From positions 2,255 through 66,254 of the forward strand of contig CACHBB010000004.1 in assembly GCA_902577945.1 (NCBI GenBank): DNA of 64,000 nt, written 5' to 3'. A model generated the notes under the pieces. That model was not told where the DNA came from. It was given only the letters and a program-made list of their open reading frames with translations, and did not search any database. This document shows positions 1 through 64,000 of this stretch, piece by piece (within the stretch, counting starts at the first letter, position 1; the number at the start of each line of letters is the position of its first letter). The translations under genes were made by a program, and so were the position numbers. This stretch comes from an uncultured Alphaproteobacteria bacterium. GTDB lineage: Bacteria > Pseudomonadota > Alphaproteobacteria > HIMB59 > GCA-002718135.

Positions 1-58
1 TAATTTATTCACGTTATTAAATTTTTTTTAACAAAAAAATTTTTCTAGAACTTTCTTT

Positions 59-77
59 ATAAAGAATCATTCGCATT
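59..77. promoter_or_regulatory. possible Fur/Mur-type operator upstream of HTH gene
   Basis: Minus strand reads AATGCGAATGATTCTTTAT, an imperfect TGCGAAT-n-ATTCT(CA) 7-1-7 palindrome 9 nt before the ATG at 87. The AT-rich background makes a chance match possible. Confidence 0.3.
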
Positions 78-86
78 AATGTTGTT

Positions 87-542
87 ATGACAAAAATACG
101 TCCTGATTACACTAAAGCGCGTAATTATTATATTAAAGGAGAGGGAAATGAGTACCCTACTCTTCAAGATATCGCTACTGAATTTAATTATTCTTTATCA
201 ACACTAAGAAAACAAGCAGCAAATGAAGGCTGGCTTTCAAAAAGAAAAGAAAGAATTGATCTTAAAGAAACAATTAAAATGAGAAAAGATTTTATGGGAA
301 AAGCTTCTAAACTTACCAATGTTTCTTTTAATGCAATAAGTGCCGCAGAATATATAATCAATAAAATTCAAGAAGAGCAAAAGCAAATTGAATTAGGACA
401 TAAAAGTTTTGATGTTCACATTGCTACTAAGCAAATTTGGGCTTTAAATAATGCAATGAAACTTGTTGAAAGAGGTCAACAAACACTTGATGAAATTGAA
501 AATGGCCACATGTCCCCTCTTGAAGATTTTACTTTTTTATAA
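87..542 (+). CDS. HTH protein resembling phage terminase small subunit N-terminal DNA-binding domain
   Basis: DYTKARNYYIKG...TLQDIATEFNYSLSTLRKQAANEGW resembles the TerS-type HTH (Y..G..T..DIA..Y.VS..TLRK.A..EGW), followed by helical segments. Confidence 0.5.
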   Translation: MTKIRPDYTKARNYYIKGEGNEYPTLQDIATEFNYSLSTLRKQAANEGWLSKRKERIDLKETIKMRKDFMGKASKLTNVSFNAISAAEYIINKIQEEQKQIELGHKSFDVHIATKQIWALNNAMKLVERGQQTLDEIENGHMSPLEDFTFL

Positions 543-585
543 AACCTTATCTTTACATCATAATAAGCTGAACTAATTTAAAACT

Positions 586-1131
586 ATGCACAAAATAGTT
601 TTTCTATTTATTTTCTTATTTTCTAGCAGTCTTTTCTCTGCTGCATCTCCTCCATCAGAGGAAGAAAGTTCCCCTCCATCAAATAATAATTCAAGTAGTA
701 ATACTGCTGAAGATAATAGTTCTACTTCAGGTCCATCAGCTAATATTAATATTTCTAGAGATGATCATTTATTTATTTTGTACAAAAAATCGTATGACCT
801 TGTGTATGAAAAAAAATACACAAAAGCTATTAAGTTACTCGAAAAAGTTATTAAACGAAAAGATTTAAATGAAAGAACAGCCGATTTTTATAATCTACTT
901 GGATATTCTTACCGTAAACAAAGTAATCCTGATTTAGATAAATCGTATTCTTTTTATATGATTGCCCTTGAAGCAGATCCAAATCACATCCCTACTCTTG
1001 AATACTTATCAGAATTATACGTTACACTTGGTAATGAAAACAAATCAAAAGAATTATTAGAAAAGATACAATATTTAGATAATAATAATTCTTCTAAATA
1101 TCCAAAAGTAGAAAAAAAATTAGATTATTAA
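586..1131 (+). CDS. exported tetratricopeptide-repeat protein
   Basis: Signal peptide, Ser/Pro/Asn-rich linker, TPR motifs (YTKAIKLLEKVI; FYNLLGYSYRK; ALEADPNH..LEYLSELY). Confidence 0.8.
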   Translation: MHKIVFLFIFLFSSSLFSAASPPSEEESSPPSNNNSSSNTAEDNSSTSGPSANINISRDDHLFILYKKSYDLVYEKKYTKAIKLLEKVIKRKDLNERTADFYNLLGYSYRKQSNPDLDKSYSFYMIALEADPNHIPTLEYLSELYVTLGNENKSKELLEKIQYLDNNNSSKYPKVEKKLDY

Positions 1132-1132
1132 A

Positions 1133-4100
1133 TTACCACTTATATTGGCCAGTTAAACTCATTCTAATACCAGAATCATTTCCTTCAACGTGATTGTAAT
1201 CATTAATTTGACTAAGGTTGATGCCAATATCAACATTATTACTAAATGATTGCGTATAATTAATACTCATATCTAATTGTCTTCCTGAGCTTTCTAAATC
1301 TATTTCTTTATATGCATAAGGAATATTTCCATCAAGATCTGCTAATCCAGGAATACGAACTTTTAAGGCACCACTTTCAATTCTATTTGGCTGACTAACC
1401 GAGAATGATAACTTGTTTTGTTTACCTTGAAGGTTATGCAATGAAATAGATGCGTTTAAACTTGAACTAATAACATTAGTTGTTCCTTCTATTAAACTAT
1501 GATTTGCATTATCCATTCTTGATTGACCAAGTGTCCCAGAGAAACTTAAAGATAAATTATCAATTCTTTTTCCTAAATTCATACCAGTAAATAAAGAATT
1601 AGGATTTGCATTGCGATATCCTAATGCTCCTTTTCCTTCTGAGAATAAGAATGTATCTTTTTCATCTAGCGTTCCAATCAGGAATTCAACTTTTGTATTT
1701 TCATCTGTATCTAATTCAAAGGAAGCAGCTAAAGTTTCTGTTTTTAATTCATTATCTAATTCCTCACCTTTATATTCAGAGTTATGATATCCTAATACTG
1801 CTTTAATATTTCCTATTGTGTATTCACTATTCACACCAAGACCATTTGTTTTACCAACAAATGGATTACGTTGCGGTCCAAAATAAAAATTATTTCCATT
1901 ATTAAAGCTAGCAAATTTTTGTATTGCTGCATTTGGCGACTCAAGAGTAATATATGCAGTTTTTTCTTCATCCGTTGTATATGATAATGCGTTAGCTGCA
2001 TTAAATTCACTTTCAAATTGTGTGTTATCTTTTATCTGACCAAGTTTAGCTAAATCTTTATTAATATTATAGGCCGGTGGTTTTTGAATTGTCTTTTCAT
2101 CATTTAGAAGAGAAGACATATTAAATTTAAATCCACCATTTAATCCATCATAGAAGTATCCAGTTTCATTTGAAAGTCCTTCACTTATTGCATCTCCCAT
2201 TAAACCAGGTACTGATAATGTTGTTGCGGCAACATCATATCTAGTTTCTGATAAATATGTTTGATCGTTATTTCCATTATTTTGACCTACGTGATTTGTG
2301 TTACCTGTAGTTATAGAGGCAGGATTGGCATTAGATGTAATTGGAGACATTGCTGCCATGAAATCAGGTAGTCCATGACCCCATGTATTATGATATCCGT
2401 GTTTAATGCTAGCTCCATGTGTTGTAAATGTAGTATTACCAGCAGGAGTGAACCAACCATTATTTGCTGAAGCTAAAATTCTATCTACGATTTGCTCTGG
2501 TGTATGATTAGGAAATGCCTGTTTAACTAATGCAACTCCACCTGCTACCATTGGCGCTGTATAAGACGATCCCCCAACTTGCAAAGTTGCATAATATGAA
2601 GTTCCAGTAGATTCATCATAATAAGTTTGATGATTTGTTGCATAACTATCTGCTGTGAGGCAAAACTCTCGTGCTTTACCACAAGGATTTCCATAGAGAG
2701 TAAACTCAGATTCAGTAATACCAGACATATCTGTGCCAGTAAAATCTGCCCAAATAACTGACAACCAAGCATCGGATAAATCTTCTAAAGAATTACCTAA
2801 ATTATCAGTACCACCATTGTACCAATATGGTAACGCAGCTAACCAGGAAGCGTCACTATCTGTGCTATAATTTCCATTCGCAAAAACAATTACACCAGAT
2901 TGCTGAAAATTATCTAAAGCAGTTACGTATGTCTGCCAATCACTAGTTTGTGCTGCTGGAACACTTGCATTACCACTAAAGTTATATCCAGCAATTTGAT
3001 CCATTGTAAACGATGCTTTATTATTGTCATACAAGGTTTGAAACTCTGTAGCGTCTTTCATAGATGTAGAAGTATCTTTTTGACCCCAACTATTATTTGA
3101 AGCGATCGCACTGTAACCTCTTGCAGCATCTAGATCTGCTGCAAAGTCATCACCATCATAAGTTCCTTGTGTATCGGGTATTGATGAAAGTACTAAATCA
3201 GCATCTGGTGCAACGCCAGAAAATAAACTTGATGTACCTGCAGTATTATCTCCAGCAGCAAATGTTGCAACAGCGTTACAATGATAATCTGTTGCAGTAT
3301 CATTTTGGAATGTACTTTCACCTGAACCTCCATCATCAAGGTTATAAATTGTTTTATTATTAAAAACGGGTACGTTAGTATTGCAGTTAAAATCAGCTAT
3401 ATGAATTGTTTGACCAACACCAGTTAAATAATTTGATCCATCTGTCATAGCTTGAACCTCATTTATTCTCATTTGAGTATATGGATGCACAGAACTTCCA
3501 ACAAGATGAGTATCAATATTTGAATATTGAGCATCAGATGCAACACTCGAACTTGTTACTGAATCAGACCCACTATCTGCAAATGCAGTAGCTGTTCTTA
3601 ATGCATATTCTGTTATCGTGATGGAAACAGAGGTTGTTCCTGAAGTAGAAGAGTCAGCTCCTGAAACACTTGAAATAGATATCGTTGCTGTCTCTGATCC
3701 TTCATTAACTGTATCTTCAGTTGGATTAAATGTTGCCGTACCTGTTGTAGCTCCAGCACTAATAGTTATGTTTGAAATTTCAGCATAATCACTTGTTTCT
3801 GTTGCTGTACCACTTGTTCCTATTACAACAGTTATGTCTTCATCCGCTACTTGTGTTGAGGTTGCTGTTAAGGTTATATTAGATCCATTATCATAAACAC
3901 TTGTACTACTGGTACTCAACGATACTGTTGGTGCAGATTCATTTTCTGTAATAGTAATAGTTTGTGTTTGAGTTCCATCTTCTAGTACTCCTGATTTACC
4001 AGAAACAGTATTTATACTAACTGTAACAGCTTCATTACCTTCATATACTGAGTCGTCCTCTGGAGTAAAATTAACTGTTCCCGTTGTGCTAAGAGCAGAA

Positions 4101-7100
4101 ATAGTAATATTATCCACACTACCACTTCCATCTGTAAAATCTGTTCCTTCTGTTGCACCGGAGAACGAAAGATCAACAGTAATATTTTCATCTGTTGCTC
4201 CACTTAAGGTTGCGGTCATAACGACAGAAGAGCCTGAATTTTCGGCTATACTTGAAGAAGCAACACTTAATGCTACAGTAGGAGCACTATCATCTTCAGT
4301 AATAGTAAAGGTACCTGTTTCATCACCGCTATTAATTGTTGCATTACTTGGACTCGATAAAGTCATCGTAACAGTTTCATTACCTTCATAAACATTATCT
4401 TGAATAACTGTTACAGGAATATTTCCTGTTGTAGCACCAGCGCTTATTGTTAACGTTCCATCTGTTGCCGTGTAATCACTACCAGCTGTCGCTGTTCCAT
4501 TAGATGAATCATAATCAACTGTCACATCTTTGCCCGAAGCTGCTGATAGAGTTACTGTCATGTTTGTTGATGTACTGCTTTCATTTGTTGATGAAGGACT
4601 GTTAATAGATAATGTAGGAGCACTATCATTATCTGTAATTGTTAAGGTTCCAGTTCCACCTGTGATTGTACCACTTGAAGGGTTACTCAGGGTAATTGTT
4701 ACTGTTTCATTATTTTCATCTAATGTGTCGTTTGTTATTGCTACTGTAAATGTTTTAGAAGTGTCCCCAGCACTAAATGTTAATGTACCATTTGTAGTTG
4801 TGTAATCTGAACCTGCTGTTGCTGTACCAGCAGATGTTGCATATTGTATTGTCTGGGAGGAAGAATATGCACTGCTCAAAGCCACCGTAATAGTGGCATT
4901 ACCAACATCTTCTGCAACAGTAACATCTGCTACTGAGAAATTACCACTGTCATCATCAGTTATAGTTATAGTAACAGATTGATTACCATCCTCAGTGGCA
5001 CTTCCCCCAGATACTGTATCAATTGCAATCGTAGCTGTTTCATTTCCTTCAACAGTTGAATCATTAGTTGGTGTAAAATTAGCTGTCGTTGTCGTCGATC
5101 CAGCACTTATTGTCATATCATCTATTGTACCACTACCATCCGTATAATCAGTTCCCTCTGTTGCGGTACCGCTTGTGCTTAAGGCAACAGTTACATCAGC
5201 TGTTGTTGCAACTGATAAGGTAGCTGTTAATGTAAGTGAAGTACCAGCATTCTCGGCAATAGAAGTATCACTAGTAGTAAGAGTTACTGTTGGTGCTGAG
5301 TCACCATCTGTTATTGTAATGGTTATTGATTGCGTTCCACTTTCTGTTGCGCCTCCCCCTGATACATTTGACATACTTACAACAAGAGTTTCATTTCCTT
5401 CATAAAGAGAGTCAGCTGTTGGATCAAAACTATAACTCGCTTGAGTATTACCAGCATTAATAGTGATATCACCAGATGCTAAATAATCACTGGAATAATC
5501 TGCTGAACTTGCCGTTCCACCCAAAGTGACACTTACTGTAACTGTCTGAAACGTAGCTCCAGACAGTATAGCTGTTATACAGCTTGCTCCCGCACTTTCA
5601 GAGACAGTTGATGAAATAGAATTTGTATTACTACAATTGTTTAAGGTCATAGTAACTGTTGGTGCACTCTCATCATCTGTTATTGTTATGGTAACTTCTT
5701 GCGGTGTACTATTTTCTGCTACTCCTGTTTTTCCTGATACACTATTTATAGCAATTACCGCTGTTTCATTAGACGTTGCATCATAGATACTATCATTTGT
5801 TGGAGTAAACGAAACAGTTCCTGTTGTTGCACCAGCACTAATAGTAATATCAGAAAGATTACCATAATCTGTTCCTTCAGTCGCTGTTCCCGAAGTATCT
5901 AAAGTAACTGTAATGGCAGAGTCTGTTGTACCACTTAAAGTTGCCGTCAATGTTAAAGAAGATCCTGCATTCTCAGCAATACTTGTAGCACTTACTGCCA
6001 AAGTAACAGTTGGTGCACTTTCGTCATCTGTTATTGTTATAGTAACTTCTTGCGGAGTACTATTTTCTGCTACTCCTGTTTTTCCTGATACACCGTTTAT
6101 AGCAATTATGGCTGTCTCATTACCTTCGTAAACAGAATCATTAGTTGGGTCAAATGTAACAGTTCCTGTCGTTGCACCAGCACTAATAGTAATATCATCA
6201 AGATTTGATGTACCACCATCATCAGAATAATCAGTTCCCTCTGTTGATGTACCTGAAGTATCAAGGGCAACAGTAATATCTTCATCTGTTGTTCCACTTA
6301 ATGTTGCTGTTAGAGTAATAGTTGAACCAGAATTTTCAGCTATTGATGATGCGTCTACGGCTAAAGAAACTACAGGCGCAGATTCATCTTCAGTGATTGT
6401 TACAGTGACAGATTGAGAACCACTTTCAGTTGCACTACCTCCTGACACACCTGAAATAGATATGCCGGCTGTTTCATCTCCTTCATACACATTATCATTT
6501 GTTGGATCTACTGCTGCCGTTCCTGTTGTAGAACCAGCACTTATTGTAATATCTGAAACCGTTGCAAAGTCAGTGCCTTCTGTACCTGTTCCCCCTGTAC
6601 CATCAATAGTAACCGTTACGTCTTGAAATGTTGCATTCGATAACGTTGCAGTAATTGCAACAGTACTAGAAGAATCTTCATCTATAGCATCTGCACCTTT
6701 TGATAATGTAACTGTTGGAGCGCTTTCATCATCCGTAATTGTTATTGTTACATTTTGTGTTCCATCTTCAGTGGCGCTACCACCAGACACACCACTGATA
6801 TCTATTGTTGCTGTCTCATTTGAAGTTGCATCATAGATACTATCATCTGTTGGAGTAAAATTAACGGTTCCTGTTGTCGAGCCAGCAGAAATTACAATAT
6901 CATCAATTGATCCACTTCCATCGGTGTAATCCGTTCCCTCAGTTGCTGTGCCAGAAGTTGATAGAGCAACAGTGACATCAGCAGTTGTTGCTACAGATAG
7001 AGTTGCAGTTAGTGTTAACGATGAACCAGCATTCTCTGCAATGGATGTTGCACTTGTTGAAAGGGTTACAGTTGGTGCTGATTCATTATCCGTAATCGTT

Positions 7101-10100
7101 ATTGTTGCTGATTGTGATCCACTCTCTGTGGCACTTCCACCAGAGACACTATTAATAGCAACTGTTGCTGTTTCATTTCCTTCATAAACACTATCATTGG
7201 TTGGTGTAAATAAAACAGTACCTGTAGTTGCTCCTGCACTGATTGTAATGTCATCGAGATTACCTGACCCATCGGTGTAATCGGTTCCTTCTGTTGCTGT
7301 ACCACTTGTACTTAAAGCAACAGTGACATCAGCTGTTGTTGCAACAGACAGAGTTGCTGTTAAAGTTAACGATGAACCAGCATTTTCCGCAATAGTTGTA
7401 TCACTGACAGTTAATGTAACAGTTGGTGCACTTTCATCCTCTGTTATTGTGATTGTAACTGATTGATCACCGTTTTCTGATGCATCTCCACCAGAAACAC
7501 TACTAATAGCAACTGTTGCTGTTTCATCATCTTCATACACACTGTCATTTGTTGGTGTGAAATTTACTGTACCAGTTGTAGATCCAGCACTGATTGTAAT
7601 ATCATCTATTGCTCCACTTCCATCCGTGTAATCAGTTCCTTCTGTTGCTGTTCCTGACGTTGATAGCGCAACAGTAACATCTTCATCACTTGTGCTAGAG
7701 AGAGTTGCGGTTATAGTAAGAGAACTACCGGCATTCTCTGCAATAGAAGTTGCGCTAACAGTTAAAGTAACACTTCCCGCACTTTCATTATCTTGAATCG
7801 TAATCGTAGCTGATTGTGATCCACTCTCTGTTGCACTTCCACCTGAGACACTACTAATAGCAATCGTAGCCGTTTCATCACCTTCATAAACTGAATCATC
7901 AGTTAGTGTGAAGTTAACTGAACCTGTCGTACTTCCTGCGCTAATAGTGATGTCATCAAGATTGCCAGAACCATCAGTGTAATCAGTTCCTTCTGTTGCT
8001 GTACCACTTGTACTTAAAGCAACAGTTACATCTTCATCTGTTGCACCAGATAATTTTGCTTCTATTTTTAAAGACGTCGATGAATTATTCTCCCTAATGG
8101 ATGTACTTGCGTAATCATATCCTAAACTATCTATTTTAATAGATAAAGTAACAGTAGGCGCTGATTCATTTTCTGTAATAGTTATAGTAACTGCTTGAGT
8201 TCCACTCTCACTTGCTTCACCGGTAACGCTACTTATAGCAATTGTAGCAGTTTCATTTCCTTCATAAACACTATCATCAGTTGGCGTAAAGTTAACTGTA
8301 CCTGTTGTACTTCCAGCACTAATAGTAATATCATCAACATTGCCACTTCCATCGGTATAATCCGTTCCTTCTGTTGCCGTACCAGATGTACCTAATACAA
8401 CGGTAACATTTTGATCGGTTGCTCCAGATAACGTTGCTGTTAAAGTTAATGACGTTCCTGCATTTTCTGCAATAGACGTTGCACTAACAGCAAGTGTTAC
8501 TGTTGGTTCAGATTCATCTTCTGTAATTGTAACGGTAACAGATTGTGAACCACTTTCACTAGCTCCTCCACCTGAAACGGTATCAATTGCAATGACTGCT
8601 GCTTCATCATCCTCATATACCGCATCATTTGTTGGATCAAAGGTTGCTGTTCCCGTTGTTGAGCCTGCGCTGATAGTAATATCGGAAATTGTTCCGTAAT
8701 CTGTTCCTTCTGTTGCAGCTCCACTAGTACTTAATGCAACTGTTACAGCTTCATCTACTTTTATAGAAAGAGTTGCTGTTAATGTTACGGTTGATCCAGA
8801 GTTCTCAGCAATGGATGCAGCACTTCTTGCTAATGTTACTGTTGGTGCACTTTCATTTTCTGTAATTGTTATTGTTACCGATTGTGATCCACTCTCTGTG
8901 GCACTTCCACCAGATACACCATCAATCGAAATGATGGCTGTTTCATTTTCTTCATAGACTGGATCTGATGCATCATCAGTTGGGGTGAAACTTACGGTAC
9001 CAGTTGTACTACCAGCACTAATCGTAATATCATCGAGATTACCAGAACCATCCGTGTAATCAGTTCCTTCAGTGGCGGTACCAGCTGTTCCAATAGTAAC
9101 TGTTACATCCGCAGTCGTAGCTGTAGATAAGGTTGCTGTAATGGTTAATGATGATCCAGCATTCTCTGCAATTGATGTATCACTTACAGTTAATGTAACT
9201 GTTGGAGCACTTTCATCTTCCGAAATTGTAATCGTAACAGATTGCGTTCCACTCTCTGTGGCACTACCACCAGAGACACTACTAATAGCAACTGTTGCTG
9301 TTTCATCACCTTCATACACACTGTCATTGGTTGGTGTAAAGTTAACTGTTCCTGTTGTGCTACCAGCACTAATAGTAATATCATCTATATTCCCTGACCC
9401 ATCGGTGTAATCGGTTCCTTCTGTTGCTGTTCCAGAAGTTGATAATGCAACTGTAACATCAGCTGTTGTTGCAACTGATAATGTCGCTGTTAATGTGAGA
9501 GATGATCCTGCATTCTCTGCTATACTTGATCCACTAGTACTTAAAGTTACTGTTGGTGCACTTTCATTTTCTGTAATTGTAATAGTAACAGCTTGTGTAC
9601 CACTTTCACTTGCTCCACCACCTGACACACCAGACACAGAAATACCTGCTGTTTCATTTCCTTCATAAACATTATCGTCTGTTGGATCAAAAGTTACAGT
9701 ACCTGTAGTACTGCCAGCACTAATCGTAATGTCTGATACTGTACCAAAGTCTGTTCCTTCAGTTCCTGTTCCACCAGTACCATCAATGGATACTGTAACA
9801 TCTTGGAAGGTGGCAGTTGATACAGTAGCTGTTAAGGTAATTGTATCACTAGAATTTTCTGCAATAGATGATGACGCCGCTGCTAAAGTAACGGTTGGTG
9901 CACTTTCATCATCCGTTATTGTTATAGTAACTGCTTGCGGTGTACTATTTTCAGCAACACCCGTTTTTCCTGAAACGCCATTAATTGATATGGTTGCAGT
10001 TTCATTTGACGTTGCATCATAGATACTATCATTAGTTGGGGTAAATAAAACAGTACCTGTAGTTGCTCCTGCACTAATCGTAATATCATCGATGTTGCCC

Positions 10101-13100
10101 GAGCCATCGGTATAATCTGTACCTTCAGTCGCTGTTCCCGAAGTATCTAAAGCAACGGTAATATCTGCATCTGTTGTACCAGATAATGTTGCCGTTAAGG
10201 TTAAAGATGATCCTGCATTCTCCGCAATAGTTGTATCACTTACTGCTAAAGTAACAGTTGGTGCACTTTCATCATCCGTTATTGTAATAGTTACTGATTG
10301 TGTTCCGTCTTCACTTGCATCTGCTCCTGATACACCGTCAATAGAAACTATTGCTGTTTCACTTCCTTCATAAACACTATCATTGGTTGGTGTAAATAAT
10401 ACAGTTCCAGTTGTTGAATTAGCGGAAATAGTTATGTCATTTAAATTTCCACTTCCATCGGTATAATCGGTTCCCTCTGTGCCTGTTCCACCAGTTCCAA
10501 TTGTAACTGTTACATCTTCATCTGCTTTTCCAGATAGTGTCGCTGTAATAGTAAGAGATGATCCTGCATTCTCTGCAATACTATTTGCACTAACACTTAA
10601 AGCAACTGTTGGTGCACTTTCATCCTCTGTTATTGTAATGGTTACTGATTGTGTTCCACTCTCTGTAGCGCCACCTCCTGAAACAGATCCAATAGAAATA
10701 ATAGCTGTTTCATTTCCTTCGTAAATGGCATCATTTGTTGGTGTAAAATTAACGGTACTTGTTGTACTACCGGCGCTAATAGAGATGTCATCAACATTAC
10801 CACTTCCATCAGTGTAGTCTGTTCCTTCTGTTGATGTACCACCTGTATCAATACCAACAGTTACTGTTTCATCAGTTGCACCAGATAAGGTTGCTGTTAA
10901 AGTTAATGATGTCCCTGCATTTTCTGCAATACTTGTATCGCTAACAGAAAGTGTTACAGTTGGTGCAGATTCATCTTCTGTTATTGTAACGGTAACAGAT
11001 TGAGAACCACTCTCACTAGCACTTCCGCCGGAGACGCCATCAATCGTAATAGTTACAGTTTCATCATCTTCATAAATATTATCATCAGTTGGATCAACAG
11101 ACGTTGTGCCTGTTGTGCTACCTGCACTAATAGTAATATCAGAAATAGTTGCATAATCTGTTCCTTCTGTTCCACCTGATGCACCAATTGTAACGGTAAC
11201 ATCTTGGTATGTTGCATTTGATAATGTTGCGGTAATCGTAACAGTACTAGAAGAATCTTCATCAATAGCTGGAGCACCTCTTGTTAGTGTTACTGTTGGT
11301 GCACTTTCATTATCGGTAATAGTAATTGTTACTGATTGAGTTCCATTTTCTAATGCATCACCTCCTGAAACTGTATCAATGGACACCGTTGCTGTTTCAT
11401 TTGATGTTGCATCATAAATACTATCATCTGTTGGCGTAAAAGTTGTCGTTCCTGTTAATGATCCAGCAGTAACAGTAATATTCGACAAAGATCCATAATC
11501 TGTTCCTTCAGTAGCACTACCAGATGTACCAAGTGTAACGGTAACATCTTCTGATGCCGTTTTAGATAGCGTTGCCGTTAAGGTTAACGTTGAACCTGAA
11601 TTTTCTGCAATCGATGCTGAGCTCACAGTTAACGTAACTCGAGGAACACTTTCGTCATCTAAAATACTAATGGTAACAGATTGCGATCCACTCTCTGTAG
11701 CACCACCACCACTGACACCACTAATGGCAATTGTTGCAGTAACAGTATCTGTTTCATCGGAGTCATCGGTTGGATCAAAAGTTGCTGTTCCTGTTGTGGA
11801 ACCAGCACTAATAGTAATATCAGATATATTACCATAATCCGTTCCCTCTGTTGCCGTACCAGATGTACTAATTGCAATAGTTACATCTTGATAAGTTGCA
11901 TTTGATAGTGTCGCTGTTAACGTAATAGTTGAAGCAGAATTTTCTGCAATACTAGTTGATGATGCTGCTAATGTAACAGTGGGTGCACTATCATCATCTG
12001 TTATTGTAATTGTTACTGATTGTGAACCACTCTCACTAGCACTTCCACCTGAAACACCACTAATAGCAATGGTGGCAGTCTCATCGGATGCCGCATCATA
12101 CAAACTATCATTTGTAGGTGTAAAGCTTACTGTACCTGTTGTTGATCCAGCCGAAATAACAATGTCATCTAAATTTCCTGAACCATCGGTGTAATCCGTT
12201 CCCTCAGTTGCGGTACCACTTGTACTTAAAGCAACAGTGACATCAGCTGTTGTTGCAACTGATAACGTTGCAGTCAGTGTTAACGAAGAACCAGCATTCT
12301 CTGCAATTGTATTATCACTTGTTGCAAGTGTGACGGTTGGCGCTGATTCATTTTCTGCAATTGTAACACTTACTTGTTGTGTTCCATTTTCAGTAACACC
12401 AGATTTTCCTGAAACACTTCCAATATCAATGGTCGCTGTTTCATCTCCTTCATAAATATTATCATCTGTTGGATCGAGTGTTGACGTACCTGTTGTTGCA
12501 CCTACACTAATGGTAATATCCGAAATTGTTCCATAGTCTGTTCCCTCTGTTGCGGTACCAGATGTATCTAGTGCGACGGTAACAGCTGTATCTGTTACAC
12601 CAGAAATAGTCGCCGTTAATGTGATAGTAGAAACAGAATTTTCATCTATTGACGCTGCACTTCTTGTTAACGTAATAGTTGGTGCTGATTCATCTTCAGA
12701 GATCGTAATAGTAACAGATTGTGAACCACTCTCACTAGCATCAGCTCCCGAAACACTACTAATAGCAATTATTGCCGTTTCATCACCTTCATACACACTG
12801 TCATTTGTTGGTGTGAAATTTACTGTACCAGTTGTAGATCCAGCACTGATTGTAATGTCATCTATATTCCCTGACTCATCTGTATAATCGGTTCCTTCTG
12901 TAGAAGTTCCAGAAGTAGATAAAGCAACGGTTACAGCTTCATCGGCAGCACCTGATAACGTAGCAGTAATTGTTAAAGATGATCCAGCATTTTCGGCAAT
13001 ACTTGTTGCACTAACACTTAAAGCTACTGTAGGTGCAGATTCATCTTCTGAGATAGTAATAGTAACAGATTGAGAACCACTTTCACTAGCTCCTCCTCCA

Positions 13101-16100
13101 GATACACCAGTGATAGCAATCGTTGCTGTTTCATTTCCTTCATAAGTCGAATCATTAGTCGGAATAAAGTTTACTGTTCCTGTAGTTGATCCAGCACTAA
13201 TAGTAATATCATCTATATTTCCTGACCCATCGGTGTAGTCCGTTCCTTCTGTTGCTGTACCAGAAGTTCCAATAGCTACTGTTACCGTTTCATCAGTTGC
13301 TCCACTTAAAGTTGCAGTTAATGTTAATGATGATCCTGCATTTTCCGCAATTGATGTATTACTAACTGTAAGAGTAACTGTTGGAGCACTTTCATTCTCT
13401 GTAATCGTAATGGTAACTGATTGCGTCCCACTTTCAGTTGCATCTGCACCAGAAACGGTATCAATAGCAATAACTGCTGCTTCATCATCTTCATAAATAT
13501 TATCATCTGATGGATCAAAACTAACTGTACCAGTCGTAGAGCCAGCTGAAATTGTTATATCATCTAAATTACCTGCACCATCCGTATAATCAGTACCTTC
13601 CGTAGCTGCGCCGCTAGTACTTAATGATACAGTTACATCTTCATCCGCTATATTAGATAATGTTGCTGTTAAGGTAAGAGTAGAATTTGAATTCTCAGTT
13701 ATACTACTTGCGCTTGTTGCTAGAGTTACCGTTGGTGCTGATTCATCTTCTGTAATTGTAACGGTAACAGATTGAGAACCACTTTCACTAGCGCCTCCAC
13801 CTGAAACGGTATCAATAGCAATAACTGCTGCTTCATCACCTTCATATACTGCATCATTTGATGGATCAAAACTAACTGTACCAGTGGTAGAGCCAGCTGA
13901 AATTGTTATATCATCTAAGTTACCACTTCCATCTGTATAATCTGTTCCCTCTGTTGCAGCACCACTTGTACTCAAAGATACTGTTACAGCCTCATCTACT
14001 TTTATAGAAAGGGTTGCTGTTAATGTTACCGTTGATCCAGAGTTTTCAGCAATGGATGCAGCACTTCTTGTTAAAGTTACTGTTGGTGCTGATTCATTTT
14101 CTGTAATTGTTATTGTTACTGATTGCGTTCCACTCTCTGTTGCTCCACCTCCTGAAACAGATGCAATAGAAATAATCGCTGTTTCATTTTCTTCATACAC
14201 AGGATCTGATGCATCATCAGTTGGTGTGAAACTTATTGTACCAGTTGTACTTCCTGCACTAATCGTAATATCATCAAGATTACCACTACCATCGGTATAG
14301 TCTGTTCCTTCTGTTGCAGTTCCAGCTGTATCTATTCCAACCGTAATATTTTCATCTGTTGCTCCTGATAGAGTTGCAGTCAGTGTTAACGAAGAACCAG
14401 CATTCTCTGCAATTGTATTATCACTTACAGTTAGAGTTACAGTCGGTGCAGATTCATCTTCTGAAATTGTAATCGTAACAGATTGTGATCCGCTCTCTGT
14501 TGCTCCACCTCCTGAAACAGATCCAATAGAAATTGTTGCACTTTCATCATCCTCATAAATAGAGTCATTCGTTGGTGTAAAGTTAACTGTTCCTGTTGTG
14601 CTACCAGCGCTAATGGTTATGTCATCAATATTTCCTGACCCATCAGTGTAGTCCGTTCCCTCTGTTGCACCACCCGATGTATCAATACCAACAGTAACAT
14701 CTTGGAATGTTGTACCTGATAAAGTTGCTGTTAAAGTTAAAGATGATCCAGCATTCTCTGCAATAGACGTAGCACTAACACTTAAAGTAACAGTTGGAGC
14801 ACTTTCATCATCATTAATAGTAATAGTAACTTTCTGATCTCCACTTTCACTAGCCCCTCCTCCTGATACACCACTTATAGAAATGATGGCAGTTTCATCT
14901 GAAGTAGCATCATATACATTATCATCTGTCGGCGTGAAGGTAGCTGTTCCAGTTGTTGATCCAGATGAAATAGTTATATCAGAAACTGTTCCATAATCTG
15001 TTCCCTCAGTTGCTGTACTTGAACTTGATAACGAAACAGTTACATCTTGACTAGTTGTTCCACTTAATGAAGCAGTAATTGTAATGGATGAATCAGCATT
15101 CTCGGCAATACTTGTTCCACTTGCTGCAAGTGTAACAGTAGGAGCAGATTCATCTTCGTTAATTGTAATTGTTACAGATTGTGTTCCATTTTCCGTTGCT
15201 GATCCACCACTAACCGTATCAATAGCAACTGTTGCTGTTTCATCTGTTGATGTTTCATACATATTGTCATTAGTAGGTGTGAACGTTGTTGTTCCTGTTG
15301 TTGATCCAGCGCTAATGGTAATATCAGATAGAGATCCATAATCTGTTCCCTCTGTTGCTGTACCACTAGTGCTAAGTGTAACGGTAATGTCTGAACCTGA
15401 AACAATTGAACTGGTTGCTGTTAAAGTTAAAGATGATCCTGCATTTTCTGCAATCGATGTTGCACTAACAGTTAATGTAACAGTTGGTGTTGCTTCATTA
15501 TCATTTATCGTAATTGTGACTGATTGCGACCCACTCTCTGTTGCATCAGCTCCTGAGACACTACTTATTGCAACTATAGCTGTTTCCGCTACATCAGAAA
15601 TAATATCATCGGTTGGATCAAAAGTAGCCGTACCAGTTGTATTGCCGGCTGTAATTGTAATATCAGAAATTGTCCCGTAATCTGTTCCTTCCGTAGCAGT
15701 ACCTGATGTAGAAATACCAACTGTAATGTTTTCATCGGTTTCTACAGATGAAGTAGCAGTAATGGTTAAGGTTGAGTCAGAATTCTCAGCAATACTTGAA
15801 GCACTAACAGAAAGTGTAATTGTTGGAGCACTTTCATCTTCAGAAATGGTTATTGTAACAGCTTGAGTACCGTTTTCTGATGCTTCACCACCTGAAACAC
15901 TATCAATAGAAATCGTTGCTGTTTCATCACCTTCATACACACTATCATTTGTTGGTTTAAAACTAATTGTCTCTGTTGTATTGCCAGCTGTAATAACAAG
16001 ATCATCGATATTCCCACTTCCATCAGTATAATCCGTTCCTTCTGTTGCAGTACCTGAAGTTGCAATAGTAACTGTAACATCAGCGGTTGTTGCAACTGAT

Positions 16101-17737
16101 AACGTTGCAGTTAAAGTTAATACAGATCCAGAATTTTCATCAATACTAGTTGCACTTGTTGATAGTGTTACAGTTGGCGCACTTTCATTCTCTTCAATTG
16201 TTAGTGTTACTGATTGAGATCCACTTTCAGTAGCACTTCCACCGGAAACACCGGTAATAGAAACAGTTGCTGTTTCATCAGTACTTGTTTCATATAAATT
16301 ATCATCTGTTGGTGTAAATGATGCTGTCCCTGTAGTATCTCCAGAAGAAATAATAATATCAGAAATTGTTCCATAATCTGTTCCTTCTGTTGCACTACCA
16401 GATGTTCCAATTGAAACAGTTACATCTTCACTTGTGGGGTTAGATAAAGTTGCTGTTAAAGTAATAGAAGTGCCAGCATTCTCTTCAATACTCGATGAAC
16501 TAGCAGCCAATGTAACTGTAGGTGCACTATCATTTTCTTCAATTGTTAATGTTACTGATTGAGACCCACTTTCAGTTGCTCCTCCTCCTGATACAGTGCC
16601 AATTGCAATCGTGGCCGTTTCATCTGTTGATGTTTCATACATACTATCATCAGTTGGGGTGAATGTTGTTGTTCCTGTTGTTTCACCAGCACTAATGGTA
16701 ATATCAGATATTGTTCCATAATCTGTTCCTTCTGTTGCAGTACCAGAAGTATCAAATGATACAGTGATATCTGAGCCAGAAATAATTGAACTTGTTGCTG
16801 TAAGGGTAATTGATGATCCTGCATTCTCTGCAATACTAGATGCACTAGCTGCCAAAGTTATAGTTGGAGCAGCTTCATCATCTACAATTGTTACAGTTTG
16901 AGAGTTTAAAGTATTTTTACAAAATGTAATATCTCCACCACTTGGAGTAAGACTGATATCAACCGTTTCATTTATATCCGAAATTGAATCATCTATAGTT
17001 GAAATTGAAAAAGATGTATTTGATCCATTTGCATTTATAATTTCATAATCTGTGTCTTCAGTTGCAGAACCAGAAGTAGAAATAGTGTAAGATACTCCAC
17101 CCGGAGCACCCGTAATGGTAAAATCAATAGTACTTGATGAATCTTCATCAATTGAAGAAGAATTTTGGGATAATGAGGCATTAACGTTACATCTTATTTC
17201 ATCATCACTATTTATAAGATAAAGAAAGTAGCCAGTTACAAGAGTTGCAAAATTTGTTTCTTGTTTGATCTGTTTTGCACTTTTATTATTTTCAATTATT
17301 TCAACAGTTGGAATATTTGAAAATAATTTTGGTAGAAGATCTGATTTTCTTAACTGAAAATCGCTAATAATTGCATCTTTACCTCTTAATAAACTGTCAA
17401 TTGTAAAAATATGATTTGGATATTTTTTGATAAATTCATCAATCGTTAATTCAGGATTATTAGGGATATATTTTTTATCTATAAATTGATTTATATTTTT
17501 GCCAAAATTAACTCTATCATGAAAATTCTTTGGTAATTTTGTTTTAAAAGATTGGATTAAATTATCTTCTATTGATAAATTTTTAGAGTCTAAACAGCTT
17601 TGAAAATTCTTTTTATATTGCTCAAGATCTTCAGAATACTTAATACATTTATCAACCTCCTGAAATGTATTAAAATCAAACGCTAATAATTGAGAACTAG
17701 ATAAAATTAGAAAAAGTGAAATAACTATTTTTTTCAT
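1133..17737 (-). CDS. giant (5534 aa) surface protein: signal peptide, ~39 Calx-beta-like repeats, S8 subtilase domain, probable C-terminal outer-membrane beta-barrel
   Basis: Uninterrupted ORF. Repeats read PTVTL..SIAEN..TATEGTDY..ITISAG.T..F.PT.D..YEG.ET..TITDDE. S8 motifs HIADF, YHCNAV, FANGN, GSSYTAPMVAG. Amphipathic beta strands end in GQYKW. Confidence 0.9.
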   Translation of the reverse strand: MKKIVISLFLILSSSQLLAFDFNTFQEVDKCIKYSEDLEQYKKNFQSCLDSKNLSIEDNLIQSFKTKLPKNFHDRVNFGKNINQFIDKKYIPNNPELTIDEFIKKYPNHIFTIDSLLRGKDAIISDFQLRKSDLLPKLFSNIPTVEIIENNKSAKQIKQETNFATLVTGYFLYLINSDDEIRCNVNASLSQNSSSIDEDSSSTIDFTITGAPGGVSYTISTSGSATEDTDYEIINANGSNTSFSISTIDDSISDINETVDISLTPSGGDITFCKNTLNSQTVTIVDDEAAPTITLAASASSIAENAGSSITLTATSSIISGSDITVSFDTSGTATEGTDYGTISDITISAGETTGTTTFTPTDDSMYETSTDETATIAIGTVSGGGATESGSQSVTLTIEENDSAPTVTLAASSSSIEENAGTSITLTATLSNPTSEDVTVSIGTSGSATEGTDYGTISDIIISSGDTTGTASFTPTDDNLYETSTDETATVSITGVSGGSATESGSQSVTLTIEENESAPTVTLSTSATSIDENSGSVLTLTATLSVATTADVTVTIATSGTATEGTDYTDGSGNIDDLVITAGNTTETISFKPTNDSVYEGDETATISIDSVSGGEASENGTQAVTITISEDESAPTITLSVSASSIAENSDSTLTITATSSVETDENITVGISTSGTATEGTDYGTISDITITAGNTTGTATFDPTDDIISDVAETAIVAISSVSGADATESGSQSVTITINDNEATPTVTLTVSATSIAENAGSSLTLTATSSIVSGSDITVTLSTSGTATEGTDYGSLSDITISAGSTTGTTTFTPTNDNMYETSTDETATVAIDTVSGGSATENGTQSVTITINEDESAPTVTLAASGTSIAENADSSITITASLSGTTSQDVTVSLSSSSTATEGTDYGTVSDITISSGSTTGTATFTPTDDNVYDATSDETAIISISGVSGGGASESGDQKVTITINDDESAPTVTLSVSATSIAENAGSSLTLTATLSGTTFQDVTVGIDTSGGATEGTDYTDGSGNIDDITISAGSTTGTVNFTPTNDSIYEDDESATISIGSVSGGGATESGSQSVTITISEDESAPTVTLTVSDNTIAENAGSSLTLTATLSGATDENITVGIDTAGTATEGTDYTDGSGNLDDITISAGSTTGTISFTPTDDASDPVYEENETAIISIASVSGGGATESGTQSVTITITENESAPTVTLTRSAASIAENSGSTVTLTATLSIKVDEAVTVSLSTSGAATEGTDYTDGSGNLDDITISAGSTTGTVSFDPSNDAVYEGDEAAVIAIDTVSGGGASESGSQSVTVTITEDESAPTVTLATSASSITENSNSTLTLTATLSNIADEDVTVSLSTSGAATEGTDYTDGAGNLDDITISAGSTTGTVSFDPSDDNIYEDDEAAVIAIDTVSGADATESGTQSVTITITENESAPTVTLTVSNTSIAENAGSSLTLTATLSGATDETVTVAIGTSGTATEGTDYTDGSGNIDDITISAGSTTGTVNFIPTNDSTYEGNETATIAITGVSGGGASESGSQSVTITISEDESAPTVALSVSATSIAENAGSSLTITATLSGAADEAVTVALSTSGTSTEGTDYTDESGNIDDITISAGSTTGTVNFTPTNDSVYEGDETAIIAISSVSGADASESGSQSVTITISEDESAPTITLTRSAASIDENSVSTITLTATISGVTDTAVTVALDTSGTATEGTDYGTISDITISVGATTGTSTLDPTDDNIYEGDETATIDIGSVSGKSGVTENGTQQVSVTIAENESAPTVTLATSDNTIAENAGSSLTLTATLSVATTADVTVALSTSGTATEGTDYTDGSGNLDDIVISAGSTTGTVSFTPTNDSLYDAASDETATIAISGVSGGSASESGSQSVTITITDDDSAPTVTLAASSTSIAENSASTITLTATLSNATYQDVTIAISTSGTATEGTDYGNISDITISAGSTTGTATFDPTDDSDETDTVTATIAISGVSGGGATESGSQSVTISILDDESVPRVTLTVSSASIAENSGSTLTLTATLSKTASEDVTVTLGTSGSATEGTDYGSLSNITVTAGSLTGTTTFTPTDDSIYDATSNETATVSIDTVSGGDALENGTQSVTITITDNESAPTVTLTRGAPAIDEDSSSTVTITATLSNATYQDVTVTIGASGGTEGTDYATISDITISAGSTTGTTSVDPTDDNIYEDDETVTITIDGVSGGSASESGSQSVTVTITEDESAPTVTLSVSDTSIAENAGTSLTLTATLSGATDETVTVGIDTGGTSTEGTDYTDGSGNVDDISISAGSTTSTVNFTPTNDAIYEGNETAIISIGSVSGGGATESGTQSVTITITEDESAPTVALSVSANSIAENAGSSLTITATLSGKADEDVTVTIGTGGTGTEGTDYTDGSGNLNDITISANSTTGTVLFTPTNDSVYEGSETAIVSIDGVSGADASEDGTQSVTITITDDESAPTVTLAVSDTTIAENAGSSLTLTATLSGTTDADITVALDTSGTATEGTDYTDGSGNIDDITISAGATTGTVLFTPTNDSIYDATSNETATISINGVSGKTGVAENSTPQAVTITITDDESAPTVTLAAASSSIAENSSDTITLTATVSTATFQDVTVSIDGTGGTGTEGTDFGTVSDITISAGSTTGTVTFDPTDDNVYEGNETAGISVSGVSGGGASESGTQAVTITITENESAPTVTLSTSGSSIAENAGSSLTLTATLSVATTADVTVALSTSGTATEGTDYTDGSGNIDDITISAGSTTGTVNFTPTNDSVYEGDETATVAISSVSGGSATESGTQSVTITISEDESAPTVTLTVSDTSIAENAGSSLTITATLSTATTADVTVTIGTAGTATEGTDYTDGSGNLDDITISAGSTTGTVSFTPTDDASDPVYEENETAIISIDGVSGGSATESGSQSVTITITENESAPTVTLARSAASIAENSGSTVTLTATLSIKVDEAVTVALSTSGAATEGTDYGTISDITISAGSTTGTATFDPTNDAVYEDDEAAVIAIDTVSGGGASESGSQSVTVTITEDESEPTVTLAVSATSIAENAGTSLTLTATLSGATDQNVTVVLGTSGTATEGTDYTDGSGNVDDITISAGSTTGTVNFTPTDDSVYEGNETATIAISSVTGEASESGTQAVTITITENESAPTVTLSIKIDSLGYDYASTSIRENNSSTSLKIEAKLSGATDEDVTVALSTSGTATEGTDYTDGSGNLDDITISAGSTTGSVNFTLTDDSVYEGDETATIAISSVSGGSATESGSQSATITIQDNESAGSVTLTVSATSIAENAGSSLTITATLSSTSDEDVTVALSTSGTATEGTDYTDGSGAIDDITISAGSTTGTVNFTPTNDSVYEDDETATVAISSVSGGDASENGDQSVTITITEDESAPTVTLTVSDTTIAENAGSSLTLTATLSVATTADVTVALSTSGTATEGTDYTDGSGNLDDITISAGATTGTVLFTPTNDSVYEGNETATVAINSVSGGSATESGSQSATITITDNESAPTVTLSTSATSIAENAGSSLTLTATLSVATTADVTVALSTSGTATEGTDYTDGSGSIDDIVISAGSTTGTVNFTPTDDSIYDATSNETATIDISGVSGGSATEDGTQNVTITITDDESAPTVTLSKGADAIDEDSSSTVAITATLSNATFQDVTVTIDGTGGTGTEGTDFATVSDITISAGSTTGTAAVDPTNDNVYEGDETAGISISGVSGGSATESGSQSVTVTITEDESAPVVSLAVDASSIAENSGSTITLTATLSGTTDEDITVALDTSGTSTEGTDYSDDGGTSNLDDITISAGATTGTVTFDPTNDSVYEGNETAIIAINGVSGKTGVAENSTPQEVTITITDDESAPTVTLAVSATSIAENAGSSLTLTATLSGTTDSAITVTLDTSGTATEGTDYGNLSDITISAGATTGTVSFTPTNDSIYDATSNETAVIAINSVSGKTGVAENSTPQEVTITITDDESAPTVTMTLNNCSNTNSISSTVSESAGASCITAILSGATFQTVTVSVTLGGTASSADYSSDYLASGDITINAGNTQASYSFDPTADSLYEGNETLVVSMSNVSGGGATESGTQSITITITDGDSAPTVTLTTSDTSIAENAGTSLTLTATLSVATTADVTVALSTSGTATEGTDYTDGSGTIDDMTISAGSTTTTANFTPTNDSTVEGNETATIAIDTVSGGSATEDGNQSVTITITDDDSGNFSVADVTVAEDVGNATITVALSSAYSSSQTIQYATSAGTATAGSDYTTTNGTLTFSAGDTSKTFTVAITNDTLDENNETVTITLSNPSSGTITGGTGTLTITDNDSAPTLSINSPSSTNESSTSTNMTVTLSAASGKDVTVDYDSSNGTATAGSDYTATDGTLTISAGATTGNIPVTVIQDNVYEGNETVTMTLSSPSNATINSGDETGTFTITEDDSAPTVALSVASSSIAENSGSSVVMTATLSGATDENITVDLSFSGATEGTDFTDGSGSVDNITISALSTTGTVNFTPEDDSVYEGNEAVTVSINTVSGKSGVLEDGTQTQTITITENESAPTVSLSTSSTSVYDNGSNITLTATSTQVADEDITVVIGTSGTATETSDYAEISNITISAGATTGTATFNPTEDTVNEGSETATISISSVSGADSSTSGTTSVSITITEYALRTATAFADSGSDSVTSSSVASDAQYSNIDTHLVGSSVHPYTQMRINEVQAMTDGSNYLTGVGQTIHIADFNCNTNVPVFNNKTIYNLDDGGSGESTFQNDTATDYHCNAVATFAAGDNTAGTSSLFSGVAPDADLVLSSIPDTQGTYDGDDFAADLDAARGYSAIASNNSWGQKDTSTSMKDATEFQTLYDNNKASFTMDQIAGYNFSGNASVPAAQTSDWQTYVTALDNFQQSGVIVFANGNYSTDSDASWLAALPYWYNGGTDNLGNSLEDLSDAWLSVIWADFTGTDMSGITESEFTLYGNPCGKAREFCLTADSYATNHQTYYDESTGTSYYATLQVGGSSYTAPMVAGGVALVKQAFPNHTPEQIVDRILASANNGWFTPAGNTTFTTHGASIKHGYHNTWGHGLPDFMAAMSPITSNANPASITTGNTNHVGQNNGNNDQTYLSETRYDVAATTLSVPGLMGDAISEGLSNETGYFYDGLNGGFKFNMSSLLNDEKTIQKPPAYNINKDLAKLGQIKDNTQFESEFNAANALSYTTDEEKTAYITLESPNAAIQKFASFNNGNNFYFGPQRNPFVGKTNGLGVNSEYTIGNIKAVLGYHNSEYKGEELDNELKTETLAASFELDTDENTKVEFLIGTLDEKDTFLFSEGKGALGYRNANPNSLFTGMNLGKRIDNLSLSFSGTLGQSRMDNANHSLIEGTTNVISSSLNASISLHNLQGKQNKLSFSVSQPNRIESGALKVRIPGLADLDGNIPYAYKEIDLESSGRQLDMSINYTQSFSNNVDIGINLSQINDYNHVEGNDSGIRMSLTGQYKW
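3600..17190 (-). repeat. intragenic tandem array of ~39 Calx-beta-like modules (~350 bp each)
   Basis: Hand count of module starts (APTVTL-like) gives about 39; DNA-level similarity between modules is visible. Boundaries are approximate. Confidence 0.85.
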
Positions 17738-17867
17738 AAAAAGCTTATTTTATTTATGAATCTATAAAGATTTTTGTCTAATTTTTAAGTAAAACAAGTA
17801 TTGAGCAAAATTTTAATAATAAATAAATGTAAATTATTTATAAAAAAAATATATATTTTTCAATTAA

Positions 17868-18782
17868 TTATAATAAATTTCTAATATTATTAATTAATTC
17901 TTTTGCTATTTTAATATTTTCTTCAAAATAAGGGTAATGTTTAGGTAATAATTCAAAATTAAAATTAGTATTTTTAGGAAATTGCAATTCATCAAATATT
18001 TCATCAAAGGGGATATTACCCCATCCTAATGGCAAATGAATATCACCCAAACCATAACTAACTGCTTCAGATTTATAAAACGTTGGCATTTTTTGCAATA
18101 ATCCAAAAGAGTCGTGCATGTGGAGATGCTCACTTAATGGAGCCATTGTTTTTATTTCACTTATATAATCAGCATTATTATAATTACAGTTAATATAAGC
18201 GTGGGAAAAATCTAAACATGCTTTAATTCTTTTATGATTGATTTGATTTAAATTATGCGCAATTTCACTTGGTAAAGGAGCGTAAGCCTCCATATTAAAT
18301 GGAAATAAGCACTCAATAGCTAGAGTAACGTTACAAGAATCAGCTAAACTCGATAATTCTTCATAACACTCGTTTTGTTTTTCTAATAATTCACTGTAAT
18401 GATTTTTATCTTCAAATATTTTTTTGGTTGTATATCCAAAATGGGTCACTAAATGCGAAGCACCTAATTCACCTGATACTTCAATATTTTTTTTTAAAAC
18501 CTCTTTGTGATCAGTAAAAAACTCTTCATCCATTAAGTTTACTGAAAGTTCTCCGTGAACAGTATAATTAAAGTCAAAAGTAGAAATAATTTTTTTTAGT
18601 TTATCTATTTCGGGTTTAAAAATTTTTTTTCCCACAATTATATCTAAAGCATAAATTGGTAATTCTATTGAATCTACTTCTAATAATTTAAATTGAGTAA
18701 GTTCTCCTTCTAGAATTTCTAAATTACTACTACTATTATTGTTTACAGATGTTCCAGTAATTGAAAATCCAACTTTATTCAT
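17868..18782 (-). CDS. xylose-isomerase-like / AP-endonuclease-2 TIM-barrel metalloenzyme
   Basis: Metal-ligand motifs VHGE, THFG, AIEC, LDFSH, HLHMHD, DIHLPLG.G, NFE. Confidence 0.8.
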   Translation of the reverse strand: MNKVGFSITGTSVNNNSSSNLEILEGELTQFKLLEVDSIELPIYALDIIVGKKIFKPEIDKLKKIISTFDFNYTVHGELSVNLMDEEFFTDHKEVLKKNIEVSGELGASHLVTHFGYTTKKIFEDKNHYSELLEKQNECYEELSSLADSCNVTLAIECLFPFNMEAYAPLPSEIAHNLNQINHKRIKACLDFSHAYINCNYNNADYISEIKTMAPLSEHLHMHDSFGLLQKMPTFYKSEAVSYGLGDIHLPLGWGNIPFDEIFDELQFPKNTNFNFELLPKHYPYFEENIKIAKELINNIRNLL

Positions 18783-18867
18783 AAATTTTCAAGTAGGTTA
18801 TATTTATTAAAATAATGTTAAGAAAAAAAAACTTTTTTAATTTTATATTCTTAGTAAAGTAATCATA

Positions 18868-20085
18868 ATGTTACATAAAGTTCCCGTTCATAAACTGGGT
18901 ATAGGTTCGATTTTTTCTTATGGTTTTCTTTTTTATTTATTTGCACCAGTAAAACCTTATTTGTCTAATTTTTTAGAAACTTCAGAAACTTCCATCCTTA
19001 TAATTTTAACTATAAATTTACTAATTCAAGCAGCAATAATGCCTATCATTGGTAAATATATTGACAAATTTGGTGGATTAAAGGTGATGAGGATAGGTTT
19101 TATTATTGGCAGCATAGGTATTTGTTGTTTGGGTTTAATTGAATTGAATTATATATATTTTCAAAATTTTTTTTGGTTATCGTTATGTCTTATTTTAATA
19201 TCAACAAGTCTTTCTATGTGTGGTTATGAATGTTCATTTAGTACAGTCATACAATTAGATGAAAAAAATTCTAGGAAAAATATTTCCATAATTACTTTTT
19301 ATGGCGGAATTGCAAGTACTATAACCTGGTTATGTATTTTCCCACTAATAGATATTTATAATCTATTAATTTCTTGTCTCATAATAAGTAGTTTATTATT
19401 AATTTATTCATTGATTATTAATTATGAAATTAAAAATCATACGCATTTAAATATACAAAAAAATAAATTTAAAAAATTCAATTTCCTTAAATTGGATATA
19501 AAACAAAGATTAATTTTTCTAATATTAAGTATATCAAATTTCTTAAATGTCTTGGTATTTGCATCACTAACACTTTTTTGGATAAATTGGTTTTCAGAAA
19601 TTTATGAAAACCCAAGCTTAGCAATAATATTAGCAAGCATTTATGGCCCCTTCCAAACTATTGGAAGATTAATCGAGATGTTTTTTGGATCAAAATTTGA
19701 CGCAAGAATAACGGGAACGATTGGATGCATTATTACTGCAATTAGTCTTATTTTAGTTCAATTTGATAATATATACTTTTCAATTTTATCAATGATCTTA
19801 TTTGGGATGGGTCACGGTGTCATAACTGTTACATTTGGATTTGTTACTAATCTTTACTTTGATGCAAAGATTTATGGTCAGGCAAAAAGTTTAATTGCAT
19901 CTACAAGCAATATAGCAATGGCTATTGGCCCAAGTCTTGGTTCATTTTTATATTTTTATAGTGGGTATTTGATGTTTACATCTATGCTTGTAATTAAAAT
20001 AATAATGACTTTGATGTTTGCTTTATTAATAATTTTCGAACCAACGAATGCTGTTCATAAAAACATAAAATTTCACAGAAAATAA
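18868..20085 (+). CDS. MFS transporter
   Basis: About 12 hydrophobic segments; MFS motif A GKYIDKFGGL. Confidence 0.85.
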   Translation: MLHKVPVHKLGIGSIFSYGFLFYLFAPVKPYLSNFLETSETSILIILTINLLIQAAIMPIIGKYIDKFGGLKVMRIGFIIGSIGICCLGLIELNYIYFQNFFWLSLCLILISTSLSMCGYECSFSTVIQLDEKNSRKNISIITFYGGIASTITWLCIFPLIDIYNLLISCLIISSLLLIYSLIINYEIKNHTHLNIQKNKFKKFNFLKLDIKQRLIFLILSISNFLNVLVFASLTLFWINWFSEIYENPSLAIILASIYGPFQTIGRLIEMFFGSKFDARITGTIGCIITAISLILVQFDNIYFSILSMILFGMGHGVITVTFGFVTNLYFDAKIYGQAKSLIASTSNIAMAIGPSLGSFLYFYSGYLMFTSMLVIKIIMTLMFALLIIFEPTNAVHKNIKFHRK

Positions 20086-20141
20086 TAATTAAAAGAAAAT
20101 TTTAATAAAAAATTCATCAAAAAAGTATATTTTACGAAATT

Positions 20142-20576
20142 ATGAATAAATCAGTTTTTATAGGTTTATTAGCAATATCTTTTTACGTTCAAGCTGATAA
20201 TCATAAAGTCTATATTCCCATTGAAAGTGGTGCAGGTAAAATTGAGGATCCAGAAGCGTATTTTAAAGAATACTTTTATAATTGTAATGATCCTGAAATT
20301 TTAAATCTCAATGCTAGATTAGAAAATGCTCTAGGAAGAATAGCTGAAGAAAAGAAAAAAGAAATAAATGATATCAGAAATGAAGGTGTCAACCTATGTA
20401 ATGAAGGTAAAACTTTTTTTGCAAAAAATAAACTCACTGAAGGCTTTACCAAAGCAGAAGCTGCCGGTGAAGAGTATCTAAAGGACAGTGATAGTTTTTT
20501 TACCGGATCAGAACTTCAAGATTCAAAAAAAGATGAGACTAATCAGGATAAAAAACCTTGGTGGAAGTTCTGGTAA
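20142..20576 (+). CDS. exported helical hypothetical protein with C-terminal KKPWWKFW
   Basis: Signal peptide, two Cys, acidic linker, Trp-rich tail. Confidence 0.7.
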   Translation: MNKSVFIGLLAISFYVQADNHKVYIPIESGAGKIEDPEAYFKEYFYNCNDPEILNLNARLENALGRIAEEKKKEINDIRNEGVNLCNEGKTFFAKNKLTEGFTKAEAAGEEYLKDSDSFFTGSELQDSKKDETNQDKKPWWKFW

Positions 20577-20604
20577 ATTTTTAATTATCTCTTAAAAAAA
20601 AATT

Positions 20605-21984
20605 TTACTTCACTATAGCAACAAATACGTTACCAATTAATTTCCTTCTCAACCATTGTGAAAATGTATCCATCAAAAAAACAACAATTAAAATTAAAAT
20701 TGACATATAAGCAACGTTTTCAAAATTAGCACCTGTCATTATCGAGTCAAGAAATAACAAACCAATACCTCCCGCACCCATTGCACCTAAAATGACAGCA
20801 CTTCTTGTGTTTGACTCAAAATAGTAAAGTGATTGAGAAACAAAAACTGGAAGAATTTGCGGTATTATTCCAAACCTGTGTTGTTGATTTCTTGTTGCGC
20901 CTGTTGATTCAACTCCTTCATTTTGATTTTTTTCAATATTCTCAATTGCTTCAGACATTATTTTTCCTAAGGTACCTGTATCTGTGAATGCAATTGCTAG
21001 AATACCCGTATAAAGACCAGGTCCAAAAGCTCTTAAAAAAATCAAACTCCAAATTAAAAAATCAATTCCTCTTAAGGAGTCAAAAAATCTTCTTATAAAA
21101 AACCTAACAAAATTAAAAGGAGTTATGTTTATTGCTGCTAAAAATGCTAAGAGAAGACCAAATATAGTAGCAAATAATGTTCCTATCACAGCCATAAAAA
21201 TGGTATCCCTTAATGAAGAAAAAACCAATCCATGAAACCACTGCTCATTAGATAGAAATTCATTAAACATAAAGCGAGCATTTGATATTTCTGGATCTAA
21301 TCTATTTGACGAAAAAAATAATAAAAATAATTCTGATGATGAATACTTATTAAAAGGGCTTGCAAAATCAAAAAAGAAATATTTCCAACCAAATTGGAAT
21401 CTATGTATTTCAATTTTTTCCGAATAAACTTGCAATCTTTCAAATAAACTTGGCCTAACCTCAACTTTGTTTTCAGTAATCCTAATCCATTTAGGTAATT
21501 TTGGATCATCAAATGTATACCCTTCAACTGTAGGTTTTCCATTTAAAAGTTTAAAAGTTAGCAGGAGATTTTTTTCTTCCTCATCGCCAAATCCTTTCAT
21601 TTCAATTCTGTCTTTAAAAATATCGATTATTCCTTGATTATTAAATATTACTGAATGTTTATTAGTATCTGAAAGGAACCATTCTGGAAAATCTTTAGGA
21701 TCATATTTAGTAAATGCCCCTCCTTCATAGCTTATAGTAACATCGCTTGTATCACTCCATTTTGTATTGATATGATCTTTGTAAGAGTATGAATCTTGAA
21801 TCAATTTAGCTGCAAAATCAGGCTTAAATTGATCTGTTAGCTTGTTAAAACCAAGAGAGTAAAATGCAAAAATAGAGTATGAAATAATTAAGAATAAATA
21901 AAAAAAGCTTCTTAAGTATTTAGAAAATTTAATATTTATGATATCACTGTGTTTTTCTAAAAATTCTTTACTAACCTTATCCAT
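20605..21984 (-). CDS. phnE: phosphonate ABC transporter permease (long form with large periplasmic loop)
   Basis: GTLGKIMSEAIENI EAA loop, FESNTRSAVILGAMGAGGIG; operon context. Confidence 0.93.
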   Translation of the reverse strand: MDKVSKEFLEKHSDIINIKFSKYLRSFFYLFLIISYSIFAFYSLGFNKLTDQFKPDFAAKLIQDSYSYKDHINTKWSDTSDVTISYEGGAFTKYDPKDFPEWFLSDTNKHSVIFNNQGIIDIFKDRIEMKGFGDEEEKNLLLTFKLLNGKPTVEGYTFDDPKLPKWIRITENKVEVRPSLFERLQVYSEKIEIHRFQFGWKYFFFDFASPFNKYSSSELFLLFFSSNRLDPEISNARFMFNEFLSNEQWFHGLVFSSLRDTIFMAVIGTLFATIFGLLLAFLAAINITPFNFVRFFIRRFFDSLRGIDFLIWSLIFLRAFGPGLYTGILAIAFTDTGTLGKIMSEAIENIEKNQNEGVESTGATRNQQHRFGIIPQILPVFVSQSLYYFESNTRSAVILGAMGAGGIGLLFLDSIMTGANFENVAYMSILILIVVFLMDTFSQWLRRKLIGNVFVAIVK

Positions 21985-22859
21985 TATTTATCTTTCGGAA
22001 TAATAAAGCTTCCACCAATTAATTTCTGCCGGGTAAAAGTTGAAAAATAATCAAGTAACGTAATAGTCAAAATTAGTAAAAACATTACAGCAGTGATTTT
22101 GGCTCCAAAATTCCATTGAATTAAAGTGTTAAGCTGTTCACCAATTCCTCCGGCTCCAACAAACCCGAGTATTGTTGATGCTCGAACATTTATTTCTGCT
22201 CTTAATAAACCATAACTTAGTAAAATAGGCATTACTTGTGGCAAAACACCAAATCTTATTCTAGACAACCAGGATGACCCAACAGACTCTAATCCTTCAA
22301 TCTGTTTATTATCTGCATTTTCAATAGCTTCAGAAAATAACTTTCCCAAAGCACCCGCTGTATGAATAATTATTGCTATAACGGCTGGTATCGGAGATCG
22401 ACCTAGTAAATAAAGTAAGGTTATAGCAAGAACCAATTCAGGAAAAGCACGACAAATATCCATAATCCTTCTTGCAGTCCAAACAATAGTTTTATTTTTA
22501 ATTAAATTTCCACTTGCAAATACACTAAGAATTAAGGCTAATATTGCACCAACAATTGTAGAAAATAAAGCCATATTAAAAGTATAAAGAAGATCAGGAA
22601 CGTAATCTAAGACGTATCCAAACCAACTAAAACCAGCATCAAAAGTTTTAGCAAATAAAGCAATGGGATAATCAAAAAAATTATCTATTCCTCTTACAAA
22701 ACTTCCAGCATTAGATTCTTCTGCAACATATGTTCCCGTTGCTAAAATTAAAATAATAGCTGCTATAGAGATTACAGAATAAAGCATTCTCGTTCTAGCC
22801 ATCTTGTTAAGATTATCTTCAAGATATTTTAAGTGATTAGGTAGCTCTTTATTATTCAT
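21984..22859 (-). CDS. phnE: phosphonate ABC transporter permease
   Basis: RAFPEL, GALGKLFSEAIEN, EINVRASTILGFVGAGGIG. Confidence 0.95.
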   Translation of the reverse strand: MNNKELPNHLKYLEDNLNKMARTRMLYSVISIAAIILILATGTYVAEESNAGSFVRGIDNFFDYPIALFAKTFDAGFSWFGYVLDYVPDLLYTFNMALFSTIVGAILALILSVFASGNLIKNKTIVWTARRIMDICRAFPELVLAITLLYLLGRSPIPAVIAIIIHTAGALGKLFSEAIENADNKQIEGLESVGSSWLSRIRFGVLPQVMPILLSYGLLRAEINVRASTILGFVGAGGIGEQLNTLIQWNFGAKITAVMFLLILTITLLDYFSTFTRQKLIGGSFIIPKDK

Positions 22860-22878
22860 AATATAAAATAAAAGGAAA

Positions 22879-22904
22879 TCAAAGCGAGCTTATACTCGCT
22901 TTGA
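22879..22904 (-). terminator. stem-loop after phnD (partial terminator or mRNA stabiliser)
   Basis: Perfect 10-bp stem TCAAAGCGAG-cttata-CTCGCTTTGA with a T-rich tail on the minus strand. Confidence 0.75.
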
Positions 22905-22916
22905 CACTTTAGAAGA

Positions 22917-23846
22917 TTAACCTCCAATTTTAGCTAATCTTGCAGCAACGATACCTTCGTAGAATGAATGATCAACGTCAACATATTGCTTAATTTCACC
23001 ATAAGCTATATTTTTAGAACATTCTTTATCATTTGCATGAATCCATTCTAATAAATTTCTCATATGTTCAATCATAGCGATTGGCAAATCAGTGCTTAAT
23101 GATTGAGGGCCCTCAGGAATAAGTGAAGAAGACCATAATTGAACTAGATCATCCATATTAAGAATACCTTTATCAACCATTCTTCTTAAATTTCCATTTG
23201 AGTAACCTTCTTCCCATTTACCTACACCAGATACCCAAGTAAAAGATGCATCAACATCGCCATTTAAAACGCCTAAGACTCCTGGCTCATGTCCACCCAT
23301 AAAGTTAACTGATTCAAAGAAATCTTCATTAATACCCATACTTGCAAGTTCAGTAGATGGTATTAGAAAGCCAGATGTTGAATTCGGATCCGCATAACCT
23401 AATTTCTTTCCAGCCATATCTTCTAGGGATTTTAATCCAGAATCTTTTCTAGCTACTAAGACAGAATAATAACCAGTAGCTCCGGCGGGATTCATCCAAG
23501 TTGATATTGGTACGATTGCAGTAGGATCTTCAATATATACACCAGCGTAAGAAGAAGCTCCAAATCCTGCCATATCTAAGTTTCTACCAATTATTGATTG
23601 CATGGTACCAGCGTAATCTTTGAATGTAAAAATTTTTGCAGGTACATTTAAAGATTCGGTTGCATAATCTGCAAAGCATTGTTGTAATCTAATTTGATCA
23701 GAGGCATTTTCACCTCCAAGTATTCCAATTCTAAAGTCTGGTCTAAATTTACTTAGGTCAAACTTCGGCATTTCATGACCTCCGGCAAAAGAATTTGAAG
23801 AGATAAATAAGCCAAGCAAGACTGTAAATATAAATTTTCTAATCAT
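22917..23846 (-). CDS. phnD: phosphonate ABC transporter substrate-binding protein
   Basis: Signal peptide, FRIGILGGEN, GYYSVL, DPNSTSGFLIP, GGHE; strong SD AAGGAG upstream. Confidence 0.95.
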   Translation of the reverse strand: MIRKFIFTVLLGLFISSNSFAGGHEMPKFDLSKFRPDFRIGILGGENASDQIRLQQCFADYATESLNVPAKIFTFKDYAGTMQSIIGRNLDMAGFGASSYAGVYIEDPTAIVPISTWMNPAGATGYYSVLVARKDSGLKSLEDMAGKKLGYADPNSTSGFLIPSTELASMGINEDFFESVNFMGGHEPGVLGVLNGDVDASFTWVSGVGKWEEGYSNGNLRRMVDKGILNMDDLVQLWSSSLIPEGPQSLSTDLPIAMIEHMRNLLEWIHANDKECSKNIAYGEIKQYVDVDHSFYEGIVAARLAKIGG

Positions 23847-23887
23847 ACGTTCTCCTTTAAATATTAGTAAAATTTAAGTTTAATTTA

Positions 23888-24712
23888 TCAATCAAGACCT
23901 TCCCCCTTTTTGTTACCAATTAGCCTTTCTTGATTATCACCCAAAGACGTAGAGGTAATAGCGGCTTCAAAAGCTTCTTCAGCTTCGGCGCCGTAAATAT
24001 CTCTTGCAGTTTCATCTTTAAGTAATTCAGGTTGGTCATCGAAAACTATGTTTCCTGTTTTCATACCAATTATTCTGTCGCAATATTTTTTTGCTGTATC
24101 CAATGTATGTAAATTACATATAACCGTAATATTCTTTTCTTTATGTATTTTTTGCAATGACTCCATTACTAATCTTGCATTATAGGGATCTAATGATGCT
24201 ATGGGCTCATCAGCCAGAATCATGGAAGGGTTTTGCATTAAGGCTCTGCAAATAGCTACTCTTTGTTGTTGACCGCCTGAAAGAGTTTCCGCTCTTTGTA
24301 AAGCAGTTTCTGCCATTCCTAATTTATCAAGATTAATAAGAGCCTCTGTTCTCTCTTCTTTAGTAAAAAGTTTTAAAGAACTTTTAAAAAAACTTTGTTC
24401 ATTTAACGTGCCTAGAATTACATTTGTCAAAACATCAAGTCTTGGAATAAGATTAAATTGCTGAAAAATCATTGCACAATTTTTTTGCCATGCTCTTTTT
24501 TTATTTTTTTTAAAATCTAAAATATTTTCATCTTTAACTATAATTTTTCCACTAGTTGCATCCGTTAATCTATTAATGATTCTTAACATTGTAGATTTAC
24601 CAGCCCCTGATCTTCCAATAATACCTATCATTTGAGGTTTATTGATATTTAAGGAAATGTTATTTACCGCTTTGTTGTCACCAAAATGTTTCGAAAGATT
24701 TATTATTTGCAT
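23888..24712 (-). CDS. phnC: phosphonate ABC transporter ATP-binding protein
   Basis: GRSGAGKST, LSGGQQQRVAI, ADEPIASLDP, CNLH. Confidence 0.96.
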   Translation of the reverse strand: MQIINLSKHFGDNKAVNNISLNINKPQMIGIIGRSGAGKSTMLRIINRLTDATSGKIIVKDENILDFKKNKKRAWQKNCAMIFQQFNLIPRLDVLTNVILGTLNEQSFFKSSLKLFTKEERTEALINLDKLGMAETALQRAETLSGGQQQRVAICRALMQNPSMILADEPIASLDPYNARLVMESLQKIHKEKNITVICNLHTLDTAKKYCDRIIGMKTGNIVFDDQPELLKDETARDIYGAEAEEAFEAAITSTSLGDNQERLIGNKKGEGLD

Positions 24713-24766
24713 AAAAAATAATTGGTAAATTATTTTTATTACAAAAAGGTTAATGTTATTTTACGA

Positions 24767-25903
24767 TTAGTTTACTCTTTTGCCTTTAATATAAACTTCT
24801 TTGATTAACGGTGTATTTTCTACAAAGGCAACTCTAAGAAAATCCGATCTTTTATTAATTTCAATGTGACCCCTGTCATCTAAACCAACTGAATTTGCTG
24901 GATTATAAGAAACTAATTTAGTAGATTCACTTAAATTCACACCTTTATGTAATAATTTAAATACAGATTGTATTAGACTCAAAGGAACATAATCAGATGA
25001 AAATATATCAACTAAATCAAAGTTGTTATCCACTAAATCATTTACCGAAACATTATCCGAGTGTGATTTATTTCTTATAAAATTTGGAGCACCTAAAACT
25101 GTTTTCATTTTGAGTTTTTTTGCTTGTTTAACAGCTTCTAAGGTAGTTGGAAATTCACTAATATAAATTCCATTTTTGCTTGCTTCATTTACATGTTCTT
25201 CTGTCGTATCATCGTGAGAAGCCATAATAATTTTTTTCTCTCTCCATATTGTTGATACTTTTGGTCTATTCTTTTTTTCTGCTTCTTTTGCCGTTTCCTC
25301 TAGTCTTAACATTTTTTCATCAAAATCATATGCACCATGGGATGTAAAATTACTTCCTTTACCGTAAAATTCTAGCATTTTTTCTTTATTTCTCCATTGT
25401 CTCTGTCCAGGAGTATGATCCATTAAAGAAGCTAATGCTATATATTTGTTATCATAGTATTTTTCTAATGTTTCTAAGAGCTCAGGATCAGATAATTCAC
25501 ATCTATAGTGAAGATGGTGATCAGCTTTGAATAAACCTAAATCCTTACCTCTGGTAATCGAAGTTATTATATCATCCAAAATACTTGTTCTAATTTTTGT
25601 ATAGTTTCCAACTAATATTGCATCAAAAACCGTTGTTATACCAGAAGAAATAATTTCATTATCATTAGCTATTGCAGCTGCAATTTTATTAGGCCAAATT
25701 GCATTTGGTCTAGGAATAAAATGTTTTTCTAAGTTATCTGTATGAAGCTCTATAAATCCTGGTAATAAATAATCACCTTCAAAATCAATTGCATTAGAGT
25801 TATTTAAATTACCCTTATCAATGTTTAAAATTGTTTCATCAAAATTTATTGAGCCAATAAAAGTATCATTTAAAGTAACTATATTTGCATTTTTAATTAT
25901 CAT
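24767..25903 (-). CDS. phnM: alpha-D-ribose 1-methylphosphonate 5-triphosphate diphosphatase
   Basis: PGFIELHTDNLE, MDHTPGQRQ, ASHDD, SEFPTT, SSDYVP. Confidence 0.96.
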   Translation of the reverse strand: MIIKNANIVTLNDTFIGSINFDETILNIDKGNLNNSNAIDFEGDYLLPGFIELHTDNLEKHFIPRPNAIWPNKIAAAIANDNEIISSGITTVFDAILVGNYTKIRTSILDDIITSITRGKDLGLFKADHHLHYRCELSDPELLETLEKYYDNKYIALASLMDHTPGQRQWRNKEKMLEFYGKGSNFTSHGAYDFDEKMLRLEETAKEAEKKNRPKVSTIWREKKIIMASHDDTTEEHVNEASKNGIYISEFPTTLEAVKQAKKLKMKTVLGAPNFIRNKSHSDNVSVNDLVDNNFDLVDIFSSDYVPLSLIQSVFKLLHKGVNLSESTKLVSYNPANSVGLDDRGHIEINKRSDFLRVAFVENTPLIKEVYIKGKRVN

Positions 25904-26588
25904 TTGGAATGTATTTTTCTAAATTAATTTCTCTTGTACATATTTCATTTCTAATTTTTTTATCATGAACTATAACTATTATTGTTACATCTTTTTTAAG
26001 TTTTGATTTAATCATATCAATGACGATGGATTTATTAATATCATCGAGAGATGCTGTTGGCTCATCTAATAAAAGAATAGAATAATTCCCAATTAATGTT
26101 TTAGCTAAATTTACTCGTTGTTGTTCACCTCCAGAAAAAGTCAATGGTGATAAATTCCACATAGATTCTTGTATATTTAATTCAGATAAAAGTTTTTTTA
26201 TTTTTATTAATGAGTGTTCATCAAATAAAGACTGTTGTTTTAGAGTATCAGATACTATTTCAATTGTTGGAACCCTAGGCAAAACTCTTAAAAACTGACT
26301 TACATATCCAATGAAATATTTACGAAGATTTATTATTTGATGTTCTAATGAATTAGCAATATTGATTTTATTATTATTATAAATATTAATTTCACCTGAA
26401 GATGGTAAATAATTTCCATATAACATTTTTAAAAATGTAGATTTACCAATTCCAGATTTTCCAACTAGCGCAATACATTCTCCTGTCTTTATTTCTAAAT
26501 TAATATTTTTTAAAACATTTAATACGGTGCCCTTCTGATTATGCAGAATAAATTTCTTATTAACGTTTTTTAATTCGATAATTTTCAT
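25893..26588 (-). CDS. phnL: C-P lyase system ATPase PhnL
   Basis: FILHNQ, GKSGIGKST, GYVSQFLRVLPRV, TFSGGEQQRVN. Confidence 0.95.
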   Translation of the reverse strand: MKIIELKNVNKKFILHNQKGTVLNVLKNINLEIKTGECIALVGKSGIGKSTFLKMLYGNYLPSSGEINIYNNNKINIANSLEHQIINLRKYFIGYVSQFLRVLPRVPTIEIVSDTLKQQSLFDEHSLIKIKKLLSELNIQESMWNLSPLTFSGGEQQRVNLAKTLIGNYSILLLDEPTASLDDINKSIVIDMIKSKLKKDVTIIVIVHDKKIRNEICTREINLEKYIPNDN

Positions 26589-26590
26589 TA

Positions 26591-27367
26591 TTAAACTTGT
26601 AAAATAGATGAAGTTAAAAGCTGTGTGTAGGAATGTTGAGGATCATCCAAAACTCTATCTGTTAATCCTGTTTCTACAACTATGCCATCTTTCATAACCA
26701 ATAATTTATCAGTTAAAAATCGCACAACTGCTAAATCGTGTGTTACTATAATCATAGTAACATTAATATCTCTTACAATACTCTTAATAGTATCTAGTAT
26801 TTTAGCTTGTACAGACACATCCAACCCCCCTGTTGGCTCATCCATAAACACTATCTGCGGGTTTGATGATAATATTTTTGATATTTGAAGTCTTTGCTGC
26901 ATTCCGCCTGAAAAACTTAAAGGAAATTCATCAATTCTATCTGAATCCATCTCAGTTTTTTCCATCCAATATTTTCCAGTATTTCTTAAAAATGAATAGT
27001 TTTTTTCAGATACATTGAGAAGTCTCTCTGCAATGTTACCTCCAGCACTAATTCTTAAATTTAAACCATCTCTTGGATTTTGATGAACTATTCCCCACAT
27101 GGATCTCATCAATTGTCTTTTTTCTTGTTCAGGTAGAGAAAGAAAGTCTTTTACACCCCCTTGATCTAGCGATATGTTAATTTTTCCTGCAGATGGAGAA
27201 ATTTCTCCTGACAAGCACTTCAACAGTGTACTTTTACCTGAACCAGATTCACCAACAATGCCTAAAATTTCACCTTTATACAAATCAAAATTTATACCTT
27301 TGCAACCAATTTGGTTTCCATAAAAATGTGTAAGGTTTTCCACATGCATTATTTTTTTAATATTCAT
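26591..27367 (-). CDS. phnK: C-P lyase system ATPase PhnK
   Basis: GESGSGKST, VHQNPRDGL, FSGGMQQRLQI, DEPTGGLDVSVQA. Confidence 0.96.
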   Translation of the reverse strand: MNIKKIMHVENLTHFYGNQIGCKGINFDLYKGEILGIVGESGSGKSTLLKCLSGEISPSAGKINISLDQGGVKDFLSLPEQEKRQLMRSMWGIVHQNPRDGLNLRISAGGNIAERLLNVSEKNYSFLRNTGKYWMEKTEMDSDRIDEFPLSFSGGMQQRLQISKILSSNPQIVFMDEPTGGLDVSVQAKILDTIKSIVRDINVTMIIVTHDLAVVRFLTDKLLVMKDGIVVETGLTDRVLDDPQHSYTQLLTSSILQV

Positions 27368-28200
27368 TTATTTTTCTCAAGATTGCTTTTACAAAAATCT
27401 GTATCTGAACATATAAAATTTTTCTTTCCCTCATTATTGATAATTATTTCATCTAAGTAACTCTTCGTTGAACCACATATTGAACAACATTCATCCCATG
27501 TTTGTATTTCAAAGGGATGATCATCAAAATCAAGACTTTTAACTTTAGTGTAAGGTGGAATTGCGTAAATTCTTTTTTCTCTTCCTGCGCCAAATAATTG
27601 CAACGCTTCCATATTATTCATTTTGGGATTATCAAATTTAGGTATTGGTGTTGGATCAGTAATATATCTGTTATTTGTTTCTACTGGATAAGCCCAAGTT
27701 TTTATTACTGAGCCAAATTGAGAAATTTCTTCGTATAATTTTACATGCATTAATGCATATTCTTTATACGCATGGAGTTTTCTAGTTTCTTTTTCTTTAG
27801 GCTCTAATTTCCTTAGTGGTTCTGGTTGAGGAACTTGATAAACAATGATTTGATCTTTATTTAATGTTGTTTCAGGAATTCGATGTCTAGTTTGTATCAA
27901 GGATGCTTCTGCAGTTCTATCTGTAGTCATGATATTGCATACACGTTTAAAAAAATTTTTAATAGAAACAGCATTAGTAGTATCATCAGCACCCTGATCA
28001 ATTACTTTTAGAATATCTTGCTTACCAATTATAGAAGCTGTAACCTGGATACCTCCTGTTCCCCATCCATATGCTAATGGCATTTCTCTTCCTCCAAATG
28101 GACATTGATAGCCTGGAATGCAAACAGCTTTTAGAATTTTTCTCCTTATCATTCTTTTAGTTGCTTCATCCAAATACGCAAAATTAAAACCAGTTTTCAT
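27364..28200 (-). CDS. phnJ: C-P lyase catalytic radical-SAM subunit
   Basis: FAYLDE.TKRMIRR, PFGGREMP, GWGTGG, C-terminal CSIC...CSDTDFC. Confidence 0.98.
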   Translation of the reverse strand: MKTGFNFAYLDEATKRMIRRKILKAVCIPGYQCPFGGREMPLAYGWGTGGIQVTASIIGKQDILKVIDQGADDTTNAVSIKNFFKRVCNIMTTDRTAEASLIQTRHRIPETTLNKDQIIVYQVPQPEPLRKLEPKEKETRKLHAYKEYALMHVKLYEEISQFGSVIKTWAYPVETNNRYITDPTPIPKFDNPKMNNMEALQLFGAGREKRIYAIPPYTKVKSLDFDDHPFEIQTWDECCSICGSTKSYLDEIIINNEGKKNFICSDTDFCKSNLEKNK

Positions 28201-29285
28201 AATTTTTTTCCCTGCAGAATTTCATTTCTAAGTTTTCGAATAAGGTTTAGTTCTCCTTGAAAGTCAACATAATGAGGAAGTTTTAGATGTGTTACAAATC
28301 CTTGTGCCTCAACATTGTCAGCATGATAGAGAACAAATTCTTGATCTTGAATTGGGAATTTGATTTCTTCACCGTACCCTTCACTCTTTAATGCTCTATC
28401 CACAATAGAAATAGCCATGGATTTTCTTTCATTATAGCCAAATGTTAAACCATAACCTCTCGTAAATTGGGGCGGGGTATTTTTATTTCCTGCAAATTGA
28501 TCTATCATTTGACATTCAGAGATTTCAATTTCGCCAATACAAATTTCAAAACCTAATTCATCTGGTGAAATAAAAATATCAACAATACCGTATTTAATTT
28601 CTCCAACAAAAGGATGAGTTCCTTTACTTCCAAATCCCCTAATAGCAGAATAAGATAAACCTAGAAGAAAACCCTCATCACCCCTAGCTAGTATTTGCAT
28701 CCATTGATCTCTGGATGCAGGAAATTTCATAGGATCTCTCGTAACATCAAATGGATTATCATTTAAATTGTTAATTTCCTGCTCTAATAAATTCTCATTA
28801 TTAAGATAATCAATAACACTAGGAAATTCTTTATTTTTAGGTTCTTGGTTATTGATGTTTTCATATGAATTTATCTCATCTTCTTTCATTAGAGAAAAAT
28901 CTAATAATCTGTGAGAATAATCAAATGTTGGGCCAAGTATTTGTCCGCCCGGTATATCTTTAAAACTTGCAGATATTCTTCTTTTTATAATAATTTTGCT
29001 TGTATCTATAGCAGTTGAGTAAGCATATCTTTCTAAAGTGGTTCTATAAGCTCTCAATAAAAAAATTGCCTCGACCAAATCTCCTTGAGATTGTTTTATT
29101 GCTAAAGCAGATAAATCTTTATCATATAATGAACCTTCATTAATTACTCTATCAACTGCAAAACTTAGTTGTTCTTTAATTTGATTTATCTCAATACTTT
29201 TAGTGCCAGTTTCTTTTCTTTTTTTCTCTAAAAGTTTCAATGAGCTTTTGATTGCTTTTTCCCCTCCTTTTACTGCTACATACAT
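28197..29285 (-). CDS. phnI: C-P lyase complex subunit PhnI
   Basis: MYVAVKGGEKAI, EAIFLLRAYRTTL, GFVTHLKLPHYVDFQ. Confidence 0.98.
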   Translation of the reverse strand: MYVAVKGGEKAIKSSLKLLEKKRKETGTKSIEINQIKEQLSFAVDRVINEGSLYDKDLSALAIKQSQGDLVEAIFLLRAYRTTLERYAYSTAIDTSKIIIKRRISASFKDIPGGQILGPTFDYSHRLLDFSLMKEDEINSYENINNQEPKNKEFPSVIDYLNNENLLEQEINNLNDNPFDVTRDPMKFPASRDQWMQILARGDEGFLLGLSYSAIRGFGSKGTHPFVGEIKYGIVDIFISPDELGFEICIGEIEISECQMIDQFAGNKNTPPQFTRGYGLTFGYNERKSMAISIVDRALKSEGYGEEIKFPIQDQEFVLYHADNVEAQGFVTHLKLPHYVDFQGELNLIRKLRNEILQGKKL

Positions 29286-29857
29286 TATTTTAACACCTTT
29301 GATGTTCGTGGCAGACAGAAAAAATCATCTTTACACGTAAGAATTAAGTCGACACCTCTTGGAAAAATAAAATTATTATTTTGCCATTGAGATTGAAAAT
29401 TTTTAGGTAAATTAGTTGGGGATATTGATTTTGTTTTTTCAATACCAGGACCTTCAATTATTAATTCTTCACCGTTAATCAGATCTTCAACTTCAATAAT
29501 TATCGTGGATGAGTTGTCAGGATATTCATCTGAGCCAAGATTAAAATTTTCAATATTAAATTCCTTATTTTGAATAATTGCAAAGTCACAATGATTAGAT
29601 TTTTCTATACAATTTGCATTTGTGTTGAATGTTATAAAGTTTTGTATTTTTGATATCTTTTCAGAATCTATAAAAATTTTAGTATCAATATCAAATAACG
29701 TAAAAATAATATTAGCTGTTGAAGAATAAAGAACATTATCTGTTTCAAGATTTTCTGGAACTGTGAATATAGATCCAGGAAAAGAGGTTGCTTTTAAAAT
29801 TGTTCTAAACATATTTTGTGATGAATGTGTTTGATCTTGATATCCAATATATTCCAT
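29285..29857 (-). CDS. phnH: C-P lyase complex subunit PhnH
   Basis: SQNMFR..L.A...PG, GSDEYPD.S.T, GPGI, FPRGVD, LPRT. Confidence 0.93.
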   Translation of the reverse strand: MEYIGYQDQTHSSQNMFRTILKATSFPGSIFTVPENLETDNVLYSSTANIIFTLFDIDTKIFIDSEKISKIQNFITFNTNANCIEKSNHCDFAIIQNKEFNIENFNLGSDEYPDNSSTIIIEVEDLINGEELIIEGPGIEKTKSISPTNLPKNFQSQWQNNNFIFPRGVDLILTCKDDFFCLPRTSKVLK

Positions 29858-30297
29858 TATCCATCACCTCTCACTAGTGTAAAGAAATCAACTTTTGATG
29901 AGTTACTTTCATTAATAATGTGATTTTCTTTTTTATTAATTTTATCTTTTAAATCTAAAATCATACTTTGAAGTTTAGAATAATAATTATTATCTTGCAT
30001 TAAAGCATCTAAAACTGCTGCATACTCAGCTCTAATTTTATCTCTACCTAGATGATACGAATAACCAGTTGTTCCTTCTTCTAATTTTATGACACATTTA
30101 GTTAATGTTGCTTCGCCTAGATTATAAGGATCTCCATTACCTCCTAATCTTGCCCTTATCATGATCGACCCAACATTTGGTCCGTAAATTATTTTATAAT
30201 CTTTAGTATAATTTATATTTTCAATACAATTTTTTAAATCTATTGTTTCTGTTTTTGACAAAATAGAAATCCAATCTTTTCTTTGTATTTCAGACAT
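29857..30297 (-). CDS. phnG: C-P lyase complex subunit PhnG
   Basis: RKDWISILS, R.GG.G.PYNLGEATLTKC, GYSY.LGRD, KVDFFTLVRGD. Confidence 0.95.
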   Translation of the reverse strand: MSEIQRKDWISILSKTETIDLKNCIENINYTKDYKIIYGPNVGSIMIRARLGGNGDPYNLGEATLTKCVIKLEEGTTGYSYHLGRDKIRAEYAAVLDALMQDNNYYSKLQSMILDLKDKINKKENHIINESNSSKVDFFTLVRGDG

Positions 30298-30298
30298 T

Positions 30299-30547
30299 TT
30301 ATTTTGCTCTTAAATCTTGATTTGAACTTGAAAATGAACCAAGAGGAGTAATAATATTTCTTTTGTTATGTTCATTAAAAGTACTTATTAAATCTAAATG
30401 TTGAAGAGACTCACATAATTGATCATCTGTTAGTTGCTCAGCTTTAATATTATTCGTCACTAAATCAGTAAGTAATTTATTTACTTCATTTGATTTAGCA
30501 TGAATTAAAGAAGGGAATATTAAAAGAAAAAATAAAAAAAGTTTCAT
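30299..30547 (-). CDS. small exported hypothetical protein immediately upstream of phnG
   Basis: Signal peptide MKLFLFFLLIFPSLIHA; stop codon 1 nt before the phnG start. Confidence 0.55.
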   Translation of the reverse strand: MKLFLFFLLIFPSLIHAKSNEVNKLLTDLVTNNIKAEQLTDDQLCESLQHLDLISTFNEHNKRNIITPLGSFSSSNQDLRAK

Positions 30548-30598
30548 TTAAATTGATTTTTTATACTAAGTTATTTAATTTATTAATACGCTTCTTAA

Positions 30599-30623
30599 TT
30601 AAAAGCACCCTAATAGAGTGCTT
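30599..30623 (-). terminator. intrinsic terminator after GYD gene
   Basis: AAGCAC...GTGCTT stem with a T-rich tail on the minus strand. Confidence 0.55.
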
Positions 30624-30629
30624 CATGAA

Positions 30630-30947
30630 TTATGCAGTAGGAGGAGAAAAATCAACTTTATTTCCCATTTCCCTTACTTTGTTTAAATCAACAGACTCTA
30701 AAGTAACTGCCTCGGTAAGAGTTCCTGCTGCTTTTGCTTTTAATGCACATGCAGCCATACTTTCAAATGAGTCTGCTTCAGTAATCATGACAAAATCATA
30801 CTGCCCTCTTGTTATATGATAATCAATTAATTTGCCCCCAACACTGCTAACCATTTTTTCCATAGCTTCTTTTCTGTCTGAGTCTCCATTAATGATACCA
30901 TCTGCACCTTTTTGGGAATAAATACCTAATGATATAAAAATTGACAT
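30630..30947 (-). CDS. GYD domain protein
   Basis: VGGKLIDYHITRGQYDFV signature; SD AAGGAG. Confidence 0.85.
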   Translation of the reverse strand: MSIFISLGIYSQKGADGIINGDSDRKEAMEKMVSSVGGKLIDYHITRGQYDFVMITEADSFESMAACALKAKAAGTLTEAVTLESVDLNKVREMGNKVDFSPPTA

Positions 30948-31181
30948 TTAATAATCTCCTTTCAATTTAATTATAAATTATGATAGAATTTTTATTAAAA
31001 ATTTATGAAGATCAACAATCTTTTTATTAATAAACCTAAAAGGTTTGAATAACTATTCGTCAATATTTATTATTTTTTATTAATAATATTATTTTTACTT
31101 AACTTAATTATTATTCAATAATAGAATATTCATAAAATTGTAAAATTTTAATCTTAGGTTTTAAAAAGCAAAAGGAGATTT

Positions 31182-31502
31182 ATGTTATTTGAAAAATTAC
31201 AAAAAGCATTTGAAGAAAAAGATGCAAAAGCTCACAGAGCTCTTTTCCATGAAGATCATGAATTTATTAGCCATAAGCAAAATAAAGTTTTTAAAAAAAG
31301 TGAAGGAAGCGAGGAGCAAACTTTAGAAATGTTTAATAATATTACTGAAGATAAAGTTCGTTGTATTTATGAAAATGATGAAATTTTAGTTACACATCGC
31401 TTTAATACTTATGCATCTGGCGATAAAGAAGCTTTAATGATGGTTGCATTAAAAAAAGATGGATTAATATGGAGAACAGAGACTGGTGCCACAGAAATGT
31501 GA
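31182..31502 (+). CDS. NTF2/SnoaL-like small protein
   Basis: AFEEKD...LFHEDH.F, RCIYENDEILV.H, KDGLIWR.ETGAT; SD AAGGAG. Confidence 0.75.
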   Translation: MLFEKLQKAFEEKDAKAHRALFHEDHEFISHKQNKVFKKSEGSEEQTLEMFNNITEDKVRCIYENDEILVTHRFNTYASGDKEALMMVALKKDGLIWRTETGATEM

Positions 31503-31531
31503 ATAAATTTTAATTTTATAAGGAGATAATT

Positions 31532-31876
31532 ATGAATTTAGGAGAAAAATTTGCTGAAGTATTTTTTAATTACACTGGTGAAACAAATGATGAAACACTT
31601 TCTTCTCTATTAGCAGATGATTTTATTTGGGAAACTATAACAAAAGCAAGGATTAATGATAAAATTTATGAAAACAAAGAAGAAACATTAAATACACTTG
31701 CACAAATTAAATCACCTCCTGATTGGAAAATTTTTTATAGTACTGATGAAATACTAGTTGCATCATTACAAACAATTGCTCCAACAGATAATACTAAAAG
31801 AGGATTAATCGTTTCAGTTTTATTTGAAAAAGGTAAAGCAATTAAAATGATTTCAGCAAATGGAGATGGAATATAA
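31532..31876 (+). CDS. NTF2/SnoaL-like small protein
   Basis: LSSLLADDFIW, IFYSTDEILV, FEKGKAIK; distantly similar to the upstream gene; SD AAGGAG. Confidence 0.6.
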   Translation: MNLGEKFAEVFFNYTGETNDETLSSLLADDFIWETITKARINDKIYENKEETLNTLAQIKSPPDWKIFYSTDEILVASLQTIAPTDNTKRGLIVSVLFEKGKAIKMISANGDGI

Positions 31877-31898
31877 ACATTAAATATTAGGAATTCTT

Positions 31899-32168
31899 AT
31901 GAAAATTATTATGAATGTTAAATTAAAAGAAGGTTATGAAAAATGGAAAAATCTTTTTCTCAGTGTCGATACACATAGAGAAAAGTATGGAATAAAAGTT
32001 TTAGCATATGGCCATCCAAAAGATAATGAAAATAAAATTTATCAAGTTTTAGAGATTGAATCGATGGAAAAAATGCAAGAAGCAATGAAAGATCCAGAAT
32101 TAGCAAAACTTAGAACTGAGGCTGGTGTTGATTTGGATAGTCAAGAAATTGTTTTTTTAGTTGAGTAG
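31899..32168 (+). CDS. DUF3764-like small alpha/beta-barrel protein
   Basis: YEKWKNLF...REKYGIKVL..G...N.IY...MKDPE....R.EAGVD pattern. Confidence 0.6.
   Translation: MKIIMNVKLKEGYEKWKNLFLSVDTHREKYGIKVLAYGHPKDNENKIYQVLEIESMEKMQEAMKDPELAKLRTEAGVDLDSQEIVFLVE
32131..32168 (+). repeat. direct repeat copy 1 (3' end of DUF3764-like gene)
   Basis: ATTTGGATAGTCAAGAAATTGTTTTTTTAGTTGAGTAG; 35/38 identical to 33949-33986. Confidence 0.9.
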
Positions 32169-32228
32169 GTTTTAATTTTATAGAAAAAGATACGGTATGA
32201 ATTAAATATAATTAAAGACTTCTTCACT

Positions 32229-33272
32229 ATGGAAGCTTTTTTTTATATTATTATTTTAATATTAATGATTTTTTATCTTGTAACACCGCTGATATTGATT
32301 TTTTCAAGCTCTTTAGGCTTAATTATTGACCCTTTCTGGTCTATTTCACCATTTGTTTGGGTATTTATTCTAGTTCCCATTATTGATTTAGTTTTACCTT
32401 ATTTAAATAAGCAAGATGTCGATTTAGAAGAAAATATATTCCATAATTTTTCTATTTTGATTGTTCTTCCTTGTATTTTATTTCTAATAATTTTTGGTTT
32501 AATTGTTGTATCTAATCCTTCAATAACATTTTTAACTGCTGCTGCTTTAGGTGCAGCTGTTGGTATGTCAGGTGGTTCAATTGGTATTACAACAGCCCAT
32601 GAGCTAATTCATCGACAAAATAAATATATGCGAGGTATTGGTGTGTTATTATTAATTGTATGTTGCTATGGTCATTTTCGCATAGAGCATATTTATGGTC
32701 ATCACCGAAATGTTGCTACTAAAGAAGATCCAGCTACTGCTAGAAGAGGTGAAAATTTTTATTTTTATTTTGTTCGCTGTGTTATTAATAGTGTCATCTC
32801 TTCATGGAATATTGAAAAAAATATACTTTTAAAAAGAAATATAAATTTATTAAATATTCGAAACAGAATGTTGCATTATTTCGTATTAGAATTTTTATTT
32901 TTAATAATTTCTTTTTATATTGCTGGTATAAATGGACTAGTATTTGTTTTGTTTCACTCTTTTATTTCAATACTATTACTTGAGCTTGTTAATTACATTC
33001 AACATTATGGTTTAGAAAGAAAAATGGAAAATGGTAAATATGAAAAATTTACTGATCATCACTCATGGAATAGTCGTCATATATCCGCTAACTGGTCTAC
33101 ATTCAATTTAGGCCTGCATGCAGAACACCATCATAGAGCATCAAAACACTATCCTCTTTTATCACAAGAAGAAAAATCAGTAGAAATGCCTGCCAACTAT
33201 TCCATAATGTTAATAATGGCTTTAATTCCACCTTTATGGTTTTTTGTAATGGATAAAAAAATACATAATTAA
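32229..33272 (+). CDS. alkB: alkane 1-monooxygenase (AlkB family membrane di-iron enzyme)
   Basis: His boxes HELIH, EHIYGHH, NYIQHYG, LHAEHH; DPATARRGE, HHSWNS; N-terminal TM helices. Confidence 0.88.
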   Translation: MEAFFYIIILILMIFYLVTPLILIFSSSLGLIIDPFWSISPFVWVFILVPIIDLVLPYLNKQDVDLEENIFHNFSILIVLPCILFLIIFGLIVVSNPSITFLTAAALGAAVGMSGGSIGITTAHELIHRQNKYMRGIGVLLLIVCCYGHFRIEHIYGHHRNVATKEDPATARRGENFYFYFVRCVINSVISSWNIEKNILLKRNINLLNIRNRMLHYFVLEFLFLIISFYIAGINGLVFVLFHSFISILLLELVNYIQHYGLERKMENGKYEKFTDHHSWNSRHISANWSTFNLGLHAEHHHRASKHYPLLSQEEKSVEMPANYSIMLIMALIPPLWFFVMDKKIHN

Positions 33273-33291
33273 ATTACTATAGAAAACAATA

Positions 33292-33322
33292 AATAAGCGG
33301 GAAATTAATCCCGCTTTTATTT
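33292..33322. terminator. bidirectional intrinsic terminator
   Basis: AAGCGGGA-aattaa-TCCCGCTT stem with A/T tails between convergent genes. Confidence 0.75.
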
Positions 33323-33360
33323 TAATTAAAACAAGCGGCTATTAAAACGTTTGATATATA

Positions 33361-33792
33361 TTAATACCCCTCAAATATTGTTCTAATAATAATTAAAATT
33401 AATCCAACTAATGGGAACATAACTCCTCTAATATTAGGAGTAATTCCATAATTATTTACAAGATTAAAGTACCTAACTAATGAACTAATTAAAGCTATTG
33501 CAAAAAGCATAAATAAAAATGAATACCAAAACTTATATTGTACTACATTTTCTTCATAAGTATTCCCAGTAACATCAAAAGTTAATAATATTGACATTAA
33601 TAACATTGTTAAAAAAACAGCACCTAAAGGGCCTCTAAAAACTAACTTGGGTTCTTCATTTGAAAAACCTAATTCATTAAAAAATTTATTATTAAAATAA
33701 AACTGATAAATAATAAATAAATTAAAAAGCATAAATAAAACATGGAATGTAAATGCCATTGTTCCTCCAGCCTCTAAAATATATTGGGCCAT
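33361..33792 (-). CDS. 4-TM hypothetical membrane protein (paralog of 46742-47143)
   Basis: Four hydrophobic segments; AGG..F..HV, FN..F, GF, PLG motifs shared with the paralog; SD AAGGAG. Confidence 0.75.
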   Translation of the reverse strand: MAQYILEAGGTMAFTFHVLFMLFNLFIIYQFYFNNKFFNELGFSNEEPKLVFRGPLGAVFLTMLLMSILLTFDVTGNTYEENVVQYKFWYSFLFMLFAIALISSLVRYFNLVNNYGITPNIRGVMFPLVGLILIIIRTIFEGY

Positions 33793-33948
33793 AAAATCTC
33801 CTTTTTTAAAATAATTATAAAATTAATGATGATTCTTAATAAAAAACTATTAAAAAATTATGAATAAAAATATTTTAATCTAATTTAATTGCTGTTGAGA
33901 GTTATACTCTAGTTTTTGTACAGAAATTTCTAAATTTTCTATTAAATC

Positions 33949-33986
33949 ATTTAGATAGCCAAGAAATAGTTTTTTTAGTTGAGTAG
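33949..33986 (+). pseudogene. direct repeat copy 2: orphan 3' fragment (LDSQEIVFLVE*) of a DUF3764-like allele
   Basis: ATTTAGATAGCCAAGAAATAGTTTTTTTAGTTGAGTAG; three differences from copy 1, all at synonymous third positions; no upstream part of the gene is present. Confidence 0.85.
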
Positions 33987-34017
33987 ATTATAATTAAAAA
34001 ATAGAATATAATTAAAC

Positions 34018-34055
34018 GGGGTATAAAGCCCTCTCCACTGAGGGAGTTTTGCCCC
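34018..34055 (+). promoter_or_regulatory. GC-rich leader hairpin sequestering the putative SD of the 2OG-oxygenase gene
   Basis: GGGGTATAAAG-CCCTC-tccact-GAGGG-AGTTTTGCCCC directly abuts ATG 34056; GAGGGAG lies in the 3' arm. Confidence 0.55.
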
Positions 34056-34916
34056 ATGATAAATATGAAAATACAAGAAGAAAATATTAGTTATTTTATT
34101 AATCTTGATAAATTTCCTATACACGAACCTCAAAGTTCAAAATATCAAACAATTGTAAAAGAAGCACGTGAAGCACTAGATTATGATGGTTGCTATGTTT
34201 TGAAATCCATTGTTAATTCAAATGCAATTAAAGATATGCAACATGAAGCATCAAGTATTGAGAGTTTTGCGCATTATACATCTAATAAAGTAAATGTTTA
34301 CTTTAGTAAGGATGATCCATCGTATCCTAAAGACCATCCACGTCGTTTTTTTATGGAAAGAAGTAACGGATTTGTTTCAGGTGATAAATTTCCAGAAAAA
34401 TCCAAGATAAAAGATTTATATTATTCTGAAATACTAAAAAACTTTATTGCAGATTGTTTGGAAGTAAAAATGTATCACTATGCTGATCCTTTAGCTTCGC
34501 TAACAATAAATGTAAATAAACCAGGTGATCGTTTTTCTTGGCATTACGATACAAATGAATTTACTGTCACTATGCTTGTGCAAGATTGTGATAAAGGAGG
34601 TATATTTCAATACGTACCAAGTATTAGAAATAAAGATGATGAATGTTATGATGAAGTTCAAAAACTTCTTCATGGAGATACCTCAAAGATAAAAGAAATA
34701 AAACTTAATGAAGGTGATCTTCAATTATTTAAGGGTCGCTATGCACTTCACCGAGCAACTAGAGCAGAAGGAAATAAAACAAGAAATTTAGTTGTATTCA
34801 CATACACTGAAAAAGAAAACGTTATTGGCTCTACTTATAGAACAGAAGAGCTCTACGGCAAAACTCTTGACGTTCATAAACAGACAAAAGTTAGAAGTGA
34901 TAATTTAACAGATTAA
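34056..34916 (+). CDS. Fe(II)/2-oxoglutarate-dependent oxygenase (BesD/HalD-like fold, HxD hydroxylase type)
   Basis: FSWHYDTNEFTVT, GGIFQY, GDLQLFKGRYALHR, distal Arg (TRNLVVF). Confidence 0.8.
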   Translation: MINMKIQEENISYFINLDKFPIHEPQSSKYQTIVKEAREALDYDGCYVLKSIVNSNAIKDMQHEASSIESFAHYTSNKVNVYFSKDDPSYPKDHPRRFFMERSNGFVSGDKFPEKSKIKDLYYSEILKNFIADCLEVKMYHYADPLASLTINVNKPGDRFSWHYDTNEFTVTMLVQDCDKGGIFQYVPSIRNKDDECYDEVQKLLHGDTSKIKEIKLNEGDLQLFKGRYALHRATRAEGNKTRNLVVFTYTEKENVIGSTYRTEELYGKTLDVHKQTKVRSDNLTD

Positions 34917-34920
34917 AATT

Positions 34921-35853
34921 ATGAAAAAAATTGGAATGATTGGTCTTGGAAATATGGGAAGTGCAGTTGCACGGAATATTCAAAGAGCTAAATACCCTCT
35001 TTATGTTTATGATATTAACAAAGAAGCTGGAAAAAATGTAATAAATAATGGTGGTATAGTTACTAACTCTCCAAAAGAACTTTTAAATGATGTTGATATA
35101 GTTGTTTCAATGGTTTTTGGACCAAAAGAAATTGAGGATGTTTTAAAGGGTGAAAATGGTATGCTCCAAACATCTTGCAAAGATAAAATTTGGATAGATT
35201 TAACAACTAGCTCCCCTACTCTTATGAGGAATTTAGCAAATGAATTTGAAGATGCTGGTGGATATGCAGTAGATGCCCCTGTTACAGGATCATTAGACTC
35301 AGCTATTCGCGGAGATATGATAATGTTTGTTGGTGGATCAGAAATTGCTTTAAAAAAAGCTAAGGAAGTTTTGGATAGAATTGGTAAAACAAGACGAGTG
35401 GGAAAATATGGCAATGGATACGTAGCAAAACTTGTTAATAATCAATTATGGAAAATTCATGCTTCAGCAATTGGAGAGGCAATGGTCTTAGCTAAAAAAG
35501 CAGGTTTAGAACCAGATGTTTGGTGGGAAGTAATGAAAGGTGGTGCAGCAGATAGCTTTGTTCTTCATCACGATGTGCCATCAATATTTGCTGGTCATTA
35601 TGATCCATCATTTCGCGTAGAATTAGCTTTAAAGGATTTAGATTTGATACAAGAATTAATTAAAGAAAATAATACTAGAGCAGAATTAACTAATGCAGCA
35701 CACAAAAGATTTAAAGAAGCCAAAGAACGTTACGGTGATGAAGCTGGAGAAATGACAGTTTGTAAATTAATTGAAGAAGATGGAAATGTTAATTTACAAG
35801 TAGATGGTGATTGGGTTGCGCCATGGGAAGTAAAACATCCTAATGATACATAG
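34921..35853 (+). CDS. NAD(P)-dependent beta-hydroxyacid dehydrogenase (3-hydroxyisobutyrate dehydrogenase family)
   Basis: IGLGNMG, DAPVTGS, AKLVNN, F....ALKDL. Confidence 0.88.
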   Translation: MKKIGMIGLGNMGSAVARNIQRAKYPLYVYDINKEAGKNVINNGGIVTNSPKELLNDVDIVVSMVFGPKEIEDVLKGENGMLQTSCKDKIWIDLTTSSPTLMRNLANEFEDAGGYAVDAPVTGSLDSAIRGDMIMFVGGSEIALKKAKEVLDRIGKTRRVGKYGNGYVAKLVNNQLWKIHASAIGEAMVLAKKAGLEPDVWWEVMKGGAADSFVLHHDVPSIFAGHYDPSFRVELALKDLDLIQELIKENNTRAELTNAAHKRFKEAKERYGDEAGEMTVCKLIEEDGNVNLQVDGDWVAPWEVKHPNDT

Positions 35854-35856
35854 CTT

Positions 35857-36183
35857 ATGTTATTAACTTATATATTTTTACTTTCAGCTGTTGTCCTAGG
35901 AACTGCATCTAATATTTTTGCCAAAGAAGCTTATGGATTTACAAAATTATTTCCCTCCTTTTTAAGTGCGTTAACAATAATTCTGTGTATGTATTGTTTA
36001 TCACAAGTGATGAAAACAATTTCAGCAGGATATACTTATGCTACTTTTGCTGGACTATGTATTATTGCAACCACAATCCTAGGTATTTTAAGATTTAATC
36101 AATGGCCTAATTTATATGCCTTTTTAGGATTAATTTTTATTATTATTGGAGTTATATTAGTAAATCTTTTAGGAAAAAATTAA
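35857..36183 (+). CDS. SMR (EmrE/Gdx-like) small transporter
   Basis: 108 aa, 4 TM, K...GFTKL.PS, YATFAG, G...I..GVIL.NL; lacks the TM1 Glu. Confidence 0.8.
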   Translation: MLLTYIFLLSAVVLGTASNIFAKEAYGFTKLFPSFLSALTIILCMYCLSQVMKTISAGYTYATFAGLCIIATTILGILRFNQWPNLYAFLGLIFIIIGVILVNLLGKN

Positions 36184-36185
36184 TC

Positions 36186-37121
36186 TTAAGTTCTAAGTGT
36201 TGTTTTAGCAACAACTAAAGATTTTTTTCTATTTTCTCTAAAGACTATATATATACCACTTGCAACAATAAGAATGATACCAATAAAAGAATAAAAATCT
36301 GGCAATTCATCAAAAATAAAAAAACCTAAAATTACCGCAAAAATTAAATGAACATATTCTGCAGGTGCATTTATTAATGGAGACCCTACTCTATAAGCTG
36401 CAATTAAAGACATAATGCCTAAACTTCCTAAAACTCCAATGAATAAAATAAAGATAACGGTTTGAATGTCATTAAGGATCCAGGGATTATTTAAATTATC
36501 AAGAATATTAAAATTTATATCTGAGTTATATATCAAAGCACTAATTAAAGTTCCTCCAATAAATGAACCTATATAAATATGAAAAGTCTGTTGAAATAAC
36601 GAATCTTTATCAGAAGTCTTTTTCGCTAATGTCATGGACAGAGCATAACTGAACGCTGTAATAATAGGAAATATCATATAGATATTTATATTTGTGAAAT
36701 CAGGCTTAATAATTAGCAGTGTTCCAGAGAAACCAACGATAATACTAAATATTCTATTCATACCTATTTCATTTTTTAAAATTAAATAAGAGAATATTGT
36801 AATAAAAAAAGGACTAACAAAAAATAAGGCTGTTGCTTCAGCAAGGCCAATTTTACTTAATGAAATAAAAAATAATAAAAAACCAAAAAAAAATGATATG
36901 CCTCTAAAGACAGCAACATAAGGATATGCAGAACTAAAGACAATATTCTGTTTTGTATAAAGTAAATAAAAAATTAAAATTAAAGATCCTACTGTTGCTC
37001 TGAAAGATAGTATTTGAAGCAATGACAGATCATTAACTGTTAACTTTATTAAAGTATCGTGGACAATGAACAACAACATTCCAAATATAATCAGTATTAA
37101 TCCTTTAATATTGTTATTCAT
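36186..37121 (-). CDS. DMT/EamA transporter
   Basis: 10 TM, LAEATALFFVSPFF, GF.G.LLIIKP, FDELPD. Confidence 0.88.
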   Translation of the reverse strand: MNNNIKGLILIIFGMLLFIVHDTLIKLTVNDLSLLQILSFRATVGSLILIFYLLYTKQNIVFSSAYPYVAVFRGISFFFGFLLFFISLSKIGLAEATALFFVSPFFITIFSYLILKNEIGMNRIFSIIVGFSGTLLIIKPDFTNINIYMIFPIITAFSYALSMTLAKKTSDKDSLFQQTFHIYIGSFIGGTLISALIYNSDINFNILDNLNNPWILNDIQTVIFILFIGVLGSLGIMSLIAAYRVGSPLINAPAEYVHLIFAVILGFFIFDELPDFYSFIGIILIVASGIYIVFRENRKKSLVVAKTTLRT

Positions 37122-37179
37122 TAAATAAGGTATTAATACTATTTTTGTTTTAGAATAAACAAAAAATGGATTTTATAAG

Positions 37180-37866
37180 GTGATAGATTTTTTTTCTAAA
37201 TTGCGAGATAACCGAATTTTTCAATTTACTGTTGTAATCATTATAATTCTCAATGCAGTATTAATTGGAGCAACTACCTATGAATTAGAACCTTTATTTT
37301 TAAATTTCATTCATCTTCTTGATTATGCAATCACAATTTTTTTTGTTATTGAAATTTTGATACGATTTATAGGAGAAAAGGAGAAAAAAAACTTCTTTAA
37401 AGATGGTTGGAATGTATTTGATACAATTATAGTAGCTATATCACTTATCCCTATACCAAATAATTCTAGCTACTTAGTTTTGAGATTGCTAAGAATATTT
37501 AGAGTATTAAGGTTAATTTCAGTTATTCCAGAGCTAAAAAAGATTATTGAAGCAATTCTAGCATCAATAAAAAGAGTTTTTTACGTTAGTCTTCTTCTTT
37601 TTATAATACTGTATATTTACGCAACTATGGGCTCAATCTTATTTGGTGAAGATGATCCTGAAAGATGGGCAGATCTTGGTATTTCTCTAATAACACTTTT
37701 TCAGGTATTAACATTATCTAGCTGGGAAAATGTAATGTTACCTATGCAAGCAATTTATTGGTGGTCGTGGATTTATTTCTTTAGTTTTATAACAATATGC
37801 TCAATTACGATTTTAAATTTAGTAATTGCCATTCTGGTAGACGTTGTAAATCATCAAAAAAATTAA
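37180..37866 (+). CDS. bacterial voltage-gated sodium channel, NavRh-like
   Basis: S4 LRLLRIFRVLRL, WNVFD, filter TLSSWEN, LNLVIAILVD; GTG start. Confidence 0.93.
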   Translation: MIDFFSKLRDNRIFQFTVVIIIILNAVLIGATTYELEPLFLNFIHLLDYAITIFFVIEILIRFIGEKEKKNFFKDGWNVFDTIIVAISLIPIPNNSSYLVLRLLRIFRVLRLISVIPELKKIIEAILASIKRVFYVSLLLFIILYIYATMGSILFGEDDPERWADLGISLITLFQVLTLSSWENVMLPMQAIYWWSWIYFFSFITICSITILNLVIAILVDVVNHQKN

Positions 37867-37957
37867 AATTAATATATTTTAATATAAAATTATGTTAATT
37901 AGAGATTAAATTGCAGTCGTAGAATACCTGCATTATCAAAACACAATGGAGGGATAA

Positions 37958-38416
37958 ATGTTTGATAAAAAAGAAGATAATACTACTTCAACGCCAGATG
38001 TATTTAGACCTGCAAAGGGTTCAGCAAAGGTTGTAATTGGTAATGGAGTAACCATTAGCGGTGAGATTAAAAAAGCAGATGAAGTACAAATTGATGGAGA
38101 AGCAGACGTTATAATGAAAACAGATAATTTAGTTGTAGGCGCAACTGGTAATTGCAAAGGTGATATTGAAACTCATAATGCAGATATTTGGGGTGTGTTT
38201 GACGGTGATATCAAGGCTTCAGGAACATTAACTATACAAGAACAAGGAAGAGTATCCGGTAAAATAGAGTATCAGAACATGCAAATTAAGCTTGGTGGTC
38301 AAGTAAGTGGTGATATTAAATTATCAGATAAAATTCAATCCATTAAAAAAGATCCTAAAACTGTAGCTGATGATAATGTATCTTTACAAGATGCAATGAA
38401 GAAAGATGGAAAGTAG
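37958..38416 (+). CDS. bactofilin (polymer-forming cytoskeletal protein)
   Basis: VIGNGVTISGEI, beta-helix repeats G...GDI; SD GGAGG. Confidence 0.9.
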   Translation: MFDKKEDNTTSTPDVFRPAKGSAKVVIGNGVTISGEIKKADEVQIDGEADVIMKTDNLVVGATGNCKGDIETHNADIWGVFDGDIKASGTLTIQEQGRVSGKIEYQNMQIKLGGQVSGDIKLSDKIQSIKKDPKTVADDNVSLQDAMKKDGK

Positions 38417-38465
38417 AAATTAAATTAATTTTTAACAATTAATTATTATTTTTAACTTATCACTT

Positions 38466-38513
38466 ACATGTCGATAACTTGGCAATTTGCTAAACTCGAC
38501 ACATGTTTTTTTT
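38466..38513 (+). terminator. long hairpin plus T-run after bactofilin
   Basis: ACATGTCGA...TTGGCAA-T-TTGCTAA...TCGACACATGT followed by a T-run. Confidence 0.55.
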
Positions 38514-38585
38514 CAATTTTTAGCTCTATTGTTATTCTAATAAATTAATATTAATAATCTGTTGTCGATTTGTTAAATAAATGAA

Positions 38586-39197
38586 TTATAATCCACCATG
38601 AGATAATAAAAAATTTGAAATCTTATCAATACCATTATTATTTTTCATTTCACCAAAAACATATGGCAAACCATTTCTGGCTTCATTTACATCTTTTTTC
38701 ATTTGTTCTAAATCCACATTAACATATGGAGCGAGATCAACCTTATTAATTACAAGTAAATCAGATTTCTTTATTGCTGGAGCTTTTTTTCTTGGTATGT
38801 CGGCACCTTGCGCTACATCAATCATATAAATTGTTAGATCAACTAACTCAGGACTAAACGTTGCTGCTAAATTATCACCACCAGATTCAATAAGTATTAA
38901 TTCTAGATCAGGAAATTTTTTTTTCATTTCATCTACAGCTAGTAAATTAATACTACAATCTTCTCTTATAGCAGTATGAGGACAACCGCCAGTTTCTACA
39001 CCTTTAATTCTCTCTATGGGTAGAACTTGTGCTTTCATTAAGTATTCAGCATCTTCAGTTGTATAAATATCATTTGAAATAACTGACATAGAGATATTTT
39101 TAGATAAATGACGACATAACGCTTCAGTTAAACTAGTTTTACCTGTTCCTATTCCGCCGCCAATACCTACTTTTAAAGGTCCATTAATATTATTCAC
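38586..39197 (-). CDS. ureG: urease accessory GTPase
   Basis: P-loop [33 protein letters not shown]. Confidence 0.96.
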
Positions 39198-39829
39198 GTT
39201 AGATATATCCTTGAGTCTAAATTTTCATGTTTAATAGCATAAATATCGCCTATAAAAAAAGATGTACCAATATCTTTAAGAGTAAATTGCTTAGATTGTT
39301 CTAAAAATTTTTGAATTTGATCAATAAAGTTTACATTTAAAGTTTGTCCATCTTTTTGTGACATTGGTATATGCTTGACACTTACATTAATTAAATTCGA
39401 GATGAATGATTGCAGATAAAATTTAATTAGATCCTCAAAATTAATATTAAAATACATTCCAGCTTTTGCTAAACAATAAATAAAAGAAGACTTTTCAGGT
39501 AAAAATAATTCCCAGCTATCTTTCATAATTTTTCTAAAAGAATTTCCCATATCAATCATTTCTATTTGTCTCTCTTTAGAAGATGCACTTGCTAAAATTA
39601 AATCATTGATATCATTATTATGATAAATTGACTTAATAAAAATGTAGTCATTTCTTAATGTTCCATAAAATAAAAGAGCATTTAAATATTCTTTAACATC
39701 ATCTTTGTTATTAATTTTTTTATAATCTATTAGAGCTTCTAAACCATGAGAGTAAGCATAAGAACCAATTGGGAAAGAGGATGAAAACCATACTTGTAAT
39801 ATTTGATGTGGATCTCTAATTGTACTCAT
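39194..39829 (-). CDS. ureF: urease accessory protein
   Basis: [18 protein letters not shown]...SRIYLT; start placed at MSTIRD, just after the ureE stop. Confidence 0.92.
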
Positions 39830-39830
39830 T

Positions 39831-40274
39831 TTAGTGTTTATGGCTATGTGTTCTTCCCATACCATAAGCGCCACCTTCTGGTTTAAATTTTTCAAAAACT
39901 TTTTTTACTTTTCCATTTAATTTTAGAATCATATCAAGAATTATAGCATCATCTTGAATTAGAATTCTGTTATCTTCAATTTGACAAGGTAAGTGCCTAT
40001 TTCCTATGTGCCATATGATTTGTTTTAAATTATCACCTTTAATTTCAATTAAATTTTCTTCCTTAGATAATACTTTGATTAAATTTCCATTCTCTAATTC
40101 AAAAAAATGATTTTCATCCACACTTACCGTCTCTTTAAGATTTACTATAAATTCAGTACCATTATTTGCTATTAATTTTTTTCGACGAATAAACCTCTCT
40201 TCATAAGAGAGAGTAATTTCATCTAATATTTCTTTATTTTGATTTTGATTAGTTATTTTGAAAGAAGTTTCCAT
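39831..40274 (-). CDS. ureE: urease nickel chaperone
   Basis: WHIGNRHLP, FKPEGGAYG, short His tail THSHKH. Confidence 0.94.
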   Translation of the reverse strand: METSFKITNQNQNKEILDEITLSYEERFIRRKKLIANNGTEFIVNLKETVSVDENHFFELENGNLIKVLSKEENLIEIKGDNLKQIIWHIGNRHLPCQIEDNRILIQDDAIILDMILKLNGKVKKVFEKFKPEGGAYGMGRTHSHKH

Positions 40275-40275
40275 T

Positions 40276-41982
40276 TTAGTACATAAAATAACGTTGCGCT
40301 AAAGGCAATGTTTTAGCTGGTTCACATGTAATTAACTCACCATCAGCTACTACTTCATAAGTCTCTGGATTAACTTCTATATTTGGGCAATAATCGTTTA
40401 AAATCATATCCTTCTTAGAAATTTTTCTAATATTTTTAACGGGTAATAAAGATTTACTAATTCCAGAATTTTCAAATGAATTTTTTTCTAAAGATGCTTT
40501 ACTCACGAAAGTCGCAGTAGATTTTTCTAATGATTTTCCAAATGAAGAGAACATTGGTCGTGAATACACTGGTTGTGGTGTTGGAATTGAAGCATTTGGA
40601 TCACCCATTTGTGCACAAGAAATATTCCCACCTTGCAAGATTATTTCAGGTTTAACACCAAAGAACGCTGTGTCCCAAATAACAATATCCGCGCGTTTAT
40701 TTTTTTCTATACTCCCAATATGATCAGAAATACCGTGAGCTATTGCAGGATTGATTGTATATTTAGCAATATATCTTTTTACACGAAAATTATCATTATC
40801 ACCTTGCTCTTCTTTTAGTTTTCCACGTTGCACTTTCATTTTATGCGCGGTTTGCCATGTTCTAATAATAACTTCACCAACACGACCCATGGCTTGACTA
40901 TCAGAAGCAATAATTGAAAAAGCACCCATGTCATGCAGTATATCTTCTGCGGCAATTGTTTCTTTTCGAATTCGACTTTCAGCAAATGCCACATCTTCAG
41001 GTATTGATTTATCTAGATGATGACAAACCATCAACATATCTAAATGCTCTTCAATTGTATTAACCGTATATGGTCTTGTTGGATTTGTAGATGATGGAAT
41101 AACATATTCTTCACCACAAACTTTAATTATATCTGGTGCATGACCTCCACCAGCTCCTTCAGTATGAAAAGCATGAATTGTTCTTCCATTAATGGCTTTA
41201 ATTGTACTCTCAACAAATCCACTTTCATTTAATGTATCTGTATGAATCATTACTTGAATGTCATTATCATCAGCTACATTTAAACAATTATCTATTGCAG
41301 CTGGAGTTGTGCCCCAATCTTCATGTAATTTTAGTGAAGATGCACCAGCAATTACTTGTTCTTCAAGAGCTTGAGGCAATGAACTATTTCCTTTTCCCGC
41401 AAATGCCAAGTTCATTGAAAATGCATCTGCAGATTGTATCATTTTTTCTATATGCCACGGTCCAGGAGTAACTGTTGTTGCTAATGTACCATGTGCTGGA
41501 CCTGTCCCCCCTCCTAACATTGTTGTGATACCTGAGTGAAGAGAGTCATCAATTTGCTGAGGACAAATAAAATGAATATGACTATCAAATCCTCCAGCTG
41601 TTATAATTTTTCCTTCTCCTGCAATTATTTCTGTTCCAGGTCCAATAATAATATTTACATTTGGTTGTGTATCAGGATTACCAGCATTTCCAATTTCGTT
41701 AATTAATCCATCTTTAAGACCAATGTCGGCTTTGTAAATTCCATTTACATCAACAATTAAAGCATTGGTTATAACAGTATCAACCGCACCCTCTTGACGA
41801 GATACTTGAGATTGACCCATTCCATCTCGAATAACTTTTCCTCCGCCAAATTTTACTTCCTCTCCATATGTTGTTAAATCTTTTTCTACTTCAATAAAAA
41901 GTTCTGTGTCAGCAAGTCTGACTTTATCTCCAGTTGTTGGTCCATACATATCTGCATATGCGTTTCTATCTATTTTTTTCAT
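40276..41982 (-). CDS. ureC: urease alpha subunit
   Basis: [45 protein letters not shown]. Confidence 0.99.
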
Positions 41983-42290
41983 TATAATGCACCCATAACT
42001 TTATTATTAAAACCAAATATTTTTCTATTTCCAGCTATTGGAATTAATTCAACATCTTTTGATTGACCTGGTTCAAATCGAACAGCAGTACCTGATGGTA
42101 TGTCTAAACGCATACCATTTGATTTTACTCTATCAAATTTTAAATATTCGTTTGTTTCAGCAAAATGATAATGACTTCCAACTTGTATAGGTCGATCTCC
42201 ACTATTTGAAACTTTAATAGTGATTGAGTGTCTGTTATCATTTAAACAGATATCACTATTTTGTTTGATAATTATTTCTCCAGGTTTCAT
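41982..42290 (-). CDS. ureB: urease beta subunit
   Basis: [32 protein letters not shown]. Confidence 0.98.
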
Positions 42291-42592
42291 TATCTAATCG
42301 GTTTATGTACTGTTACTAACTTTGTTCCATCAGGAAATGTTGCTTCAACTTGCACCTCTTGAATCATATCAGGTATTCCATCCATACAATCTTGTTTTTT
42401 AACAACATGTGCTCCAGTCTCCATCAATTCTGATACCATTTTACCATCTCTTGCTCCTTCAATGACAAAGTCTGTAATTAAAGCTATAGCTTCTGGATAA
42501 TTAAGTTTAACTCCTCTTTGTAAACGATTTCTAGCAACGTTTGCTGCCATACTGATCATTAACTTATCTTTTTCTCTTGGTGTTAGTTTCAT
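42290..42592 (-). CDS. ureA: urease gamma subunit
   Basis: [33 protein letters not shown]. Confidence 0.99.
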
Positions 42593-43387
42593 TTATAAAT
42601 CCCATGTTGTTGGAAGTTTATCATGAATTATTTTATTCATAATAAATTTTAGTGTTTTTTTTAAATGATAATTATCATCTGCTAGGCATCTGATAATAAT
42701 TTTATCATCAAATTTTGTCATTTCAACGTAGTGTTTATTTATATTTTTAAGGGTTTTTCTTAATTCATCTTCAATTTGGTTAATTATTTCACCAAATATT
42801 AAAATTGTTGATAAAGTTGATTGATTAGAAAATGTATAATTGTTTTTATAATTTGCATTGATTAAACCATTTATATTTACTGTTTCAAAATGTTTCAAAG
42901 ATGAATTTACATAAATTTTCCAATTATCAACTAATGAAATTTTTTTAATTTTTTCAGACATTGCCTTTCGTCCAAAAATTGATGTTTCACAAAATATTAA
43001 ATTTGAATTGTTTGTAAGATTTATATTTATTTTCCTATCTAACTTTGAATTATTAAATAAAATTAATTCTTTTGGTAACCAATATAAAGTTGAATTTTTA
43101 AGTGTTATATTAATTTCTACATTGGCAGGATCTCCTATACCTGCATAAATTTTTTCTGCAGCTTGCGTGCTTACACTTATATCAGAATTAGTCGCAGTTA
43201 TGTTTGTTTTAATTTTATCATTACACGTTATTCCACCAGCTGTATTAATTAAAACAATTTCTTGATTTGTATTATAATTATTAGGAAATAAAACTCTACA
43301 ACAGCCATTTTGAAATAATTTTATTATATTGTTATTTTTAAATTTAATATCACTAAAACCATTAGATCGTTCTAAAATTTTATGCAT
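42593..43387 (-). CDS. ureD: urease accessory protein
   Basis: LINTAGGI...D, STQAAEKIY, WLPKELILF, FGRKAMSE. Confidence 0.93.
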   Translation of the reverse strand: MHKILERSNGFSDIKFKNNNIIKLFQNGCCRVLFPNNYNTNQEIVLINTAGGITCNDKIKTNITATNSDISVSTQAAEKIYAGIGDPANVEINITLKNSTLYWLPKELILFNNSKLDRKININLTNNSNLIFCETSIFGRKAMSEKIKKISLVDNWKIYVNSSLKHFETVNINGLINANYKNNYTFSNQSTLSTILIFGEIINQIEDELRKTLKNINKHYVEMTKFDDKIIIRCLADDNYHLKKTLKFIMNKIIHDKLPTTWDL

Positions 43388-43488
43388 ACAATTAATTTAT
43401 TGAAAATAAATCTAAAATAAATATAAATTTTTATAAAATACACTTTTTAATATACAATCTAGATTAAAATATAGGATATAGTTTAAAT

Positions 43489-43896
43489 TTGATGAATAAA
43501 TACATTTTAATATTTTTTATATTTATTTTTATCTCACCTGTGAATGTTATTGCAAATCAAATTAAACCTTTAGCTGAATTAAAATTATATGACTCTGAAA
43601 ATTATACTCTTCATTTAATGGAAAGATGCTCTGTTTTATATGCAGCGTTATCTATTTTAGAAAACAATAATGACTATGAAAATAAATATAAAGTTTTTTT
43701 ACAATCTTCAATAATTGCAAAAAATAAACTATTCCCAGATATAGATGAAGCAACATTATATAAAAACAGCATAGAAGATTTTAAAATATCACTTAGTTTT
43801 TTTCTTCAAATATTAAAACAAAATTACCTAAAAAATAAATCATATTTAAGTGAAGAATGGTTAGTGGATGATTTTAATACATGTTTAAAGTTATAA
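43489..43896 (+). CDS. exported helical hypothetical protein
   Basis: Signal peptide; Cys in ERCS and terminal D...C. Confidence 0.6.
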   Translation: MMNKYILIFFIFIFISPVNVIANQIKPLAELKLYDSENYTLHLMERCSVLYAALSILENNNDYENKYKVFLQSSIIAKNKLFPDIDEATLYKNSIEDFKISLSFFLQILKQNYLKNKSYLSEEWLVDDFNTCLKL

Positions 43897-43926
43897 AACA
43901 TATAAAATATTTTTATTTTTTTTGAC

Positions 43927-44694
43927 TCACCATCTAAGACTCATACAACTTAATCCAGCATCAATTTTTGATATTTCATTTATATTAATTTTTATTAGAT
44001 CGTATTTCGATGATAGTATTTCTTCTATTTTAAAAAAACCATCCGCTATAAGTATTTTGTTATTAACTCTCAAAGCATTTGCCGCAAGCTCTTCTCCCTC
44101 TGGCAATTTAATTAATTGAAAATTTTTACGAAGATAATCAATTTTTGACATTCTCTGACTAACTAATAATGTTTCTTCATCAATATAACTACATTCTGAT
44201 TTAAAATGTAGAATGTCATTAGAAGTTTTACAAATTTTAACAGATGCGCCTAATAATTTAAGTAAAATTGATAAGTTTTTTGCACCTAATTCATTAGTTC
44301 TTTTCGACAAACCTATAATAAAATGGTTATTAATATTTAAAATATCACCTCCTTCAATATTGCCATTTTCAATAATAAATATATTTTGAAAATAATTTAC
44401 GATTTCATTTTTTATTATTTTACTTTCGCCTATTCTTGACGGATGATATGGTTTTAAAATGATACAATTAGATTTATAAATAAGAGCTGGATCTTCAATA
44501 AACACACTATCAGGAAAATTTTTCAAACTCTCAAGATTGTGAATTAAAATTCCAGAATTTTTTAAACCTTTGACATAATCATTATGTTCTTTTAAAATTA
44601 GTTCATATTCAGGCTTAATATTACGAGAACTTAAAGCATTTATAATACTTTTACTTGGTTTTCTTACTAATGCATTTTTAAATATATGTGTCAT
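43927..44694 (-). CDS. dimethylarginine dimethylaminohydrolase / amidinotransferase family protein
   Basis: FPDSVFIED, SRIGE, IEGGD, RTN..GA, LHFKS, GLSCMSLRW with catalytic Cys; start moved to MTH so it does not overlap the tRNA. Confidence 0.88.
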   Translation of the reverse strand: MTHIFKNALVRKPSKSIINALSSRNIKPEYELILKEHNDYVKGLKNSGILIHNLESLKNFPDSVFIEDPALIYKSNCIILKPYHPSRIGESKIIKNEIVNYFQNIFIIENGNIEGGDILNINNHFIIGLSKRTNELGAKNLSILLKLLGASVKICKTSNDILHFKSECSYIDEETLLVSQRMSKIDYLRKNFQLIKLPEGEELAANALRVNNKILIADGFFKIEEILSSKYDLIKININEISKIDAGLSCMSLRW

Positions 44695-44700
44695 AATTAA

Positions 44701-44777
44701 TGGCGTGCCCGGCATGATTCGAACATGCGACCCCCAGATTAGGAATCTGGTGCTCTATCCTACTGAGCTACGGGCAC
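44701..44777 (-). tRNA. tRNA-Arg (CCT)
   Basis: GTGCCCGTAGCTCAGTAGGATAGAGCA-CCAGA-TTCCTAA-TCTGG-GGGTC-GCATG-TTCGAAT-CATGC-CGGGCAC-GCCA: full cloverleaf with encoded CCA. Confidence 0.97.
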
Positions 44778-44793
44778 TAGATTTATATTAAAA

Positions 44794-45480
44794 TTAATTA
44801 TAAAATTTTCCTACTAAAAATAAACCTAATGAAACAGAAAAACCTATACCAACTGCATATATAACTGTTCCTATCCCTACTATACCACCAAGATAAAATC
44901 CAATTCCAACCGCGCTAAGTTCAAGTAAAGTTCTTATAAGGGCTATGGATTGATTGGTTTGCTTATTAATACCAGTCATTAATCCATCACGAGGTCCAGG
45001 ACCTAAATTTGCAGCAAGATAATATCCACTTCCTATTCCAATAATAAATATACCAATAAAAACTTGGATTAATTGAAATAAGAATTCTTTAGGGTACGGT
45101 AAAAAAAATAATGATAGATCTATTACAACTGATATTAAAATTGCATTTAATATAGTCCCAACGCCTGGCTTTTGTTTTAGAGGAAACCATAATAATAATA
45201 CAGCAACACTTACTATGAATGTTGTAATACCGATTGTATAACCTGTTTTAAAAGCTAAACCTTGATGAAGAACAAACCATGGACTAACTCCTATATTTGC
45301 AGTAATTAATAGAGCTTCACCAATACCAAATAAAATTAAACCTAAAATTAAATAAAAAATGGTTTTTATTTTTGGCTTTAAATTATACTCATATTCAGAA
45401 CTCCAATGTAATTCAGGTATTTTTTTCAGAGTTAATATATAAATTAGGTTTTTAAGCATAAATTTTGTTTCCTTTATCAC
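44794..45480 (-). CDS. YczE/YyaS family membrane protein
   Basis: IGVSPW, GVGTILN, LGPGPRDGLM, VGIGTV; true start may be 45459. Confidence 0.82.
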   Translation of the reverse strand: MIKETKFMLKNLIYILTLKKIPELHWSSEYEYNLKPKIKTIFYLILGLILFGIGEALLITANIGVSPWFVLHQGLAFKTGYTIGITTFIVSVAVLLLWFPLKQKPGVGTILNAILISVVIDLSLFFLPYPKEFLFQLIQVFIGIFIIGIGSGYYLAANLGPGPRDGLMTGINKQTNQSIALIRTLLELSAVGIGFYLGGIVGIGTVIYAVGIGFSVSLGLFLVGKFYN

Positions 45481-45507
45481 ATAATAGAATTAAGCTTCTA
45501 TTTATTT

Positions 45508-46686
45508 ATGAGTGAGATCTATAATTATATTGATCAAAGTAAGTTGTCTGTTGTTTTAAAATCTATTGAACACGCTCATGGACTACCAAATGAATGTTAT
45601 CTTGAAGGTCCATACAATAAAATTGAAAGAAAAAAAATTTTTGAAAATAATTGGGTTGTTGTAGGAACTGCAAGTTCTATACCTGTTCCAGGTGATATAA
45701 AGTCATTCAATTTATTAGGTATACCATTAATTTTAGTAAGAGATAATAACTATAAAGTTAGAGTTTTCCATAATGTTTGTAGTCATAGAGGATACAAACT
45801 AATCAGCCAAGATTGTCATTTAAGAAAAGTTATTAAATGTCCTTATCATTCATGGTCTTATGATTTTACAGGTAAATTAGTTGCTACTCCACATATTGGT
45901 GGTGTCAATATTCATGATCATAATGATTTTAGAAAAGATGATAGCGGGTTAAAAGAAGTTAAATCAATAATTTGGTTGGATTTAATTATTGTTAATATTT
46001 CTAATGATGCAATTCCATTTAATGAATATATAAAGCCATTAGAAAAAAGATGGTCAACCTTTATTGCTAAAGAAGATTATAATTTAATTTACCATCCTAA
46101 AGATTATGGTTATTTTAATTTTGAAGCTAAGTGTAATTGGAAATTTGCTATTGAAAATTTTTGTGAAAGTTATCATCTACCTTTTGTGCATCCAAATCTT
46201 AACAAATACTCTAAAATTGATGATCATTATCATATTCAAGGCCTGCCTAATCGTTTTGCCGGTCAAGGAACATTAGTATACAATCCAAAATTTAAGAATA
46301 ATAAGTCATTTCCAAACTTTCCTAGTTGGCCAAGTAAAAAAGATAAGCAAGCAGAATATGTGGCATTATTTCCTAATGTAATGATAGGAATTCATAAAGA
46401 TCATTATTATGCTTTCTGGTTAGAGCCCATTAATCATGAAAAGACACTTGAGCATATGGAAATATATTATGTAGGAGAAGAAGCAGCTTTTTCAGATAAG
46501 TATAAAAATATTAGAGAAGAAAATTTTATTCAATGGAAAAATATAATGAGAGAAGATTTAGATATTATAGAAGGTATGCAAGAGGGAAGAAATTCTCCAG
46601 CTTATAATGGTGGAAATTTTTCACCTGCGCTTGATAATCCAACACACCATTTTGCGAAATGGGTTGCAAGTTCACTAATTAATTAA
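45508..46686 (+). CDS. Rieske non-heme iron oxygenase alpha subunit (choline monooxygenase / quaternary-amine group)
   Basis: Rieske motif CSHRG...CPYHSW; mononuclear Fe ligands ESYHLPFVHP and EDLDIIEGMQ. Confidence 0.88.
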   Translation: MSEIYNYIDQSKLSVVLKSIEHAHGLPNECYLEGPYNKIERKKIFENNWVVVGTASSIPVPGDIKSFNLLGIPLILVRDNNYKVRVFHNVCSHRGYKLISQDCHLRKVIKCPYHSWSYDFTGKLVATPHIGGVNIHDHNDFRKDDSGLKEVKSIIWLDLIIVNISNDAIPFNEYIKPLEKRWSTFIAKEDYNLIYHPKDYGYFNFEAKCNWKFAIENFCESYHLPFVHPNLNKYSKIDDHYHIQGLPNRFAGQGTLVYNPKFKNNKSFPNFPSWPSKKDKQAEYVALFPNVMIGIHKDHYYAFWLEPINHEKTLEHMEIYYVGEEAAFSDKYKNIREENFIQWKNIMREDLDIIEGMQEGRNSPAYNGGNFSPALDNPTHHFAKWVASSLIN

Positions 46687-46741
46687 ATATATCCAGAATC
46701 ATATAATACTTATAAAGTATAATAATTTAAAAGGAGGTAAA

Positions 46742-47143
46742 ATGATAGAAACTGCTGGAGGAATGATTCCTTTCTTATGTCATGTTTTTTTAATTTTATT
46801 CGGAGGTTTCTTTGGCTTAAGTTTTGCTTTTAATAAAAACTTTGTCAAAAACAGTATAGGTTTTGAATCAAAAGATGCGATGTACATGGGAAGACCACTA
46901 GGCTTCTTAATGATAGGAGTTGTATTGATGCTAATAGCTACGTTATTTCAAATTGGTGATTTTAAATCACCCAATGAAGTAATCGGTATTATGTTTATTT
47001 TTACTATTATTGCTTTTTGTTACAATGTTGGAACAACATTAAAAATTTTTGAAAGTTTTGATGGAAAAGATTGGCCAATAAAGCATGCTATAAGACCATT
47101 AATACCAATGATAGTAATTATAATCAGATATTTTACTTTATAA
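46742..47143 (+). CDS. 4-TM hypothetical membrane protein (paralog of 33361-33792)
   Basis: AGGMIPFLCHV, FNKNF, IGF, RPLG; SD AGGAGG; followed by a terminator. Confidence 0.78.
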   Translation: MIETAGGMIPFLCHVFLILFGGFFGLSFAFNKNFVKNSIGFESKDAMYMGRPLGFLMIGVVLMLIATLFQIGDFKSPNEVIGIMFIFTIIAFCYNVGTTLKIFESFDGKDWPIKHAIRPLIPMIVIIIRYFTL

Positions 47144-47151
47144 ATCTTAAT

Positions 47152-47175
47152 GCGGCATTTAATGCCGCTTTTTTT
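47152..47175 (+). terminator. intrinsic terminator
   Basis: GCGGCATT-t-AATGCCGC followed by T7. Confidence 0.8.
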
Positions 47176-47572
47176 AATTAAAATAACTTCTAATTCTATT
47201 TCTTGATGCAAAATGTAAGATTAATGAAACTATAAACAAAAATAAAACAAAATAATATTCTCTATATTCAACTTGGCTTGTGTAAAAAACAAATAAACAA
47301 CAAAGTGTAAATGATTTAATGTAAATTTCTAAAAACTGAAGAGGATAAAGTTTTTCTGATTGAAAAAAAATATATCTAAAACCAAAGTATGCAAAAGTTA
47401 AAAAAACAGCTAATCTGACTGAAGTAATTCTATGATATGGTATTTCTTGTTTTTCAACTATAGTGAATGGAAAATAAATAGTTACACCCATAATCTCTGC
47501 AATTATAAATACTATTGCCCATAAGCTTAATAAACCAATTATAATTTTAGCTAATGTTTTTACCATAATCAA
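47174..47572 (-). CDS. hypothetical membrane protein
   Basis: About 4 TM segments; IPYHR..SVRLAVF. Confidence 0.65.
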   Translation of the reverse strand: MIMVKTLAKIIIGLLSLWAIVFIIAEIMGVTIYFPFTIVEKQEIPYHRITSVRLAVFLTFAYFGFRYIFFQSEKLYPLQFLEIYIKSFTLCCLFVFYTSQVEYREYYFVLFLFIVSLILHFASRNRIRSYFN

Positions 47573-47682
47573 AAATATGGTCTTTTTTTTACAAGGGTTT
47601 TGACCAACCTTTTTTTACATTTAAACTAAATTTTAAAAAAAAACATAAATATTGATTTGATTGCAGAAAACTATGTTATTTT

Positions 47683-48078
47683 TTACCTAAAGTTTTCTTT
47701 AATTGGTGAAAAATAAAGCAAAATTAAGATAGCACCAGATACCATGCCTCCTAATTGATCTAATACAGTACCTAAAGAAGTATAAACAACTGAACCATTA
47801 AAATAATTTATGAGTATTCCTGAGACTATTAAAAACAAATATAATTTTTTACCATAAGAAATAAAACGATAAAGTAAGTTTAAAGTTAATAGATACAAAA
47901 AAAATAAGATTATCGATAATATCATAGAAAAATTTTCATATTTAGCAAGTAAGCCTTTTTCTAAATATTGATTAATAGCATTTAAATTATTGGAGTCGTA
48001 AGTAGATGACACAACAATAAGGACTAAAAGAGCAAAATCAATGATAATTAAATTTTTAAAAATTTTCTCAATTTCCAT
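47683..48078 (-). CDS. hypothetical membrane protein
   Basis: 4 TM segments ending G.IL..LYFSPIKENF. Confidence 0.65.
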   Translation of the reverse strand: MEIEKIFKNLIIIDFALLVLIVVSSTYDSNNLNAINQYLEKGLLAKYENFSMILSIILFFLYLLTLNLLYRFISYGKKLYLFLIVSGILINYFNGSVVYTSLGTVLDQLGGMVSGAILILLYFSPIKENFR

Positions 48079-48157
48079 ATTTATTAAAAATTAACCCTTT
48101 ATAATTTTAATAATAATTAACTTTATTTTATTCATTTTATAAAAACCAAATTAATTA

Positions 48158-48886
48158 TTAATTTTCATAATCTTTTAATGATCTAATAAAACAAATCCAT
48201 GTAAAATAGCCTGTACAGATTAACCAAATTATTAAAACAATAGTATCATTAATTATTAAATTAAATTCCGACTTAGTTACTAATCTTAGGGTAGTAGCTG
48301 CCCATATAACTGTAAAAAAAATAGTTAAATTTCTAAATGATTTTACTCTTAATGGATGAACAAATTTCCAGGGAACAAATGTCAAGATAGATAAGATGAT
48401 TATAACAATTAAATTGATCCATTCATTTGTATTTAAGATAAAAAAATATAAAACAACAACATTCCATACTGCAGGAAAACCTTGAAAATAATAATCATCA
48501 GTTTTCATATTAACATTGATAAATGTGTATAAAGAAACTCCAAAAATTAATGCAGGTAAAATTAATTCAAAACCGTTTGGAACCATTTGAAACCAATAAA
48601 TCATAAGTGCAGGATTAATAACGTAATTTAAATAATCAATTATAGAGTCTAAAATTATACCATCAAGGTTTGGTGCTTTTTCTTCTACACCTACTCTTCT
48701 TGCAAGAGTCCCATCAACTCCATCAACAAGTAAAGCCATTCCAAGCCATAGAAAACTCCCAACCTGATCATCATTTAAAATTGATACTAGAGCTAAAAAC
48801 CCTAGGATAGCGCCAGAACCTGTAAATGCATGAACTCCCCATGCTGAAATTTGATCTTTATTGACTTTCATATAATGCCAGTCCAT
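48158..48886 (-). CDS. pcs: phosphatidylcholine synthase
   Basis: AWGVHAFTGSG, CDP-alcohol motif DGVDGTLARR...DG..LD.IIDY, FQGFPAVWN, FVHPLRV. Confidence 0.9.
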   Translation of the reverse strand: MDWHYMKVNKDQISAWGVHAFTGSGAILGFLALVSILNDDQVGSFLWLGMALLVDGVDGTLARRVGVEEKAPNLDGIILDSIIDYLNYVINPALMIYWFQMVPNGFELILPALIFGVSLYTFINVNMKTDDYYFQGFPAVWNVVVLYFFILNTNEWINLIVIIILSILTFVPWKFVHPLRVKSFRNLTIFFTVIWAATTLRLVTKSEFNLIINDTIVLIIWLICTGYFTWICFIRSLKDYEN

Positions 48887-48953
48887 TTAACATTAAATTT
48901 AAACAAAGTTTAGTTAATTAAAACTATTCCTAGAGTTTTGGGAAATAATATAT

Positions 48954-49331
48954 TTATAAAAGAGATATTATATCTTTGTCTCCTTCAGCAAAATTATAAT
49001 TATTAAATTCTTCTTTTGATACCCAAGCTGCTTCTTCATGTTCTTTTAAAGTAATATTCCCTTTTATAATTGTGCAAAAAAAATAATGTAAATGAACATT
49101 AATTTTTTTATCACTATAATGTTCTTCACCTAACTTACTATCTACTGTAATATCAACATTTAATTCTTCTTTTATTTCTCTTATTACGGTTTCCTCTAGA
49201 GTTTCATTATCATCTTGTTTCCCCCCTGGAAATTCATAATAACCTCCGAGATGTTTATCTTTATTTCTTTTAGCAATAAAATATTTATTATTTTTTTTAA
49301 GAACAGCAGCAGCAACATTAATTTTTTTCAT
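48954..49331 (-). CDS. mutT: 8-oxo-dGTP diphosphatase (Nudix)
   Basis: IAKR....HLGGYYEFPGGK...ETLEETVIREIKEEL Nudix box. Confidence 0.85.
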   Translation of the reverse strand: MKKINVAAAVLKKNNKYFIAKRNKDKHLGGYYEFPGGKQDDNETLEETVIREIKEELNVDITVDSKLGEEHYSDKKINVHLHYFFCTIIKGNITLKEHEEAAWVSKEEFNNYNFAEGDKDIISLL

Positions 49332-50815
49332 TAAGTAGTATTATCACGTATGAATTGATTTGCTTTTTTTATTATATATTTTTTTCTTTCAGGTTTCATT
49401 TTATCATAAATTTTAACCATCATGTTTAAACGAGGATTAGACTGAAAAAAACTTCTATTTTTATTGATAAATCGCCAGTACAATCCATCCATTATATCAT
49501 TCCAATTACCTTTTTTAAAATTCATCATTTTCATAAAATAACTAGATCCACAAATATATGGCTTTGTACTAAAAATTCCTCCATCACTAAACAATCCCAT
49601 TCCATAAACATTGGGTGACATTACCCAATCGGAGCTATCGACAAACATTTCCATAAACCAATTATAAACTTCACTAGGTTTAATTTCACATAAGTTCATT
49701 ATGTTACATAAAATCATTAATCTTTCAATATGATGTGTGTATCCATACCTTTGAGCATTTTTGATTGAATGGTCTAAAGGATCTAAACCTGTAGTGCCAT
49801 CATACCATTTATTAGTAAGAGAATTTTTATGTTTAAAGAAATTATTTTCTTCTAATTGCTTATCATAATTTTGGTAAATACCTCTAATAAATTCCCTCCA
49901 TCCAATAATTTGTCTGATATACCCTTCATAAGAATTGATTTTAATTTTATTTTCAACTTTTTTTAATCTCTCAATAATAATTTCAGGTGTTAATAAACCT
50001 AAATTAATCATGGGGCTTAGTGCACTATGAAATAAAAAATTATTATTAGTATCGACTGCATCTTCGTAGTCACCAAATAAATTAAATTTTTTTATAATAA
50101 AATAATCTAACCATTTAACCGCATCACTACAAGTTGTTGGCAGCCAAAAATTATCAACTTCACCTGGGTGATTTTTAAAAATTTTATTAATTTGTTTTTT
50201 TAAAACTTTTGTATGTATTGTTTCTTTTGCAATTATCATTTCTGGTATTTTAATATCTTTAGGAAGTTTTTTTCTGTTATCTTCATCAAAACTCCATTTT
50301 CCACCCTTAGGTTTATTATTTTCCATTAAAATATCTGTTTTAGTACGAGCAATTTTATAAAAATTTGCCATAAAAGGTTTTTTTGTTTTACTTAAATAAT
50401 TTTTAAATTCATCTCTGGAGTTTAAAAACATAGGTGATTGTATAAAAGTTAATTTAATATTATTTTTCTTACATAATGCGATTATTTTTTTTTCAAAAAA
50501 TTTATCTTCAATTTCAAAAGAAGTTAATTCTTCATATTTATTTTTTTTTATAAAATTCTCTAATTTTTTTTCATAGGTAATTTTAAAATCCTTATTTAAA
50601 TCAATATAATTTACTTTAAATTTATTTTTTTTTAATTCATCAGCATAAGATCTCATTGAGGACAAAAAAAGTATAAGTTTTAATTTATGATGTTTTTGAA
50701 AAGTACAAAGATCATAACTTTCACACATAAAAATCGTTGAATTTATGTGTTTTCTCAGATATTTTTGAGGGAATAATTGATTTCCTAATATTAAAAATAA
50801 ATTTTTCATAAACAT
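49331..50815 (-). CDS. cryptochrome/photolyase, PhrB/CryB-type lacking Fe-S cysteines
   Basis: LILGNQL, HHKLKL, GGKWSFD..NR, FGDYEDA, RQIIGWREF, YTHHIERLM, TKPYI. Confidence 0.9.
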   Translation of the reverse strand: MFMKNLFLILGNQLFPQKYLRKHINSTIFMCESYDLCTFQKHHKLKLILFLSSMRSYADELKKNKFKVNYIDLNKDFKITYEKKLENFIKKNKYEELTSFEIEDKFFEKKIIALCKKNNIKLTFIQSPMFLNSRDEFKNYLSKTKKPFMANFYKIARTKTDILMENNKPKGGKWSFDEDNRKKLPKDIKIPEMIIAKETIHTKVLKKQINKIFKNHPGEVDNFWLPTTCSDAVKWLDYFIIKKFNLFGDYEDAVDTNNNFLFHSALSPMINLGLLTPEIIIERLKKVENKIKINSYEGYIRQIIGWREFIRGIYQNYDKQLEENNFFKHKNSLTNKWYDGTTGLDPLDHSIKNAQRYGYTHHIERLMILCNIMNLCEIKPSEVYNWFMEMFVDSSDWVMSPNVYGMGLFSDGGIFSTKPYICGSSYFMKMMNFKKGNWNDIMDGLYWRFINKNRSFFQSNPRLNMMVKIYDKMKPERKKYIIKKANQFIRDNTT

Positions 50816-50904
50816 CTAAATAGTAAGTTATTAGAAAATTTATATAAATTATTAAATTTAATTGCTTATTTTAAACAATTTTTAATTATAGTAATTGATA
50901 ATTA

Positions 50905-51414
50905 ATGACCAAATTAATAAAATTATTAGTAATTCCATCAATAATAAGTTTTGTACTAATTTCTTGCAATACCTCATCTCCAAATAAGGTAAAAAAATCT
51001 GATGCACAGAAAATAACTAATATAGAATATGGAACAATCAAAACCTCTCTTCCAGTAAAAATAGAAGGTGAAAGTGATTGGATTGGCGCAACTGCAGGAG
51101 CAATGATTGGGGGTCTTTTAGCATCTCAAATATGTGGAGAAGAAGAAATTCTAGGAACTAAGTGTCAAGATATTGCTATAGTATATGGAACAATTGGTGG
51201 AGCAGCTATGGGTTCAGTAATACAAGCTAAAATTGGTAATCATGATGGATTCCAGTATATAGTAAATATTGATCAATGTGGTAATGACAATTCTAACTGT
51301 AAAAATGATCAAGAGAAAGCTTTTGTGCAAGGAGATGATAATGCTCTTCCAAATGGTCAAAGAGTTGTAATAATCTACGGTGATATAATAAGAGTTATGC
51401 CTTATGAAGAATAG
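50905..51414 (+). CDS. glycine-zipper outer-membrane lipoprotein (SlyB-like)
   Basis: Lipobox LISC; GATAGAMIGG and GTIGGAAMG glycine zippers; VQG.....GQRV. Confidence 0.8.
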   Translation: MTKLIKLLVIPSIISFVLISCNTSSPNKVKKSDAQKITNIEYGTIKTSLPVKIEGESDWIGATAGAMIGGLLASQICGEEEILGTKCQDIAIVYGTIGGAAMGSVIQAKIGNHDGFQYIVNIDQCGNDNSNCKNDQEKAFVQGDDNALPNGQRVVIIYGDIIRVMPYEE

Positions 51415-52264
51415 TTTAGTAAAATTCATTTTTTGCTTTCTTTTATTATTACCATTTAACCTAAATGCAGAATTAATTTTTGAAGACAATTTTCCAAAAG
51501 ACATACAAGGTATTTGGAGCGATGATTGCAGCGCAGAATATCAAGTCTTCATAATATCAAATAACACAAGTATGTGGATTGATGATACATATGTTGGGTT
51601 TAATGTATCGAAAACCTCAAAGGTAAAAGAATGGTCAGCATATAAATGGGGTGAATTAGATGGTAGTTATTATTATTTTTTAAAAAAAGATGGTGATAAT
51701 TTACTTGAAGTTACTGCTCCTGATGATTGGGATGGTATAGATTATTCTTTTTTAAATTCGTCAGAGTATTCAGTTTATGAAAAATGCGAGTCAATACCTG
51801 GTGTCTTTCAAATTATTTATGGTGAAATTATTAATTTAATGAATTCTCAATTAATTGAAACATGTAATAATGATAATAATCCTGCAAATTGTATTAATGA
51901 AACTTTTGAATTTTTAGATGTATCTCAAGATGATGAATTGTCAGTAGCGGAATTAACTCGTGCAGCAAGAATAGCTATATACTTTACATTTATTGATAAA
52001 AGACGAGACGAAGATAGAGATATAGGTTTTGCGACCTACACTACAACATCACTTATATTTCCTGCGTTATCAAAAATTATAATAGGGAATTATGATTATG
52101 ATAATTCAAATACAATTTCTTTAAAAGAAATTTATACGGATCGTATTGATACATTAGATTATCAAAATTTATTTAAAGAAAATTTAAAAGGAATAGATCC
52201 AGAAGAATTAAGAAGATTAATTGAAAACTTAGATTTTTTAAAGTCATTACTAATGTTAAATTAA
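51404..52264 (+). CDS. exported hypothetical protein with two EF-hand-like loops
   Basis: Signal peptide; loops DVSQDDELSVAE and DYDNSNTISLKE. Confidence 0.65.
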   Translation: MKNSLVKFIFCFLLLLPFNLNAELIFEDNFPKDIQGIWSDDCSAEYQVFIISNNTSMWIDDTYVGFNVSKTSKVKEWSAYKWGELDGSYYYFLKKDGDNLLEVTAPDDWDGIDYSFLNSSEYSVYEKCESIPGVFQIIYGEIINLMNSQLIETCNNDNNPANCINETFEFLDVSQDDELSVAELTRAARIAIYFTFIDKRRDEDRDIGFATYTTTSLIFPALSKIIIGNYDYDNSNTISLKEIYTDRIDTLDYQNLFKENLKGIDPEELRRLIENLDFLKSLLMLN

Positions 52265-52273
52265 ATTACTTTC

Positions 52274-52303
52274 TTGACTTTTAAGTATATTTTTAAATAT
52301 AAA
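52274..52303 (+). promoter_or_regulatory. sigma70-like promoter
   Basis: TTGACT (52274-52279) and TATAAA (52298-52303), 18-nt spacer. Confidence 0.45.
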
Positions 52304-52308
52304 TAGAT

Positions 52309-52392
52309 ATGAACAAAAGAAATTTATATGCTGTTATTTCTTTAGTCTTTATATTTGCTGCTTTAAATCTAACTATTTATTTTTTTTATTAG
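52309..52392 (+). CDS. 27-aa single-TM small protein (below ORF-track cutoff)
   Basis: MNKRNLYAVISLVFIFAALNLTIYFFY*; basic N-terminus then a hydrophobic helix; ATG just after the promoter. Confidence 0.45.
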   Translation: MNKRNLYAVISLVFIFAALNLTIYFFY

Positions 52393-52599
52393 ATTATGGT
52401 AATTAGAAGTAAATCCAGTATTAATAAAAAAATTTACGAAATTAATGGGCAAAAAACTATGTTTGGTTATGATAATGTTAATTTTAAAACAGTAAATTTA
52501 CCTAAGAAACAAAAATATAAAAACTTATGTAGTAAATTTCGTTTAAAAAAATTTAATAAAATAAAGACAATATACCTTAATACATTAATTATTAATTAA

Positions 52600-53574
52600 G
52601 TGAAAAATATAGCCATAATAGGTGCTGGAATGACTGGTTTATCTCTAGCCTATAATCTTCAAAATACTAATATAACTATATTTGATAAGTCTTGGCGAGC
52701 TGGTGGCAGAGCATCTACTAGAAAACATGATGATTTAATATTTGATCACGGAGCACATTATTTATCTCAAAAACATAAAGTTAAACAGCTAAATGATGTT
52801 TTAAATAAATTAAATTTGTTAAAAGAAAAAGAAATCATATTCTATGCTGATTTTAAAAAAAATGAAAAAATTAAAAAAAAGATTTTTGTTGGTAAAAATG
52901 GAATAAATTCAATTCCAAAAGGCATCTTTGAAAATATAAAAATTAATAGTCATTTTAATACTAAAGTTTTAAAAATTTTTAAAAATAAAAAAAACAATTA
53001 CGATTTATACACTGAAAATGAAGTATTTAAAGATTATGATATAGTTTTAGTTTGTATCCCTTTTTTTCAAGCTAAAGAATTAACTACAGATTACATAAAA
53101 TTTTCAAATAATCACATACCTGAATATGATCCAATTTATACACTAATGCTATCTTTTAAAGAAAAAACACATTTAAAAATTGATGGTGGATTAAATTTGC
53201 ATGATGATATTAGTTTTTTTATGAAACAAAATTTCAAATTCCCTAAATTGAAGAGTGAAAGTTGGGTTTTAAATATGAGTAGTGAATATACAAAAAAAAA
53301 TTTAGATATAAGTAATGTTGAATTAGAAAATTATGCTTTTTCAATATTTAAAAAGATATTAAAAGTAGATAATAAACCTTTTTTTATAAAAACCCATCGA
53401 TGGCTATACGCACAAACGAAAACAACATATAATTCATTATCAAAAAAAAATTGGATAAATTCAAAAGATAATAAAATATTCCTTACTGGTGATTGGGTTT
53501 TAGGTAAGAGTTTGAGTGATGCTTGGAATGCTGGTTTGCAATTATCACATTATTTAAAAATATTAGATATTTAA
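52600..53574 (+). CDS. FAD/NAD-dependent oxidoreductase (renalase-like)
   Basis: IIGAGMTG, FDKS..AGGR.STR, FDHGAHY, HRWLYA, GDW. Confidence 0.82.
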   Translation: MKNIAIIGAGMTGLSLAYNLQNTNITIFDKSWRAGGRASTRKHDDLIFDHGAHYLSQKHKVKQLNDVLNKLNLLKEKEIIFYADFKKNEKIKKKIFVGKNGINSIPKGIFENIKINSHFNTKVLKIFKNKKNNYDLYTENEVFKDYDIVLVCIPFFQAKELTTDYIKFSNNHIPEYDPIYTLMLSFKEKTHLKIDGGLNLHDDISFFMKQNFKFPKLKSESWVLNMSSEYTKKNLDISNVELENYAFSIFKKILKVDNKPFFIKTHRWLYAQTKTTYNSLSKKNWINSKDNKIFLTGDWVLGKSLSDAWNAGLQLSHYLKILDI

Positions 53575-53641
53575 CAATTTTTTCTTTATTTTCCTTGCAA
53601 TAGATTAAATTAAAAATATCTATATAATTCTCAGATTAATT

Positions 53642-54532
53642 ATGTGTGGAATAGTTGGTATTTATTTAAAAAAGAAAAATTTACATCAAAAACTTGGCAA
53701 TTACTTGTCTGGTATGCTTGATAATATGTCATCAAGAGGTCCTGATTCTGCTGGCTTTGCCATATATAATAAAAACAACTCATCAAGAACCTACAAATAC
53801 TCTGTTTGTTGTCCTTCAGATTTCGATATAAAGAAATTTGAAATAAGTGTTGGCAATGAATTCAAAGACATCTTAATTAAGAGTGTTTCTGATCATTTAG
53901 TTATTTCAACTAAAACAAGTCCAAAACTTTTTCTTTCATTTTTAGGTAATAATTATAAAGAATTAAAAATAATTGGTTATGGTAAATCTATCGAAATCTT
54001 TAAACAAGTTGGTAACCCAAAAGAAATAGTTAAGAAATTTAAGTTGAACAAATTACAAGGCAGTCATGCAATTGGACATACCCGTATGGCAACAGAGAGT
54101 GCTATTACTTTAGATGGCTCTCATCCTTATTCTACAGGTGAAGATGAATGTTTGGTCCATAACGGATCTCTTTCAAATCATAACAATTTAAGAAGAAAAT
54201 TAATTAAAAAAGGAAAGAAATTTGATTCATTTAATGATACTGAAGTTGCTGCAGGATATATTAGTAATCAATTATCAGAAACCAAATCTATGAAAAAAAC
54301 ACTAACGAAATGTCTTTCAAATTTAGATGGTTTTTACACATTTATAGCAGGTACAAAAAATGGTTTTGCAGTTTTAAGAGATGAAATAGCATGTAAACCT
54401 GCTGTAATTGCTGAAACTAAGGATTATGTTGCAGTTGCATCTGAGTTTCAAGCAATGGCACATCTTCCTGATGTAAATAAAGCAAAAATTTATGAACCAG
54501 AACCTGGAGTAGTTTATACATGGGGAAATTAG
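53642..54532 (+). CDS. glxB: N-methylglutamate synthase subunit A (class II glutamine amidotransferase; MgsA)
   Basis: MCGIVG, RGPDSAG, GHTRMATES, VHNGSLSNH, RD.IACKP. Confidence 0.88.
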   Translation: MCGIVGIYLKKKNLHQKLGNYLSGMLDNMSSRGPDSAGFAIYNKNNSSRTYKYSVCCPSDFDIKKFEISVGNEFKDILIKSVSDHLVISTKTSPKLFLSFLGNNYKELKIIGYGKSIEIFKQVGNPKEIVKKFKLNKLQGSHAIGHTRMATESAITLDGSHPYSTGEDECLVHNGSLSNHNNLRRKLIKKGKKFDSFNDTEVAAGYISNQLSETKSMKKTLTKCLSNLDGFYTFIAGTKNGFAVLRDEIACKPAVIAETKDYVAVASEFQAMAHLPDVNKAKIYEPEPGVVYTWGN

Positions 54533-55215
54533 AAAACTTAGATTTTAAGAAAAACAGTCTTAGAAATATCAATAATTTTCTCCAAAATATTGATTTTAAA
54601 AAAAATCTAAGAGAGTTTGTAATTAGAAATCCAAGTGGCAATCATGCAATTTGTGCAGGTTTAAAAGAAGATATTTCTGTAAACATCAAAGGACATGTTG
54701 GATATTACTGTGGAGGTATGAATCAAAATGCAAACATAACCATTGAAGGTAACGCAGGTACTGGACTTGGTGAAAATATGATGTCTGGACTAATACATGT
54801 AAAAGGAAATGTTTCACAATCAGCTGGAGCAACAGCTCATGGTGGTACAATAATTGTAGATGGTAACGCTAGTTCAAGATGTGGAATTTCAATGAAGGGT
54901 GTGGACATCATTATCAAGGGTTCAGTCGGTCATATGTCAGCATTCATGGCTCAATCAGGCACTCTATTAATTTGCGGAGATGCCGGTGAAGCTTTAGGCG
55001 ATAGTATTTATGAAACAGTTATTTATATTGCAGGAACACCAAAAAGTTTAGGTGCGGATTGTGTAGAAAAAAAAATAACAAAAAAAGATTTAATTAAAAT
55101 AGATGAATTACTTAATATTGGAAAAATAAAAAAAATTAAATCATCCAAATTTAAAAAATATGGATCTGCAAGAAAATTGTACAACTTTAAAATAGACAAT
55201 GTATCAGAATATTAA
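54520..55215 (+). CDS. glxC: N-methylglutamate synthase subunit B (GXGXG domain; MgsB)
   Basis: GHVGYYCGGMN, ENMMSG, RCGISMKG, GEALGDSIYE, YGSARKLYNF. Confidence 0.9.
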   Translation: MGKLENLDFKKNSLRNINNFLQNIDFKKNLREFVIRNPSGNHAICAGLKEDISVNIKGHVGYYCGGMNQNANITIEGNAGTGLGENMMSGLIHVKGNVSQSAGATAHGGTIIVDGNASSRCGISMKGVDIIIKGSVGHMSAFMAQSGTLLICGDAGEALGDSIYETVIYIAGTPKSLGADCVEKKITKKDLIKIDELLNIGKIKKIKSSKFKKYGSARKLYNFKIDNVSEY

Positions 55216-56562
55216 ATGAAAAATAAAAGACAAAAAAATTCAACAAAACCAAGACAATCATGGACTTTTGATGAATACACCAACTCTGAAATTAGAAGAG
55301 CAGCTGAAACTGGTATTTATGATATTAGGGGCGGCGGTTCAAAAAGAAAATTACCTCATTTTGATGATTTGCTTTTCTTGGGAGCATCAATGTCCAGATA
55401 TCCATTAGAAGGATATAGAGAAAAATGCTCTACTGATGTCATATTGGGCACTAGGTATGCAAAAAAACCTATTGAATTGAAGATACCAATTACAATAGCA
55501 GGAATGAGTTTTGGCGCACTCTCAGGCCCTGCTAAAGAGGCTTTAGGTAGAGGTGCTTCAATCGCTGGCACATCTACCACAACTGGTGATGGAGGAATGA
55601 CAAAAGAAGAAAGAGGTCAATCAAAAACTTTAGTTTATCAGCTTTTGCCTTCAAGATATGGAATGAATCCAGATGATTTAAGAAAAGCAGATGCTATAGA
55701 AGTGGTTATTGGTCAAGGTGCAAAACCAGGTGGTGGAGGAATGTTACTTGGTCAAAAAATTTCAGACCGTGTAGCCGAAATGCGCACATTACCAAAAGGA
55801 GTAGATCAAAGATCAGCTTGCAGACACCCAGATTGGACTGGTCCAGATGATTTAGCAATAAAAATAACAGAATTAAGGGAAATAACTCAATGGAAGGTTC
55901 CAATTTTTGTAAAAATTGCAGGTGCACGTCCCTATTATGATACAGCTCTAGCTGTTAAAGCTGGTGCAGATGTCGTAGTTCTTGATGGAATGCAAGGAGG
56001 AACTGCCGCTACACAAGAGGTGTTCATTGAAAATGTTGGTCAACCTACCCTAGCCTGTATTAGACCCGCAGTAGATGCGTTACAAGACTTAAACGTTCAT
56101 AGAGAAGTTCAATTAATTATTTCTGGTGGAATTAGAAACGGCGCAGATGTTTCAAAAGCATTAGCTCTCGGAGCAGATGCCGTATCAATTGGTAGTGCTG
56201 CAATGATTGCCATTGGTGATAATGATCCAAAATGGGAAAAAGAATATAACAGAATTGGTTCAACAGCAGGTGCATACGATGATTGGCACGAAGGTAATGA
56301 TCCAGCAGGTATCTCTACTCAAGATCCAAAATTAATGAAAAGATTAGATCCTAAAAAAGCTGGTAAAAAATTATCAAATTATCTTAAGGTGATGACTCTT
56401 GAAGCTCAAACTATTGCTAGAGCATGTGGTAAAAATGATTTACATAACTTAGAACCAGAAGATTTGTGTGCTTTAACTGTAGAAGCAGCTGCAATGGCGA
56501 GAGTTCCTCTAGCTGGTACAAACTGGATACCTGGATCTGACCAAAAGAATAATTTAACTTAA
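55216..56562 (+). CDS. glxD: N-methylglutamate synthase subunit C (FMN-binding glutamate synthase-like; MgsC)
   Basis: SRYPLEGYRE.C, AGMSFGALS, GQGAKPGGGG, RHPDWTGPDDL, PLAGTNWIPG. Confidence 0.92.
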   Translation: MKNKRQKNSTKPRQSWTFDEYTNSEIRRAAETGIYDIRGGGSKRKLPHFDDLLFLGASMSRYPLEGYREKCSTDVILGTRYAKKPIELKIPITIAGMSFGALSGPAKEALGRGASIAGTSTTTGDGGMTKEERGQSKTLVYQLLPSRYGMNPDDLRKADAIEVVIGQGAKPGGGGMLLGQKISDRVAEMRTLPKGVDQRSACRHPDWTGPDDLAIKITELREITQWKVPIFVKIAGARPYYDTALAVKAGADVVVLDGMQGGTAATQEVFIENVGQPTLACIRPAVDALQDLNVHREVQLIISGGIRNGADVSKALALGADAVSIGSAAMIAIGDNDPKWEKEYNRIGSTAGAYDDWHEGNDPAGISTQDPKLMKRLDPKKAGKKLSNYLKVMTLEAQTIARACGKNDLHNLEPEDLCALTVEAAAMARVPLAGTNWIPGSDQKNNLT

Positions 56563-57738
56563 AAATTTTTTAATATTTTTTGCAGCCTGCCTTATCCGTT
56601 GTGTATTTTCAACTAAACCAATACGAACAAAACCCTCTCCGTTATTACCAAATGCTAACCCTGGTGCTACAGCAACATCAGCTTTTATCATTAATTTTTT
56701 TGCAAATTTCATTGATCCAAATTTTTTAAATTTATGTGGAATAGGTGCCCAAACAAACATACTTGCCTTTGGTTTAGGAATATCCCACCCAGCCCTTCCA
56801 AATGACTCAATAAGAACGTCTCTTCTTTTTTTATAAATTTGTCGGATTTCTTCTACACATTGCTGAGAGCCATTTAAAGCTGCTGTTGCTGCAACTTGAA
56901 CAGGAGTAAACGCACCATAGTCAACATAAGATTTAATCTTAGTTAATGCCTCAATAAGTGTTTTATTTCCAACTGCAAAACCAATTCTCCAACCAGCCAT
57001 TGCATATGTTTTTGATAAAGTTGTAAATTCTACCGCTACCTTTTTAGCTCCATTAACTTCTAAAATTGATGGTGGAGGATTATTTTCAAAATAAATTTCA
57101 GAATAAGCTAAATCAGATAAAATATAGATACCATTTTTTGAAGCTAATTTTACAAGATCTTTATAGAAATCTATATTAACTATTTGTGCAGTAGGATTTG
57201 AAGGAAAAGAAACTATTAGGGCTTTTATTTTAGAATTTTTTTTTATATTTCTTTCAATATTTATTAGATATTTTTGTGGATTAAATTCTCCGTTATAAAT
57301 TGTTTTTAATGGAATTAATTTTGCACCAGCTATAGTAAAACCATATGGATGCACAGGATACGAAGGGTCTGGACACAAAATTTTGTCACCTTTAGATGTA
57401 ATTGCCTGCGCAAGGTTGGCCAAACCTTCTTTAGAGCCAATTGTTACAATTATTTCTTTATTAATATCAAGATTTACACCAAACCTTCTCTTGTAATATT
57501 TTGCCTGAGCTTTTCTTAAACCATTAATACCTTTTGAAACAGAGTATCTCCCTACTCCAGGTTTATCAATTGTTTCTTTTAATTTTTGCCTAATATGGAT
57601 AGGTGTTGGCATATCAGGATTGCCCATACCAAAATCAATAATATCTTTTTTTTCTGAACGTAGTTTAATCTTAAGACTATTAATTTCTGAGAAAATGTAT
57701 GGTGGGAGTCTGTTAATTCTTTCAAATTTAGATTTCAT
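56554..57738 (-). CDS. PLP-dependent class I aminotransferase (AlaC / LL-DAP aminotransferase-like)
   Basis: DFGMGNPD, GSKEGLA, DLAYSEI, SKTYAMAGWRIG, SYVDYG. Confidence 0.88.
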   Translation of the reverse strand: MKSKFERINRLPPYIFSEINSLKIKLRSEKKDIIDFGMGNPDMPTPIHIRQKLKETIDKPGVGRYSVSKGINGLRKAQAKYYKRRFGVNLDINKEIIVTIGSKEGLANLAQAITSKGDKILCPDPSYPVHPYGFTIAGAKLIPLKTIYNGEFNPQKYLINIERNIKKNSKIKALIVSFPSNPTAQIVNIDFYKDLVKLASKNGIYILSDLAYSEIYFENNPPPSILEVNGAKKVAVEFTTLSKTYAMAGWRIGFAVGNKTLIEALTKIKSYVDYGAFTPVQVAATAALNGSQQCVEEIRQIYKKRRDVLIESFGRAGWDIPKPKASMFVWAPIPHKFKKFGSMKFAKKLMIKADVAVAPGLAFGNNGEGFVRIGLVENTQRIRQAAKNIKKFLS

Positions 57739-57819
57739 ATTTTTTTAATAGATAATTTTTAAAAAAAAACTACTTTTAATAAAATTGATTTTTAACAATA
57801 TTATTACTATTTTTAAGAT

Positions 57820-58521
57820 ATGACTAAATTATTATTTTATATTTTACCGTTTTTGTTAGTTTTTCTCCCAAGCTTATGGGTAAACTATGTTTTAAAAAAA
57901 TTTAATGTAACTTTTTCTGATATGCCATTTACAGGGAAAGAATTAGGTAAAATAATACTAGAAGAGCATAACATAAATAACGTTAGCATAAATTCAATAA
58001 AACAATTAGATCATTATAATCCAATAGATAAAAAAATTCACATTTCAGAAGATAAAATTAATAAAAAAAGTATTACTAGTATATCTGTAGTTGCACATGA
58101 AATTGGTCATGCTATTCAAGATAAGTATAATTATAAACCACTTAAATTAAGACAAACTTTAATAGAGAAAACTTCTATCTTACAAAGAATAGGTTCATTT
58201 CTTTTAATTATAGGACTTCCATCAATTTTTGCTTTTACTAAAAGTCCTTTTATTACTTTACTAGCTGGAATTATAATAATGGGATGCCTATCAACGAATG
58301 TTTTAATTCATTTAGTAACACTACCTGTTGAATTTGATGCTAGTAAGAGAGCATTAAAAATTTTAGAAAAATATGTTCCAAAGAAAAATATTAAACAATG
58401 TAGAGCGGTATTGACGGCTGCTGCATTTACTTATTTGGCCCAATCAATAGTCAGTATATTCAGATTAAAAATTATACTGTTATCTTTTGTTAATATTTTT
58501 AAATCACTAATTAGAAGATAA
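57820..58521 (+). CDS. membrane zinc metallopeptidase (YugP-like)
   Basis: DHYNP, AHEIGHA, TLPVEFDASKRA, AAAFTY. Confidence 0.88.
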   Translation: MTKLLFYILPFLLVFLPSLWVNYVLKKFNVTFSDMPFTGKELGKIILEEHNINNVSINSIKQLDHYNPIDKKIHISEDKINKKSITSISVVAHEIGHAIQDKYNYKPLKLRQTLIEKTSILQRIGSFLLIIGLPSIFAFTKSPFITLLAGIIIMGCLSTNVLIHLVTLPVEFDASKRALKILEKYVPKKNIKQCRAVLTAAAFTYLAQSIVSIFRLKIILLSFVNIFKSLIRR

Positions 58522-58562
58522 TTTTTCTTTCATTTAAATTATAATTATTTAATTATTAACTT

Positions 58563-61175
58563 ATGAATATTGCAGAGAGAATTTCATTAGTTTTAATTGA
58601 TAAAGGATTTAATTTAAGTCCTAATTATAAAACAGAAAAAATTATTAATGATGCTTCTAAATTAAAAAAAACATCAGAAGAAATATTAATTGCTAAACAG
58701 CATGGTATTGCAGATAAGCTTTTTATATTAATTAATGGAGAAGCAGAATTTACAAAAGATCATAATAATAAATTATATAAATTAGCTACTTTAAGAGGTG
58801 TGGGAATTCCTCTTGGTGTTTCTGGACTAAATCCACCAAGCAGATATATGGCTGATATTTATGTAAAAGCAAATGCAGAATATATTGAAATTGATCTAAA
58901 CAAACTAAAAGAAATTGAAAATAGTGACCCCTCTTATGCCAGTGTTTTTTATTCATATCTTGTGCTTCAATCAATGAATTTAATATGGTCATCAAGAAAT
59001 TTAAATGATTGTCATTTACAAGATGATATCAGAATGTCTGAAGGAGTTAAAACGGGTGGAGAAATTATTAATACGAAAAGAATAAAAGATACAGCTTTTC
59101 TCGCCTTTCTCAATGATCAAGATTTATTAAAATTATTGAATTATAGTAGTATAAAACTTTTTTCTGCAAATGAATATATAACTTCTGAAGGACAAATATC
59201 AGATGGTATTAATATTCTACTTAAGGGAAAAGTTGATGCATCATTTAATAGTCACAAAAAAAATATTTTAGAAAAAAATACTAGGACAATTGCAAGGTCT
59301 GGAGTTGCTTTGTCACTTTCAGCGGGGTTACATGATATTAAATCTCCTTATACAATAAAGGCAACAAGAGATACGACTATTATAAAATTCTCAAATGAAT
59401 TCATTGATAATTTAATTAAAAAAGATCCAGACTTAGCATTAAAATTTTTAAAACGTCAATTATGGCAATTAGGAAAATATATTCAATCTTCATCAGGTTT
59501 AACTACATATCCTGCTAAAGATGAAGCTGAATTGTTCAATTTTCTTTTAAATGATAATTCTTCAAGAATACCAGTGAATTCTAAACTTTATAATATACCA
59601 CATCTTCTAAAAAACCATTTAACACATTCATTAGCATTTAATATTATTTATGAAGTTGTAGTATCTGGTAATGAAAATGAAAAATCTATTGCCAGTCTTA
59701 TGATAGACGCGATGTCTGGTTTAGAGAAAAAAAATAGATTTTTTAATCAATTAAATAAAATTTATAATAGAGTTGCGACATCTCATGAAGAAATTAATAA
59801 AAAAACTTTGCAGAAACTTACAAATGCAGATTTTGTAAAAGCTTTTGATCAAGTACCTTATGTTATTAAAGGAATGGAAAACTTACCCGAAGAACCAACA
59901 AATATTTTTTTTTATAATCATCTAGCGAGCATTGAAGAAAATACATTAGCTAATGGACATTCATTCAGTATAGATAGTCATTTTATATCAGCTAAAATCT
60001 TGTTTCCAAAATACGGAGATGGAGGTCAAAGGATAGCTAGGTATAGTAGAAATACAGAATTTTGGCGATATAATTATTATGAAAATTTAGATTATATTTT
60101 TGTTCACACACCTGAATCTGATAGACTAGAAGAAACCAATTTAGAAAAAAAGAAAAGAAAAGAAAAACTATTTGTAGAAACACAAAATATTTTTGATCAA
60201 AATAGACCACTTGTTATTGCTCCAGAAGGAACTAGCGAAACTGAAGATAATATAACCGTTAACTCTCCAGGGCCTTTGAAGCCTGGTGCATTTTTATTAG
60301 CTAATCAACTAGAGCCAGAACCCTTTCTAGTTCCAATTGCTCTAGCTAATTTTGATCATTCAATATCAAATACAGTTTATTCAGCGATAATCAAAGAACC
60401 AATAAAAATAAATGATTATGTTAAAGATATTAAAAACAAAAAAGAATTAGAAAAATTTTTAAATAATTATAGAGTAAAATTTAAAAGTTATGTTCAAGAA
60501 GCAATTGAATTGGCAAAAAATATTCATAATGATAAAAAAAAATTAGATAATGTGGAAACAAATATTAATCTTGTTAGCCCCATTGAAGAGGAATATGAGG
60601 CTGATGTAAGAGAATTAGAAATTAATCTTCATAATAAGGAATTAGAAAACAAAAAAACAATCTTATATGGAAGTTCAACTTTTAAAGATTGGATAAATGC
60701 AGATAAGGATTTATCAATTAATAATCTAACAAACCTGGGCTTTGGGGGTTCAACTTTAGTAGCTTGTAGAAATTATTTCAATAGAATTGTTGTTCCGTAC
60801 AGTCCTGATACAATGTTATTTTATGCTGGTGATAACGACATTGGTAGTGGAACTTCTGCTAGTGAATTATTAAGTGAATTTATTTTACTTACTTCTGAAG
60901 TTAGTGAGAAAATTCCACATACTAGATGTTTTTTTATTTCAATCAAACCGAGTATTTTTAGAAAAGATTATCTAGATATTATTTTAGACGCTAATGAAAA
61001 AATAAAAAACGCTATCAATCATTTAGGCCAATGGAAATATATTGATTTATGTTCTCCAATGTTAGAAACAGGATATGAAAAATTTTATGGTGATGACCCA
61101 CTACATATGAACGTCTTAGGTTATAGTTTACTTAGTAAGTTGATAAGAGATGAATTAGCTGTATTTAACAGTTAG
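58563..61175 (+). CDS. multidomain protein: two cNMP-binding-like domains + PlsC-type acyltransferase + SGNH/GDSL hydrolase
   Basis: cNMP folds (KQHGIADKLFILINGEAE; SEGQISDGINILLKGKV). Acyltransferase motifs NH...HSFSID, IAPEGT, KPGAF, VPIAL. SGNH motifs YGSS, GFGG, AGDND, DPLH. Confidence 0.8.
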   Translation: MNIAERISLVLIDKGFNLSPNYKTEKIINDASKLKKTSEEILIAKQHGIADKLFILINGEAEFTKDHNNKLYKLATLRGVGIPLGVSGLNPPSRYMADIYVKANAEYIEIDLNKLKEIENSDPSYASVFYSYLVLQSMNLIWSSRNLNDCHLQDDIRMSEGVKTGGEIINTKRIKDTAFLAFLNDQDLLKLLNYSSIKLFSANEYITSEGQISDGINILLKGKVDASFNSHKKNILEKNTRTIARSGVALSLSAGLHDIKSPYTIKATRDTTIIKFSNEFIDNLIKKDPDLALKFLKRQLWQLGKYIQSSSGLTTYPAKDEAELFNFLLNDNSSRIPVNSKLYNIPHLLKNHLTHSLAFNIIYEVVVSGNENEKSIASLMIDAMSGLEKKNRFFNQLNKIYNRVATSHEEINKKTLQKLTNADFVKAFDQVPYVIKGMENLPEEPTNIFFYNHLASIEENTLANGHSFSIDSHFISAKILFPKYGDGGQRIARYSRNTEFWRYNYYENLDYIFVHTPESDRLEETNLEKKKRKEKLFVETQNIFDQNRPLVIAPEGTSETEDNITVNSPGPLKPGAFLLANQLEPEPFLVPIALANFDHSISNTVYSAIIKEPIKINDYVKDIKNKKELEKFLNNYRVKFKSYVQEAIELAKNIHNDKKKLDNVETNINLVSPIEEEYEADVRELEINLHNKELENKKTILYGSSTFKDWINADKDLSINNLTNLGFGGSTLVACRNYFNRIVVPYSPDTMLFYAGDNDIGSGTSASELLSEFILLTSEVSEKIPHTRCFFISIKPSIFRKDYLDIILDANEKIKNAINHLGQWKYIDLCSPMLETGYEKFYGDDPLHMNVLGYSLLSKLIRDELAVFNS

Positions 61176-62533
61176 TTGAATTGAGGAAGATAATTTTTAT
61201 GAGCATTTAATAATTGATCAACCATTGAATATATTTCATCAATAGAGAGAATGGAAGAAGTCAAAGGATCTAGCATTGCTGCATGATAGATATGCTCTCT
61301 CTTCTCAGTAATTGCAGCCTCAGCAGTTAAAATTTGAACATTAATGTTAGTGCGCATTAAAGCAGTTAATTGTTCGGGTAAATTGCCAATTTTTTGAGGT
61401 TTGTATCCATCAGAATTAATTAAACAAGGAACTTCTACACAGCAATTATCTGGTAGATTGTTAATTAAATTACTATTCATAACATTCGCATTAATTGTAA
61501 TAGTCTTATTATTTGTTACAGCCTCCATTATATGTGAGGCATATTCATGGCTTAATTTTAAAGGTTCATTTTGTAAAGGCGTAATGTCCTTTTCTAATTC
61601 TTTCCAGGTTTTAGCATGATATTCACATCTATCTAAATACTCATCAATTGGAATTTGATACTTGTTAATTATGTCATCTCTATTATTTTTTATAAACCAT
61701 GGAACATATTCAGCAAAATGCTCACTTGATTCAGTTACAAAATAACCAAATTTTCGTAAAATTTCATACCTAACTTTTTCATGTAGCTTTTTATTAGACT
61801 CATAATGTACTTTTTTACTTCGAGATGAAATTTTTTTATCATTAACTATGTCATCAGCTAAATTTTTTAGTTGAGGATAAAGATCAATTTTTGATCCATT
61901 TTGTTTTTTTTCAAATTTTAAAAAAAATGCCATATGGTTAATTCCAGCACATTTAAATTCAATATTTGAAATTTCTTCATTTAAATCATCAGCAAGCATC
62001 TCAGCAGTTCCCTGAACTGAATGACACAAACCTATCGAATTAACTTCTGGATATTTATTTTTAATAGCTATCATATTTGAGCACATTGGGTTCACATATT
62101 GTAACCAAAGACTATTTGGGCAAACTTCCATGATATCTTTTGCTATATCTAATAAAATAGGAATAGTTCTTAAGCCCCTCATGATACCTCCAATTCCTAG
62201 TGTGTCTCCAATCGTTTGCTTGAGTCCATATTTTTTAGGAATATCAAAATCTAGAACAGTTGATGGTTTATAACCACCAACTTGAATAGTTGTTTGCACA
62301 AAATCAGCATTAAGCAAAGCTTCTTTCCTATCGGTGTGTAAGGTTATTTTAGGATTAGCATTGAGTTTAGCAGATACTGTATCAACTAATTCTTTTGCTA
62401 ATTTAAGCCTTTTTTCATCTATATCCATTAAGGATATGTGCATGTTTTTAAATGAAGAAATATGCAATAAATCAACAACAATATTTTTAGTAAATACAGC
62501 ACTACCAGCCCCTATTATTGTTAATTTAATCAA
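61172..62533 (-). CDS. melA: GH4 NAD+/Mn-dependent alpha-galactosidase
   Basis: IGAGS.VF, QTIGDTLG.GGI.R.LRTIP, YVNPM, GLCHSVQ, AGINHMAF, VTESSEHFAEYVPWF; TTG start. Confidence 0.92.
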   Translation of the reverse strand: MIKLTIIGAGSAVFTKNIVVDLLHISSFKNMHISLMDIDEKRLKLAKELVDTVSAKLNANPKITLHTDRKEALLNADFVQTTIQVGGYKPSTVLDFDIPKKYGLKQTIGDTLGIGGIMRGLRTIPILLDIAKDIMEVCPNSLWLQYVNPMCSNMIAIKNKYPEVNSIGLCHSVQGTAEMLADDLNEEISNIEFKCAGINHMAFFLKFEKKQNGSKIDLYPQLKNLADDIVNDKKISSRSKKVHYESNKKLHEKVRYEILRKFGYFVTESSEHFAEYVPWFIKNNRDDIINKYQIPIDEYLDRCEYHAKTWKELEKDITPLQNEPLKLSHEYASHIMEAVTNNKTITINANVMNSNLINNLPDNCCVEVPCLINSDGYKPQKIGNLPEQLTALMRTNINVQILTAEAAITEKREHIYHAAMLDPLTSSILSIDEIYSMVDQLLNAHKNYLPQFN

Positions 62534-62592
62534 AAATTACCTCTAAATAATATCACAATCTTTCCTTAATTATATCTATATTACAACAATAT

Positions 62593-62664
62593 TTATAAAT
62601 AAGATATACTTGTGGCACTGATCAAAAGAATAGTTCTTTTTTTTATTTCATTATTTTTTATCAT
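62593..62664 (-). CDS. 23-aa small ORF upstream of melA (possible leader peptide)
   Basis: AAGGAG-aatt-ATG ATA AAA AAT AAT GAA ATA AAA AAA AGA ACT ATT CTT TTG ATC AGT GCC ACA AGT ATA TCT TAT TTA TAA. Confidence 0.4.
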   Translation of the reverse strand: MIKNNEIKKRTILLISATSISYL

Positions 62665-62728
62665 AATTCTCCTTGTAGGTGCCACATCTTCATATGGACA
62701 TACTATTTTACTATAGTAAATATAAATA

Positions 62729-63148
62729 ATGAAAAATCTTATTGAAGATTTAATTTTTTCTACAAATGGTAAGGGTATGCACGAAATTACAGAAAATATT
62801 AATGATTGGATTTCTAAGAATAGTGTTACTCAAGGTCAATTAAATATATTTATTAGTCATACATCAGCATCATTAACAATTATGGAGAATGCAAGTCCTG
62901 ATGTACTTGACGATATAAATAATTTTTTTCTAAAATTAGTACCTGAAGACTCATCTTTGTATTCACATGGATATGAAGGAAATGATGATATGCCTGCTCA
63001 TATAAAATATATGTTGACACAAACATCCTTAACTATTCCTATTAAAAATAAACAACTAATTCTCGGAACCTGGCAAGGTATATACCTTTTTGAACATAGA
63101 TATAATCCTCACAAAAGAAAAATATCTTTAAGTTTCTTGGGAAATTAA
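62729..63148 (+). CDS. yjbQ: YjbQ/UPF0047 family protein
   Basis: HTSASL...ENA.PDV, H..EG.DDMPAHIK, LGTWQGIYLFEHR. Confidence 0.9.
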   Translation: MKNLIEDLIFSTNGKGMHEITENINDWISKNSVTQGQLNIFISHTSASLTIMENASPDVLDDINNFFLKLVPEDSSLYSHGYEGNDDMPAHIKYMLTQTSLTIPIKNKQLILGTWQGIYLFEHRYNPHKRKISLSFLGN

Positions 63149-63187
63149 TACTATAATACTTAATATTAATTTAAGATGGAGTAAAAA

Positions 63188-63472
63188 ATGACTGTAGCAA
63201 GAATAACAACTATAAATTTCAAAAATAAAGAAGATGCTGATAAATCTATTGAAGACTATGCAGAAAAAGCGCCAAGTGAATTTCCAGAAGCAGAACAATT
63301 ATTGCAAATTCGTGCAAGTGATACAACAGTAATGGCAGTTTCTCTATATTCTGATAATGATGCCATGGATCGTGCATCAGCTGCAAGATCTAAAAGAATG
63401 AGTAATAACGAAAATACTTTTGATGTTGTTGATACAAAAACTGGTAATGTCACATTAAATCATAAAAATTAA
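63188..63472 (+). CDS. small dimeric alpha/beta-barrel (ABM-like) hypothetical protein
   Basis: ARITTINF...AVSLYSD.DAMDRA...G.V pattern; SD GGAG. Confidence 0.55.
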   Translation: MTVARITTINFKNKEDADKSIEDYAEKAPSEFPEAEQLLQIRASDTTVMAVSLYSDNDAMDRASAARSKRMSNNENTFDVVDTKTGNVTLNHKN

Positions 63473-63488
63473 ATATTAGGAGAAAAAA

Positions 63489-63854
63489 ATGTCAAATGTA
63501 ATGAAAATTTCCTTTGAGGAAGGTGAAATTAAAACACCTAATAAAGCACATTCCTCAACTGTTAAGCTTGGAAATGTTACAATGAGCAAAACTACATTAC
63601 AACCTGGTTGGAGCTGGAGCTCATGTATTAAACCTATTGTTGGCACTAAAAGTTGTCAAGCAGGTCATGTTGGAGTTGTTATCAAAGGTGAAATGAAAGT
63701 GAAACATGATGACGGTACAGAGGATAACTTTAAGGCAGGTGATGCATATTATTTAGCTCCAGGTCACGATGGATGGATAGTAAGTGATGATGAATTTGTT
63801 TCATATGAATTTACAAGTGACCAAAAAGATTTTGGTCCTTGGAAAAAATCATAA
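63489..63854 (+). CDS. cupin domain protein
   Basis: LQPGWSWS..IKP, CQAGHVG, AGDAY..APGHDGW. Confidence 0.85.
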   Translation: MSNVMKISFEEGEIKTPNKAHSSTVKLGNVTMSKTTLQPGWSWSSCIKPIVGTKSCQAGHVGVVIKGEMKVKHDDGTEDNFKAGDAYYLAPGHDGWIVSDDEFVSYEFTSDQKDFGPWKKS

Positions 63855-63861
63855 TAATGTT

Positions 63862-63880
63862 GCGGGTCTTGAAGACCCGC
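63862..63880. terminator. hairpin between convergent genes
   Basis: GCGGGTCTT-g-AAGACCCGC. Confidence 0.7.
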
Positions 63881-63883
63881 TAG

Positions 63884-64000
63884 TTATAAATATAATTTAT
63901 CAGATAAATTTAAGATTAAAATTGCTGAACCTACAGTTAAAAATGTAGACACAACCAAATCTAAGCGAGAATTCTTTGCTCCAATATCTTTATCAATTAT
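63884..64000 (-). CDS. 3' end of a membrane-protein gene continuing beyond the window (partial)
   Basis: Open frame IIDKDIGAKNSRLDLVVSTFLTVGSAILILNLSDKLYL*, ending at the hairpin. Confidence 0.5.
   Translation of the reverse strand: MIDKDIGAKNSRLDLVVSTFLTVGSAILILNLSDKLYL

Follow-up and report, generated by a model that had tools for sequence, protein, structure and literature searches.

A displaced gene 3' end in a variable island of an uncultured HIMB59 bacterium, best read as a scar of recombination between island versions

Streamlined marine bacteria that lack mobile elements nevertheless maintain gene islands of varied content, which raises the question of how they do so. Islands seated at the 3' ends of genes have defined boundaries, come with an integrase and occupy their site again and again across many genomes. 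In the T6SS arrays of Vibrio cholerae, modules are said to recombine at a conserved gene end, the arrays growing repeatedly and the old immunity genes being kept, and the original work on homology-facilitated illegitimate recombination was reportedly done in Acinetobacter and pneumococcus. This last process, in which one end is homologous and the other illegitimate, is an established route, known from E. coli conjugation and from bacteria with natural competence (PMC3240628). For HIMB59, flexible islands concerned with phosphate, phosphonate and LPS have been described and homologous recombination has been argued for them (Molina-Pardines et al. 2023, PMC10734472); in the accessible sections of that paper, homologous recombination between conserved flanks is the only route proposed.

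Here we describe a locus in a stretch of 64,000 nucleotides (hereafter the window) from an uncultured alphaproteobacterium of the HIMB59 lineage. The window carries a C-P lyase cluster (24767-30297), presented in PMC10734472 as a flexible phosphonate island, 1.6 kb upstream of an intact small gene of 89 aa (31899..32168, plus strand). This gene, with full-length matches of 73-97% amino acid identity in 53 other genomes (116 searched), is the conserved left anchor of a variable region. In relatives, a conserved frame formed by GYD and the small gene on one side and by EamA, alkB and an ion-channel gene on the other encloses 0-7.5 kb of differing cargo; throughout the genus the locus is a hot spot where gene content varies. 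As in the HIMB59 islands of PMC10734472, gene content varies at a fixed position between conserved border genes and without mobile-element hallmarks such as IS, tRNA or integrase; in contrast, the consulted sections of that paper mention neither a variable stretch behind this small gene nor its hairpin nor the putatively illegitimate junction presented below. The tRNA-like strings behind the small gene in L078, L088 and L089 had no credible Rfam match, and ARAGORN found no tRNA or tmRNA there. Likewise, no integrase, transposase or recombinase was recognised among 45 proteins scanned with Pfam (nine window proteins plus 36 window and cargo proteins), in agreement with a first-pass annotation of this DNA. 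That annotation had called the small gene DUF3764-like, which stands as a resemblance only, the Pfam score of 18.7 bits falling short of the gathering score of 24. NCBIfam returned no names for the small gene, alkB or the membrane gene described below. Genes upstream are 92-99.7% identical to those of relatives, and the contrast between the adjacent gene (31532-31876), 99.7% identical in nucleotides to that of L013, and the small gene at 91.9% suggests a recent exchange near the latter.

The last 38 nt of the working small gene (copy 1, 32131..32168) recur on the same strand 1818 nt downstream, at 35/38 identity, as a displaced and non-coding gene end that was also recovered as a profile match (copy 2, 33949..33986). 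In 100 dinucleotide shuffles no further match to the 38-mer arose, and by BLAST the repeat extends to 47 nt at 89% (42/47); AATATAATTAAA lies 3' of both copies, with a 12/12 match between their spacers. The mismatches fall at 32135, 32141 and 32150. Since an IUPAC pattern for L-D-[S/T]-Q-E-x-V-F-L-V-E-stop fits both copies, copy 1 translating as LDSQEIVFLVE*, the three differences are silent, and to this point the first-pass description holds, except that the repeat is somewhat longer than it had stated. It had gone on to propose two separately selected alleles. When compared with 59 relatives, however, the remnant shows the majority state and the working copy the minority state at all three sites, so that differences confined to silent positions need no selection on both copies; only the part of the proposal that concerns two alleles is retained here, on the evidence of the spacers.

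Copy 2 matches positions 233-270 of an nhmmer profile of the small gene and no others. Its homology begins abruptly at position 233, with no trace of the small-gene profile upstream, and continues rightwards into a 3' spacer (33987..34017, plus strand) contiguous with the remnant and with a conserved hairpin of 38 nt (34018..34055, plus strand). This hairpin, which shows compensatory changes in six of nine pairs and for whose region Rfam gave no credible match, is present in 52 of 116 genomes and lies 27-33 nt (about 31) past the stop codon of the small gene in 33 of 43 hairpin-bearing sequences. The spacer of copy 2 resembles the pre-hairpin spacer of relatives with ABC-type cargo (p about 0.012). 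Copy 1 is followed by its own 3' spacer and a short alkB leader (32169..32228, plus strand), 83% identical to the corresponding spacer of the two sister species G101 and G102; over its first ~48 nt this stretch is a form of the spacer usually found next to the hairpin, and 32169-32216 likewise resembles the ABC-type pre-hairpin spacer (p about 0.002). Between the two spacers of the window (32169-32216 and 33987-34017) the resemblance is weak and broken by indels (p about 0.03); one is about 17 nt longer than the other and they can barely be aligned, whereas the coding 38-mers are 92% alike. Given this much greater divergence of the spacers, the copies most likely derive from two alleles of the locus rather than from a recent duplication within the genome.

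Rather than a clean alkB cassette, the 1.8 kb separating the copies holds a patchwork of pieces, truncated genes among them. Its leftmost piece is alkB (32229..33272, plus strand), an alkane 1-monooxygenase homologue by full-length homology to a solved enzyme (8f6t_A, E 7.5e-53, residues 16-344) and by its membrane desaturase domain (FA_desaturase, PF00487, 1.3e-29). Its nucleotide identity to relatives is 82-85%, and its last ~5 codons are unlike the ...IDNLKTI* end found when the 3' ends of relatives are compared. The alkB end overlaps a 55-nt stretch (33262-33316), for which no convincing source was found in the genome or in the relatives' loci; within it, at 33295..33316, sits a G+C-rich hairpin flanked on each side by T-runs, which scores as terminator-like in either direction. 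There follows, in inverted orientation (33317..33877, minus strand), a displaced 561-nt copy of a conserved membrane-gene region, 86-90% identical in nucleotides to the loci of 11 out of 11 relatives. Its edges at 33317 and 33877 are sharp, the right end falling at 33877 in ten of the eleven loci and at 33854 in L128. The piece includes an intact membrane gene of 143 aa without a Pfam match (33361-33792) and 85 nt of its native upstream sequence. Relatives carry this gene on the opposite strand, 16-36 kb downstream; its normal slot, 13 kb away, is occupied by a 28%-identical homologue, and no second copy was found in the assembly. The last piece (33880..33946, minus strand) is the 3'-terminal fragment of a transglutaminase-like gene, about 17-20 codons plus the stop, which aligns to the 3' end of a 278-aa gene that in L036, L038 and L056 comes next after the hairpin, and which is the sole tblastn match of the transglutaminase-like protein in the genome. 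It meets the displaced gene end with an overlap of a few letters, ATT(T)AGA. Unrelated sequences joined at a few common bases beside a homologous flank, as expected of illegitimate recombination, are thus present. The first-pass annotation had correctly listed alkB, a bidirectional terminator and a membrane gene between the copies; its view of them as an additive alkB cassette does not hold, given that the unit is a mosaic and that alkB occupies the same place in G101 and G102 with no detectable repeat.

Across relatives, the small gene and the conserved hairpin either have no cargo between them or enclose one of two kinds, alkB or a MacB-type ABC exporter module; left-hand and right-hand cargo assort independently around the hairpin. 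In the window the right-hand cargo begins with a HalD-like Fe/2OG oxygenase gene (34056..34916, plus strand; Pfam HalD, 2.6e-17), which follows the hairpin also in G102, in G015 and in the metagenome contig L223. G101 and G102 share both outer junctions of the window (gene-spacer-alkB and hairpin-HalD) with a different filler, so that more than one event is needed. In L223, alkB stands directly before the hairpin and HalD, again with no detectable repeat; alkB is 85% and HalD 93.5% identical to the window, a difference that by itself is no proof of a breakpoint, since alkB shows about 82% identity whichever relative it is compared with. The small gene directly before the hairpin, although the common state, never has HalD behind it: every HalD-bearing sequence carries cargo left of the hairpin, and a search for the hairpin-HalD junction returned L223 as its one contig, with alkB rather than the small gene upstream. 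Correspondingly, the order gene-spacer-hairpin-HalD with the window's type of spacer, or the empty site that the first-pass annotation had proposed to look for, was found in none of the sampled genomes and contigs, and a 32-nt pattern of window-type spacer plus hairpin had no match in metagenome_contigs. A gene-end-like string, GGTYGAATATAG, stands before the spacer in ABC-type relatives. As candidates for decayed gene-end remnants, GGTYGAATATAG and TTGAATAA were rejected: when ABC-type loci, G101, G102 and L223 were aligned locally with 29 distinct gene ends, even the highest scores did not exceed those of shuffles (p 0.34-0.95), and nhmmer reported nothing. Were GGTYGAATATAG nevertheless a genuine remnant, such events might happen repeatedly.

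On balance, we favour, with modest confidence, the reading that copy 2 is the displaced original end of the small gene, left as a scar when DNA from another version of the island was joined in. That copy 2 is the original end is indicated by its continuity with a native spacer and the conserved hairpin, which is the arrangement in 33 of 43 hairpin-bearing sequences. Incoming DNA, from a version of the island with another gene arrangement, would have recombined here, the donor comprising an intact small gene, its spacer and alkB and ending inside the transglutaminase-like gene. The left crossover would have been homologous, in or upstream of the small gene, and the right join illegitimate, the donor's transglutaminase 3' fragment being fused, at the short common string, to the recipient gene 38 nt before its stop. 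In the same or a later event, the inverted membrane-gene copy would have been placed between alkB and the transglutaminase fragment, clipping the last alkB codons. Such a pattern corresponds to homology-facilitated illegitimate recombination, in which a homologous end and a join of a few bases bring in foreign sequence, at times with part of the recipient's own sequence left duplicated (PMC3240628); it has been demonstrated by experiment in competent bacteria and in E. coli conjugation, whereas here it is deduced from a scar in an uncultured lineage. The scar may have persisted because it is short and young, and it probably has no function of its own, being an ordinary by-product. Against this reading, the exact parents are absent from the sampled genomes and contigs, the microhomology is short, its exact extent depending on an unsampled allele, and the different filler in G101 and G102 calls for more than one event.

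The alternative raised by the first-pass annotation was that the gene end and its spacer form a reusable landing pad, a homology or attachment site at which circular or linear cassettes with their own copy insert additively; a Campbell-type single crossover would regenerate the gene and displace the old end, as at tRNA genes. Same-strand repeats of the target's 3' end are indeed present at both ends of the insert, as at tRNA-type attachment sites, and an intact gene on the left with a displaced end and native flank on the right is the outcome of a single crossover; cargo entering between gene and hairpin in three forms, the independence of left and right cargo and the short gene-end-like string of ABC-type loci also fit. 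We nevertheless regard a landing pad as improbable. Two copies of the gene end occur in one of 54 genomes with a coding end, the sole case being G000, and nhmmer detected no other downstream remnant in 59 loci. No significant remnant is seen in ABC-type loci, G101, G102 or L223, the last three of which carry alkB without the repeat, and what would be the cassette consists of truncated genes and a displaced chromosomal segment, with no integrase found in the 45 proteins. Neither the hairpin core nor a degenerate gene-end pattern had a match in viral contigs, and an origin from a phage or similar element was rejected on this ground. Among the contigs of four sequencing runs, no joint at the repeat points to excision or to an empty site, weak counter-evidence since contigs drop rare forms. 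Resemblance to islands at tRNA, tmRNA and protein-gene 3' ends, including the tycheposons of Prochlorococcus, extends to the intact target with a displaced partial 3' end and to the streamlined marine genome (bioRxiv 10.1101/2020.12.28.424599). An integrase, reuse of the site in many genomes and defined ends are features of such islands of which none holds here. The old gene end left downstream as a remnant also resembles what is reported of effector/immunity arrays such as the T6SS loci of V. cholerae (PMC5361080); unlike those arrays, this locus has a single remnant and unrelated metabolic cargo. In a related and equally speculative proposal, the gene end, spacer and invariant hairpin would constitute an integrase-free docking module with short and strongly conserved homology arms, around which the cell's recombination machinery would swap and add left-hand and right-hand cargo; on this view the duplicate would represent a seldom-seen intermediate of additive capture, and the module a tRNA-independent counterpart of island attachment sites in streamlined marine bacteria. 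An integron-like cassette array was discarded, because the hairpin never occurs twice in any of the 52 genomes that carry it and no integrase was found.

It is also unlikely, in our judgement, that the gene end and spacer were duplicated within this genome by unequal crossing-over or slippage, with later insertions separating the copies and silent changes arising in the working one. The two copies are of the same allele class (37/38 for copy 2 and 36/38 for copy 1 against the gene end of G101 and G102), and the majority states of the remnant would allow all changes to have arisen in the selected copy. The spacers, however, are too unlike for a duplication young enough to leave an unselected 38-mer without a private change, and to the left of copy 2 lies a foreign gene fragment instead of the sequence upstream of copy 1. 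A decayed second paralogue once present at 33.9 kb appears very improbable: paralogues do exist (55% identical in 17 genomes, 27-30% elsewhere), but the 55%-identical ones lie upstream of the small gene and never downstream, their 3' ends are unlike the remnant, which is 92-97% identical to the orthologous gene end and lacks homology further upstream, and none of the 59 loci has a complete second gene in the interval from alkB to the hairpin, whereas the first pass had named a full second paralogue at 33.9 kb as evidence for simple paralogue decay. An assembly or amplification chimera is scarcely credible. The relatives are single-cell assemblies, a type in which chimeric joins with inversion can occur, and the membrane-gene piece does lie inverted; the assembly, though, contains no second membrane-gene copy as a possible template, and every internal junction is bridged by metagenome contigs from the runs of three other studies with 0-2 differences, namely X2 at 33742-34057 (2 differences) and 33056-33466 (0 differences), X5 at 33742-34045 and X3 at 32090-32573. 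As the repeat is present in contigs of other studies, it is not an assembly artefact.

Other contigs show joints that may represent parental arrangements of the recombination scar. In an X2 contig the alkB end is joined to the 3' end of the transglutaminase gene (33270->33896) with 38 letters between, in an X3 contig the hairpin is joined to the transglutaminase-like gene, and in an X5 contig, as in L223, the alkB end is joined to the hairpin; on contig sequence, these are candidates for the versions that were combined. Joints with sides under 30 letters were disregarded and stretches without contig cover are uninformative. One joint (31839->33658) skips 1818 nt by coincidence, lying outside the repeat and having a side under 30 letters.

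Under the scar reading, this locus would provide direct sequence evidence that illegitimate joins also build HIMB59 islands, and would indicate that pieces of the core genome, such as the membrane gene, can move into them. The conserved hairpin is indicated as a pivot between two independently varying cargo segments. Promoter-like sites in the remnant and spacer region did not exceed the number in shuffles (15 vs 18.1); a TTGAGT-17-TAGAAT match runs across remnant and spacer at 33979-34007.

The last 38 nt of the small gene at 31899-32168 (plus strand, 89 aa; its Pfam match to DUF3764 scores 18.7 bits, under the 24-bit threshold) are present again at 33949-33986 with 35 of 38 positions identical, and a second match to this 38-mer was found in none of 100 shuffles. 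BLAST extends the similarity between the copies to 47 nt at 89%, and the nhmmer profile of the small gene matches the downstream copy, or remnant, at positions 233-270 only. The copies differ at three sites (32135, 32141 and 32150), and given that both fit the degenerate pattern for L-D-[S/T]-Q-E-x-V-F-L-V-E-stop, all three differences are silent, an outcome with a probability of about 0.005 for three random changes; the first-pass annotation was correct on both the repeat and its silent differences. At each of these sites the remnant agrees with most of the 59 relatives' loci compared around the small gene, which come from one, mostly incomplete, genome per species (A in 55, C in 36 and A in 51), and the working copy has minority states (1, 16 and 5 of 59); the gene end of the two sister species (G101 and G102) is identical to the remnant at 37 of 38 positions. 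Since the remnant carries the majority states, silent-only differences require selection on the working copy alone.

The spacers beside the two copies (48 and 31 nt) have AATATAATTAAA in common, are weakly alike overall (p ~0.03), and each resembles the spacer that precedes the conserved hairpin in relatives carrying a MacB/ABC/HlyD module (p 0.002 for the 48-nt and 0.012 for the 31-nt spacer). Because these spacers are far less alike than the coding parts, two alleles of the locus are a likelier source of the copies than a young duplication inside one genome, and the two-allele origin proposed earlier appears reasonable.

The 1.8 kb between the copies is a mosaic and not the simple alkB cassette initially read there. 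The alkB gene (structural homologue 8f6t_A, E 7.5e-53) lacks the ...IDNLKTI* end of its relatives, with divergence starting about five codons before the stop, and a hairpin at 33295-33316 is terminator-like on both strands. Positions 33317-33877 correspond to an inverted membrane-gene region, 86-90% identical to 11 of 11 relatives' loci (the match ends on the right at 33854 in locus L128), with a 143-aa membrane gene at 33361-33792 that has no Pfam match. In relatives this gene sits 16-36 kb downstream and is flanked by homologues of window positions 45508-46686 and ~47160; in the window, a homologue with 28% identity (46742-47143) occupies that slot. Two small membrane genes, distantly related to each other, have exchanged places, the usual 46.7-kb occupant now lying inverted beside alkB; the homologue found in the slot is located, in genomes G067, G087, G044 and G081, in a region matching another contig of the window's genome (C7, ~17.0-17.6 kb), and the swapped slot is common to G103. 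The last piece, at 33880-33946 on the minus strand, comprises the 3' end and stop codon of a transglutaminase-like gene that stands just right of the conserved hairpin in three relatives' loci (L036, L038 and L056) and has left no other trace in the window's own genome. Where this fragment meets the 38-mer, the two share no more than a short string, ATT(T)AGA, and the 38-mer runs on into spacer and hairpin, matching the common arrangement. In both sister species, small gene, spacer and alkB occur in the window's order, followed by a 95-nt filler and then the hairpin; no copy of the gene end is detectable there between alkB and hairpin. The metagenome contig L223 has the order alkB, 44 nt, hairpin, HalD.

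An assembly or amplification chimera is very unlikely, given that all internal junctions are bridged by contigs of public seawater metagenomes from different studies and that no second copy of the membrane gene is present in the genome's own assembly (1.2 Mb, 52 contigs). Contigs of run X2 span 33742-34057 (2 differences) and 33056-33466 (0 differences), those of run X3 span 32090-32573 and 33231-33466, and one of run X5 spans 33742-34045; of these three runs, from three studies, one may be the source sample but all three cannot. The proposal that the gene end is a reusable landing pad for cassettes is not supported. Only the window's own genome, among 54 with the coding end, has two copies (reversed-pattern controls gave 0), no other remnant was found downstream of the small gene in the 59 loci, and suggestive short strings in other arrangements were no better than chance. 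Gene end and hairpin were both absent from viral contigs, and the exact empty site (small gene, hairpin, HalD) was looked for and not found. Contigs of four runs contained no joint at the repeat, a weak argument as contigs drop rare forms.

The locus has a conserved 38-nt hairpin (34018-34055) with two stems and invariant TATAAAG and AGTTTTG internal loops. It was found in 52 of 116 genomes (the window's and 51 others of the family), never in two copies, most of them sharing all 38 positions exactly, and has no Rfam family. It lies 27-33 nt past the stop of the small gene in 33 of the 43 hairpin-bearing sequences (loci plus window). Among 12 hand-picked distinct variants, a small set tested against a structure derived from the consensus, changes occur on both sides in 6 of 9 pairs and 94% of cells pair, a result equalled in 0 of 500 shuffles; these compensatory and G-U changes point to a plus-strand RNA, and the conservation suggests that the hairpin is under selection. 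The cargo segments on either side of it vary independently, with the hairpin as their pivot. On its right the adjoining sequence varies among genomes, seven or more distinct genes being found directly beside it (an EamA transporter, a GMC oxidoreductase, two polysaccharide-lyase-like genes, a transglutaminase-like gene, HalD and one unnamed); on its left there are three states, namely empty, a 3.5-kb MacB/ABC/HlyD exporter module (7 loci and G015) and alkB (window, G101 and G102). The two sides combine freely; for instance, in sequences with the ABC module the hairpin is followed by HalD, by the GMC oxidoreductase gene or by one of the polysaccharide-lyase-like genes (c33). Genes for metabolism and transport make up the cargo, and no integrase or transposase was found among them.

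Taken together, the feature is best read as a recombination scar within a flexible island. A recipient with small gene, spacer, hairpin and HalD would have taken up DNA of a strain with small gene, spacer, alkB and a transglutaminase-like gene, both parents being unsampled. The left crossover would have been homologous, the right end an illegitimate join 38 nt before the stop of the recipient's small gene, and the membrane-gene piece would have been inserted between alkB and the transglutaminase fragment in the same or a later event. The neighbourhoods needed by this history are seen in metagenome contigs, which contain the joints alkB end-transglutaminase gene, hairpin-transglutaminase gene and alkB end-hairpin; more than one order of events is compatible with it, since both outer junctions of the window are common to G101 and G102. 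Long duplicates would be deleted by homologous recombination and short ones should persist longer, and if the hairpin is selected, the joins observed would be those that retained it. In the order HIMB59, to which the window's genome is assigned, flexible islands have been described that keep a fixed position and lack IS, tRNA and integrase, with homologous recombination proposed as their mechanism (PMC10734472); the scar would be evidence that illegitimate joining also occurs in this lineage, for which homologous exchange alone had been proposed.

The C-P lyase genes phnG-M (24767-30297; PhnG by Pfam) precede the small gene by 1.6 kb, fit the flexible phosphonate island described for HIMB59 (PMC10734472), and occur within 4 kb of the small gene in 0 of the 59 relatives' loci. 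The small conserved block GYD-SnoaL-DUF is thus flanked by two variable regions. Within it, the SnoaL-like gene (31532-31876) is 99.7% identical in nucleotides to that of L013, from another species, compared with 91.9% for the small gene and 92-97% for flanking genes, which suggests a recent recombination tract. In most relatives the SnoaL-like gene is missing or replaced by a DUF1330 gene.

The small gene is full-length in 53 other genomes of the 116 (73-97% amino acid identity). In two species (G072:C1:146710-146975 and G020:C1:146172-146381) stop codons interrupt it or it is truncated, so that it is not indispensable. A second, independent fragment occurs in a different species (L069, genome G084), as a 57-nt match to the gene's 5' end 802-746 nt upstream of its stop (nhmmer E 7.9e-6). 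Five records titled SAR202 or Dehalococcoidia (L192, L193, L197, L198 and L200) encode proteins 72-75% identical to its product, which reflects either inter-phylum transfer or mis-binned contigs. In L078, L088 and L089, which have no hairpin there, the first ~80 nt past the stop resemble a tRNA 3' half (T-arm, acceptor-like), with repeated GGCTAAGG units in L089; these strings, which received no ARAGORN or Rfam call, may be the relic of an old attachment site.

Follow-up and report, generated by a model that had tools for sequence, protein, structure and literature searches.

The window, by which we mean the whole stretch of 64,000 nucleotides that was analysed, comes from a SAR11-type marine bacterium and carries at positions 58563..61175 of the plus strand a single ATG-started frame of 870 codons plus stop, whose product joins two cNMP-binding-like (CNB) domains, a helical linker, a PlsC-fold acyltransferase (LPLAT) and an SGNH esterase. 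The arrangement of these four modules is both genuine and conserved. The initial annotation had described one polypeptide with two cNMP-like sensors, an acyltransferase and an SGNH esterase, and all of these modules are backed by profiles or structures: CNB-B and the SGNH domain score above their Pfam cut-offs, and the LPLAT domain is upheld by its fold. The AlphaFold2 model of the 870-aa protein has a pLDDT of 85.3 and a pTM of 0.75. No transmembrane helix was found, in agreement with the earlier remark that none is clear, since Kyte-Doolittle means, taken over 19 residues, reach no more than 1.05. In our view the protein is as likely as not a cytoplasmic enzyme, either soluble or peripheral, in which a small-molecule sensor would control both the formation and the cleavage of an O-acyl ester within one metabolite pool.

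The sensor region comprises CNB-A (about residues 20-150; 58620..59012, plus strand) and CNB-B (about residues 168-305; 59064..59477, plus strand), and has the tandem beta-barrel CNB fold that defines membership of PF00027. The Pfam cNMP_binding profile of this family matched residues 199-288, within CNB-B, with 37.7 bits (cut-off 27.5). Foldseek ranked PKG and PKA-R, with their tandem CNB modules, first among the matches of the CNB region (E 6e-12 to 1e-10); in these proteins such a tandem likewise precedes the catalytic domain. Fold comparison of residues 1-142 with 3mdp gave a Z of 15.0, and among solved structures CNB-A is most closely related to 3mdp and to the heme sensor DNR, both ranking before CRP. 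The canonical phosphate-binding cassette, Gly-Glu ... Arg-Ser/Thr-Ala, is present in neither domain. In CNB-A it reads PLGVSGLNPPSRYMA, with G85 and R94 (codon 58842-58844, plus strand) invariant among 49 family members and G59 likewise invariant in these sequences, which span phyla; Glu is replaced by Val, Ile or Trp (Val in the 870-aa protein) and Ser/Thr by Tyr. The statement that this cassette keeps Arg but lacks Gly-Glu needs a small correction, as Arg is indeed kept and Glu absent, but the Gly (G85) is there. For CNB-B, described as degenerate and lacking both, neither Glu nor Arg was found and G247 is retained as an invariant residue. The dN/dS estimates of 0.13 for CNB-A and 0.10 for CNB-B are rough ratios, because dS is near 1; judged by them, both CNB domains are under purifying selection with a dN/dS of about 0.1.

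Between sensor and enzyme lie the helical linker and the N-terminal acyltransferase helices (residues 316-430; 59508..59852, plus strand), which are conserved, with S340 and E373 invariant; the helices are polar and not embedded in a membrane. The acyltransferase core follows at residues 431-655 (59853..60527, plus strand). With Pfam PF01553 the 870-aa protein scores 18.9 bits, below the cut-off of 23, whereas six of nine scanned LPLAT-bearing relatives pass with 27.5-32.3 bits, the other three reaching 21.3-22.8, and further short forms pass with 27.4-38.9 bits. A sequence search of the PDB with the LPLAT profile yielded a PlsC match that was only marginal (E 0.012), so a fold search was needed. 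The model of the domain (pLDDT 93.3) superimposes on Thermotoga maritima PlsC (5kym) with Z 17.8 and an rmsd of 3.8 over 214 of 232 residues, followed by 8e50 (Z 13.7) and 1iuq (Z 13.6); above Z 7.5 only LPLATs were found, and Foldseek concurs. On the predicted structure the LPLAT fold is clear despite the Pfam score under cut-off. N452, H453 (codon 59919-59921, plus strand), D471 (codon 59973-59975, plus strand), P554, E555 and G556 are invariant in 43 diverse LPLAT domain sequences, and the family profile aligns its 'ifiyNH' with 'IVVANH84' of PlsC and its PEGT with the PlsC PEGT, which bears out the NH and PEGT blocks of the initial annotation. An NHxxxxD motif I with a His-Asp spacing of 4, as in PlsC, is missing, the distance from H453 to D471 being 17 residues. 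The HX4D that had been read in HSFSID (H466-D471) is literally present but is not the conserved one, since position 466 is Phe in at least 90% of the 43 sequences; the conserved pair is H453...D471. In motif III, PEGTS at residues 554-558, PEG is invariant, T557 nearly so, and a nearly invariant Ser (S558) stands where PEGTR has Arg, the residue with which PlsC and GPAT bind the phosphate of the acceptor. R490 and R493 are conserved as well.

The protein therefore shares with PlsC/AGPAT enzymes the fold, the catalytic His of the NH motif and the PEGT block, and differs in the His-Asp spacing, in PEGTS for PEGTR, in having no hydrophobic two-helix anchor and in the added N-terminal sensor and C-terminal esterase. 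It has the LPLAT fold in common with plastid GPAT (1iuq, 1k30, 8ia1) and GPAT1 (8e50), at Z 13.6-13.7, a Foldseek E of 1.5e-6 and 11-14% identity, and like them bears a further helical domain at the N-terminus; plastid GPAT is soluble, as the 870-aa protein appears to be, but these enzymes have neither sensor nor esterase. It is distinct from the housekeeping PlsC, because a separate PlsC of 236-251 aa (69-76 bits) occurs in all five subclade genomes.

The SGNH domain covers residues 695-870 (60645..61172, plus strand) and matches Pfam Lipase_GDSL_2 (PF13472) with 34.6 bits (cut-off 32.9). The predicted nucleophile S705 (codon 60675-60677, plus strand), G728/G729, N758, D845 and H848 (codon 61104-61106, plus strand) are invariant in 22 full-length homologues, so that blocks I, II, III and V are all represented and the SGNH set is complete, as had been proposed. 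The closest relatives by profile (E 7e-14 to 8e-7) and by fold are PAF acetylhydrolase Ib and bacterial sialate O-acetylesterases (1bwp, 2hsj, 7pzg, 6njc), among them the sialic acid esterase 7pzg with Z 24.4 (rmsd 2.5, 189 residues aligned), 2hsj with Z 23.8 and PAF acetylhydrolase Ib (1bwp) with Z 22.0. The full Ser, Gly, Asn, His set is common to them and the 870-aa protein; these relatives stand alone, however, and block I is GSS here instead of GDS.

Of the 120 matches listed, 93 are homologues with a length of 855-891 aa. We considered an assembly chimera and rejected it, as these full-length proteins include some from single-cell genomes and one on a 4.7-Mb Marinomonas contig. Members of the CNBx2-LPLAT family occur in Pseudomonadota, in Bacteroidota and in candidate Dadabacteria, with Marinomonas mediterranea (P0080) as a cultured carrier. 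Among 80 metagenomic loci surveyed, 67 were assessable, 12 were not and one had no ORF called. An esterase partner is present at 62 of the 67 assessable loci, in 17 cases as a fused SGNH domain, in 18 as a split SGNH gene directly downstream and in 27 as an adjacent AXE1-type esterase, which is unrelated to SGNH; no partner was found at five loci with adequate flanks, and none of the metagenomic loci examined carries both SGNH and AXE1 partners. PF05448 matches all ten AXE1 representatives that were tested, with 105-142 bits, the Ser/Asp/His triad of the AXE1 partners is invariant, and AXE1 genes are also found nearby in two isolate or MAG genomes. The LPLAT tree falls into two clades with support of 98 each and implies one change between SGNH and AXE1 and at least four between fused and split forms, so the interchangeability of the two esterase types rests on a single event and long retention. 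This independent comparative evidence supports a functional coupling of acyltransferase and esterase. SGNH and AXE1 partners alike have acetyl or short-chain esterases as their closest kin, a likeness in fold that does not fix the chain length. The family is wide, and no member has been studied as far as we found in the literature. Searches of full texts outside subscription journals, with PMC12419801 among them, yielded nothing on the CNBx2-LPLAT-SGNH architecture, in line with the earlier statement that no characterised protein has it.

On the same strand, 41 nt upstream of the fusion gene, lies a Zn_peptidase_2 gene (57820..58521). It was found in 46 of 46 loci with upstream DNA (49 loci of 71-89% identity were examined), but is a constant neighbor inside the genus only and no part of the family-wide module; neither the 55%-identity SAR11 clade nor the other lineages examined have it. 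We looked for further conserved operon partners besides the esterase and found none, as the neighbors are different ones in G293/G305, in the metagenomic loci and in the 55% SAR11 clade; apart from the esterase, no conserved neighbor gene hints at a pathway. A Pfam search of the N-terminal extensions of about 210 aa in L148 and L153 returned no match. In four seawater metatranscriptome runs only 5-7% of the sampled words of the gene were present, and contigs of 151-230 nt identical to it were obtained from three runs of three studies at a depth of 2-4. These matches show presence in the RNA libraries and not transcription, since DNA carry-over is possible and most of the gene is uncovered.

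Regarding the ligand of the sensor, class I, III and IV cyclases were sought in five subclade genomes that are 82-88% complete, and PF00211, PF01295 and PF01928 were each found in none of them. Nor was GGDEF (PF00990) detected in any of the five, and their sole PF00027 match is the CNBx2-LPLAT-SGNH protein itself. In all four subclade genomes with contiguous flanks a syntenic segment with two cyclases is cleanly missing, with about 0.6 kb in its place. Class III cyclases occur in 19 of 21 genomes of a sister clade of the same genus at about 72% identity, and cAMP may exert control there, or may have done so ancestrally. In the subclade the ligand is probably not cAMP, judging from the absence of cyclases from genomes in which the CNB domains stay under purifying selection, and the possibly non-cAMP ligand of the initial annotation is thus favoured. 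c-di-GMP became a candidate because the G093 and G101 members have GGDEF genes next to them; we rejected it as untenable for the subclade because GGDEF was found in none of its five genomes. The degenerate cassettes of both CNB domains, together with the missing cyclases, would also suit a module that binds no ligand at all and serves as a structural or dimerisation scaffold, or as an autoinhibitory element freed by a protein partner or the membrane. We regard this as quite unlikely, given that R94, G85 and G59 are invariant across phyla and that dN/dS is as low as 0.10-0.13; moreover, a 457-aa form consists of LPLAT+SGNH and lacks CNB domains, so that the CNB module is an optional add-on, as regulators are.

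In the mechanism that we propose for a sensor-controlled ester cycle, the LPLAT domain (H453/D471, PEGT) would move an acyl group from acyl-CoA or acyl-ACP onto a hydroxyl acceptor. Given that R490 and R493 are conserved, the acceptor may be anionic, and it would be bound otherwise than in PlsC, because PEGTR is PEGTS in the 870-aa protein. The SGNH triad S705/D845/H848 could either hydrolyse the ester made by the LPLAT domain, giving a switch or timer, or make the lyso-acceptor for re-acylation in a Lands-type remodelling. The tandem CNB module, acting via the conserved helical linker, would set the balance when an anionic ligand, in the subclade one other than cAMP, cGMP or c-di-GMP, binds the invariant R94. 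The acyl group may be short, as SGNH and AXE1 types both resemble acetyl or short-chain esterases, and the cycle would then be like the eukaryotic pair of lyso-PAF acetyltransferase (LPCAT) and PAF acetylhydrolase, in which an AGPAT-family transferase and an esterase act on the same ester as separate proteins. Tentatively, as something possible rather than probable, we envisage a cycle, gated by a ligand, in which a small lipid or metabolite is acylated and deacylated, perhaps with a short acyl group, and whose CNB-fold sensor reads a metabolite that is no cyclic nucleotide; this cycle would be the prokaryotic counterpart of that pair. The SGNH domain here is kin to PAF acetylhydrolase Ib. Both the eukaryotic pair and the Lands cycle are analogies only, and we know of no lyso-PAF or PAF-type lipid in SAR11.

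The writer/eraser reading of the initial annotation holds for the coupling of acyltransferase and esterase (62 of 67 loci); the opposition of the two on one lipid, the long chains and the lysophospholipid acceptor are putative only. A long-chain Lands cycle, in which membrane phospholipids are the substrate of the SGNH domain as a phospholipase A or lysophospholipase and the lysophospholipid is re-acylated by the LPLAT domain in a signal-driven swap of fatty acids, would agree with PlsC as the best structural match (Z 17.8), with the conserved coupling and with the fact that some SGNH enzymes are lysophospholipases, the sequence of 7pzg having been deposited as 'Lysophospholipase L1'. It is nevertheless unlikely in our view, as the hydrophobic membrane anchor is absent (Kyte-Doolittle maximum as above, with polar equivalents of the PlsC N-terminal helices), Ser replaces the Arg of PEGTR, and the closest relatives of the SGNH and AXE1 partners act on acetyl esters, which leaves long-chain remodelling as just one option. 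SGNH enzymes also include acyl-CoA and acyl-ACP thioesterases such as E. coli TesA, and fusion or adjacency suits any two steps with a common acyl group, so the esterase might work on the donor side, limiting or editing the acyl-CoA/acyl-ACP pool, or clear mis-acylated product; with O-acetyl esterases rather than TesA-type enzymes as top structural matches and AXE1/CE7 enzymes annotated as O-deacetylases, we hold this to be very unlikely. The C-terminal domains of OatA (6vjp Z 17.7, 5ug1 Z 17.0) and PatB (7tjb Z 15.2) are among the SGNH matches too, and OatA is likewise a fusion of an acyltransferase with a C-terminal SGNH domain, which would allow a two-step relay in which the SGNH domain passes the acyl group to a final acceptor. 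The hydrolases, with Z 22-24, rank well above these domains, an AXE1 alpha/beta hydrolase can take the place of the SGNH partner, and OatA combines a membrane AT3 domain with an extracytoplasmic SGNH transferase, whereas the 870-aa protein is cytoplasmic, has no transmembrane segment and carries the soluble LPLAT in place of an AT3 domain upstream of SGNH; such a relay is most improbable.

CNB domains are known from other enzymes, such as neuropathy target esterase, which combines CNB with patatin, and the cAMP-regulated acetyltransferase of mycobacteria. The protein described here differs from CNB-regulated enzymes in its degenerate cassettes, in a subclade without cyclase and in the catalytic partners LPLAT and SGNH; a patatin domain had no match in the 870-aa protein, whose esterase is of the SGNH type. 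The family is a clean test case in three respects: its near-obligate esterase partner comes in two unrelated folds, its CNB sensor persists without a cyclase and so bears on the re-use of CNB folds for other ligands, and it could be an instance of acyl-ester turnover that bacteria regulate. Marinomonas mediterranea is the cultured carrier that makes the idea testable. SAR11-type bacteria have very small genomes with few regulators, and since an 870-residue regulated enzyme is kept there under purifying selection, it likely matters for the homeostasis of their membranes or metabolites. If the ligand-gated cycle that we tentatively envisage is true, the CNBx2-LPLAT-esterase module would be a self-contained bacterial signalling or homeostasis device, retained even in streamlined SAR11 genomes that shed their cyclases.

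The studied gene lies at window positions 58563-61175 (+) and runs in a single frame from an ATG start through 870 codons. It begins 41 nt after a Zn_peptidase_2 gene of the same orientation, and its stop shares 4 nt with the end of an opposing gene for a family-4 glycosidase (61172-62533, minus strand); the closest relatives alone (4 loci) have this glycosidase downstream, and in the sister clade of ~72% identity other genes occupy that place. Upstream, GATase_6/7, GXGXG and Glu_synthase genes follow in succession at 53642-56562 (+) and resemble a split, small-subunit-type glutamate-synthase-like set, preceded by an amine-oxidase-type flavoprotein gene (52600-53574) and an ORF of 286 aa at 51404-52264 (+) with a weak EF-hand match (21.9 bits, under the cut-off). 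Contigs of 151-230 nt identical to the studied gene are present in three seawater metatranscriptome runs, which is no proof of transcription.

Pfam detected a cNMP_binding domain at residues 199-288 (37.7 bits, cut-off 27.5), Lipase_GDSL_2 at residues 720-855 (34.6 bits, cut-off 32.9) and, below threshold, Acyltransferase at residues 508-593 (18.9 bits, cut-off 23). An AlphaFold2 model of the whole protein, built from 22 full-length homologues, reached a mean pLDDT of 85.3 and a pTM of 0.75. Residues 1-305 match the tandem cyclic-nucleotide-binding (CNB) modules of PKG and PKA regulatory subunits (Foldseek, E 6e-12 to 1e-10). A structure search other than Foldseek paired residues 1-142 with the CNB protein 3mdp (Z 15.0), residues 318-652 with T. 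maritima PlsC 5kym (Z 15.8) and the SGNH esterase domain (676-869) with the Phocaeicola sialic acid esterase 7pzg (Z 24.4, rmsd 2.5, 189 residues). A separate model of the PlsC-fold acyltransferase (LPLAT), covering residues 316-658 and made from 43 diverse domain sequences, had a pLDDT of 93.3 and a pTM of 0.90 and matched PlsC best (Z 17.8, rmsd 3.8, 214/232 residues), followed by GPAT1 (13.7), plastid GPAT (13.6), PatA (8.5) and LpxM (7.5), with nothing else above Z 7; Foldseek gave the same picture. All four modules proposed in the initial annotation, two CNB folds, an acyltransferase and an SGNH esterase, are therefore real, and its remark that no clear transmembrane segment is present agrees with the hydropathy profile, from which no transmembrane helix is expected (Kyte-Doolittle, maximum mean of 1.05 over 19-residue windows).

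An assembly artefact, which the initial annotation had named as a possible source of the fusion, is ruled out by full-length homologues in many independent assemblies: 93 of the 120 homologues listed (123 found, 8000 candidates scored) are 855-891 aa long. Carriers include single-cell Pelagibacteraceae genomes, Candidatus Puniceispirillum and Marinomonas mediterranea (4.7-Mb contig). A search of 1.84 billion representatives yielded 3262 proteins at E ≤ 0.001, single-domain matches included. Many relatives are short forms of 630-700 aa that span residues ~40-652, with two CNB modules and the LPLAT and no SGNH domain, and several of these pass the PF01553 cut-off; a CNB-less form of 457 aa (LPLAT and SGNH) also exists. 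Named taxa belong to Pseudomonadota, Bacteroidota (Marinoscillum, Persicobacter) and candidate Dadabacteria, all entries being generically named. The family is rare, as only 4 of 400 sampled Pseudomonadota genomes hold a full-length member. No paper on the domain combination was found in full-text literature outside subscription journals, in line with the initial annotation, which knew of no characterised protein built in this way; the sole paper containing all the words, PMC12419801, deals in its retrieved passages with other proteins. The gene encodes a real, conserved, uncharacterised multi-domain enzyme that brings together known kinds of protein (CNB-regulated enzyme, LPLAT, SGNH esterase). 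All five genomes of the window's subclade (G000, G016, G028, G039, G041) additionally encode an ordinary PlsC (236-251 aa, 69-76 bits), and four of them one or two further small LPLATs; the 870-aa protein is therefore an accessory rather than a housekeeping enzyme.

In the SGNH domain S705, G728/G729, N758, D845 and H848 are invariant among the 22 full-length homologues. N452, H453, D471 and P554-E555-G556 do not vary among the 43 LPLAT sequences, which represent the family as a whole. The HX4D in HSFSID, previously taken for the acyltransferase motif, does not hold, since the H466 column is Phe in at least 90% of these sequences; the family profile places the NH containing H453 on ANH84 of PlsC, and PEGT on its PEGT. 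The conserved catalytic pair is accordingly H453 and D471, with 17 residues in between versus 4 in the usual motif. Motif III reads PEGT followed by a nearly invariant Ser where PEGTR has Arg. The cassette of the first CNB module (CNB-A) is PLGVSGLNPPSRYMA, with the Glu replaced by V/I/W, while G59, G85 and R94 are the same in all 49 sequences compared; the loss of Glu and retention of Arg were thus read correctly before, but the Gly is not missing. The second module (CNB-B) retains G247 and, as had been noted, has neither Glu nor Arg in its cassette. By profile, the closest solved kin of CNB-A are 3mdp (8e-14), the heme sensor DNR (6e-10) and then CRP (~1e-6).

Two of the sampled genomes, G093 and G101, encode a short form, their two proteins being 45% identical; in both, a gene for AXE1 (PF05448), an acetyl-xylan-esterase-type alpha/beta hydrolase, lies beside the short-form gene or one gene away. 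We scanned metagenome contigs with the short-form alignment and classified 80 loci from ORFs of ≥80 aa, all-against-all BLASTP clusters and HMMs cut from family alignments. SGNH was fused in the same ORF at 17 loci and encoded directly downstream at 18 (overlapping the stop or up to ~80 nt on), and AXE1 was adjacent at 27, in most cases divergently oriented, the spacing of the called ORFs ranging from an overlap to 531 nt. Five loci with adequate flanks had neither esterase, in 12 the flanks were too short for judgement, and in one the LPLAT ORF was not called. An esterase partner therefore occurs in 62 of 67 assessable loci, SGNH and AXE1 never together in the 80, and any other neighbour is shared by at most 7 loci. 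All 10 AXE1 representatives tested against Pfam were confirmed (105-142 bits), as was Lipase_GDSL_2 in both split SGNH ORFs tested; the Ser/Asp/His triad of the AXE1 partners is invariant, and no signal peptide is evident in them.

A maximum likelihood tree of 82 LPLAT domains separates two clades (SH-aLRT 98 each), one with 39 members (26 with AXE1, 4 without esterase, 9 not assessable) and one with 43 (22 fused and 17 split SGNH, 1 without, 3 not assessable), the latter including the window protein. It implies a single switch between SGNH and AXE1, and transitions between the fused and split states number at least four. The partner type was thus swapped once and then retained through deep divergence. 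This pattern, which rests on a single exchange, speaks for an esterase function that is obligatory, not for one particular fold.

At L167 (2537-3421, minus strand) and L171 (1550-2434, minus strand), whose upstream flanks are too short to reveal an AXE1 gene, an AXE1-clade member is closely followed by a convergent gene for Polysacc_deac_1 (CE4 deacetylase), which could be chance or a third type of deacylase partner. Two esterase-less members, L148 (396-2015) and L153 (3-1475), begin with ~210 additional residues that match no Pfam family, and a stop or frameshift separates their CNB and LPLAT parts into two called ORFs. On the downstream side of AXE1-clade members of soil type, convergent genes encode stand-alone single-CNB proteins of ~170 aa (L174 3854-4246, L175 6504-6899, L180 4510-5022, all minus strand).

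Among 80 genomes of the order with ≥80% completeness, the 870-aa protein and class III cyclases (PF00211) are both confined to the window's genus, in 26 and 21 of 37 genomes, respectively. Both are present in 19, the protein only in 7, the cyclase only in 2 and neither in 9, kin not being independent. Five of the seven protein-only genomes are the subclade, with proteins 81-100% identical to the window's; they lack PF00211, PF01295 (class I cyclase), PF01928 (CYTH) and PF00990 (GGDEF), and their sole PF00027 match is the 870-aa protein. Genome G003 encodes class III cyclases of 609 and 428 aa at C1:160686-162515 and 164968-166254 (L202 7686-9515 and 11968-13254). This two-cyclase segment of 5.7-6.3 kb is reduced to ~0.55-0.7 kb with contiguous flanks in G016, G028, G039 and G041, so that an assembly gap does not account for the absence; in G000 the start of contig C4 truncates the locus, leaving these four genomes in which it can be judged. 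The entire segment is missing from the subclade; in the sister clade the cyclase pair, ~4 kb apart, shares a contig with the CNB-LPLAT-SGNH gene at a distance of ~45-95 kb.

Between the window and four subclade loci (L006, L008, L009, L010; the genome of L008 lies outside the cyclase check), dN/dS was 0.13 for CNB-A, 0.10 for CNB-B, 0.05 for the linker, 0.06 for LPLAT and 0.08 for SGNH, ratios that are rough with dS near 1. The subclade thus maintains its sensor module without any known cyclic-nucleotide source, which points towards a ligand that is none of cAMP, cGMP and c-di-GMP and in whose binding the invariant R94 probably assists. The suggestion of a possibly non-cAMP ligand is accordingly favoured for the subclade; in the sister clade, 19 of 21 genomes have cyclases and cyclic-nucleotide control could still operate. 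Elsewhere in the family, an FHA-GGDEF gene is located directly upstream of a short form on the same strand (L116 in G093, 10987-12012, minus strand) and a PAS-GGDEF-EAL gene two genes from another (L117 in G101, 3316-6843, minus strand), which hints that some members sit in c-di-GMP second-messenger neighbourhoods.

The 870-aa protein has all its modules with their conserved catalytic residues, and the coupling to an esterase extends across the family. The writer/eraser idea of the initial annotation is partly supported. A plain lysophosphatidate acyltransferase is counted against by the missing Arg of PEGTR and the absent membrane anchor, and the protein appears soluble. In the writer/eraser scheme the LPLAT would form an O-acyl ester, the SGNH domain would hydrolyse this ester or ready the acceptor, and the CNB pair would tune the balance via the conserved helical linker. 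LPCAT and PAF-AH constitute a short-acyl cycle. Since the closest kin of both esterase types are acetyl or short-chain esterases (sialate O-acetylesterase, PAF-AH Ib, CE7-type AXE1), a cycle of this kind is as plausible as long-chain Lands remodelling.
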